Of a stretch of DNA of 5,268 bases, positions 1-5,268 are shown one piece after another. A model generated the notes under the pieces. That model did no database searches. It was not told where the DNA came from and saw only the letters and a list, made by a program, of their open reading frames with translations. Origin of the DNA: a virus (lineage: Duplodnaviria > Heunggongvirae > Uroviricota > Caudoviricetes); the IMG/VR virus record IMGVR_UViG_2541047928_000011. The stretch is one strand, 5' to 3'. Position 1 is the stretch's first letter, and the number at the start of each line of letters is the position of its first letter. Both the position numbers and the translations under genes were made by a program.

Positions 1-708
1 CTGCAGGCCGATCGCATTGCGATGATTACCCCGGAGAACGGCAACACCACGCCGCTGTTTGTGGCGCAGGGGAATCAGCTGTTCATGAACGACGTGTTCC
101 TGAAGCGACTGTTTGCGGTGAGCATCACGTCATCCGGCAATCCTCCGACGTTTTCCCTGACGCCGGATGGCAGGCTGACAGCCCGCAATGCGGATATCAG
201 TGGAGCCATCACGGCGAATACCGGCACGCTCAATAATGTCACCATTAACGAGAACTGTGTCATCAGAGGGAAACTGTCTGCAAACCAGATTGAAGGCGAT
301 CTCGTTAAAACAGTGGGTAAGGCTTTCCCCCGTGACTCCCGTGCACCGAAGCGTTGGCCATCAGGAACCATTACCGTCAGGGTTTATGACGATCAGCCGT
401 TTAACCGGCAGATTGTTATTCCGGCGGTGGCTTTCAGCGGTGCCAGACATGAGCGGGAGAACAGCGATACTTATTCGTCATGCCGCCTGATAGTGAAGAA
501 AAACGGTGCTGAAATTTATAACCGTACCGCGATGGATAATACGCTGGTTTACAGTGGTGTTATTGATATGCCTGCTGGTCGCGGCCACATGACGCTGGAG
601 TTTTCTGTATCAGCATGGTGGGTAAATGGCTGGTATCCCACAGCAAGTATCAGCGATTTGCTGGTTGTTGTGATGAAGAAAGCCACTGCAGGCATTACGA
701 TTAGCTGA
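1..708 (+). CDS. J: Central tail fibre / host-specificity protein J, C-terminal part (gene starts upstream of the window)
   Basis: Frame 1 is open from base 1 to TGA at 706-708, so the ORF is 5'-truncated by the window edge. Position directly upstream of lom and stf reproduces the lambda J-lom-stf order. The C-terminal residues (...[36 protein letters not shown]) match my recollection of the lambda gpJ receptor-binding end. No alignment could be run. Confidence 0.8.
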
Positions 709-727
709 ATTTTATAACCCCAATACG

Positions 728-751
728 GGCGCCAGAAATGGTGCCTTTTTT
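728..751 (+). terminator. Intrinsic (rho-independent) terminator downstream of J
   Basis: GGCGCC (728-733) / loop AGAAAT / GGTGCC (740-745) forms a 6-bp stem with one G-U pair, immediately followed by TTTTTT (746-751). It lies in the 67-bp J-lom gap. Confidence 0.55.
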
Positions 752-775
752 ATTGCAGAAAAGCGAGAGGTAATT

Positions 776-1375
776 ATGCGTAAAGTTTGTGCAGCCATTT
801 TGTCCGCAGCCATCTGTCTGTCCGTATCCGGTGCGCCTGCATGGGCGTCTGAACATCAGTCCACACTGAGCACAGGGTATCTTCATGCCCGTACGAACGC
901 TCCCGGCAGCGATAATCTGAACGGGATTAACGTGAAATACCGTTATGAGTTTACGGACACGCTGGGGCTGGTGACGTCATTCAGTTATGCCAATGCCAAA
1001 GATGAGCAAAAAACGCATTACAGCGATACCCGCTGGCATGAAGATTCCGTGCGTAACCGCTGGTTCAGCGTGATGGCGGGGCCGTCTGTACGCGTGAATG
1101 AATGGTTCAGCGCGTATGCAATGGCGGGTATGGCTTACAGCCGAGTGTCGACCTTCTCCGGGGATTATCTCCGCGTAACTGACAACAAGGGGAAAACGCA
1201 CGATGTGCTGACCGGAAGTGATGACGGTCGCCACAGCAATACGTCTCTGGCGTGGGGGGCTGGCGTGCAGTTTAACCCGACCGAATCCGTGGCCATTGAT
1301 ATTGCTTATGAAGGCTCCGGCAGTGGTGACTGGCGCACTGACGGTTTCATCGTGGGGGTCGGTTATAAATTCTGA
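776..1375 (+). CDS. lom: Lom outer-membrane protein (Ail/Lom/OmpX/PagC family beta-barrel), lysogenic-conversion moron
   Basis: 199-aa ORF with RBS GAGAGG (765-770) 5 nt before ATG 776. N-terminal signal peptide MRKVCAAILSAAICLSVSGAPAWA with an AWA-S cleavage site and a C-terminal aromatic residue (…GYKF) typical of OM beta-barrels. Sequence matches lambda Lom as I recall it (SEHQSTLS…GINVKYRYEF…). Confidence 0.93.
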   Translation: MRKVCAAILSAAICLSVSGAPAWASEHQSTLSTGYLHARTNAPGSDNLNGINVKYRYEFTDTLGLVTSFSYANAKDEQKTHYSDTRWHEDSVRNRWFSVMAGPSVRVNEWFSAYAMAGMAYSRVSTFSGDYLRVTDNKGKTHDVLTGSDDGRHSNTSLAWGAGVQFNPTESVAIDIAYEGSGSGDWRTDGFIVGVGYKF

Positions 1376-1402
1376 TTAGCCAGGTAACACAGTGTTATGA
1401 CA

Positions 1403-1428
1403 GCCCGCCGGTTCAGGCGGGCTTTTTT
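1403..1428 (+). terminator. Intrinsic terminator downstream of lom
   Basis: GCCCGCC (1403-1409) / loop GGTTCA / GGCGGGC (1416-1422) is a perfect 7-bp GC-rich stem followed directly by TTTTTT (1423-1428). Confidence 0.8.
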
Positions 1429-1439
1429 GTGGAGTGGAT

Positions 1440-3506
1440 ATGGCAGCAGTAAAAATCTCAGGTGTGCTGAAAGATGGTGCGGGAAAACCAATACAGAACT
1501 GCACTATTCAGCTGAAGGCAAAGCGTAACAGCACCACGGTACTGGTGAACACGGTGGCCTCTGAAAATCCGGATGAAGCCGGGCGTTACAGCATGGATGT
1601 TGAGCATGGCCAGTACAGCGTCACCCTGCTGGTTGAAGGTTTTCCGCCTTCACATGCCGGGACCATTACCGTCTATGAAGGTTCCAGACCAGGTACGCTG
1701 AATGATTTTCTTGGTGCCATGACGGAGGATGATGCCCGTCCGGAGGCACTGCGCCGTTTTGAACTGATGGTGGAAGAAGCAGCACGCAACGCTGAAGCCG
1801 CCTCTCAGAGCGCAGCGGCGGCAAAGAAATCCGAAACTGCAGCGGCATCATCGAAGAACGCGGCGAAAACCTCAGAAACGAATGCAGCTAATAGTGCACA
1901 GGCGGCAGCGACCTCACAGACTGCATCAGCAAACTCCGCGACAGCAGCCAAAAAATCAGAAACCAGCGCGAAAAACAGCGAGACAGCCACAAAGGCCAGC
2001 GAAAAAAACGCAAAATCCAGCCAGACGGCAGCGAAAACCAGTGAGACGAATGCCAAAGACAGTGAAGCCAACGCAAAGGTGAGCGAAACAGCGGCGGCGA
2101 ACTCGGCGAAAGCATCGGCAGCAAGCCAGACGGCAGCAAAAGCAAGTGAAGATGCTGCCAGAGAATACGCAAACCAGACAGCAGAGCCGTACAGATATGT
2201 TTTACAGCCGCTGCCGGATGTGTGGATACCCTTTAATGATTCGCTGGATATGATTACGGGCTATTCTCCGGGTTATAAAAAAGTGAAGATTGGCGATAAT
2301 GTGGTTCAGGTTGCCAGTGATAAACAGGTTAATTTCAGTCGCGCATCAACGGCAACATATATCAACAAATCTGGCGAACTGAAAACGGCGGAAATTAATG
2401 AGCCGCGATTTGAGTGTGATGGCCTGCTTATTGAGGGACAAAGAACGAACTTCTTCCAGAACAGTACAGACCCTTCGAAGTGGAATAAGTCAACTTCACT
2501 GGACGTTACAGAAACAGGCACAGATAGTTTCGGGTTTAATTATGGTCGGTTTGTCGTACAGGATTCGATTGTTGGTACAAGTAAAGCGCATACCATTATC
2601 GGACTGTATTCGAGTACCGGAGGGGTTGATACTTCAGGGGACGAAAAGCATGTAACTATATCCTGTCGGGTAAAAAGTGAAGTTGATAATATCGCCGTTC
2701 GTATTTTATTTGAACATTATGATGGGGAGGTAAGGACATCAATAGGAGCAGCAAACCTGAACCTTACCACCCGCATAATTAGCAAGACAGGTCAGACAAG
2801 CCGTGTTACAGCAAGGTCTGTTAAGGATGATGCAACTGGCTGGATATTTTTTGAGGCTACATTAAAAGCAGATACAACAGAAAATACGGTTGGTGGTTTT
2901 GTCCAGTATTCTCCGGATACAGGGCAGATGGTTACATCAGGGGATTATCTCGATGTAACCACTCCACAGATTGAGGCTGGTACAGGCGCATCATCTTTTA
3001 TTGTTACGGGGACGGCACCGGCAACGCGGGCAAGCGATATGGTGACAGTCCCAATCAAGAATAACCTTTATAATCTTCCTTTTACGGTTCTTTGTGAGGT
3101 ACATAAGAACTGGTATAAAACGCCAAATGTAGCGCCGCGTGTTTTTGATACCGGCGGTCATCAAACCGGAGCGGGGATCGTAATGGGGTTTGGTTCATCA
3201 GGTGGGTACGACGGTTTTCCGTATTGCGATATAGGTGGTTCAGACCGACGAATAAATGAAAATGCCGGGCTGGAAAAAATGCTTATTGGTATGCGGGTAA
3301 AGTCCGAACGGTCCACATGTGTAGTCAGTAACGGTAAGTTAAGCAGCGAAACTAAAACCAAATGGGAATATATCCGGAGTACAGCAACCATTCGCATTGG
3401 TGGACAAACTACAGCAGGATTACGCCATTTATTTGGGCATGTGAGGAATTTTCGTCTCTGGCATAAAGAGCTAACAGATGCGCAGCTTGGGGAGGTTGTG
3501 GAGTGA
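1440..3506 (+). CDS. stf: Side tail fibre protein Stf, mosaic: lambda-like N-terminal domain, heptad-repeat shaft, divergent distal receptor-binding half
   Basis: ORF ends at TGA 3504-3506. The N-terminus (AVKISGVLKDGAGKPIQNCTIQLKAKRNSTT…GRYSMDVEHGQYSV…FPPSHAGTITVYE) matches recalled lambda Stf (orf-401). Start is set at ATG 1440 because GGAG (1431-1434) lies 5 nt upstream; the ORF-track start ATG 1434 has no RBS. The distal half (about 2200-3506) is visibly AT-richer and does not resemble lambda Stf as I recall it. Confidence 0.9.
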   Translation: MAAVKISGVLKDGAGKPIQNCTIQLKAKRNSTTVLVNTVASENPDEAGRYSMDVEHGQYSVTLLVEGFPPSHAGTITVYEGSRPGTLNDFLGAMTEDDARPEALRRFELMVEEAARNAEAASQSAAAAKKSETAAASSKNAAKTSETNAANSAQAAATSQTASANSATAAKKSETSAKNSETATKASEKNAKSSQTAAKTSETNAKDSEANAKVSETAAANSAKASAASQTAAKASEDAAREYANQTAEPYRYVLQPLPDVWIPFNDSLDMITGYSPGYKKVKIGDNVVQVASDKQVNFSRASTATYINKSGELKTAEINEPRFECDGLLIEGQRTNFFQNSTDPSKWNKSTSLDVTETGTDSFGFNYGRFVVQDSIVGTSKAHTIIGLYSSTGGVDTSGDEKHVTISCRVKSEVDNIAVRILFEHYDGEVRTSIGAANLNLTTRIISKTGQTSRVTARSVKDDATGWIFFEATLKADTTENTVGGFVQYSPDTGQMVTSGDYLDVTTPQIEAGTGASSFIVTGTAPATRASDMVTVPIKNNLYNLPFTVLCEVHKNWYKTPNVAPRVFDTGGHQTGAGIVMGFGSSGGYDGFPYCDIGGSDRRINENAGLEKMLIGMRVKSERSTCVVSNGKLSSETKTKWEYIRSTATIRIGGQTTAGLRHLFGHVRNFRLWHKELTDAQLGEVVE
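1794..2162 (+). repeat. Degenerate 21-bp tandem repeat array encoding about 17 heptads (x-A-A-K-x-S-E/Q) in the Stf shaft
   Basis: Protein residues about 121-243 parse cleanly into 7-residue units (AAAKKSE TAAASSK NAAKTSE TNAANSA … TAAKASE). The underlying DNA is A/G/C-rich low complexity, which also produces stop-free spurious ORFs on both strands. Confidence 0.7.
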
Positions 3507-3781
3507 GAGATTTCACGTTGCGTTTCAGTGATAAAGCAGATTTCAGGGCATTTCTCAGGAAACTTAACTGGGAAGAGGACGAAGAGCTGCAGAATGCCGT
3601 TCTGGTTGATGAGATTGGTTTTACGTTCAGGGAGACAGATGTTTCTGATGACGGAGAACCAGAATACACGCGAAACGAAGGGTACTTTGTTAATATCCGT
3701 CTTCTTGACGATGGATTTGAGGATTCCGTGTTCCGTGAGTGGGTGGTTACACCAGAGCGCCCGCTCAGGGAGTGGTTTTAA
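3503..3781 (+). CDS. Hypothetical small acidic protein (92 aa), translationally coupled to stf; possible fibre-specific chaperone or accessory factor
   Basis: GTG start at 3503 overlaps the stf stop (GTGA, 3503-3506). RBS GGGGAGG (3489-3495) lies inside the stf 3' end. Stop TAA 3779-3781. The protein is D/E-rich, has no hydrophobic segment, and has no family I recognise. Confidence 0.55.
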   Translation: MRDFTLRFSDKADFRAFLRKLNWEEDEELQNAVLVDEIGFTFRETDVSDDGEPEYTRNEGYFVNIRLLDDGFEDSVFREWVVTPERPLREWF

Positions 3782-3790
3782 GGATAGCAG

Positions 3791-4084
3791 ATGGATATCA
3801 CGTCGATACTTCATGCGCTTTGTGCCGTGGCGGTGCAGGTACTGGCTGGTCTTTTTACCGGAAACTGGGCTTACGGGGCGATAGCCGGTTGTACGTTCTT
3901 CATTGCGCGTGAACACACCCAGGCAGAATATCGCTGGATTAAGCGTTTTGGTGATGGTCACCGACATAAGATGCCGTGGTGGGGCGGTTTTGATCCACGT
4001 GCATGGGATGTGGCAAGCCTGATGGATTTTGCTGTGCCGGTGGTGGCGTGTCTGCTGGTCTGGCTGTTGGTTAATCGTGGGTGA
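3791..4084 (+). CDS. Hypothetical small membrane protein (97 aa, 2-3 predicted TM segments)
   Basis: RBS AAGGA (3780-3784) 6 nt before ATG 3791. A long N-terminal hydrophobic stretch (ITSILHALCAVAVQVLAGLFTGNWAYGAIAGCTFFIA) and a C-terminal hydrophobic helix (SLMDFAVPVVACLLVWLLV) flank a basic Trp-rich loop (RWIKRFGDGHRHKMPWWGGFDPRAW). Stop TGA 4082-4084. Confidence 0.55.
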   Translation: MDITSILHALCAVAVQVLAGLFTGNWAYGAIAGCTFFIAREHTQAEYRWIKRFGDGHRHKMPWWGGFDPRAWDVASLMDFAVPVVACLLVWLLVNRG

Positions 4085-4093
4085 AAAAGGTGA

Positions 4094-4222
4094 GCAGTAT
4101 ATGCAACGAAGGAGGAAACATCATTGCTGGCGGCATGGAAGGCATGCAGGGTGTTGCTGAACCGTGTTGATACATCAACTGCACCTGATATTGAGTGGCC
4201 TACGAACCCTGTCAGGGAGTAA
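4094..4222 (+). pseudogene. tfa: 3' remnant of a lambda-type tail fibre assembly gene (tfa), last ~40 codons only, no start codon
   Basis: In-frame translation gives …[39 protein letters not shown], which matches the recalled lambda Tfa C-terminus (…[34 protein letters not shown]…). In-frame stops at 4082 and 4091 precede it and the N-terminal ~150 codons of a full tfa are absent. Confidence 0.7.
4124..4200 (+). repeat. Direct repeat copy A (tfa 3'-end sequence), partner at 5173-5249
   Basis: Ungapped alignment at offset 1049 bp: 77 positions with 10 mismatches counted by eye, and a 38-bp perfectly identical core (4163-4200 = 5212-5249, CGTGTTGATACATCAACTGCACCTGATATTGAGTGGCC). Confidence 0.85.
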
Positions 4223-4236
4223 TCATTGGGATTATG

Positions 4237-4269
4237 CCGCAGCACGTCTTAAGCAAGAACGTGCTGCGG
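4237..4269. other. Perfect 11-bp inverted repeat (stem-loop) between convergent genes
   Basis: CCGCAGCACGT (4237-4247) and ACGTGCTGCGG (4259-4269) are exact reverse complements around an 11-nt loop. No U-tract is directly adjacent on either strand, so it is not a canonical intrinsic terminator. It sits in the 54-bp gap between the tfa stub (ends 4222) and the minus-strand gene (ends 4277). Confidence 0.4.
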
Positions 4270-4276
4270 TTGGATG

Positions 4277-4933
4277 CTATTTTTTCCCTGAAGCGGAAAA
4301 CATTACTACAGTACCTTGAATCTTGGTTTTAACATTCTCGAAATGCTCTGAGAGTATATGTGTTAAGCCTTCTTCGGAATCTTTTGTGTTTGAAAAGATG
4401 CCTTTCTGATTGTAAATGCGCATCAGTTTTTGACCGAAGCTATTGTGCACAACGCCGTCACCAAGAATTGTGGCTCCGTATAGAGTTCCATCGTCAGTTA
4501 AGGCCTGCGCCGCATTGCGTATTACACAGCTTTTTGTAGATATATTTCCAGGCAGGCAGTGAAGAAGGTAAAACATGGAAATGGAATCAAATTGACCATG
4601 TAACGCCGCGGGATAAGGATCAAAAACATCATGGCTAATTTTATGTTTAATTTTTGATTCCCCAGCCCTTGTCGATGCCGCGTTCAGGCTAGCTTCGTTC
4701 AAATCCATTAAAGATATCAGACTACTCTCAGGTACGTGAGTAAGGTAAAACCCAGTTCCAACGCCAATATCCAGATGGTTGTTACCTAAATGTTCCAGAA
4801 AGTGTGGAAGAAGGTGTTCCTTTGTAGGACATCCCCATGCAAGCCGATTTGATACTCCCAAAACCCACCAGTCATAAAGCTTTAGGGTAAGTGGTGTGTA
4901 AATTTTAGCCCCATCATCTGTGTTTTTTTTCAT
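4277..4933 (-). CDS. Class I (Rossmann-fold) SAM-dependent methyltransferase-like protein, small-molecule/RNA/protein type rather than DNA MTase
   Basis: Recognisable motifs: motif I LDIGVGTG, a post-I acidic residue (…ISLMDLNE), motif II GQFDSISMFYLLHCLP, motif III LTDDGTLYG. No DPPY/NPPY catalytic motif in the right context and no target-recognition domain. The region is markedly AT-rich compared with J/lom. Start is set at ATG 4933 (GGTGA 5 nt upstream); the ORF-track start GTG 4942 has no RBS. Stop TAG 4277-4279. Confidence 0.8.
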   Translation of the reverse strand: MKKNTDDGAKIYTPLTLKLYDWWVLGVSNRLAWGCPTKEHLLPHFLEHLGNNHLDIGVGTGFYLTHVPESSLISLMDLNEASLNAASTRAGESKIKHKISHDVFDPYPAALHGQFDSISMFYLLHCLPGNISTKSCVIRNAAQALTDDGTLYGATILGDGVVHNSFGQKLMRIYNQKGIFSNTKDSEEGLTHILSEHFENVKTKIQGTVVMFSASGKK

Positions 4934-4945
4934 TAGTTTCACCGT

Positions 4946-4974
4946 ATTATAGTTTTATTTGTGAATTAAATCAA
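4946..4974 (-). promoter_or_regulatory. Candidate sigma70 promoter for the methyltransferase-like gene
   Basis: On the minus strand: -35 TTGATT (plus 4974-4969), a 17-nt spacer, and a perfect -10 TATAAT (plus 4951-4946). The -10 ends only about 13 nt upstream of ATG 4933, implying a very short or absent leader. Confidence 0.5.
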
Positions 4975-5001
4975 TTATGGCGATGAATTACAAGGGGTTA
5001 A

Positions 5002-5268
5002 ATGCTGCCGCAGCATAGCGATATTGAAATAGCCTGGTATGCTTCGATACAGCAGGAGCCGAATGGCTGGAAGACCGTCACCACACAGTTCTACATCCAG
5101 GAATTCAGTGAGTATATTGCGCCACTGCAGGATGCTGTAGATCTGGAAATCGCAACGGAGGAAGAAAGATCGTTGCTGGAGGCATGGAATAAATATCGGG
5201 TATTGTTGAATCGTGTTGATACATCAACTGCACCTGATATTGAGTGGCCGACTTCACCTGCAGAGTAA
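5002..5268 (+). CDS. Small Tfa-like protein (88 aa) carrying only the conserved C-terminal Tfa domain (tail fibre assembly family)
   Basis: RBS AAGGGG (4992-4997) before ATG 5002; stop TAA 5266-5268 at the window end. The C-terminal ~50 aa ([47 protein letters not shown]) match the recalled lambda Tfa C-terminus; the N-terminal ~36 aa are unrelated and far shorter than a full Tfa N-domain. Confidence 0.7.
5173..5249 (+). repeat. Direct repeat copy B (tfa 3'-end sequence), partner at 4124-4200
   Basis: See copy A: same orientation, 1049 bp apart, 38-bp identical core 5212-5249. Confidence 0.85.

Follow-up and report, generated by a model that had tools for sequence, protein, structure and literature searches.

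The analysed window, a 5,268-nt stretch of DNA, contains the right-hand end of a lambdoid prophage of E. coli, adjoining potB. It starts with the 3' end of J (22–708) and lom (776–1375), followed on the plus strand by (i) stf (1440–3506; the ORF is open from a GTG at 1434), (ii) ORF92 (3503–3781), encoding an acidic 92-aa alpha/beta protein, (iii) ORF97 (3791–4084), encoding a 97-aa protein with three predicted helices, and (iv) a 3' remnant of tfa (4103–4222), described in RefSeq as "tail fiber assembly protein, incomplete, missing N-terminus". The two small ORFs, assigned to phrog_1361 and phrog_1443, respectively, are unannotated. Further downstream there is a probable terminator, i.e. a hairpin with a T-run (4236–4269, recognized by its folding energy), a class I SAM-dependent methyltransferase moron on the minus strand (4277–4942), and an 88-aa chimeric ORF on the plus strand (5002–5268), which carries a second tfa remnant and is a pseudogene in RefSeq. 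The succession of two unrecognised small ORFs and a 40-codon tfa stub was placed by the original prediction at essentially these coordinates. Segment composition gave a GC content of 0.52–0.55 for the backbone. The arrangement is not rare: among 5,426 complete genomes of E. coli, 178 contain 80% or more of the window, and the same holds for sequenced lambdoid phages, e.g. ev243. Tail-fibre mosaicism per se is ordinary, and the novelty of the locus lies in the two gene families represented by ORF92 and ORF97.

The proximal part of stf (1440–2169; GC content of 0.54) encodes a lambda-type anchor and an Ala-rich heptad shaft, as indicated by PF08400, identity to lambda and GC content. Residues 5–134 matched PF08400 (prophage tail fibre N-terminal; Pfam, E = 4.7e-67), and residues 5–161 are 75% identical to lambda Stf (orf-401). 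The Ala-rich repeats, encoded by 21-nt-periodic repeats at 1851–2164, gave a weaker match to lambda Stf. Together with the location after J and lom and the presence of tfa remnants, these features are shared with the stf-tfa locus of lambda, and the proposed lambda-like character of the Stf N-terminus (aa 1–160) and shaft was therefore confirmed.

The distal half of stf (2170–3506) is composed of TipA (aa ~250–540), resembling the GTA head spike fibre, and TipB (aa 541–690), the C-terminal domain. The AT enrichment anticipated from about position 2200 was found as a switch at approximately nt 2050–2200, beyond which the tip (2184–3506) has a GC content of 0.45 (GC3 0.39), compared with 0.54 upstream. 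The corresponding values for ORF92 and ORF97 are 0.47 and 0.54, i.e. the AT-rich tract covers the tip and, less markedly, ORF92, with ORF97 outside it. The tip is unrelated to that of lambda, and Stf thus lacks a lambda/T4 gp37-like C-terminal tip: BLASTP detected no significant similarity to lambda orf-314 (best E = 1.3). Stf matched phrog_1419 (1191.7 bits, E reported as 0). Within TipA, residues 332–533 matched NF048003 (GTA head spike fibre; NCBIfam) with 68.5 bits against a curated cut-off of 36 (E = 1e-18), and the head spike fibre of the R. capsulatus GTA (6TB9) gave a weak phmmer match to the tip (E = 3.8e-4).

Homologues of the tip form the distal halves of lateral fibres in T5-like IrisVonRoten (gp22), T1-like tonn (gp58), rV5-like EmilHeitz (gp26) and the Nonagvirus JenP1; in tblastn comparisons with these four virulent-phage lineages, identities ranged from 35 to 58% for TipA and from 33 to 72% for TipB. 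The TipB domain occurs in 204 phage records. The segment 2451–2936 has been exchanged independently, which makes it a sub-mosaic inside the distal half. Gp22 of IrisVonRoten has been presented as a proximal fibre whose C-terminal domain is predicted to be galectin-like and which serves as the attachment site of the distal fibre Gp24 (PMC11990801). In the window, a lambda-type anchor and Ala-rich shaft are joined, at approximately nt 2050–2200, to the distal half of such a "proximal lateral fibre". This half is common to T1-, T5-, rV5- and Nonagvirus-type coliphages, and consists of a GTA-spike-fibre-like domain and a C-terminal domain, the galectin-like nature of which was predicted by the BASEL authors in a homologue only.

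Immediately following the tip, ORF92 starts within the stf stop codon. The two genes overlap in GTGA, whereas the relatives contain GTGA, ATGA or TAATG at this site, and the coupled start has been retained in five phage lineages. In IrisVonRoten, tonn, EmilHeitz and JenP1, the homologues of TipA, TipB and ORF92 directly follow one another, and the fibre stop codon overlaps the start codon of the small gene. In the case of Bas32 (IrisVonRoten), identity to gp22 amounts to 55% for TipA and 72% for TipB, ORF92 is 46% identical to gp23, and the shaft repeats are also shared. These genes (gp22–gp24) and their equivalents come from the BASEL collection, in the description of which the role of gp23 was not addressed (PMC8594841, PMC11990801). 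ORF92 matched phrog_1361 over its full length (E = 1.3e-40) and is present in 189 phage records, as compared with 204 for TipB, with the same host and taxon profile and abutting coordinates. Among 71 unique loci, divergence of ORF92 was correlated with that of TipB (Mantel r = 0.74, p = 0.001) and of TipA (r = 0.60, p = 0.001). The Stf distal half and ORF92 are thus one conserved, translationally coupled two-gene module, which is present in lambdoid, T1-like, T5-like, rV5-like and Nonagvirus phages and in which the tip is always accompanied by the small gene. The identities of TipB and ORF92 to the window are unequal in some relatives (about 75% vs about 50% in T1-like phages, and 43% vs 63% in ev207-type phages). 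The co-divergence of TipB and ORF92 might result from physical linkage alone.

A small gene adjoining the fibre stop is also a feature of lambda, in which the end of orf-314 and the start of tfa share a coordinate. However, ORF92 differs from Tfa in both sequence and predicted fold: it matched neither PF02413 nor PF16778, and its identification as a Tfa/Caudo_TAP tail fibre assembly protein was rejected. Searches of Pfam, NCBIfam and PADLOC gave no match, and its database names are all "hypothetical", with the exception of IrisVonRoten gp23 ("tail fiber protein"). The AF2 model has a pLDDT of 84. Close alleles gave dN/dS values of 0.36–0.53, calculated from very few substitutions. Most likely, ORF92 is a dedicated assembly or partner protein of the tip that replaces Tfa, although its predicted fold is unlike that of known chaperones. 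Its role would most probably be that of a folding or trimerisation chaperone, doing for this tip the job of Tfa; a small terminal or adaptor subunit would be less likely. Such a substitution would explain how the loss of tfa became possible.

The location of ORF92 homologues in virulent phages, between the proximal and distal fibre genes, makes an adaptor or structural role a possibility. According to this explanation, the fibre would be branched, with the protein docking a second, distal fibre onto the proximal one at its C-terminal domain, and ORF92 of the window would have stayed behind when the distal gene was lost. The homologues lie exactly between the two fibre genes in IrisVonRoten, tonn, JenP1 and 2G7b; the attachment of Gp24 to the proximal fibre and the annotation of gp23 point in the same direction. 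In relatives, zero or one extra gene, encoding a distal fibre of 234 or 345 aa, separates ORF92 from ORF97, and was detected in 17 of 58 unique related contexts. The encoded proteins share the N-terminus MATSTVIPGDITTLK, which supports the adaptor explanation, and a conserved C-terminus containing YGLIAEEVGEIAP. We take the latter to be an S74-type self-chaperone; if so, ORF92 is not needed for the folding of these distal fibres. A gene with the MATSTVIPGDITTLK N-terminus is absent directly 3' of ORF92 in the window, where only 9 nt separate ORF92 from ORF97. This locus differs from the IrisVonRoten-type virulent phages in having a lambdoid anchor, in lacking a distal (T-shaped or S74-type) fibre gene, and in carrying instead ORF97, which those phages lack. 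The adaptor explanation is unlikely, since ORF92 has been kept without a distal gene of that type in 41 of the 58 unique lambdoid contexts as well as in rV5-like EmilHeitz, is intact in all 120 of 120 alleles, and follows the presence of TipB rather than that of a distal fibre.

The branched fibres of T5-like DT57C (LtfA/LtfB) represent the same concept, i.e. a proximal fibre bearing a second fibre protein, with a tip exchanged by recombination. The folding of LtfA and LtfB depends on autocleaving S74 chaperone domains at their C-termini, and a gene like ORF92 was not described in this phage (PMC4728585, PMC10713586). In contrast, a domain profile search revealed no S74 domain in Stf of the window, which has no Tfa either.

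The breakpoints of the locus were demonstrated by DNA comparisons. Homology to lambda covers 1239–1792, resumes at 4102–4271 and again at 5095–5249. Everything from approximately 1800–2200 to 4102 is non-lambda, and the right junction (4102/4103) lies inside the old tfa, as had been foreseen. In phage 2G7b, DNA similarity is weak or absent across the tip and ORF92 (2066–3781), but rises to 95% identity precisely at the stop codon of ORF92 (nt 3781) and stays at this level up to 5226. In P22-like phages homology begins at 3780/3781 and ends at 4033. The phage-plasmid PhiR41_1 (108 kb, ParA-bearing, with an unrelated backbone) shares 2052–2451 and 2936–4032 at 95%. The block 2052–4032, comprising the tip, ORF92 and the 5' 80% of ORF97, is present at 95–96% identity in PhiR41_1 and in an IMG/VR locus (L021), and its presence in an unrelated backbone indicates that it can travel as one piece.

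These data bear on the proposal that the lambda tip was exchanged, along with most of tfa, for a single cassette (tip, ORF92 and ORF97) in one horizontal event, with all genes of the cassette functionally tied to the tip. The mobility of the block, the right junction inside tfa, the constant spacing between ORF97 and the tfa stub wherever the stub is present, and the contiguity of stf, ORF92 and ORF97 in hundreds of E. coli prophage loci are all consistent with such an event. On the other hand, divergence of ORF97 showed no correlation with that of either tip domain (TipA, TipB) or of ORF92 (Mantel r from −0.14 to −0.02; 71 unique loci), and its identity remains at 81–94% whichever tip type is present. 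This, together with the leap in 2G7b identity at 3781, indicates that the tip, ORF92 and ORF97 are not one evolutionary unit. Moreover, the GC content of ORF97 is that of the backbone and not of the tip, some relatives have an extra fibre gene separating ORF92 from ORF97, virulent phages contain the tip and ORF92 without ORF97, and ORF97 follows unrelated receptor-binding protein (RBP) genes in P22-like, P2-like and other phages. A single replacement is therefore quite improbable as the history of the whole block: the parts of the prediction that stood are that the right junction lies inside tfa, that the block can move entire, and that ORF92 is tied to the tip, while ORF97 as an obligate partner of this tip is contradicted. 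We consider it likely that the side-tail-fibre locus is a nested mosaic, built of a lambda anchor and shaft, a foreign tip accompanied by ORF92, a separate ORF97, and tfa scars.

The independent history of ORF97 was equally evident from its distribution. Occurrence of the small ORFs independently of this tip had been named as an observation that would contradict the proposal, and ORF97 was found without the tip directly after P22-like tailspikes, several pectate-lyase or GDSL tailspikes, a phiHAP-1 tfa, a J-like tip and a P2-type S74 fibre. In 10 of 12 sampled contexts outside the lambdoid stf locus, it follows, at a distance of about 240 nt or less, an RBP or RBP-chaperone gene of unrelated type. 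In P22-like phages it occupies the conversion region between the tailspike gene and int, adjoined in 611R6 by an O-acetylase gene and preceded in Gally by a 240-nt spacer. ORF97 is thus a separate unit that trails whatever receptor-binding gene the phage has, with a history apart from that of the tip, although a stand-alone chromosomal copy was identified in Aeromonas. A consensus scan of the window revealed no sigma-70-like plus-strand promoter between 3400 and 3800.

The ORF97 family (phrog_1443) comprises 561 clusters with an invariant REHTQAEYRW...MPWWGGFD core. Its AF2 model (pLDDT 93.8) contains helices at residues 4–23, 26–53 and 74–96, two of which are strongly hydrophobic (Kyte-Doolittle windows >1.6 at 1–24 and 74–97), and a loop (aa 40–73) rich in K and R. 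The protein is thus small, and two or three of its helices are predicted to lie in the membrane. No match was found in Pfam, NCBIfam or PADLOC, and thus no homology to known exclusion or defence families.

This lack of matches for both ORFs, the "hypothetical" database names, and the coincidence of the ORF97 edges with recombination breakpoints could suggest that one or both of them are spurious ORFs, or that they are carried along by recombination joints as selfish or neutral passengers unrelated to fibre function. This is very improbable, given that each ORF is intact in more than 100 alleles, that ORF97 shows dN/dS of 0.2–0.33 and has 21 residues that are unchanged in 49 sequences, the identity of which falls to 52%, that both AF2 models are confident, and that the coupled start of ORF92 persists in five lineages.

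Genes linked to receptors are known beside RBP genes, e.g. cor (phi80, N15, T1), llp (T5), HK97 gp15 and T4 imm, and small hydrophobic inhibitors of O-antigen polymerase, such as epsilon15 gp22 and Iap of Pseudomonas phage D3, are encoded beside tailspike or conversion genes. ORF97 resembles these in its small size, predicted membrane location, presumed non-structural nature and location after RBP genes. However, it shares no sequence similarity with them, and neither a signal peptide nor a lipobox such as those of cor/llp was apparent in ORF97. We infer that ORF97 may be an accessory, non-structural, adsorption-linked protein, possibly one that excludes superinfecting phages or modifies the surface receptor.

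Within the ORF97 loop there is a variable patch of 30 nt (3941–3970, plus strand; aa 51–60), encoding KRFGDGHRHK instead of EMFGHGKRIN. Of the 19 differences that separate the window from the closest genome, 15 fall within it. The same patch allele recurs in 98 E. coli genomes, where it belongs to other prophages, among them a co-resident one in strain EcPF40, and the patch is presumably a gene-conversion tract.

A full-length tfa (PF02413) gene is absent after stf; the window contains only a 39-codon remnant and the 88-aa chimera. The first stub (39 codons and a stop), together with about 50 nt of lambda sequence 3' of tfa, to position 4271, is 82% identical (blastn, 4102–4271) to the lambda tfa 3' end from about codon 155 to 50 nt beyond the stop. 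No in-frame start codon follows the stops at 4082–4084 and 4091–4093, so the stub is dead. In every stub-bearing relative (20 of 37 unique downstream contexts) it lies at a fixed distance of 22–23 nt from ORF97, which suggests one ancestral event; the 40-codon stub would be the scar left when the foreign DNA became linked to the former lambda-type locus. The hairpin beyond it (MFE −28.5 kcal/mol, z = −4.5 on the plus strand; −25.4, z = −4.3 on the minus strand), followed by a T-run, is the probable terminator of the late/fibre transcript and also of the convergent methyltransferase gene.

A second tfa 3' end (5095–5268) had been overlooked. Its DNA matches lambda tfa at 5095–5249 (88%), and both tfa ends form a 101-nt direct repeat (4103–4203 and 5152–5252; 85% identity). 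The 88-aa ORF, which matched phrog_2341 over its full length, ends with 57 aa of a lambda-type Tfa C-terminus (PF02413 positions 75–131 of 131, E = 3.9e-25). The two ends, 1 kb apart, bracket the methyltransferase moron, which suggests that the conserved tfa 3' end has been used repeatedly as a recombination joint. The methyltransferase gene (Pfam Methyltransf_12/23/25, phrog_2132; GC content of 0.41) is preceded by a promoter-like site (4974–4946) and was detected in just 6 of the 20 stub-bearing contexts.

The window matches the right-hand end of a lambdoid prophage adjoining potB in E. coli JNEC-KY173 (99.7% identity). At least 80% of it was found in 178 of 5,426 complete E. coli genomes, and the lambdoid phage ev243 matches it at ~96% identity. 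Its plus strand carries the 3' end of J (22-708), lom (776-1375), stf (1440-3506), two unannotated genes encoding 92 and 97 aa (ORF92, 3503-3781; ORF97, 3791-4084), and a 3' remnant (stub) of tfa (4103-4222). The only match of the terminator scan, a terminator-like GC-rich hairpin followed by a T-run, lies on the same strand in the lom-stf interval (1402-1423).

DNA homology to lambda covers positions 1239-1792, then 4102-4271 (tfa from approximately codon 155 to 50 nt beyond its stop) and 5095-5249. At the protein level, Stf is 75% identical to lambda Stf over aa 5-161, the Ala-rich repeats match more weakly, and in the comparison with lambda the tip protein orf-314 had no match in Stf of the window. 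The GC content of stf is 0.54 over the anchor and shaft and drops to 0.45 over the tip, where GC3 is 0.39; ORF92 has 0.47, and ORF97 returns to 0.54, a level like that of J and lom. The lambda alignment and the GC values thus bear out the original prediction of a lambda-like proximal stf joined to an AT-richer, divergent distal half. The junction placed within the old tfa was mapped by DNA alignment to 4102/4103, and the reduction of this gene to a 3' stub is reflected in the lack of an in-frame start codon and in its RefSeq pseudogene flag. What did not hold was the unity of the inserted DNA.

The stf shaft contains Ala-rich repeats of 21-nt (heptad) periodicity (1851-2164), whose number differs among relatives (Stf has 690 aa in the window and 791 aa in the lambdoid phage 2G7b). 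The same shaft repeats are carried by gp22 of the T5-like phage IrisVonRoten. Recombination at the left-hand joint could plausibly have used these repeats.

Comparison with relatives revealed that the stf locus is a nested mosaic and not a single cassette. The proposal that the fibre tip and the two small genes displaced tfa in one step agrees with two observations: in comparison with lambda, the right edge of the foreign DNA falls within tfa, and the block 2052-4032, except for one exchanged internal segment, is common (95-96% identity) to PhiR41_1, a 108-kb, ParA-encoding phage-plasmid, and to one IMG/VR locus, so that the tip, ORF92 and most of ORF97 can be transferred together. Moreover, the ORF97-to-stub spacing is constant in all stub-bearing contexts (20 of 37 unique downstream contexts), which indicates that the ORF97/tfa joint arose once. 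However, the lambdoids exchange the sub-block composed of the tip and ORF92, in some cases together with a distal fibre gene, and retain ORF97; within the distal half of Stf, TipA (aa ~250-540) is exchanged independently of the C-terminal domain (TipB, aa 541-690) and ORF92, and ORF97 alone moves into other receptor-binding protein (RBP) contexts. Homology to various relatives stops at 4032, 4051, 4069 or 4077, and the 3' end of ORF97 is therefore a breakpoint cluster. A TipA-internal segment (2451-2936) has also been swapped independently; PhiR41_1 matches the window on either side of it, but not inside, and TipA alleles are ~99% or ~62% identical to that of the window despite a near-identical TipB and the same ORF92.

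The two small genes differ in their relation to the tip. In 71 unique lambdoid and plasmid loci, the pairwise divergence of ORF92 was correlated with that of TipB (Mantel r = 0.74, p = 0.001) and of TipA (r = 0.60), whereas ORF97 gave r values of −0.14 to −0.02 with any part of the tip. The expected tie between the tip and its downstream genes was upheld for ORF92, but not for ORF97.

Neither part of the tip was found in lambda. The distal half of Stf is a member of phrog_1419 and contains a GTA head-spike-fibre-like domain (NF048003, 68.5 bits, aa 332-533). A tblastn search with TipB (the C-terminal 150 aa) retrieved 204 phage records, and one with ORF92 retrieved 189 records with the same host and taxon profile; in every inspected case the coordinates of the two abut. 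The virulent coliphages IrisVonRoten (T5-like), tonn (T1-like), EmilHeitz (rV5-like) and JenP1 (Nonagvirus) possess a lateral fibre gene homologous to both TipA (35-58% identity) and TipB (33-72%), with an ORF92 homologue (33-51% identity) as the next gene in each. In these phages the fibre stop codon and the start codon of the homologue share bases (ATGA or TAATG); the corresponding stf/ORF92 overlap in the window is GTGA, with GGGGAGG 8 nt upstream. The tip and ORF92 are thus one module, common to phages far beyond the lambdoids.

ORF92 (phrog_1361) contained no internal stops in any of 120 alleles, and its dN/dS among close alleles was 0.36-0.53, a figure underlain by few substitutions. Its family is small: at 50% identity, the members form 103 clusters in a set of 1.84 billion representatives. 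A scan of species-representative genomes gave only four loci, in Escherichia species and on one MAG contig that is likely mis-binned, which points to a host-restricted family. A PDB sequence search with the ORF92 alignment profile returned nothing significant. Candidate ORF92-fibre fusions, sought by hmmsearch among the same 1.84 billion representatives, were rejected, since the long multi-stretch matches were PKD/TPR repeat proteins, i.e. repeat-driven false positives.

In many relatives ORF92 is followed by a distal fibre gene. The encoded proteins (e.g. those of 234-aa and 345-aa lambdoid genes, tonn gp60, the JenP1 'endosialidase-like' protein and IrisVonRoten gp24) have a conserved N-terminus, MATSTVIPGDITTLK, and a common C-terminus containing YGLIAEEVGEIAP, which we take to be a putative S74-type self-chaperone; distal fibres thus appear to bear their own chaperone domain. 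Among 58 unique lambdoid contexts, 41 (the window is one of them) have an intact ORF92 but no distal fibre gene. The position of ORF92, its coupling to stf and its co-occurrence with the tip lead us to favour for it a role as the assembly or partner protein dedicated to the TipB-type tip, in which it would functionally replace Tfa. This is suggested by its retention where a distal fibre gene is missing, by the apparent self-chaperoning of the distal fibres, and by an Stf that has neither a Tfa partner nor an S74 domain. In a live rival reading, ORF92 would be a docking adaptor or a small structural subunit. The authors of the BASEL study (PMC11990801) describe IrisVonRoten Gp22 as a proximal fibre to which Gp24 attaches, and predict a galectin-like domain at its C-terminus; gp23 is not discussed there.

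ORF97 (phrog_1443) is a unit separate from the module formed by the tip and ORF92. Across the tip, phage 2G7b either matches the window at 77-80% identity or cannot be aligned with it; over ORF92 there is no DNA similarity, and from nt 3781, where the ORF92 stop codon ends, to 5226 the identity is 95%. Throughout 110 IMG/VR loci ORF97 was 81-94% identical, TipA, TipB and ORF92 ranged from 33 to 100%, and the ORF92-to-ORF97 spacing took four values (13, 19, ~728 and ~1,100 nt). The P22-like phages Gally and 611R6 carry ORF97 homologues (75% identity) between the tailspike gene and int, and P22-like DNA homology to the window spans 3780/3781 to 4033. In vB_EcoP-611R6 (3794-4288 of the compared locus), the 3'-terminal 53 codons of a distal fibre gene of lambdoid type (98% identity to 2G7b) are fused upstream of the ORF97 homologue, with an O-acetylase gene nearby. 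This arrangement is direct evidence that the joint passed from a lambdoid siphophage to the tailspike-int region of a podophage. Taken together, such breakpoints show the ORF92/ORF97 boundary as a repeated recombination joint, defined at the base level, like the conserved 3' end of tfa.

More distant homologues of ORF97 were also detected directly downstream of (i) tfa of phiHAP-1, (ii) a P2-type S74 fibre gene in Leclercia, (iii) a gene for a J-like tip protein in Comamonas, (iv) a pectate-lyase spike gene in Citrobacter, and (v) genes for GDSL-type spikes in E. coli and a metagenome contig, as well as between two tailspike genes on a 160-kb Salmonella contig. Two copies, one from an Aeromonas chromosome and one from an Aeromonas phage, had no obvious RBP neighbour. 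The chromosomal copy, a solitary homologue of 54% identity in A. rivipollensis (6001-6309 of the compared locus), is the one clear exception to the location right after an RBP gene: its setting is non-phage, between pirin and RIO1 kinase genes, with two lipid A acyltransferase genes near on the opposite strand.

The ORF97 family (561 clusters at 90% identity, no name or domain) spans Enterobacterales, Aeromonas, Halomonas and Comamonas. Its 21 invariant residues are grouped around ...AREHTQAEYRW...MPWWGGFD..., and its dN/dS is 0.2-0.33. A Pfam scan of 49 members gave only sub-threshold noise (e.g. PhoR, Phage_holin_8). By analogy with other genes adjoining RBP genes, we propose that ORF97 may have an accessory role tied to adsorption, e.g. 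exclusion or surface conversion; a PADLOC search gave no homology support for such a role, and a scan of the plus strand at 3400-3800 found no promoter. The conservation of ORF97, its abundance in E. coli prophages and its consistent location behind receptor-binding genes of unrelated design suggest a general adsorption- or exclusion-linked function, unstudied so far.

Of 19 differences from the closest genome, 15 lie in a 30-nt patch of ORF97 (3941-3970). Six of its ten codons are changed, with the invariant G54, G56 and R58 kept, and the encoded segment (aa 51-60) is the most variable loop of the family. In 98 E. coli genomes the patch allele is also found in other prophages, one carrier being a second prophage in a strain that also has a window-type prophage. 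This clustering and the allele in a co-resident prophage point to gene conversion between co-resident prophages.

Exchange of fibre tips along with their assembly genes is textbook phage mosaicism, and tail-fibre swapping is the main route of host-range change in coliphages, exploited in the engineering of phages and phage particles. In the searched literature (on DT57C, BF23, the BASEL collection, engineered lambda STF chimeras, rV5 proteomics and the PhiR/ECOR13 phages) we found no description of the ORF92 and ORF97 families, of an obligate tip-ORF92 pairing across five phage lineages, of the RBP-trailing distribution of ORF97, or of base-level breakpoints. It is a tentative possibility, which we consider rather unlikely, that both genes represent new classes of receptor-binding accessory genes. 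ORF92 would then be an unrecognised type of assembly or partner protein, unrelated to Tfa, gp38, gp57A and S74 domains and required by the proximal lateral fibres with a galectin-like tip in coliphages of the lambdoid, T1, T5, rV5 and Nonagvirus types. ORF97 would be a widespread small predicted membrane protein, encoded directly behind the receptor-binding gene in all three tail morphotypes, that would control the surface of the infected or lysogenic cell or DNA entry, i.e. a generic RBP-trailing exclusion/conversion factor with a hypervariable predicted cytoplasmic loop. If this class of tip needs ORF92 and not Tfa, chimeric fibres built from it must include ORF92, which annotation pipelines currently name 'hypothetical'. 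[quoted passage not shown]

The stub and a second tfa 3' end form a 101-nt direct repeat (4103-4203 and 5152-5252, 85% identity), which had escaped the original prediction. The repeats flank a class I SAM-dependent methyltransferase moron on the minus strand (4277-4942; GC of 0.41), with a promoter-like site at 4974-4946. This gene is present in just 6 of 20 related stub-bearing loci, and as a candidate defence gene it gave a single, weak PADLOC match (mad2, E = 0.004). Judged from these copies, the 3' end of tfa appears to be a reusable recombination joint.

A hairpin after the stub (4236-4269; −28.5 kcal/mol, z = −4.5), followed by a T-run, was missed by the consensus terminator scan. It lies within the lambda-homologous segment 4102-4271 and is likely to terminate transcription in both directions, from the fibre operon on one side and the convergent methyltransferase gene on the other. 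The 45-aa 'nucleocapsid protein' annotated in RefSeq at 4195-4332 overlaps the stub, the hairpin and the methyltransferase 3' end, and is almost certainly spurious.

The second tfa 3' end belongs to an 88-aa ORF on the plus strand (5002-5268; phrog_2341), which has a good Shine-Dalgarno sequence. In its product, an unrelated N-terminus of 30 aa is fused to a lambda-type Tfa C-terminus that makes up the last 57 aa, and the ORF is conserved as a family, though RefSeq labels it a pseudogene. The window terminates at its stop codon, with the prophage end and potB within ~230 nt.

Follow-up and report, generated by a model that had tools for sequence, protein, structure and literature searches.

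The window, the whole 5,268-nucleotide stretch of tailed-phage DNA analyzed here, covers the side tail fibre region of a lambdoid prophage, with lom on one side and a methyltransferase gene on the other. Its features are as follows.

776–1375: lom.
1440–3506, plus strand: stf, the side tail fibre gene (RefSeq start ATG at 1440, as in the CFT073 homologue; start in the ORF list GTG at 1434).
2196–3503, plus strand: mobile C-terminal fibre module, StfC, residues 255–690 of Stf (homology, NCBIfam GTA_spike_fiber, PDB 6TB9 and an AF2 model).
3491–3495, plus strand: Shine-Dalgarno sequence GGAGG of the small ORF, within the final stf codons and 7 nt from the GTG (read from the sequence).
3503–3506, plus strand: GTGA start/stop overlap, in which GTG 3503–3505 starts the small ORF and TGA 3504–3506 stops stf (read from the sequence).
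3503–3781, plus strand: gene for a 92-residue acidic protein, a phrog_1361 member and proposed fibre-tip assembly accessory (phrog_1361 match, AF2 model, pN/pS below 1 and linkage to StfC).
3791–4084, plus strand: ORF97, a predicted 97-residue membrane protein (phrog_1443), 9 nt past the 92-residue ORF (conservation across loci).
Approximately 4103–4222, plus strand: 3’ remnant of tfa (RefSeq pseudogene in CFT073; a 101-nt direct repeat with a second tfa fragment at 5152–5252).
4277–4942: methyltransferase gene.

The stf gene ends in ...GAG TGA and shares its last 4 nt with the small ORF, and a sequence scan of the interval between the two genes identifies no promoter- or terminator-like site. 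The product is 11.2 kDa, with a pI of 4.28, 24 Asp and Glu against 12 Lys and Arg residues, and a GRAVY of -0.74 (all computed). A preliminary description of this DNA had placed the GTG start on the stf stop codon and the ribosome binding site within the stf 3’ end, and had called the product acidic and soluble; all three readings are borne out. A programmed -1 frameshift joining Stf to the small ORF was considered and rejected. The ORF frame is open for just 12 codons upstream (TAA at 3464–3466), there is no slippery site, and both the Shine-Dalgarno sequence and an M[KR]D N-terminus are conserved.

The 92-residue ORF is a real, conserved gene under purifying selection. First, the protein matches the phrog_1361 HMM over its entire length (E = 1.3e-40, 138 bits, residues 1–92 on profile positions 1–92 of 92), and resembles phrog_18574 more distantly (E = 1.3e-4). 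Both are clusters of unknown function, and public records of their members read ‘hypothetical protein’ with a single ‘tail fiber protein’. Second, tblastn identifies relatives in 196 phage records, and in an exhaustive HMMER search 56 cluster representatives share the motifs M[KR]D.xL[KR]F, D.IG, GY[FH]VN[ILV]R and P.R.W; residues D3, D36, N64, R66, R89 and W91 are invariant. Third, pN/pS is 0.27–0.52 in the frame of the ORF versus 1.0–2.2 in both other frames; the value in the window’s own clade, 0.52, is a weak signal from 20 variable sites. Coding-type conservation, named at the outset as a feature that a genuine gene here should display, is thus present as synonymous-biased substitution. 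The overlapping ORFs at 3528–3884 on the plus strand and at 3161–3967 and 3409–3669 on the minus strand have no family match. Frameshifted copies of the 92-residue ORF are present in databases. An initial scan of genome contigs with the window’s own protein as query gave no match, and a diverse alignment of the family contains no conserved stretch of 7–10 columns.

Searches of Pfam, NCBIfam and PADLOC give no match for the protein, and a confident match to an unrelated known family, which could have overturned the preliminary description, was not found; the PHROG matches are limited to families of unknown function. AF2 predicts a small alpha/beta fold with topology b-a-a-b-b-b-b-a (pLDDT 90.4, pTM 0.76), in which the C-terminal P.R.W tail is conserved and of low pLDDT. 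Comparison of the model with solved structures reveals no convincing relative; by this measure the predicted fold is new. Two sets of apparent relatives were set aside: the match to Tetrahymena telomerase p19, the only one that the family profile gave among PDB sequences (E = 0.01), is weak and was judged to be chance, and the multi-repeat giant proteins P0040, P0042, P0051 and P0068, from HMMER, carry PKD-type or other repeats that match by composition.

The upstream partner is a composite fibre. Residues 5–134 of Stf match Pfam phage_tail_N (E = 4.7e-67), and Stf also belongs to phrog_1419; this lambdoid virion-attachment domain is followed by an Ala/Ser/Glu-rich coiled-coil stalk and then by StfC. 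StfC consists of a conserved junction segment, J (2196–2420, PLPDVWIPFNDSL...EPRFE..GLLIEGQRTN), a hypervariable lectin-like jelly roll (2421–2990), and a second conserved region with a C-terminal tail (2991–3503, ...RHLFGHVRNFRLWHKELTD). Its homologues occur in 201 phage records from many lineages, at 35–100% identity and behind unrelated N-termini; a protein search with StfC returned, among the matches listed, only near-identical E. coli proteins (at least 98% identity). The monomer AF2 model, built from an alignment of 7 sequences, is confident for residues 345–516 only, and the low-confidence regions may reflect that shallow alignment. Foldseek matches of residues 345–516 are phage fibres, lectins and MAM domains. 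The closest described relatives of StfC, as distinct from the small ORF, are the RcGTA head spike fibre Rcc01080 (PDB 6TB9) and the lectin-like head ‘D69’ of BASEL fibres (PMC12143355). Some records, from Synechococcus and Rhodobacter phages, share only the lectin domain; these are absent from the hosts listed for small-ORF matches.

The small gene is obligately linked and coupled to the StfC module. Record counts are near 1:1 (196 for the ORF, 201 for the full module), which agrees with the co-conservation with the fibre tip that had been put forward as a check. Each of the 138 loci analyzed has a homologue of this Stf upstream, and in 136 of them the start of the small ORF overlaps the stop of that long fibre ORF in the -1 frame, by 1 nt (TAATG or TGATG, 83 loci) or by 4 nt (GTGA in 49, ATGA in 4). 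Relatives are found in lambdoids, T1-like and T5-like phages, Dhillonvirus, Seurat/Nonagvirus, rV5-like myoviruses and Aeromonas T5-like and P2-like phages, the small ORFs of the two Aeromonas groups matching the family profile with an hhalign probability of 97–99%. StfC and the small ORF move as a unit among unrelated virions, behind N-termini specific to lambdoid, Drexlerviridae, Demerecviridae, Dhillonvirus, Queuovirinae or Vequintavirinae phages, and the cassette is also present in Leclercia prophages. In total it spans virulent and temperate phages of at least 8 lineages; the 196 phages include BASEL reference phages, phage 21 and rV5-like therapy candidates. Among bacterial genomes, a 701-nt stretch comprising the stf 3’ end, the ORF and the next gene is matched by megablast in 1909 of the 5426 complete E. 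coli genomes, 365 of which hold at least 80% of it.

This linkage bears on the suggestion, made in the preliminary description, that the protein might be an anti-defence or exclusion factor. As a moron or accessory unrelated to the fibre, acting in anti-defence or superinfection exclusion, the gene would merely share late-operon expression. It is small, acidic and unannotated, and this region of lambdoid genomes is rich in morons (lom, the methyltransferase). Against this, it is strictly tied to a single type of fibre module and keeps register with the stop codon of that module in virulent and temperate phages of at least 8 lineages, and PADLOC models match neither the 92-residue ORF nor ORF97. 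The actual passenger of the lambdoid backbone is ORF97. It is present at 55 of 55 lambdoid loci with 81–100% identity, irrespective of the fibre and small-ORF allele, lies after the distal fibre gene where one exists, and is absent from all non-lambdoid loci; its phage 21 counterpart is annotated with two transmembrane domains. ORF97 belongs to the lambdoid backbone and stays when the cassette changes, while the 92-residue gene belongs to the mobile fibre cassette. The anti-defence or exclusion suggestion is thus unsupported, and we regard it as very improbable.

The position of the gene in the cassette is that of a known class of fibre chaperone. In other fibres, folding and trimerization of the tip are handled by a downstream Tfa protein or by a C-terminal Peptidase_S74 intramolecular chaperone. 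The module and the small ORF positionally replace the Stf tip and Tfa in lambdoids, or the tip and Peptidase_S74 in rV5-like phages. PhiR29_1, a sibling lambdoid with the same J-lom-stf and methyltransferase flanks, encodes a conventional Stf tip and a full tfa that overlaps the stf stop at the same place, and in the window a tfa remnant lies downstream; the earlier placement of the ORF at the tfa position is therefore upheld, and the remnant marks replacement of an ancestral Stf-tip/Tfa pair. Among rV5-like phages, the fibre of MaxBurger shares 88% identity with that of JeffSchatz as far as approximately residue 1049. The MaxBurger fibre then ends in Peptidase_S74 (E = 8.5e-14) with no small ORF, whereas JeffSchatz and EmilHeitz carry the StfC module and the small ORF at this site.

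Similar to Tfa, Mu gpU and P2 gpG (PF02413, Caudo_TAP), the small gene lies directly 3’ of the fibre gene and overlaps its stop, and its product is small, soluble and likewise expected to have the C-terminus of the fibre as its target. However, it matches neither PF02413 nor PF16778 at E values up to 0.1, in a Pfam search in which the tfa fragment at 5002–5265 matched PF02413 with E = 3.9e-25, and a Tfa-like fold was not found. No Pfam match above noise to a T4 gp38-type adhesin/chaperone or to the T4 gp36 hinge was found either, in agreement with the earlier statement that the protein is not a Tfa/gp38-type chaperone by sequence. Peptidase_S74, as in T5 pb1, the K1F endosialidase, DT57C LtfA/B and the MaxBurger LTF, is exchanged in position with the lectin head and small ORF in rV5-like phages (PMC12143355), but the 92-residue protein is a separate polypeptide and not an autocleaved C-terminal domain; it has no protease motif, and neither Stf nor the small ORF matches PF13884. 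Like the 92-residue protein, T4 gp57A, a general fibre chaperone, is small and acidic.

A rival function is suggested by gene order in the relatives. The small ORF lies between proximal and distal fibre genes, with 9–12 nt spacing, in T5-like, Drexler, Dhillon, Seurat/Nonag (Queuovirinae), some lambdoid and Leclercia-prophage loci, and most non-lambdoid relatives have a distal fibre gene just downstream. The distal proteins are hypervariable (145–709 residues) except for a conserved N-terminal anchor, which is ..IPxDI(T/K)xLK.. with ORFs of 85–93 residues (9 of 9 loci) and MAxR(I/K)D.. with ORFs of 100 residues (74 loci, plus 8 variants). A published model of phage IrisVonRoten joins the T-shaped distal fibre Gp24 to the proximal fibre Gp22 (Humolli et al. 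2025, PMC11990801), and Gp23, encoded between them and annotated ‘tail fiber protein’, is a homologue of the 92-residue protein. A distal gene within 9–12 nt and an anchor type that co-varies with the small-ORF subtype fit a structural adaptor or hinge for a distal fibre. In many relatives the small protein resembles the T4 gp35/gp36 hinge proteins in its size and in the place of its gene, between those of a proximal and a distal fibre. On this reading the prophage would have lost its distal gene, and the adaptor would be a leftover or a tip cap.

The window itself does not have this arrangement: the next gene is the 97-residue membrane protein, the distal fibre is absent, and there is no sequence similarity to the T4 hinge (no Pfam match). 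The ORF also remains intact and constrained where a downstream distal fibre is lacking: in 50 lambdoid loci like the present one, in phage 21/Perceval/ev203, in every Vequintavirinae allele and in an Aeromonas P2-like phage. In the first three of these groups all family-invariant residues are kept and pN/pS is 0.27–0.52. Furthermore, its start is coupled to the proximal and not the distal fibre gene, and the co-variation of ORF and anchor types may be mere shared ancestry. The branched T5-like fibres LtfA and LtfB of DT57C, encoded by the adjacent genes gp108 and gp107 and both bearing S74 domains, need no such small protein (PMC10713586, PMC4728585). An adaptor role is the main rival explanation, but seems rather unlikely.

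We cautiously favor, at somewhat better than even odds, a dedicated assembly accessory, most likely a chaperone, that serves this fibre tip and belongs to a family with no relationship to Tfa, gp38 or S74. The tip comprises a trimeric stalk leading to the conserved junction segment, the hypervariable lectin-like (concanavalin/LamG-type) receptor-binding domain and the conserved C-terminal region. Translational coupling keeps synthesis of the protein in step with that of the fibre chain. The protein may then bind the conserved, non-receptor parts of the tip, namely the junction segment and the C-terminal region and tail, through its small alpha/beta domain and the conserved P-x-R-x-W tail, and promote folding or trimerization of the tip region. 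We infer both the physical binding and the chaperone activity, and the protein may either leave the fibre afterwards or stay on it.

Patterns of divergence are in keeping with such a partner. Across 36 tip variants the ORF is 75–93% conserved versus less than 88%, and often approximately 20–30%, for the receptor-binding domain, which fits a partner of the conserved scaffold and not an adhesin. Divergence of the ORF tracks that of the fibre C-terminal tail (rho 0.69, Mantel p = 0.0035) and of the junction segment, and that of the intervening second domain less, which hints at an assembly accessory. Two features of the models lean slightly the same way: the junction and C-terminal regions do not fold as an AF2 monomer although the lectin domain does, and the low pLDDT of the conserved ORF tail resembles that of binding motifs, which often show low pLDDT. 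Counted against a chaperone are the confident folding of the lectin-like domain alone in AF2, such domains usually needing no chaperone, and the lack of the co-variation with the variable receptor-binding part that is seen for Tfa. With coding-type conservation and co-conservation with the tip both found, and no match to an unrelated known family, the new class of fibre chaperone that was initially proposed is the reading best supported by context, where Tfa and S74 are replaced.

It is also conceivable, but improbable, that the protein is retained on the finished tip as a cap or regulator that transiently masks or tunes the lectin head and so limits re-adsorption of progeny to debris or the lysing cell. 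The same linkage evidence and the strong acidity (pI 4.3) would suit such a cap, and a ‘chaperone cap’ concept has been described in fibres of Alteromonas phages (Gonzalez-Serrano et al. 2023, as cited in PMC11990801). However, nothing in these data separates a cap from a transient chaperone, and variation in the receptor-binding domain, which a cap would have to mask, is not matched by variation in the protein. A more speculative proposal, which we consider doubtful, is that the family is a new-fold, virion-retained subunit that nucleates trimerization of the tip and then either docks interchangeable distal fibres through their N-terminal anchors or serves as a removable acidic cap gating receptor binding. 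Such a subunit would act as the central ‘connector’ in a plug-and-play system of fibres shared by at least 8 phage lineages.

The literature searched, which covers BASEL 2021/2025, genetic and cryo-EM work on DT57C, the Eligo lambda-vector preprint, receptor-binding proteins of Webervirus, RBPseg and a Dhillonvirus proteome, contains no statement on the 92-residue protein and no virion proteomics or map interpretation for it. The EmilHeitz fibre map is available as EMD-51868 (PMC12143355), and no homologue could be matched to the EE09 lysate proteome.

If the favored reading is correct, the 92-residue protein would represent a fourth solution to fibre folding, a separate small protein unrelated to Tfa/gpU, gp38/gp57A and the S74 intramolecular chaperones, and would provide a function for the large PHROG families 1361 and 18574. 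Lectin-headed side and lateral fibres with this cassette are common, and such fibres determine O-antigen and LPS binding. When the cognate assembly factor is left out, fibre swaps meant to engineer host range generally fail, and so do attempts to make chimeric lambda- or T5-type particles; an obligate, unannotated partner of 92 residues would thus be of direct practical consequence.

Best matched by E. coli prophages, among them the one in CFT073 (98% identity), and by phages ev243 and PhiR49_2, the window forms the right end of a late operon from a lambdoid phage or prophage. Its features are as follows.

Features of the window (coordinates, strand where assigned, feature)
22-708, C-terminus of J
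776-1375, lom
1402-1423, strong intrinsic terminator just 5' of stf
1440/1434-3506, stf
3503-3781, plus strand, ORF92, encoding a 92-residue protein
3791-4084, plus strand, ORF97, encoding a 97-residue membrane protein
~4103-4222, 3' remnant of tfa
4277-4942, minus strand, SAM-dependent methyltransferase
5002-5268, second tfa fragment

Expression of stf requires read-through (antitermination) because of the strong terminator immediately upstream. The stf start is ambiguous (1434-1442): ORF calling places it at GTG 1434 (690 residues), whereas RefSeq Stf homologues (687-688 residues, MAVKISG...) begin at the ATG matching position 1440.

ORF92 is a real gene. As the preliminary description proposed, its GTG start (3503-3505) overlaps the stf TGA stop (3504-3506), a ribosome binding site (GGAGG, 3491-3495) lies inside the 3' end of stf, and the product is acidic (92 residues, pI 4.28, 24 acidic versus 12 basic residues, GRAVY -0.74). 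Searches against Pfam, NCBIfam and PADLOC return zero matches, and no family matches the ORFs that overlap ORF92 in other frames; ORF92 is a full-length member of phrog_1361 (E = 1.3e-40), a family with no assigned function. Scanning 1.8 billion cluster representatives exhaustively with HMMER (E up to 0.001) yields 56 matches. Four very long ones are repeat proteins matched through composition and are not relatives; the true relatives are 85-103 residues long, with invariant or near-invariant positions M1, D3, L6, F8, D36, I38, G39, G60, V63, N64, R66, P87, R89 and W91. The expected bias towards synonymous substitution is present: pN/pS in the ORF92 frame is 0.27 in the well-sampled 100-residue subfamily (68 distinct sequences), whose other two frames give 1.29 and 1.45, and 0.27-0.42 in phage-21-type copies; for the clade of the window itself it is 0.52, a value drawn from just 20 variable sites.

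The AlphaFold2 model of ORF92, built from a 22-sequence alignment, is confident (pLDDT 90.4, pTM 0.76), with a predicted strand-helix-helix-four strands-helix topology; the sole uncertain part is the conserved C-terminal P-x-R-x-W tail. Foldseek matches among viral models are uncharacterised phage proteins only. ORF92 resembles the fibre-folding protein Tfa in gene position and coupling, but lies outside Tfa and gp38 by sequence, as first suspected, and also by fold, and belongs by neither measure to gp36 or the intramolecular chaperone Peptidase_S74. Public annotation calls it a hypothetical protein, and the literature search found no paper giving it a role. On balance, ORF92 is somewhat more likely than not a fibre assembly accessory from an unrelated family, with a mechanism that we infer from context.

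The fibre module preceding ORF92, StfC (Stf residues 255-690), consists of a conserved junction after the coiled coil (255-329; PDVWIP..., FSRASTATY..., EPRFE..GLLIEGQRTN), a hypervariable middle (~330-519), and a conserved C-terminal region and tail (...RHLFGH.RN.R.WH..LTD). The middle is a GTA-head-spike-like, concanavalin-type lectin domain, the only part of StfC with a confident AlphaFold2 monomer fold; Foldseek places this domain alongside the Pa193 and E217 tail fibres, legume lectins and MAM domains. Trimer models of IrisVonRoten Gp22, with a "galectin-like domain that protrudes" (PMC11990801), and of the EmilHeitz fibre in a 7-9 Å map, with a "lectin-like head D69" (PMC12143355), describe this same domain; neither paper discusses the small ORF.

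The anticipated co-occurrence of ORF92 with this fibre tip is borne out: tblastn finds ORF92 in 196 phage records and StfC (the C-terminal 440 residues of Stf) in 201 at ≥80% coverage. In all 138 loci analysed, drawn from IMG/VR contigs, GenBank phages and CFT073, the ORF that precedes the ORF92 homologue is related to the window's Stf; in 136 of them its stop overlaps the homologue's start by 1 or 4 nt, always setting the small ORF in the -1 frame. StfC and the small ORF are shared across virions, and the fibre N-termini differ by virion type (lambdoid phage_tail_N, T5-type LtfA, rV5-type long fibre and others). The host lineages are lambdoids (including phage 21), Drexlerviridae, Demerecviridae, Dhillonvirus, Seuratvirus/Nonagvirus and Vequintavirinae. 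Many further IMG/VR viral contigs (~40-55 kb) carry the cassette; nearest among reference bacterial genomes are regions of Leclercia adecarboxylata, presumably prophages. One T5-like and one P2-like Aeromonas phage encode 103- and 101-residue ORFs that match the family profile (hhalign probability 97% and 99%), and of Stf only the junction segment recurs in the fibres of these two phages. Matching GenBank records labelled as Campylobacter or Listeria phages (e.g. MG065653, MG065666, OR847733) carry sequences that equal or nearly equal those of rV5-like and T5-like phages of E. coli, with JeffSchatz genes at 100% identity, and are probably mislabelled or contaminant.

The StfC-ORF92 cassette replaces known chaperone solutions. 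First, the fibres of the rV5-like phages MaxBurger and JeffSchatz have 88% identity as far as residue ~1049, beyond which MaxBurger ends in Peptidase_S74 with no small ORF, whereas JeffSchatz, like EmilHeitz, carries StfC and a 110-residue ORF92 homologue; the same conserved 196-residue gene follows both alleles. Second, the lambdoid PhiR29_1, with identical flanks, has a conventional Stf tip and an overlapping full-length tfa, which in the window is reduced to a 3' stub. Further, ORF92 is far more conserved than the fibre receptor-binding domain, and its divergence follows that of the fibre's tail (rho 0.69, Mantel p 0.0035) and junction more closely than that of the region between them, in a weak test of 12 lineages in which linkage confounds the tail result.

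An alternative, that the small protein solely docks a distal fibre, draws on the distal fibre gene that most non-lambdoid relatives and some lambdoids (HannyBb, PhiR11_1, L136/L137) carry within 9-12 nt downstream of the small ORF, and on the pairing, expected of docking, of anchor type with small-ORF subtype: IPxDI(T/K)xLK with 85-93-residue ORFs and MAxR(I/K)D with the 100-residue type. However, ORF92 is coupled to the proximal fibre gene, is lacking from branched T5-like fibres with S74 domains, which do without it, and persists with no further fibre gene after it in the window's clade, phage 21/Perceval/ev203, Vequintavirinae and the Aeromonas P2-like phage; these copies retain all family-invariant residues and synonymous-biased substitution. 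A docking role alone is thus unlikely, and a retained cap or regulator on the fibre is more doubtful still. Chaperone replacement, persistence where no other fibre gene follows and the conservation pattern point to an assembly role for ORF92 tied to the fibre tip itself, and its context makes a chaperone or accessory for StfC assembly the somewhat favoured role.

The distal fibre proteins themselves have nothing in common but an N-terminal anchor of 10-25 residues (..T(V/N)IPxDI(T/K)xLK.. or MAxR(I/K)Dxx(L)..), past which sequence is hypervariable and length ranges from 145 to 709 residues; they are a plug-in receptor-binding-protein system.

Loci in the survey of distal fibre anchors
L049, L050, L052, L054, L055, L136, L137, L140 (gene after the small ORF)
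L053, L056-L135

ORF97, a predicted two-TM protein of phrog_1443 (no assigned function) beginning 9 nt past ORF92, is outside the fibre cassette. It is 81-100% conserved in 55/55 lambdoid loci with any fibre allele, follows the distal fibre gene wherever one is present, and is absent from other loci; it belongs to the lambdoid backbone and closes the late operon. An ORF92-ORF97 pair is ruled out by this constancy across alleles and by the non-lambdoids that lack ORF97. Because it stays with the backbone whatever the fibre allele, ORF97, not ORF92, is the candidate lambdoid "passenger" gene, with exclusion, receptor masking or another moron function as candidates. In Perceval (L138), Lambda_ev203 (L139) and phage 21 (L141), minus-strand sitABCD, a cargo operon for an iron/manganese ABC transporter, directly follows the fibre-ORF92-ORF97 block.

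The methyltransferase is a moron sited between tfa fragments. It is class I (Pfam Methyltransf_12/23; phrog_2132, no assigned function), has promoter-like sites at 4974-4946 and 5001-4974, and gives only a faint PADLOC match to mad2 (E = 0.004); one phage record names it YbcY-like. A 101-nt direct repeat (4103-4203 and 5152-5252, 85% identity) consists of the 3' end of tfa in two copies; since these flank the gene, they suggest that it entered a duplicated tfa end by insertion or recombination. PhiR29_1 carries full tfa, the same methyltransferase and a second tfa fragment.

Besides being very common, the StfC-ORF92 cassette is relevant to host-range engineering.

Follow-up and report, generated by a model that had tools for sequence, protein, structure and literature searches.

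What does a 97-residue membrane protein do at the end of a phage tail-fibre locus? The question is raised by a gene, here called X, in a 5,268-nucleotide stretch of DNA from a tailed virus (Caudoviricetes; IMG/VR record IMGVR_UViG_2541047928_000011). We refer to this whole stretch as the window. An initial annotation proposed X as a candidate for blocking the entry of phages using the same receptor or, equally, as a holin-like or toxin-like peptide. Here, we examine the setting, sequence and relatives of X and weigh the functions that they allow.

Genomic setting of X

The window comes from a lambdoid prophage of Escherichia coli and corresponds to the distal end of its late operon (Table 1). 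The genome of E. coli JNEC-KY173 is 99.7% identical to the window, and there the prophage end abuts potB. The lom gene is flanked on both sides by terminator-like hairpins, and the receptor-binding gene that precedes X is the side tail fibre gene. Phage 21 has the same order of fibre gene, 92-codon gene and X (labelled only "putative membrane protein"), and the sequence that it has in common with the window extends up to position 4159. The first tail-fibre-assembly (tfa) remnant shares a 101-nt direct repeat with positions 5152-5252. This remnant is an old junction, at which the cassette of fibre gene, 92-codon gene and X replaced a lambda-type stf-tfa end.

Although it sits in the same cassette as X, the 92-codon gene is a different functional unit. 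In a P1-like element, a 94/95-aa homologue follows each LamG fibre gene, whereas X is not duplicated. Because such a homologue follows each LamG-type fibre gene, the 92-codon gene is a fibre-specific accessory of the LamG-type side tail fibre, and X is not.

Table 1. Features of the window and of gene X (positions are those of the window)
Feature	Position	Strand	Basis or remark
J C-terminus	22-708		Gene-order start of the window
lom	776-1375		Downstream of the J C-terminus
Phage-21-type side tail fibre	1434..3506	+	PF08400 N-terminus plus GTA-head-spike/LamG-like distal domain
92-codon gene (phrog_1361), acidic 92-aa protein	3503..3781	+	PHROG match, synteny
Shine-Dalgarno AAGGA	3780..3784	+	6 nt before the ATG of X; overlaps the stop of the 92-codon gene
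Gene X, 97 aa, PHROG 1443	3791..4084	+	ORF from ATG to TGA, profile match, homologues
Helix 1 / TM1 of X, residues 4-23	3800..3859	+	Conserved H8, A12, Q16 and G20 on one face
Helix 2 of X, residues 26-53	3866..3949	+	Gly/Ala-rich short hydrophobic part 26-39 = TM2
Basic Trp-rich loop of X, residues 40-73	3908..4009	+	AREHTQAEYRWI..FG.G.R..MPWWGGFDPR.W; invariant columns
Hypervariable loop tip of X, codons 51-60	3941..3970	+	Allele comparison
Helix 3 / TM3 of X, residues 74-96	4010..4078	+	D79 near-invariant, P83 invariant
tfa (tail-fibre-assembly) 3' remnant	4103..4222	+	RefSeq pseudogene, directly after X
SAM methyltransferase	4277-4942	minus	
Second tfa remnant	From ~5095 (RefSeq); open reading frame from 5002		

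X is a genuine gene

The open reading frame has the coordinates, strand and length initially claimed for it (97 aa; 3791-4084, plus strand), and RefSeq annotates the same frame as a WP_000355700-type "hypothetical protein." Translation of X in the window is coupled to that of the late gene before it. The initial annotation had allowed that an overlapping minus-strand frame might turn out to be the conserved one. Against diverged E. coli alleles, however, the dN/dS ratio of X was 0.16 to 0.33, indicating purifying selection, whereas the minus-strand frame overlapping X was broken by stop codons in 13 of 36 distinct alleles. Two minus-strand open reading frames (3958-4245 and 3161-3967) had no family matches and were interrupted in homologues, and both were rejected.

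X forms a GC-rich island (~55%, compared to ~46% in the flanks). When the X copies of P22-like phages were compared to the window by blastn, homology started at 3780/3781, exactly at the ribosome-binding site. X therefore moves as a discrete unit. A consensus scan of the window found no promoter-like or terminator-like site around X.

X belongs to a widespread, uncharacterised family

X matched PHROG 1443, a family of unknown function, along almost its whole length (E = 5e-55; residues 1-96 on profile positions 1-96 of 97), and this is its sole family assignment. The family that the initial annotation did not recognise is thus truly uncharacterised. It is far from lacking conserved homologues, the other outcome that would have counted against the gene: X homologues form 561 clusters at 90% identity and 452 clusters at 50% identity, drawn from alpha-, beta- and gammaproteobacteria and Desulfovibrio. 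Among E. coli, Comamonas and Aeromonas, X is 54 to 60% identical. The top 150 family representatives measure 58 to 146 aa; three have an insertion of ~45 aa at the loop tip, and none carries a domain fusion.

Searches of Pfam, NCBIfam and PADLOC gave no match for X above the curated thresholds, and scanning 37 diverse members one by one produced sub-threshold matches only. One of these, to the N-terminal transmembrane (TM) hairpin of PhoR, appeared in 4 of the 37 members (best E = 0.0032, below the 27-bit cut-off). We rejected it as compositional, since it covers TM1-turn-TM2 only; at best it lends slight support to a hairpin with the N terminus inside. PDB sequence and profile searches with X returned nothing at E values up to 10, comparison of the X model with known structures gave no informative fold match, and literature searches found nothing on PHROG 1443. 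The source names are all "hypothetical protein," and the UniProt name is "Ybl63."

X is predicted to be a three-helix membrane protein with a conserved polar site

AlphaFold2, run on a 27-sequence alignment, predicted three helices (residues 4-23, 26-53 and 74-96) with a mean pLDDT of 93.9. Hydropathy analysis gave strong hydrophobic segments at about residues 4-22 and 76-94 and a marginal third at 25-39, so the earlier description of X as a protein with two to three TM segments was accurate. The same holds for its "basic Trp-rich loop," since residues 40-73 contain 4 Trp, 7 Lys/Arg and 3 His by sequence count. TM2, short and marginal among the three predicted helices, runs directly into an invariant R40-E41-x-x-Q44-A45-E46 motif.

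When members as distant as ~30% identity are aligned, the TM segments diverge, but H8, R40, E41, E46, W72, D79 and P83 show little or no variation; the same is true of G29, Q44, A45, R58 and P62. A closer subfamily keeps the whole stretch AREHTQAEYRWI..FG.G.R..MPWWGGFD unchanged between E. coli, Comamonas and Aeromonas. In the three-helix model, the invariant or near-invariant polar residues H8, R40, E41, E46, W72 and D79 share one membrane face, with H8, R40/E41 and D79 lying about one helical turn inside it. Small residues at i+4 spacing on each modelled helix suggest a tightly packed bundle with the polar site at one interface.

Averaged over 196 members, the big loop had 5.4 Lys plus Arg residues, compared to 0.6 for the N-tail, 0.7 for the C-tail and 0.08 for the TM1-TM2 turn. 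Because these residues concentrate in the big loop, the positive-inside rule favours a topology with the N terminus and the loop inside and the C terminus outside, which would place almost nothing in the periplasm. The TMHMM prediction made by the annotators of phage 21 had two TM segments with both termini inside, and the big loop would then be periplasmic. The C-tail consists of 3 residues and has no charged tail. X has no lipobox: H8-A9-L10-C11 misses the pattern, and C11 is variable across the family.

X follows the last receptor-binding gene in unrelated phages

Lambda-, P22-, P2- and P1-like phages and environmental tailspike phages all carry X right after their last receptor-binding gene. 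Among lambda-like siphoviruses, it comes after the fibre region in the window, phage 21 and ev243; in the P22-like podoviruses Gally and 611R6, it comes after the tailspike gene, and in 611R6 it adjoins the gene for the O-acetylase OafA. In phiHAP-1, a P2-like myovirus of Halomonas, X is located between a tail-fibre assembly gene and the sheath gene, a slot that we take to be the position of the Z/fun anti-T5 gene of P2. In a P2-like Leclercia prophage, the start codon of X stands directly after the end of a fibre gene whose product has its own S74 chaperone domain. A P1-like element carries X with LamG-type fibre genes, a Citrobacter siphovirus carries it after J and a pectate-lyase spike, and a Comamonas prophage carries it after a 2520-aa J protein.

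A more distant branch of X is carried by eighty environmental viral contigs. There, 19 of 33 clusters of upstream genes encode pectate-lyase-type tailspikes, and the gap between X and the upstream gene is 20 nt or less in 47 of 72 copies. Annotation of the recurrent genes downstream of X in these contigs was mostly uninformative.

The receptor-binding proteins (RBPs) encoded beside X are mutually unrelated: LamG-type fibres, pectate-lyase tailspikes, S74 endosialidase-type fibres and a giant J protein. The sequence of X is independent of the RBP type. X is conserved beside hypervariable RBPs and is therefore neither a receptor-specific mask nor a fibre-specific chaperone.

Decayed and chromosomal copies indicate an accessory gene

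In Gally, X is flanked by the tailspike gene and int, the slot that the gtrABC O-antigen conversion locus has in P22. Consensus scans placed a strong terminator (9-bp stem) upstream of this copy, followed by a 190-bp AT-rich spacer with a promoter-like site. HC6 and near-identical coliphages retain only a decayed remnant of X after the tailspike gene.

X also occurs as a resident chromosomal gene. Five Aeromonas genomes have an intact X at one syntenic chromosomal locus, between pirin and RIO1 and adjoining two lipid-A acyltransferase genes; X is 84 to 97% identical among these genomes, a degree of conservation that matches its housekeeping neighbours (80 to 99%). In Sphingomonadales and related alphaproteobacteria, chromosomal X is found beside ligA, recN, pnp, uvrA or ftsZ. 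Several Leclercia and Silvania species have an intact lone X at conserved loci outside phage sequence. Of 5426 complete E. coli genomes, 1900 (~35%) contain X, with a median of two copies and up to 7.

Considering its place at the end of RBP cassettes in temperate phages of all three tail types, its RBP-independent sequence and its lone chromosomal copies, X is accessory, moron-like cargo, neither a structural protein nor a fibre-specific chaperone. This agrees with the initial view of X as a moron-like accessory gene at the end of the tail-fibre locus and with its lack of an obvious virion role: X is not part of the virion in any recognisable sense.

The loop tip varies by recombination between old alleles

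The tip of the big loop is the most variable site of the X family. When we compared the window to the closest genome, 15 of the 19 nucleotide differences fell within codons 51-60 of X. These codons read KRFGDGHRHK in the window and EMFGHGKRIN in the closest genome, a change of six residues and four synonymous sites. The same 40-nt patch as in the window was identical in 98 other genomes. In strain ABU 83972, it is found in a separate J-lom-fibre-92aa-X prophage, and in EcPF40, it is located ~200 kb from that strain's window-like prophage.

The synonymous changes and the identity of the patch in 98 other genomes led us to reject DGR-like mutagenesis of the loop tip and point to recombination between old alleles. 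The patch in the window looks like short-patch gene conversion between paralogous X alleles, judging from these sequence comparisons. The focusing of divergence on codons 51-60 could possibly be the signature of an arms race.

Superinfection exclusion as the leading reading

The reading that we rank first, and hold only tentatively, is that X, as an accessory protein acting at the inner membrane, blocks superinfection independently of the receptor. X would protect the lysogen or the infected cell from superinfecting phages, whatever receptor they use, by disturbing the assembly or the working of the conduit through which genomes enter at the cytoplasmic membrane. The effect would be that of P22 SieA, T4 Imm or HK97 gp15, brought about by an unrelated protein. 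Because the conserved surface of X is the same from alpha- to gammaproteobacteria, its target would most likely be a universally conserved inner-membrane component rather than a receptor; the hypervariable loop tip (51-60) could contact variable phage ejection or tape-measure proteins. Exclusion takes first place because X occupies conversion and defence slots, has been lost in HC6-like coliphages, is retained in hosts and diverges at the loop tip.

Several observations weigh against exclusion. The cross-class invariance of X and its probably cytoplasmic loop fit it poorly, and X has no homology to any characterised exclusion protein. Known exclusion families are narrow and fast-evolving, whereas the motif of X is invariant, enzyme-like and class-wide, which fits a housekeeping-type activity better; resident chromosomal copies also fit a housekeeping-type biochemical activity better than exclusion. 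If the big loop is cytoplasmic, X would leave almost nothing in the periplasm, where ejection conduits assemble. Expression in the lysogen is not evident, since X shows no promoter of its own in the scan of the window, is coupled to late genes and is separated from the upstream gene by 20 nt or less in most environmental copies (47/72).

The specific form of exclusion first proposed, a receptor-blocking, Cor-like role, has to be given up: X remains 54 to 60% identical beside unrelated RBPs, it is devoid of a lipobox, and nearly all of its non-membrane mass is predicted to be cytoplasmic.

Modulation of envelope glycans or host physiology

Less probable, but deserving attention, is a role in lysogenic conversion, in which X would be a minimal membrane enzyme or inhibitor that modulates an envelope glycan or its lipid carrier. 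It would act at the inner leaflet on a universal lipid-linked intermediate (undecaprenyl-phosphate-linked O-antigen, capsule or exopolysaccharide precursors) or on the enzymes that handle it. X would travel with glycan-targeting RBPs so that the lysogen, or the cell late in infection, makes the polysaccharide receptor in changed form or not at all. The clustering of H8, R40, E41, E46, D79 and W72 at one face of a packed three-helix bundle speaks for such a role, as does the predicted cytoplasmic loop, since lipid-linked sugars are built on that side. The partners of X are overwhelmingly RBPs that bind or degrade glycans (pectate-lyase spikes, S74 endosialidase-type fibres and LamG fibres), although this association may just mirror how frequent such RBPs are in temperate phages. 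Further points in its favour are the gtrABC position in Gally, the OafA O-acetylase gene beside X in 611R6 and the cellular copies, which in Aeromonas are found beside two lipid-A acyltransferase genes; the sphingomonad neighbourhoods, however, contain no conserved polysaccharide genes. Cross-class conservation would fit a conserved substrate. Nevertheless, X has no similarity to GtrA, PAP2, DedA or Wzx/Wzy, and 97 aa is very small for an enzyme unless it is oligomeric.

An equally serious rival is the reading that X is a host-physiology membrane protein that phages captured as a fitness moron; it might form a small channel, serve in stress responses or ion homeostasis, or regulate some conserved membrane complex. 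X would then have nothing to do with phage-phage conflict or receptors and would simply collect at the end of late operons, where additions are permitted. Morons are known to settle at the ends of tail operons, and lom lies between terminator-like hairpins here. The vertically inherited chromosomal copies in Aeromonas and Sphingomonadales are consistent with this reading, together with the solitary intact copies that several Leclercia and Silvania species have at conserved loci outside phage sequence. So are the polar residues H8, Q16 and D79, which are conserved inside TM helices in a manner reminiscent of small channels or proton-relay proteins. Yet five genome architectures that are unrelated to one another all couple X to RBP genes through stop and start codons that overlap or nearly touch, which goes beyond generic moron accumulation, and neither an operon partner nor the family annotation indicates a particular physiology.

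A bolder proposal, which we consider improbable, is that X represents an ancient family of minimal membrane enzymes or channels (~100 aa, probably oligomeric) whose H/R-E/E/D site at the interface of the cytoplasmic membrane acts on a universal envelope lipid carrier or precursor, and which phages of all tail types carry, along with glycan-targeting receptor-binding cassettes, as a general switch for the supply of receptor polysaccharide. If true, the mechanism would be distinct from every known exclusion or serotype-conversion system.

Lysis, fibre assembly and toxicity

A holin, antiholin or lysis-timing regulator is quite unlikely. Holin, endolysin or LydB genes come next after X in many environmental contigs, a JGI contig and a P1-like element, and there are weak sub-threshold holin matches (phrog_198, E = 0.077; Phage_holin_8 in 1 of 37 members). 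RBP and lysis modules are separate in lambdoid phages. Where the two modules are apart, as in P22-like, P2-like and phage-21-like genomes, X stays with the RBP gene, outside the lysis cassette. The holin-like role first considered is also hard to reconcile with the separate holins that adjoin X elsewhere, the lack of a charged C-terminal tail and the stable lone chromosomal copies, which a lethal holin would scarcely allow.

We attach very little probability to X being an RBP-specific assembly factor, a membrane anchor for fibre maturation or a virion component. X constantly adjoins RBP genes and is often translationally coupled to them, but near-identical X is found beside wholly unrelated RBPs, and the fibre-specific partner is the 92-codon gene, which is duplicated with each fibre gene while X is not. 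Moreover, an S74 intramolecular chaperone is built into some of the fibres encoded before X, chromosomal copies occur where there is no RBP gene, and X has decayed in HC6-like phages.

Least credible is a toxic small membrane peptide of a toxin-antitoxin or abortive-infection system, the toxin-like role also raised at the outset: X is a small hydrophobic protein on a mobile element, but it persists as stable, lone, vertically inherited chromosomal copies without a partner gene, its elaborate invariant loop is unlike a simple TM peptide, and it has no PADLOC match.

Implications

Between one and seven copies of X are present in about a third of complete E. coli genomes, annotated everywhere as "hypothetical protein." If X excludes superinfecting phages independently of the receptor, or alters the envelope, phage host range would depend in part on a widespread factor that has so far been overlooked, and such a role, if true, would bear on phage therapy and on genome-based prediction of host range. 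In phage genomes that are otherwise unannotatable, the fixed position of X can serve in practice to mark where a receptor-binding cassette ends on its 3' side. The family also links phage cargo with resident chromosomal genes of Aeromonas and sphingomonads. An enzyme-like invariant site within ~100 residues makes X an attractive small target for membrane-protein biochemistry.

Comparison with known systems

Immunity proteins of pore-forming colicins (E1/Ia type) are inner-membrane proteins of ~110 aa with three TM helices, encoded right after the receptor-binding killer gene. They act through recognition between helices inside the membrane and have no large conserved loop such as that of X. 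None of our searches revealed a sequence relationship between them and X, and the phage RBPs have no pore-forming domain.

The gtrABC genes of P22 lie between the tailspike gene and attP/int, as X does in Gally, and encode membrane proteins alongside glycan-specific RBPs. However, gtrABC comprises three genes for glycosylation, lies on the opposite strand and has a promoter of its own, whereas X is a single gene. X showed no homology to GtrA-type flippases or to glycosyl or acetyl transferases in Pfam/NCBIfam; the genomic position alone is common to the two.

The exclusion genes for Cor (phi80/N15/HK022) and T5 Llp resemble X in adjoining receptor-binding genes at the end of the tail region. 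Their products are lipoproteins of the outer membrane that mask a single receptor (FhuA) and vary together with the RBP, whereas X has no lipobox, is predicted to be an inner-membrane protein and is invariant beside unrelated RBPs.

HK97 gp15 is a single-pass protein and a self-contained transcription unit. This moron, which Cumby et al. reportedly described in 2012 as a small inner-membrane protein encoded among lambdoid tail genes, is said to be dispensable for growth and to block genome injection. No PHROG match links it to X, which in the window is coupled to the preceding late gene.

T4 Imm, initially named as an example of an exclusion factor, is like X a very small (83 aa) hydrophobic inner-membrane protein, and it prevents the entry of superinfecting DNA. 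Kinship with X found no support in sequence (BLASTP E = 29; no PHROG cross-match). Imm is an early gene of a virulent phage and is unlinked to RBP genes, and X, unlike Imm, has a third helix and a 34-residue conserved loop.

A further parallel is SieA of P22, an inner-membrane protein with three predicted TM segments that blocks DNA delivery at the inner membrane with no other phage protein needed (PMC10883804). Like X, it is encoded near the tailspike region of a temperate phage. SieA is longer (162 to 164 aa versus 97 aa), its motif FxRYPxEAxxFNK is absent from X, and the two could be aligned over TM residues only (BLASTP E = 0.12; hhalign probability, 0.1%). SieA also has its own lysogenic promoter, whereas none was apparent for X in the window. 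SieA is confined to P22-like phages, where its types are <30% identical to each other; X, in contrast, occurs with an invariant motif in siphoviruses, podoviruses and myoviruses and in three proteobacterial classes. The X family is widespread and uncharacterised, has an unusually consistent synteny and stands outside any known exclusion family.

Probable recombination within X, and its other settings

Divergence within X, the 97-aa inner-membrane protein gene at window 3791-4084, is concentrated in one patch. Codons 51 to 60 (30 nt; window 3941-3970) hold 15 of the 19 nucleotide differences between the window and Escherichia coli JNEC-KY173, whose genome is the closest to it. Another 98 E. coli genomes carry the patch at 100% identity. 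The ABU 83972 copy lies within another prophage with the order J-lom-fibre-92-aa gene-X, and the EcPF40 copy lies about 200 kb away from that strain's window-like prophage. The patch looks like the product of short-patch gene conversion between paralogous alleles.

A remnant of X lies immediately 3' of the tailspike gene (859 aa) of phage HC6, and five near-identical phages carry the same remnant. X appears to have come along with the tailspike cassette in these phages and to be decaying now. In Aeromonas chromosomes (loci L005, L176, and L179-L181), X is a resident gene at a conserved locus, in the order pirin, X, RIO1 kinase, and then two lipid-A acyltransferase paralogues. This closeness to lipid-A genes could be either meaningful or incidental. 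A second uncharacterized family, phrog_1544 (about 166 aa), is a repeated neighbor of X; its gene follows X in 11 environmental contigs and precedes it in Aeromonas phage 62AhydR11PP.

Genes flanking X in the window

The acidic 92-aa protein encoded between the fibre gene and X is likewise uncharacterized. It is homologous to the products of 94/95-aa genes in a P1-like Leclercia element (28 to 29% identity; E values of 1e-13 to 1e-14), where two LamG-type fibre genes are each followed by such a gene. The 92-aa protein is probably a dedicated chaperone or accessory factor for the LamG-type class of fibres.

Downstream of X, a 101-nt direct repeat (85% identity; window 4103-4203 and 5152-5252) consists of two 3' remnants of tail-fibre-assembly (tfa) genes. 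Because these copies bracket the methyltransferase gene, the layout suggests that the methyltransferase cassette entered via recombination within tfa. An inverted repeat a few nucleotides 3' of the methyltransferase stop codon may form a terminator or a stabilizing hairpin; the consensus scan overlooked it because of its long loop. The "nucleocapsid protein" call overlaps a tfa remnant on one side and the end of the methyltransferase gene on the other, and is almost certainly spurious.

The fibre shaft includes a region of Ala/Ser/Thr/Lys-rich repeats of the AAKKSETAA... type (window 1800-2100), with an extreme AT skew reaching 0.69. Long opposite-strand open reading frames across this region are a spurious product of the repeats.

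Features of the window and compared loci
Feature	Location	Remarks
phrog_1544 gene	L100 6057-6554; L010 2993-3493	
X remnant (…RRRANIPWWGGFDWRAWDLPSLLD)	L246 3965-4120	Escherichia phage HC6; degenerate, truncated, unannotated
Acidic 92-aa protein gene	Window 3503-3781	phrog_1361
SAM methyltransferase gene	Window 4277-4942 (minus)	Repeat copy on both sides
Inverted repeat	Window 4237-4269	Perfect, 11 bp; CCGCAGCACGT / ACGTGCTGCGG; 11-nt loop
"Nucleocapsid protein," 45 aa	Window 4195-4332	RefSeq annotation
Terminator-like hairpins with T-runs	Window 727-746 and 1402-1423	One each side of lom

Within the window, X has no hairpin pair comparable to that of lom, whose bracketing by two hairpins is the textbook moron arrangement.

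Follow-up and report, generated by a model that had tools for sequence, protein, structure and literature searches.

Direct repeats of the tfa 3' end around the ybcY methyltransferase gene are probable homologous-recombination arms in lambdoid prophages of Escherichia coli

The window, as the whole stretch of 5,268 bp that was analysed is called here (virus record IMGVR_UViG_2541047928_000011, Caudoviricetes), carries a tail-fibre module followed by a methyltransferase gene lying on the minus strand between two incomplete pieces of tfa. Its features are the following:

1440 to 3506, plus strand: stf, side tail fibre gene of the phage-21 type (Pfam phage_tail_N, E 4.6e-67; PHROG tail protein)
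3503 to 3781, plus strand: orf92, conserved hypothetical gene found always 3' of this stf type (phrog_1361, E 1.3e-40, no known function)
3791 to 4084, plus strand: orf97, gene for a small putative membrane protein (phrog_1443, E 5e-55; annotated in phage 21 as putative membrane protein, 2 TMDs)
4103 to 4222, plus strand: tfa copy 1, 5'-truncated remnant comprising the last 39 codons and the stop (Caudo_TAP; RefSeq 'incomplete, missing N-terminus')
4163 to 4200, plus strand: 38-bp core of copy 1, CGTGTTGATACATCAACTGCACCTGATATTGAGTGGCC, about 13 codons, the homology patch to which crossovers map
4237 to 4269, no strand assigned: conserved hairpin, CCGCAGCACGT / ACGTGCTGCGG, between the convergent tfa and ybcY (MFE -28.6 kcal/mol, z -3.67)
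4277 to 4942, minus strand: ybcY, gene for a class I SAM-dependent methyltransferase (Pfam methyltransferase profiles; alternative ATG start at 4933)
4943 to 5094, no strand assigned: 'inter' segment, the ybcY upstream region and unrelated sequence fused to copy 2
4946 to 4974, minus strand: predicted sigma-70-type promoter of ybcY, TTGATT-17-TATAAT, 10 of 12 consensus positions
5095 to 5268, plus strand: tfa copy 2, corresponding to tfaX of prophage DLP12, about 57 codons of the 5'-truncated 3' end of a different tfa allele
5212 to 5249, plus strand: 38-bp core of copy 2, with the right mosaic boundary at 5249/5250

In stf the N-terminal domain is conserved and the C-terminal part variable, and the gene order around it is alike in phage 21, ev243, PhiR49_2 and CFT073. 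The product of orf92 may be a fibre chaperone, and within the tail-fibre module the last gene still intact is orf97. Behind it, the frame of tfa copy 1 opens only at 4094, without a start codon, and positions 4103-4162 are a patch of a divergent allele; copy 1 forms the homology arm at the right end of the phage-21-type module stf-orf92-orf97.

The assignment of ybcY rests on three Pfam profiles, Methyltransf_12 (37.5 bits, cut-off 30), Methyltransf_23 (28.7, cut-off 27) and Methyltransf_11 (24.4, cut-off 21.2), and its homologue in PhiR26_1 carries the annotation YbcY. A search for a close solved structure of YbcY rendered none, with marginal similarity only, to structures of UbiG and juvenile-hormone acid methyltransferases (JHAMT), and comparison with known defence-system models rendered no credible match but a single marginal one (mad2, E 0.0044, 13.9 bits). 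The GC content is 0.413 in ybcY and 0.421 in the segment upstream of it, versus 0.50-0.52 in J-lom-stf-orf92/97. At the site of the predicted promoter, K-12 has TTGATT-17-TATAAC, a constitutive promoter of the RpoD holoenzyme for ybcY in the H-NS-marked ybcY<>tfaX spacer (PMC3946193). The gene therefore appears to be a moron, being present or absent among collinear relatives, of low GC and with a predicted promoter of its own. A scan of genome contigs with YbcY found 12 loci only; the Enterobacter homologues, with 61-64% identity, are chromosomal and located beside a peptidase M3 gene, without tfa, and are distant relatives, possibly the source lineage, rather than the cassette.

The hairpin between tfa and ybcY was recognised in alignments and then by folding, a consensus terminator scan of the window having found nothing. 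On the minus strand, where it lies directly past the ybcY stop, it folds with -25.4 kcal/mol; the U-run is on the plus strand, with none on the minus strand, and the hairpin is probably the late operon terminator. Both spacer alleles retain its 3' half, empty and occupied loci part ways right after it, and the O157, PhiR68_2, Kati and Turner loci are homologous to the window from 4237 onwards, so that it marks another mosaic boundary as well as the left limit of the ybcY unit.

On the other side of ybcY, the inter segment provides the ATG (5002) of a chimeric 88-aa ORF (5002-5268), and no tfa homology was found in it to the left of ca. 5095. The presence of a DinI remnant in the stretch that separates ybcY from copy 2, where RefSeq has a frameshifted DinI-family fragment (5021-5100, strain H32), was considered and discarded, blastx of 4900-5160 against phage DinI giving E 2.1. 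Copy 2 shows 89% identity to a full tfa over 158 bp and is homologous to full-length tfa from ca. 5095, so that it is slightly longer than the earlier note had it. It adjoins ybcY in 60 of 60 distinct loci and in the window abuts the prophage end beside potB. As judged from this linkage, copy 2 is part of the cassette, its right-hand homology arm, and not a target duplication.

The earlier note described the methyltransferase gene as bracketed by tfa 3' ends of the same orientation, 1049 bp apart, sharing a 38-bp core and with the minus-strand gene in between, and both the coordinates and the Pfam matches agree with that description. An in-register alignment at an offset of 1049 gives 86 of 101 identical positions for the direct repeats at 4103-4203 and 5152-5252; in the same register 4124-4200 and 5173-5249 are identical at 67 of 77 positions, and the figure of about 10 mismatches in 77 bp given earlier is thereby reproduced. 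The longest run of identity between the copies is the 38 bp of the core, the chance expectation for exact 38-mer repeats in 5268 bp being ca. 2e-16. The repeat homology has a sharp left limit at 4103, with 4060-4102 matching its partner at 7 of 43 positions (random level), and 3' of the core the last 6-7 codons of the two tfa copies are unlike. Both copies are 5'-truncated and in frame as the C-terminus of Tfa, and they match Caudo_TAP (PF02413) at profile positions 95-130 of 131 (copy 1, E 2.2e-14) and 75-131 of 131 (copy 2 ORF, E 3.9e-25). Neither is a complete tfa, which has about 194 codons, a start codon and an N-terminal domain, and RefSeq notes 'missing N-terminus' for both; they are gene remnants and not functional members of Caudo_TAP. 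No recombinase domain was found in any ORF of the window, and no inverted repeats flanking the cassette were found in it. The direct repeats on either side, 120-170 bp long, are diverged pieces of a gene and not a target-site duplication, and the cassette does not have the characteristics of a site-specific mobile one.

Comparison of 28 unique pairs of copy 1 and copy 2 rendered fixed differences at ca. 16 sites in the 115 bp located 5' of the core and none within the core. The differences upstream of the core are mostly in third positions, and about 47% of the codons there are unlike between the paralogues, versus 0 of the ca. 13 codons of the core. Both allele types are also found inside full-length tfa genes elsewhere, and in one occupied locus (L184) the tails and spacers that follow the two cores are unrelated, the hairpin excepted. 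Copies 1 and 2 are thus different tfa alleles and not products of a local duplication. The claim that they do not represent a simple recent duplication is borne out by these fixed differences and by the unlike tails and spacers of other loci.

The core is also the place where parentage changes. Copy 1 of the window differs from the typical allele at 13 of 60 positions in 4103-4162 and then at 0 of 114 in 4163-4276, and many alignments stop at the right edge of the core, at 5249. The exact 38-mer occurs 147 times in at least 120 viral contigs, flanked upstream by 25 or more distinct sequences and downstream by 25 or more, and every combination of upstream signature and tail is seen around it. 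The core therefore behaves as a short sequence that joins many left and right modules and at whose edges relatedness changes abruptly. Chimeric tfa alleles are found as well, one of them (L021) changing from a-type to b-type, together with copy-2 alleles with a-type right halves. The cargo located beyond or between tfa ends includes dinI, cdtABC, a TIR protein, a reverse transcriptase, a McrBC-like pair, pin-ynaE, a catalase/yciEFG-like set, ipaH and sitABCD; in PhiR68_2 the pin gene is located between tfa and ybcY, and in another locus (L091) a gene for an EspM-like effector lies between two direct tfa 3' fragments, the second with 75% identity, with NleG and NleH nearby. These many flanks in all combinations, the step from 13/60 to 0/114 and the varied cargo uphold the proposal that the tfa 3' end is a recurrent target of homologous recombination. 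On the other hand, two exact cores in one contig were found in 16 of the 80 contigs listed, always with a spacing of 1049 and the ybcY cassette (16/16), and some junctions are clearly illegitimate, such as those between orf97 and tfa (4102/4103) and between the inter segment and copy 2 (ca. 5095), as well as the one at 5226, where copy 2 is truncated in ev243 and PhiR26_1, and the one at ca. 4159 in phage 21. Moreover, the core is not an island of nucleotide conservation among close relatives: in 80 loci with a full Tfa (94-100% identical) it varies no less than the N-terminal part does, and the island of identity is apparent only between paralogous or divergent alleles.

Comparison of empty sites with sites occupied by other cargo, the check that had been proposed for this locus, found both states in identical backgrounds. 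The arrangement tfa-ybcY-tfa'-dinI (L184) is the occupied partner of tfa-dinI in three loci (L149, L207 and L021), and orf97-remnant-dinI without ybcY, as found in PhiR49_2 and two further loci (L025 and L083), is the empty partner of the window type. Compared with these empty sites of the dinI type, the insertion has its left edge just past the hairpin (ca. 4273/4274) and not in tfa. A further locus without ybcY (L121) has a full tfa followed by a tail and downstream sequence as in the window-type prophage, with the switch of parentage within the core. In E. coli T309.Ta3, orf97 is followed by one tfa remnant and then by potB, again without ybcY; it has 0 mismatches in 90 nt left of the core to copy 1 of the PhiR49_2 type, which is not the window's own variant, and 0 mismatches in 110 nt right of the core to the flank of copy 2, so that the switch occurs inside the core. 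This joint is exactly the one expected from a crossover between copy 1 and copy 2 in the core. Further apparent empty sites in the window background were dismissed, since CFT073 showed them to be occupied sites matched via copy 2, and T309.Ta3 remained as the sole true one. Among 5,426 complete E. coli genomes, the window background rendered 1 precise empty site and 404 occupied ones, which indicates either that repeat-mediated loss is rare or that T309.Ta3 never had the cassette. The prediction that the cassette can be lost by repeat-mediated deletion therefore stands in that the expected joint exists; as to the loss itself, static genomes do not tell it from absence of gain.

The arrangement in the window is already known as the long-annotated tfaD-ybcY-tfaX of K-12 prophage DLP12, and the tfaD'-ybcY'-tfaX' unit, or at least 80% of it, is present in 3,791 of the 5,426 complete E. 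coli genomes (about 70%). The elements, orientation and spacing of tfaD (ybcX)'-ybcY'-tfaX (ylcE)' in DLP12 are those of the window, with 95.3% identity over 4103-5249; both tfa pieces are annotated there as pseudogenes, copy 2 with an internal stop, and the promoter of ybcY is placed as in the window. In DLP12, however, copy 1 is longer and joined to the remnant of a terminase gene, ybcY has a frameshift and appY-ompT comes after copy 2, whereas in the window only 39 codons of copy 1 are left, behind a module of the phage-21 type, ybcY is intact and copy 2 is beside potB.

The moron concept for lambdoid phages goes back to Juhala and Hendrix, and a canonical moron sits between two adjacent genes, with no duplicated flank. 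Like ybcY, lambdoid morons are present or absent in collinear phages, with their own promoter, lower GC and opposite orientation, in the cargo region past the fibre genes; the ybcY unit differs from the canonical case in that a second tfa 3' end is a fixed part of it. Exchangeable effector loci 3' of tail-fibre genes have reportedly been described in lambdoid prophages of EHEC and EPEC by Tobe et al. in 2006. These occupy the same genomic slot as the cassette of the window, as in the locus with the EspM-like effector gene, but the cargo of the window is a methyltransferase and not a secreted effector, and the second tfa fragment of that effector locus is far more decayed. Modular exchange at conserved boundary or linker sequences is likewise said to have been proposed by Susskind and Botstein and by Clark et al. 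in 2001. With regard to tfa itself, Poteete et al. (2004) found that the C-terminal ca. 200 bp of lambda tfa recombined via Red with ybcX (tfaD), an unnamed fragment (tfaX) and tfaR, the partners in 12 recombinants being tfaD in 7, tfaX in 2 and tfaR in 3 (PMC545071). De Paepe et al. (2014) described the exchange of lambda stf/tfa with Rac and Qin by relaxed homologous recombination (PMC3945230). As in those cases, the window has a short conserved patch between variable modules and steps of identity ('HR traces'), but in these two papers (PMC3945230, PMC545071) the patch is not described as bracketing cargo or recurring between stacked morons, so that the present observation is an incremental extension. 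An explicit account of tfa 3' ends bracketing cargo was not found in the literature searched.

It is likely, in our opinion, that the tfa 3' ends are homologous-recombination arms that join fibre modules to cargo and through which the cassette is swapped. The last ca. 150 bp of tfa would be the common homology patch, its key part being the 38 bp that are identical in otherwise diverged alleles, and general homologous recombination, by host RecA or by 'relaxed' phage functions of the Red/RecT type, would join left fibre modules to right cargo modules. A point against it is that a perfect match of 38 bp is near the lower limit for RecA-dependent recombination. Copy 1 would act as the right arm of the fibre module and copy 2 as the right arm of the hairpin-ybcY-tfa' cassette, which a phage that carries it could install by recombining through these arms; as the two arms are repeats in direct orientation, crossing over from copy 1 to copy 2 deletes it. 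We infer both homologous recombination as the agent and the enzymes that would carry it out from the distribution of these sequences, and each empty site taken individually may represent either loss or absence of gain.

It could also be the case that the tfa ends are inert scars left by a few old illegitimate insertions, with the cassette spread only by descent or within much larger exchanged blocks, the 38-bp identity being due to coding constraint and not to recombination. The illegitimate junctions, the restriction to ybcY of the cargo found between two exact cores among the contigs listed, the scarcity of empty sites in the window background and the ordinary level of variation of the core among closely related tfa genes are all consistent with this explanation. 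We consider it unlikely, however, since copy 1 is a start-less pseudogene, in which coding constraint cannot yield the step from 13/60 to 0/114, every pairing of left signature and right tail is seen, parentage switches exactly within the core in T309.Ta3 and in the tfa-bearing locus without ybcY, the divergence of paralogue codons stops at the core, and both K-12 copies recombine experimentally (PMC545071). A local tandem duplication of part of tfa and the downstream spacer upon arrival of ybcY, with later divergence, would account for the direct orientation of the repeats and for the 26 loci in which copy 2 has the tail and spacer type of copy 1. Nevertheless, the copies are about 15% unlike, mostly at synonymous sites, whereas ybcY is ca. 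99% identical across loci; the tails and spacers that differ within one locus, and the existence of both allele types in full-length genes, argue against it too, and this explanation, already largely refuted, retains hardly any credibility.

Crossover by a serine recombinase of the Pin/Gin type, often encoded near tfa, by which the cassette would be excised or exchanged, would have as its site the palindrome GTTGAT-AC-ATCAAC, which is present inside both cores, at 4166 and 5215. The position of pin in PhiR68_2 and the fact that some stf exchange has been ascribed to invertases (PMC3945230) fit such an origin, and the invertible segments of Mu (G), P1 (C) and e14 (P), served by Gin, Cin and Pin, also have duplicated fibre and tfa sequences. 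In those segments, however, the crossover sites are inverted, lie inside the fibre gene and are accompanied by the gene of the serine recombinase, whereas the window has direct repeats at the tfa 3' end and no recombinase gene. The known gix, cix and pix sites are located in the fibre gene, away from the 3' end of tfa, and the substrates of invertases are sites in inverted orientation. Moreover, the chimeric alleles have crossovers also upstream of the core, and the Red-dependent recombination observed by Poteete et al. needs no such enzyme (PMC545071), so that site-specific recombination is extremely improbable. Finally, the chimeric ORF of copy 2, of 88 to 101 aa, could be functional, for instance as a decoy of the Tfa C-terminus, and the repeats a by-product of its selection. 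The ORF is unbroken in ca. 90 of 107 instances, has a PHROG family of its own (phrog_2341) and is invariably linked to ybcY. Against a function, its C-terminus varies over three junction types (88, 89 and 101 aa), the K-12 version is a pseudogene, RefSeq calls the copy-2 gene incomplete, nonsense alleles exist (W12*, Q29* and W62*) and, in an indel-cleaned analysis, polymorphic codons show a ratio of ca. 1:1 synonymous to nonsynonymous. The nonsense alleles and this ratio indicate that the ORF is decaying, and the idea of a functional gene, which we hold to be very unlikely, was set aside.

Besides acting as homology arms, the core and the downstream hairpin might be kept as punctuation by second-order selection or by self-reinforcing gene conversion, as a recombinase-free docking platform comparable to an integron, although this appears rather improbable. 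If it were true, each moron would bring its own tfa 3' arm, and general recombination would suffice for the methyltransferase, effectors, toxins and defence cargo to be accumulated, exchanged and lost.

The locus reveals no new mechanism, since that of K-12 has been annotated for decades and both repeats have been known as recombination targets since 2004; on the strength of the sequence comparisons, the repeats would be ordinary homologous-recombination joints between phage modules. What is defined here is a concrete and very common joint, the 38 bp at the end of tfa with the nearby hairpin, that serves E. coli lambdoid prophages to exchange fibre modules and cargo, including type III effectors, cdt, sitABCD and anti-phage genes. 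The joint is useful in prophage annotation because many automated prophage boundaries, including the end of the window, fall exactly at the stop codon of tfa', and it helps to predict which cargo is mobile between prophages and to design recombineering and deletion assays.

The window is the right end of a lambdoid prophage, and its features are, in order:

22-708: C-terminus of J
776-1375: lom
1434/1440-3506: side tail fibre gene (stf), 688-690 aa
3503-3781: orf92, small gene
3791-4084: orf97, small gene
after orf97, before the methyltransferase gene: tfa fragment (copy 1)
4277-4942, minus strand: methyltransferase gene (ybcY)
reaching the last base of the window: second tfa fragment (copy 2)

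The methyltransferase is YbcY, and the tfa(+)-ybcY(-)-tfa'(+) arrangement is the tfaD(ybcX)'-ybcY'-tfaX' block of DLP12, the cryptic prophage of E. coli K-12, in which RefSeq places a frameshifted class I methyltransferase between two incomplete tail-fibre-assembly genes. The block, scored as a place covering at least 80% of 4103-5249, is present in 3,791 of 5,426 complete E. coli genomes, 404 of which also have the orf97 side as in the window; vertically inherited DLP12-like remnants contribute much to such large counts. The prophage beside potB in CUVET18-565 and CFT073 is essentially identical to the window, both tfa pieces being annotated there as 'missing N-terminus'. The stf-orf92-orf97-remnant module is common to the window, phage 21, ev243, PhiR49_2 and CFT073. 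In phage 21 the tfa remnant ends ca. 4 bp before the position of the 38-bp core shared by the two copies, and sitABCD (iron/manganese transporter) follows as cargo.

Several further features of this end of the prophage were observed. The classical phage 21 side-tail-fibre module, stf(690 aa)-orf92-orf97, occupies 1434-4084 of the window and 1137-3778 of L222 (phage 21). A GC-rich hairpin with a T-run (cagcccgccggttcaggcgggctttttt, 1381-1430), directly after lom and upstream of stf, has the appearance of a typical intrinsic terminator for the lom moron, or extra cargo gene. Imperfect direct repeats of 21-bp periodicity (1851-2164; 41-nt copies with start spacings that are multiples of 21) encode an Ala/Ser/Lys/Thr/Glu-rich stretch of the tail-fibre shaft directly after the conserved N-terminal domain, and are likely a left-hand recombination arm for fibre-module swaps. 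The window ends (5268) at the stop codon of copy 2, 19 bp past the core, as do at least 13 viral contigs (many IMG/VR loci, e.g. L047, L094, L151). In CUVET18-565 and CFT073 another ca. 230 bp separate this point from the true prophage end (attR, beside potB), and the window end looks as if automated boundary calling had stopped where a gene stops.

Comparison of 4103-4203 with 5152-5252, at an offset of 1049 bp, rendered 86 identical positions out of 101. The earlier note had reported direct repeats of the tfa 3' end with a 38-bp core and about 10 mismatches in 77 bp. These are real: 4124-4200 and its partner are identical at 67 of 77 positions, the longest identical run is of 38 bp (4163-4200 and 5212-5249; expectation of an exact 38-mer repeat by chance in 5.3 kb, ca. 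2e-16), and both copies match Pfam Caudo_TAP (E 2.2e-14 for copy 1, 3.9e-25 for copy 2) in frame with the Tfa C-terminus. Homology between the copies starts sharply at 4103, the preceding 43 bp matching at only 7 positions, and the codons at the very end, past the core, are unlike. Copy 1 in the window is a 39-codon remnant joined to orf97 at 4102/4103; it lacks a start codon, and its reading frame is not open upstream of 4094. In copy 2, homology to full-length tfa begins only at ca. 5095, and the ATG of its apparent 88-aa ORF is taken from unrelated upstream sequence. In several genomes RefSeq labels a 45-codon ORF (4195-4332), which overlaps the end of copy 1, a hairpin and the 3' end of ybcY, as 'nucleocapsid protein' or 'hypothetical protein'; it is almost certainly not a real gene. 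Chi-like octamers lie ca. 30 bp upstream of each core (GCTGGCGG, 4126-4133, in copy 1; GCTGGAGG, 5175-5182, in copy 2), that position being occupied by a perfect Chi (GCTGGTGG) in ca. 10 tfa alleles of IMG/VR viral contigs; a relevance to RecBCD-stimulated crossover is possible.

The two copies are different alleles. In PhiR26_1-type phages copy 1 is an entire tfa gene of 194 codons that follows a lambda-type stf, and copy 2 belongs to the cassette, which comprises ybcY, an 'inter' segment (4943-5094) and copy 2 itself (tfa'): among 60 distinct loci with enough flanking sequence, copy 2 adjoins the 5' side of ybcY in all 60, and a tfa end lies at most 400 bp away on the other side in 51. Across 28 unique pairs, the copies are separated by ca. 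16 fixed differences, mostly at third-codon positions, over the 115 bp that precede the core, and by none within it. In L184, an occupied locus followed by dinI, the tails and spacers past the two cores have only the hairpin in common, which excludes a local duplication of the tfa end, a reading that the allelic divergence of the copies also contradicts; the earlier view that this is not a simple recent duplication therefore stands.

The exact core was found 147 times in at least 120 IMG/VR contigs, the loci being selected on it, with at least 25 different 45-nt sequences upstream and at least 25 different 30-nt sequences downstream. Every combination of upstream signature (typical copy 1, window copy 1, copy 2) and tail was seen, a four-gamete pattern across the core. 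Set against the typical allele, window copy 1 has 13 mismatches over the 60 positions of 4103-4162 and none over the 114 of 4163-4276, a step at 4162/4163 that cannot come from pseudogene decay. Chimeric alleles were also found, the L021 allele switching from the a-type to the b-type pattern and several copy-2 alleles having a-type right halves, and the right edge of the core (5249) is the end point of many alignments.

Empty sites were detected in each background when the comparison proposed in the earlier note was run on related prophages. In the dinI background, a full tfa is followed directly by dinI (L021, L074, L134, L149, L207) or by ybcY-tfa'-dinI (L184), the distance from the tfa stop to dinI being 122 bp in both cases. 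Measured against these empty sites, the insertion begins, on its left, just past the hairpin (ca. 4273/4274), and therefore the added segment is ybcY-inter-tfa'-tail-hairpin. The order orf97-remnant-dinI without the cassette occurs in PhiR49_2, L025, L083, L072 and L105, its occupied counterpart being the window type. L121 carries a full tfa of copy-1-type sequence without ybcY, and from the core onward its tail and downstream DNA are those found on the copy-2 side in the window-type prophage.

The joint predicted for a deletion (3900-4200 joined directly to what follows copy 2) was searched in all complete E. coli genomes and matched in one piece only in T309.Ta3 (J-lom-stf-orf92-orf97-single remnant-potB), a precise empty site in the window-type background being thus rare (1 genome versus 404). 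Up to the core its remnant shows 0/90 mismatches to the PhiR49_2-type copy 1, and after it 0/110 to the copy-2 flank of CFT073 and CUVET18-565, so that the switch between parents took place inside the 38 bp. Of the earlier prediction that the cassette can be lost by repeat-mediated deletion, the joint is thus found exactly as expected from a crossover between the repeats, but this state could equally predate the arrival of the cassette.

Beyond the core, the ybcY cassette was found in 42 of 51 informative loci of a protein-selected sample, and other cargo includes dinI, the lambda b region, cdtABC, a TIR protein, a reverse transcriptase and an McrBC-like pair. In some loci further cargo separates a full tfa from the ybcY unit's hairpin, namely pin-ynaE in PhiR68_2, a catalase and a yciEFG-like set in O157:H7, and ipaH in a Shigella-like remnant. 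In L091 an EspM-like effector is enclosed by a directly repeated pair of tfa fragments that are 75% identical, NleG lying on the upstream and NleH on the downstream side. Morons are therefore punctuated, time and again, by tfa 3' ends. The diversity of flanks, signature-tail combinations and cargo bears out the proposal that the tfa 3' end is a recurrent recombination target.

The effector-rich region of L091 (5422-11553), downstream of a truncated stf, comprises an NleG-like gene, two unknown ORFs, a tfa fragment, the EspM/IpgB-family protein, a second decayed tfa fragment, NleH (OspG-type kinase) and a further 291-aa ORF. Six loci (L079, L088, L115, L050, L126, L039) have, besides the remnant preceding ybcY, a diverged opposite-strand tfa (ca. 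44% aa identity) ca. 1.8 kb upstream of the 32-codon remnant (in L079, minus-strand 10176-10361 and plus-strand 12158-12253), a layout that recalls the way an invertible segment carries an alternative set of fibre and chaperone genes.

As judged from its sequence, ybcY bears the marks of a moron: a low GC content (0.41 versus 0.50 in structural genes), an orientation opposite to the flanking genes, and a predicted sigma-70-type promoter (TTGATT-17-TATAAT). In K-12 the same element, located in the ybcY<>tfaX spacer that H-NS marks, has been listed as a constitutive RpoD promoter for ybcY (PMC3946193). The similarity of YbcY to small-molecule O-methyltransferases is only marginal, and no credible match to known defence-system models was found (marginal mad2, E 0.0044). 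Enterobacter contigs L015, L017 and L018 encode YbcY homologues (61-64% aa identity) with no tfa nearby; L015, the one examined, has an ordinary chromosomal context (peptidase M3 gene, SDR, GntR regulator), and this lineage may be the bacterial source from which ybcY was captured.

The hairpin directly after the ybcY stop codon (4237-4269; -28.6 kcal/mol, z -3.7), with a U-run next on the plus strand, is probably the terminator of the late operon. It has a perfect 11-bp stem (CCGCAGCACGT...ACGTGCTGCGG) and separates ybcY from the tfa remnant convergent with it. The 3' half of the hairpin is kept in two otherwise unrelated spacer alleles, homology to the window starts at it in O157, PhiR68_2, Kati and Turner, and empty and occupied loci diverge there; it looks like a second mosaic boundary.

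General homologous recombination through tfa 3' homology appears to be the best-supported mechanism, and published crosses support it directly. The C-terminal ca. 200 bp of lambda tfa recombines via Red with ybcX (tfaD), the neighbouring 'unnamed fragment' (tfaX) and tfaR, in 7, 2 and 3 of 12 recombinants, respectively (Poteete et al., PMC545071), and lambda swaps stf/tfa with Rac and Qin via relaxed, Rad52-like recombination, ca. 30 bp being cited as near the minimum for Red-beta (De Paepe et al., PMC3945230). The core would be the preferred crossover patch, and the hairpin would act as the second boundary. Other joints are illegitimate, having arisen once and then spread: orf97/tfa, inter/tfa', the truncation of copy 2 at 5226 (ev243, PhiR26_1) and that of phage 21.

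That the tfa ends are passive scars, with a core kept by coding constraint, is contradicted by these experiments as well as by the divergence step inside a start-less pseudogene, the four-gamete pattern and the parent switches inside the core. Each core contains a palindrome, GTTGAT-AC-ATCAAC (4166-4179, 5215-5228; 6-bp arms, 2-bp spacer), which encodes VDTST and whose resemblance to a recombinase half-site pair is only superficial; site-specific recombination at it is a rival against which stand the lack of a recombinase in the window and the crossovers that also occur upstream of the core. Copy 2 could also be kept by selection for its chimeric ORF, but nonsense alleles, three different C-termini and a synonymous to nonsynonymous polymorphism of ca. 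1:1 argue for decay.

The earlier note had, overall, seen and interpreted the feature correctly. The locus is one instance of the DLP12-type tfaD-ybcY-tfaX arrangement, and both the feature and its recombinogenic nature are already known; no explicit description of tfa 3' ends as cargo brackets was found in the literature searched. It fits established concepts, namely the moron, the exchange of modules at conserved boundaries and the exchangeable cargo loci that follow tail-fibre genes, to which the population-level picture of tfa-bracketed cargo may be a modest addition.

Follow-up and report, generated by a model that had tools for sequence, protein, structure and literature searches.

An intact ybcY-type methyltransferase gene carried as a moron by a lambda-like prophage, at its right end

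The closest described counterpart of the gene studied here is found in E. coli K-12. In the MG1655 annotation of DLP12, the order is tfaD, ybcY (a pseudogene on the opposite strand) and tfaX. The spacer between ybcY and tfaX is bound in vitro by RpoD holoenzyme alone; the same work assigns TTGATT-17-TATAAC as the ybcY promoter and marks the spacer as an H-NS site (Shimada et al., PMC3946193). In the literature we searched, ybcY occurred in gene lists only, its CFT073 form c0651 appeared in one microarray table, and a functional study was not found.

The second point of reference is the lambdoid moron, as defined from HK97 and HK022 (Juhala et al. 2000, as far as relayed by bioRxiv 10.1101/2024.10.15.618418). 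Like ybcY, the classical lambdoid morons (lom and bor of lambda, and those of HK97 and HK022) are single genes of atypical composition with their own promoter-like and hairpin elements. Both they and ybcY are inserted in the late region, and both vary in presence from one related phage to another. Unlike them, ybcY lies antisense to the late operon, and its unit is also found on plasmids and at chromosomal sites.

Here we describe a ybcY-type gene in a stretch of viral DNA of 5,268 nucleotides (the window). Over the 1169 bases searched (positions 4100-5268), it is 100% identical to E. coli CUVET18-565, where these bases form the right end of a lambda-like prophage. This prophage adjoins potB and ends directly after the second of two tfa fragments, and RefSeq labels the gene at the identical locus a class I SAM-dependent methyltransferase (WP_001538613.1). 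The genes and fragments of the window are as follows.

22-708, plus strand: 3' end of J (C-terminus; GC 0.521, GC3 0.590)
776-1375, plus strand: lom (GC 0.545, GC3 0.595)
1434-3506, plus strand: tail fibre gene (stf), 690 aa, with phage_tail_N and GTA_spike_fiber domains
3503-3781, plus strand: small ORF, PHROG 1361
3791-4084, plus strand: small ORF, PHROG 1443
4103-4222, plus strand: tfa 3' fragment of 39 codons, left direct-repeat copy; 'tail fiber assembly protein, incomplete, missing N-terminus' in RefSeq
4277-4933, minus strand: ybcY-type methyltransferase CDS, ATG start, 218 aa; PHROG 2132; WP_001538613.1
5002-5268, plus strand: TfaX-like ORF, 88 aa; PHROG 2341; Pfam Caudo_TAP, positions 75-131 of 131

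An earlier note on this DNA had pointed to a tfa-methyltransferase-tfa arrangement in K-12. That arrangement exists, and K-12 ybcY (b0562) is 98% identical in DNA over the gene and both flanks; this identity makes the window gene an intact allele of ybcY. The two loci also share the upstream spacer and the order of tfa, a methyltransferase on the opposite strand, and tfaX. They differ in three respects. In K-12 the ATG has become ATA, which makes a run of nine A's from which two bases were then lost, and this 2-bp loss causes a frameshift that closes the frame after eight codons. The K-12 -10 element is TATAAC, whereas that of the window is TATAAT. Finally, the K-12 prophage lies at argU and that of the window copy at potB.

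The tfa-methyltransferase-tfa layout of the window held up, with the correction that both tfa sequences are 3' fragments rather than genes. Residues 31-87 of the TfaX-like ORF (its last 57) correspond to the C-terminus of Tfa, and this part makes up the right direct-repeat copy (5152-5252). Its first ~30 codons run antisense to a DinI-like remnant, and RefSeq annotates a partial tfa at 5095-5268. The direct repeat (D1) thus formed by the two tfa ends is 101 nt long (4103-4203 vs 5152-5252, 85% identity). A search of the 5.3-kb window for RNA elements, tRNAs and tandem repeats found none.

J, lom, stf and the tfa fragments are all on the plus strand and the methyltransferase gene is on the minus strand, in agreement with the proposal that it opposes the late operon. 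An alternative in-frame GTG at 4942 gives an ORF of 221 aa (4277-4942), three codons longer, but RefSeq begins the gene at the ATG, and orthologues conserve that start. The reading frame runs without interruption and every invariant residue of the family is present. The copy is therefore intact, as had been suggested, although intactness proved to be ordinary in E. coli.

The gene was also said to be distinctly AT-rich, and comparison with its neighbours bore this out. Its GC content is 0.414, against 0.521 in J, 0.545 in lom and 0.487 in the whole window; GC3 stands at 0.370, where J and lom have 0.59. The AT-richness is genuine but is shared, within the window, by the C-terminal (receptor-binding) half of the tail fibre gene, which has a similarly low GC of 0.450 and GC3 of 0.389.

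Two further features concern the extent of the gene as a unit.

4236-4269, either strand: strong hairpin with a stem of 11-15 bp, flanked by the stop codons of the tfa fragment and the methyltransferase (RNA fold)
~4265 to ~5002, minus strand: portable unit of ~730 bp, comprising ~70 bp upstream, the CDS and a few bases past the stop (blastn to non-phage copies)

The hairpin folds at -31.7 kcal/mol on the plus strand (z -4.3) and at -23.9 kcal/mol on the minus strand (z -5.4), and probably terminates the convergent tfa-fragment and methyltransferase transcripts or forms their RNA end. On the methyltransferase strand of this window a U-tract after the hairpin is absent, and a consensus terminator scan found no terminator; in two sister loci (L021 and L023) the same hairpin is followed by TTTTT.

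The limits of the unit were seen by blastn against copies outside phages. Salmonella plasmid loci matched window positions 5002 to 4271 at 87%, Citrobacter matched 5088 to 4265 at 92%, and Enterobacter and C. braakii matched 4995 to 4328 at 69-72%. Across several genera, the ybcY unit turns up in phages, on plasmids and in chromosomes. Its orthologues at 56-89% identity are spread through the Enterobacterales and extend to Pasteurellaceae, and an exhaustive profile search gave 411 clusters (50% identity; E <1e-30), with a range extending to Acidobacteria and Aspergillus. The gene lies in chromosomes of Enterobacter, Erwinia and Salmonella, in an islet in Yersinia, and where an integrase island ends in Testudinibacter; Citrobacter has it in a prophage remnant that bears sodC and in the purB-hflD-mnmA region, and Salmonella also on plasmid contigs rich in ccdAB and IS elements. 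No gene is shared between these contexts, and the copies in Enterobacter, Erwinia, Salmonella, Yersinia, Citrobacter and Testudinibacter are monocistronic, among unrelated genes. Its GC is 0.38-0.41 in all copies from E. coli, Citrobacter, Enterobacter, Testudinibacter and Salmonella plasmids, and higher in the chromosomal copies of Yersinia (0.43), Salmonella (0.47) and Erwinia (0.56). With this composition, and with a unit of ~70 bp plus the CDS that recurs on a Salmonella plasmid and in Citrobacter and Enterobacter chromosomes, the gene behaves as a moron, as had been claimed. ybcY is a genuine moron, and one already known.

The region upstream of the gene contains the following elements.

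4934-5001, no strand: divergent spacer of 68 bp, 28% GC by composition, which separates the methyltransferase from the TfaX-like ORF; its K-12 homologue is the type-A spacer listed for RpoD and H-NS
4939-4943, minus strand: Shine-Dalgarno-like GGTGA, 5 nt upstream of the ATG (alignment of 15 upstream regions from several genera)
4946-4974, minus strand: sigma-70 promoter-like TTGATT-17-TATAAT (-35 at 4974-4969, -10 at 4951-4946; 10/12 in the consensus scan)
4974-5001, minus strand: weaker alternative promoter-like TTAACC-16-CATAAT (9/12 in the consensus scan; partly conserved upstream of orthologues)

TTGATT-17-TATAAT is the sole sigma-70 match of at least 10/12 on both strands of the 5.3-kb window, where about one 10/12 site is expected by chance; the chance of such a site on the methyltransferase strand within the 127 nt upstream is P ~0.04. 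Across 15 aligned loci, the -35 element and most of the promoter block are kept with the gene from genus to genus. Even in an Enterobacter copy at 64% amino-acid identity, TTGATT, a TATAAC/T region and AAGGTGA before the ATG are still recognisable. AAGGTGA stands at the Shine-Dalgarno-like position in most orthologues, and such an element is complementary to the 3' end of 16S rRNA.

The earlier note had called this promoter strong and near-consensus. The second description stands, with 10 of 12 positions; the first is not supported. The -10 (4951-4946) lies only 2 nt upstream of the Shine-Dalgarno-like GGTGA (4943-4939), so that transcription starting ~7 nt downstream would yield a leader of just 5-7 nt that lacks the Shine-Dalgarno element. 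The alternative TTAACC-16-CATAAT site, further upstream, would give a normal leader of ~34 nt with that element included. Because the best -10 abuts the Shine-Dalgarno-like element, the actual transcription start is uncertain. By analogy with the K-12 spacer, binding by RpoD and H-NS fits an AT-rich foreign gene with a constitutive-type promoter under silencing.

We then considered the protein. The profile search against methyltransferase families that had been named as a check returned three Pfam families above their cut-offs: Methyltransf_12 (37.5 bits, cut-off 30), Methyltransf_23 (28.7, cut-off 27) and Methyltransf_11 (24.4, cut-off 21.2). PHROG 2132, annotated as 'unknown function', matched over the full length (positions 1-218 of 218, E 2.8e-156). 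Among 35 orthologues, 59 columns are invariant. Motif I, LDIGVGTG at residues 54-61 (L54, D55, G57, G59 and G61 among them), is invariant among orthologues, as is D102 among the same 35, and D77 is invariant in 81 sequences. D77 occupies the acidic position at the end of strand 2, where the corresponding residue of class I methyltransferases binds the ribose of SAM. An AlphaFold2 model built on the 35 orthologues (pLDDT 91.3, pTM 0.88) predicts the seven-stranded beta-sheet and Rossmann-like fold by which class I methyltransferases are recognised.

The protein sequence contains no [DNS]PP[YFW], no C5 PC/ENV motif and no target-recognition domain, for which a single domain of 218 aa has no space, and no DNA-methyltransferase family matched it in Pfam and NCBIfam searches. 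We also found no transmembrane segment, no polar-to-hydrophobic signal sequence and no nucleic-acid-binding domain. As had been proposed from its motifs, motif and family evidence supports the assignment of the predicted product to the class I SAM-dependent methyltransferases of small-molecule type, and not to the DNA methyltransferases. The product is probably functional.

Taken jointly, an intact ybcY moron, a partner-free class I methyltransferase of small-molecule type, and leftward sigma-70 transcription damped by H-NS make up the explanation that we prefer, with a probability of roughly 0.75. The intact ybcY would be a self-contained moron at the right end of the lambda-like prophage, lodged between two tfa 3' ends. 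Its transcription would run leftward, not depend on the late operon, and start at a sigma-70 promoter within the 28%-GC spacer; to judge by the K-12 spacer, H-NS probably damps this promoter. The product would be a soluble, cytoplasmic, single-domain Rossmann-fold enzyme of small-molecule type, and, since no partner gene is conserved, it may act alone. With SAM as donor, it would methylate O, N or S of a metabolite, xenobiotic or lipid head group common in enterobacteria.

We looked for leads to the substrate among characterised enzymes. The closest by profile were CysG/BelI (hhalign of the 81-sequence family profile, probability 97.3%, E 5.5e-11), and sequence and profile searches of the PDB also gave CysG/BelI as the best match, at E 1.4e-5 and over the SAM-binding core only. 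CysG and BelI, O-methyltransferases that depend on Ca2+, esterify 3-alkylmalates, for example 3-isopropylmalate, at the C1 carboxylate (PDB 9FCD, 9FCE; PMC11408123). In the hhalign alignment, the invariant H125 and near-invariant C126 stand opposite the CysG/BelI metal ligands His122 and His123. The equivalents of CysG/BelI Arg22, which binds the substrate, and of Asp191, which completes the His-His-Asp metal-binding motif, fall in poorly aligned or gapped regions; an invariant D185 is in the same lid segment. The ybcY product differs from CysG/BelI in that identity is ~17%, the second putative ligand is Cys rather than His, and no beta-lactone biosynthetic cluster surrounds the gene.

The next lead was the juvenile-hormone-acid O-methyltransferase, and weak BioC matches were seen in 56 of the 81 family members; both agree with the direction given by CysG/BelI. 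NodS, XrdM, PmtA, UbiG and UbiE also ranked at about equal scores. Every match to a characterised enzyme, by structure or by sequence, was at 11-21% identity, and O-, N-, C- and S-methyltransferases stood side by side without a clear leader; Foldseek against the PDB and against viral models likewise gave a flat ranking, and no NCBIfam family came near its cut-off for the window protein or its 81 relatives. Two other routes were tried and set aside. A methyl-ester/esterase pair had been suggested by alpha/beta hydrolases near the gene in ev243, Enterobacter and Erwinia, but this is coincidence, because the three hydrolases are mutually unrelated (BLASTP E 0.87) and belong to different Pfam families: TAP-like Abhydrolase_4, Abhydrolase_1/Hydrolase_4, and COesterase. 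Domain fusions were uninformative as well: the longer family members (302-743 aa) carried no informative second Pfam domain, bar one eukaryote-like RCC1 fusion.

E. coli has standalone class I methyltransferases that act on stray or toxic small molecules, namely Tam (trans-aconitate methyltransferase) and TehB. By analogy with these, we suggest, with low confidence, a partner-free cytoplasmic enzyme acting on a common small molecule, a carboxylic acid being the first guess. No specific sequence relationship of the ybcY product to Tam or TehB was found, and the likeness is one of analogy. A bolder proposal, to which we give little credence, is that YbcY is a domesticated prophage enzyme with chemistry new to E. 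coli that brings the lysogen a fitness gain and has been overlooked through the K-12 pseudogene. Such chemistry would be, for example, metal-assisted (His-Cys-Asp) O-methylation of a common carboxylic-acid metabolite or of a toxin derived from the gut, or methylation of an envelope lipid.

The nature of the substrate is also where the main alternative lies. Were the product an RNA or protein methyltransferase, with rRNA, tRNA or a translation factor, for example, as its target, it could tune host translation or give the lysogen tolerance to ribosome-targeting compounds. The family median pI of 8.8 would suit such an anionic macromolecule, whereas the pI of the window protein is 6.9; pI was therefore ambiguous as a discriminator between small-molecule and RNA substrates. 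The product is, besides, a bare catalytic domain of 218 aa without an RNA-binding extension, and matches to RNA or protein methyltransferases were fewer and weaker than those to small-molecule ones, the best profiles being CysG/BelI, NodS, XrdM and JHAMT. We regard a macromolecular substrate as unlikely.

A phospholipid N-methyltransferase like PmtA would turn the phosphatidylethanolamine (PE) in the membrane of the lysogen into methylated PE or phosphatidylcholine, which would amount to lysogenic conversion of its envelope. The top Foldseek match in the PDB was the PmtA of R. thermophilum (8ys9; E 8.7e-12, TM 0.62-0.67), a protein of equal size, Legionella-type PmtA was the best NCBIfam match of the window protein, and PE, abundant in every enterobacterium, fits a partner-free enzyme. 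That NCBIfam match (NF045882), however, scored 17.8 bits where 390 are needed, and the structural likeness was no better than for many other methyltransferases, which leaves this activity very improbable.

Another possibility is that the gene is a decaying, functionless passenger, unbroken here by chance. Dead copies exist in K-12, with its 2-bp loss at the start, and in O157:H7 TR01, with a frameshift, and ybcY is surrounded by fragments of tfa, DinI and integrase genes. The loss of the gene by mutation in K-12 and in at least one O157:H7 strain does indicate that it is dispensable in some lineages. Yet dN/dS was 0.09-0.24 against copies at 64-99% amino-acid identity (the exception being a near-identical pair with three differences), and the protein is under purifying selection. 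Orthologues at only 56-69% identity are conserved in Enterobacterales and beyond.

The state of the gene in E. coli argues in the same direction. Using a 90-nt probe across the promoter and start, we found the start region of ybcY in 3820 of 5426 complete E. coli genomes (~70%). The K-12 form with its 2-bp loss was matched at 99% or more in only ~379 records; the matches in other genomes span the 90 nt undeleted. Eleven non-K-12 loci were then taken at even steps along the probe ranking. Ten are annotated as intact, O157:H7 TR01 being the frameshifted exception, although their neighbours have mostly decayed: partial tfa, tail-fibre, integrase and DinI sequences and IS elements, often beside ompT. 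In E. coli the gene is usually intact, and K-12 departs from the rule.

Active phages (ev243, 2G7b and the PhiR series) carry a ybcY-type gene, too; in all, only 15 of 50,697 phage records have one, Kati and Turner among them. In ev243 (gp26), 2G7b and PhiR26_1 it is 98-99% identical in amino acids to the window copy and likewise follows the tail-fibre module on the opposite strand. The order at the two loci examined, ev243 and PhiR26_1, is J, lom, stf and, further on, the methyltransferase, a tfa fragment, a hydrolase and ompT, with int next in ev243. Unlike these phages, where an alpha/beta hydrolase, ompT and int come after the methyltransferase, the prophage here ends after the second tfa fragment. 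Against this background, a functionless passenger is hardly credible.

There is a negligible chance that the product methylates DNA or belongs to a system of anti-phage defence or counter-defence: prophage cargo near a tail-fibre hotspot, a frequent site of defence genes, and the only PADLOC match, a faint one to mad2 (E 0.0044, 13.9 bits), would point that way, but the match is at noise level and covers the generic SAM-binding core only, no partner gene was found beside ybcY, and there is no DPPY/NPPY or C5-methyltransferase motif and no DNA-methyltransferase Pfam family.

The existence of ybcY and its moron-like layout are already catalogued in RefSeq, in PHROG 2132 and as K-12 ybcY. Novelty is low, because public annotation already covers the gene and its K-12 counterpart as well as its family and position, and intact copies are usual, and specialists in phage or E. 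coli genomics will find no surprise here. The point of interest is rather that the laboratory strain has the broken exception, in a species where ~70% of complete genomes have the gene and sampled copies are mostly intact. That so widespread and selected a gene has no known substrate is probably due to the dead allele of the reference strain. With no close characterised relative, ybcY is a reasonable and cheap target for substrate discovery among the 'y-genes' of E. coli.

In prophage remnants the gene has been kept whole where nearly all else, bar ompT, has decayed. In UPEC 82.0311 and in TUM11352, the DLP12-like element consists of a tRNA-Arg, an integrase fragment, a tfa fragment, the intact methyltransferase gene and ompT.

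Two inactivated copies of ybcY have a predisposing change in common. K-12 ybcY, in the DLP12 prophage, and the copy in E. coli O157:H7 TR01 have an ATG to ATA change at the start of the gene in common, and this change creates a homopolymer of nine A's there. In K-12, two A's were subsequently lost from this run, an apparent slippage, and in O157:H7 TR01 the frameshift lies at another site. The two genes were inactivated separately, by two events on one common predisposing allele. Elsewhere the gene outlasts its prophage: in UPEC 82.0311 and TUM11352, all that is left of a DLP12-like element at argU is an integrase fragment, a tfa fragment, an intact methyltransferase and ompT, so that the methyltransferase and ompT are the sole survivors of that prophage. 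The family also has a member in the fungus Aspergillus wentii (profile E 4.9e-65, ~44% identity to the window protein), equal in length to the window methyltransferase. Its membership is a hint that this methyltransferase gene has passed between kingdoms.

Between the convergent tfa fragment and methyltransferase lies a very stable hairpin at 4236-4269 (z-scores relative to shuffled sequences, -4.3 and -5.4). A T6 run stands 9 nt beyond it on the plus strand. The minus strand has no U-tract behind the hairpin in the window, but in E. coli S42 and O157:H7 TR01 the same hairpin has TTTTT after it; the segment beyond the hairpin has apparently been swapped through recombination with tfa. One annotated ORF spans the hairpin and overlaps the 3' end of the opposite-strand methyltransferase, and this annotation is almost certainly spurious:
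4195-4332, plus strand, 45-aa ORF, RefSeq 'nucleocapsid protein' (WP_071591511.1)

Two features overlap at the right end of the window:
5002-5268, plus strand, TfaX-like ORF of 88 aa, PHROG 2341
5005-5100, minus strand, DinI-family N-terminal remnant, from RefSeq annotation in three sister loci (L025, L028, L031)

The final 57 residues of the TfaX-like ORF are a Tfa C-terminus, and the DinI-family remnant lies on the strand opposite to its first ~30 codons. The ORF looks chimeric in make-up and may not be a genuine gene. The prophage ends at most ~230 bp past this second tfa fragment, adjoining potB, which is annotated there as an 864-bp gene, just outside the window end (13170-13400 in the CUVET18-565 locus). 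The same end next to potB is seen in an unrelated strain (L031), which suggests that the potB 3' end serves as an integration site for prophages.

The position behind a tail fibre gene is usually occupied by a full tfa. In the window and in phage ev243, two small ORFs lie directly 3' of a 690-aa GTA_spike_fiber-type tail fibre:
3503-3781, plus strand, 92-aa ORF, PHROG 1361, 'unknown function'
3791-4084, plus strand, 97-aa ORF, PHROG 1443, 'unknown function'

Neither ORF has a Pfam match, and the two may be chaperone or accessory proteins belonging to this type of fibre. The tail fibre gene itself (1434-3506, plus strand) is a mosaic in composition, with a GC of 0.54 in its N-terminal third against 0.45 in the remainder. 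No DNA-level tandem repeat was detected in it; its Ala/Ser/Lys-rich segment (AAKxSE-like) shows an extreme AT skew, up to 0.69, notably at 1750-2150.
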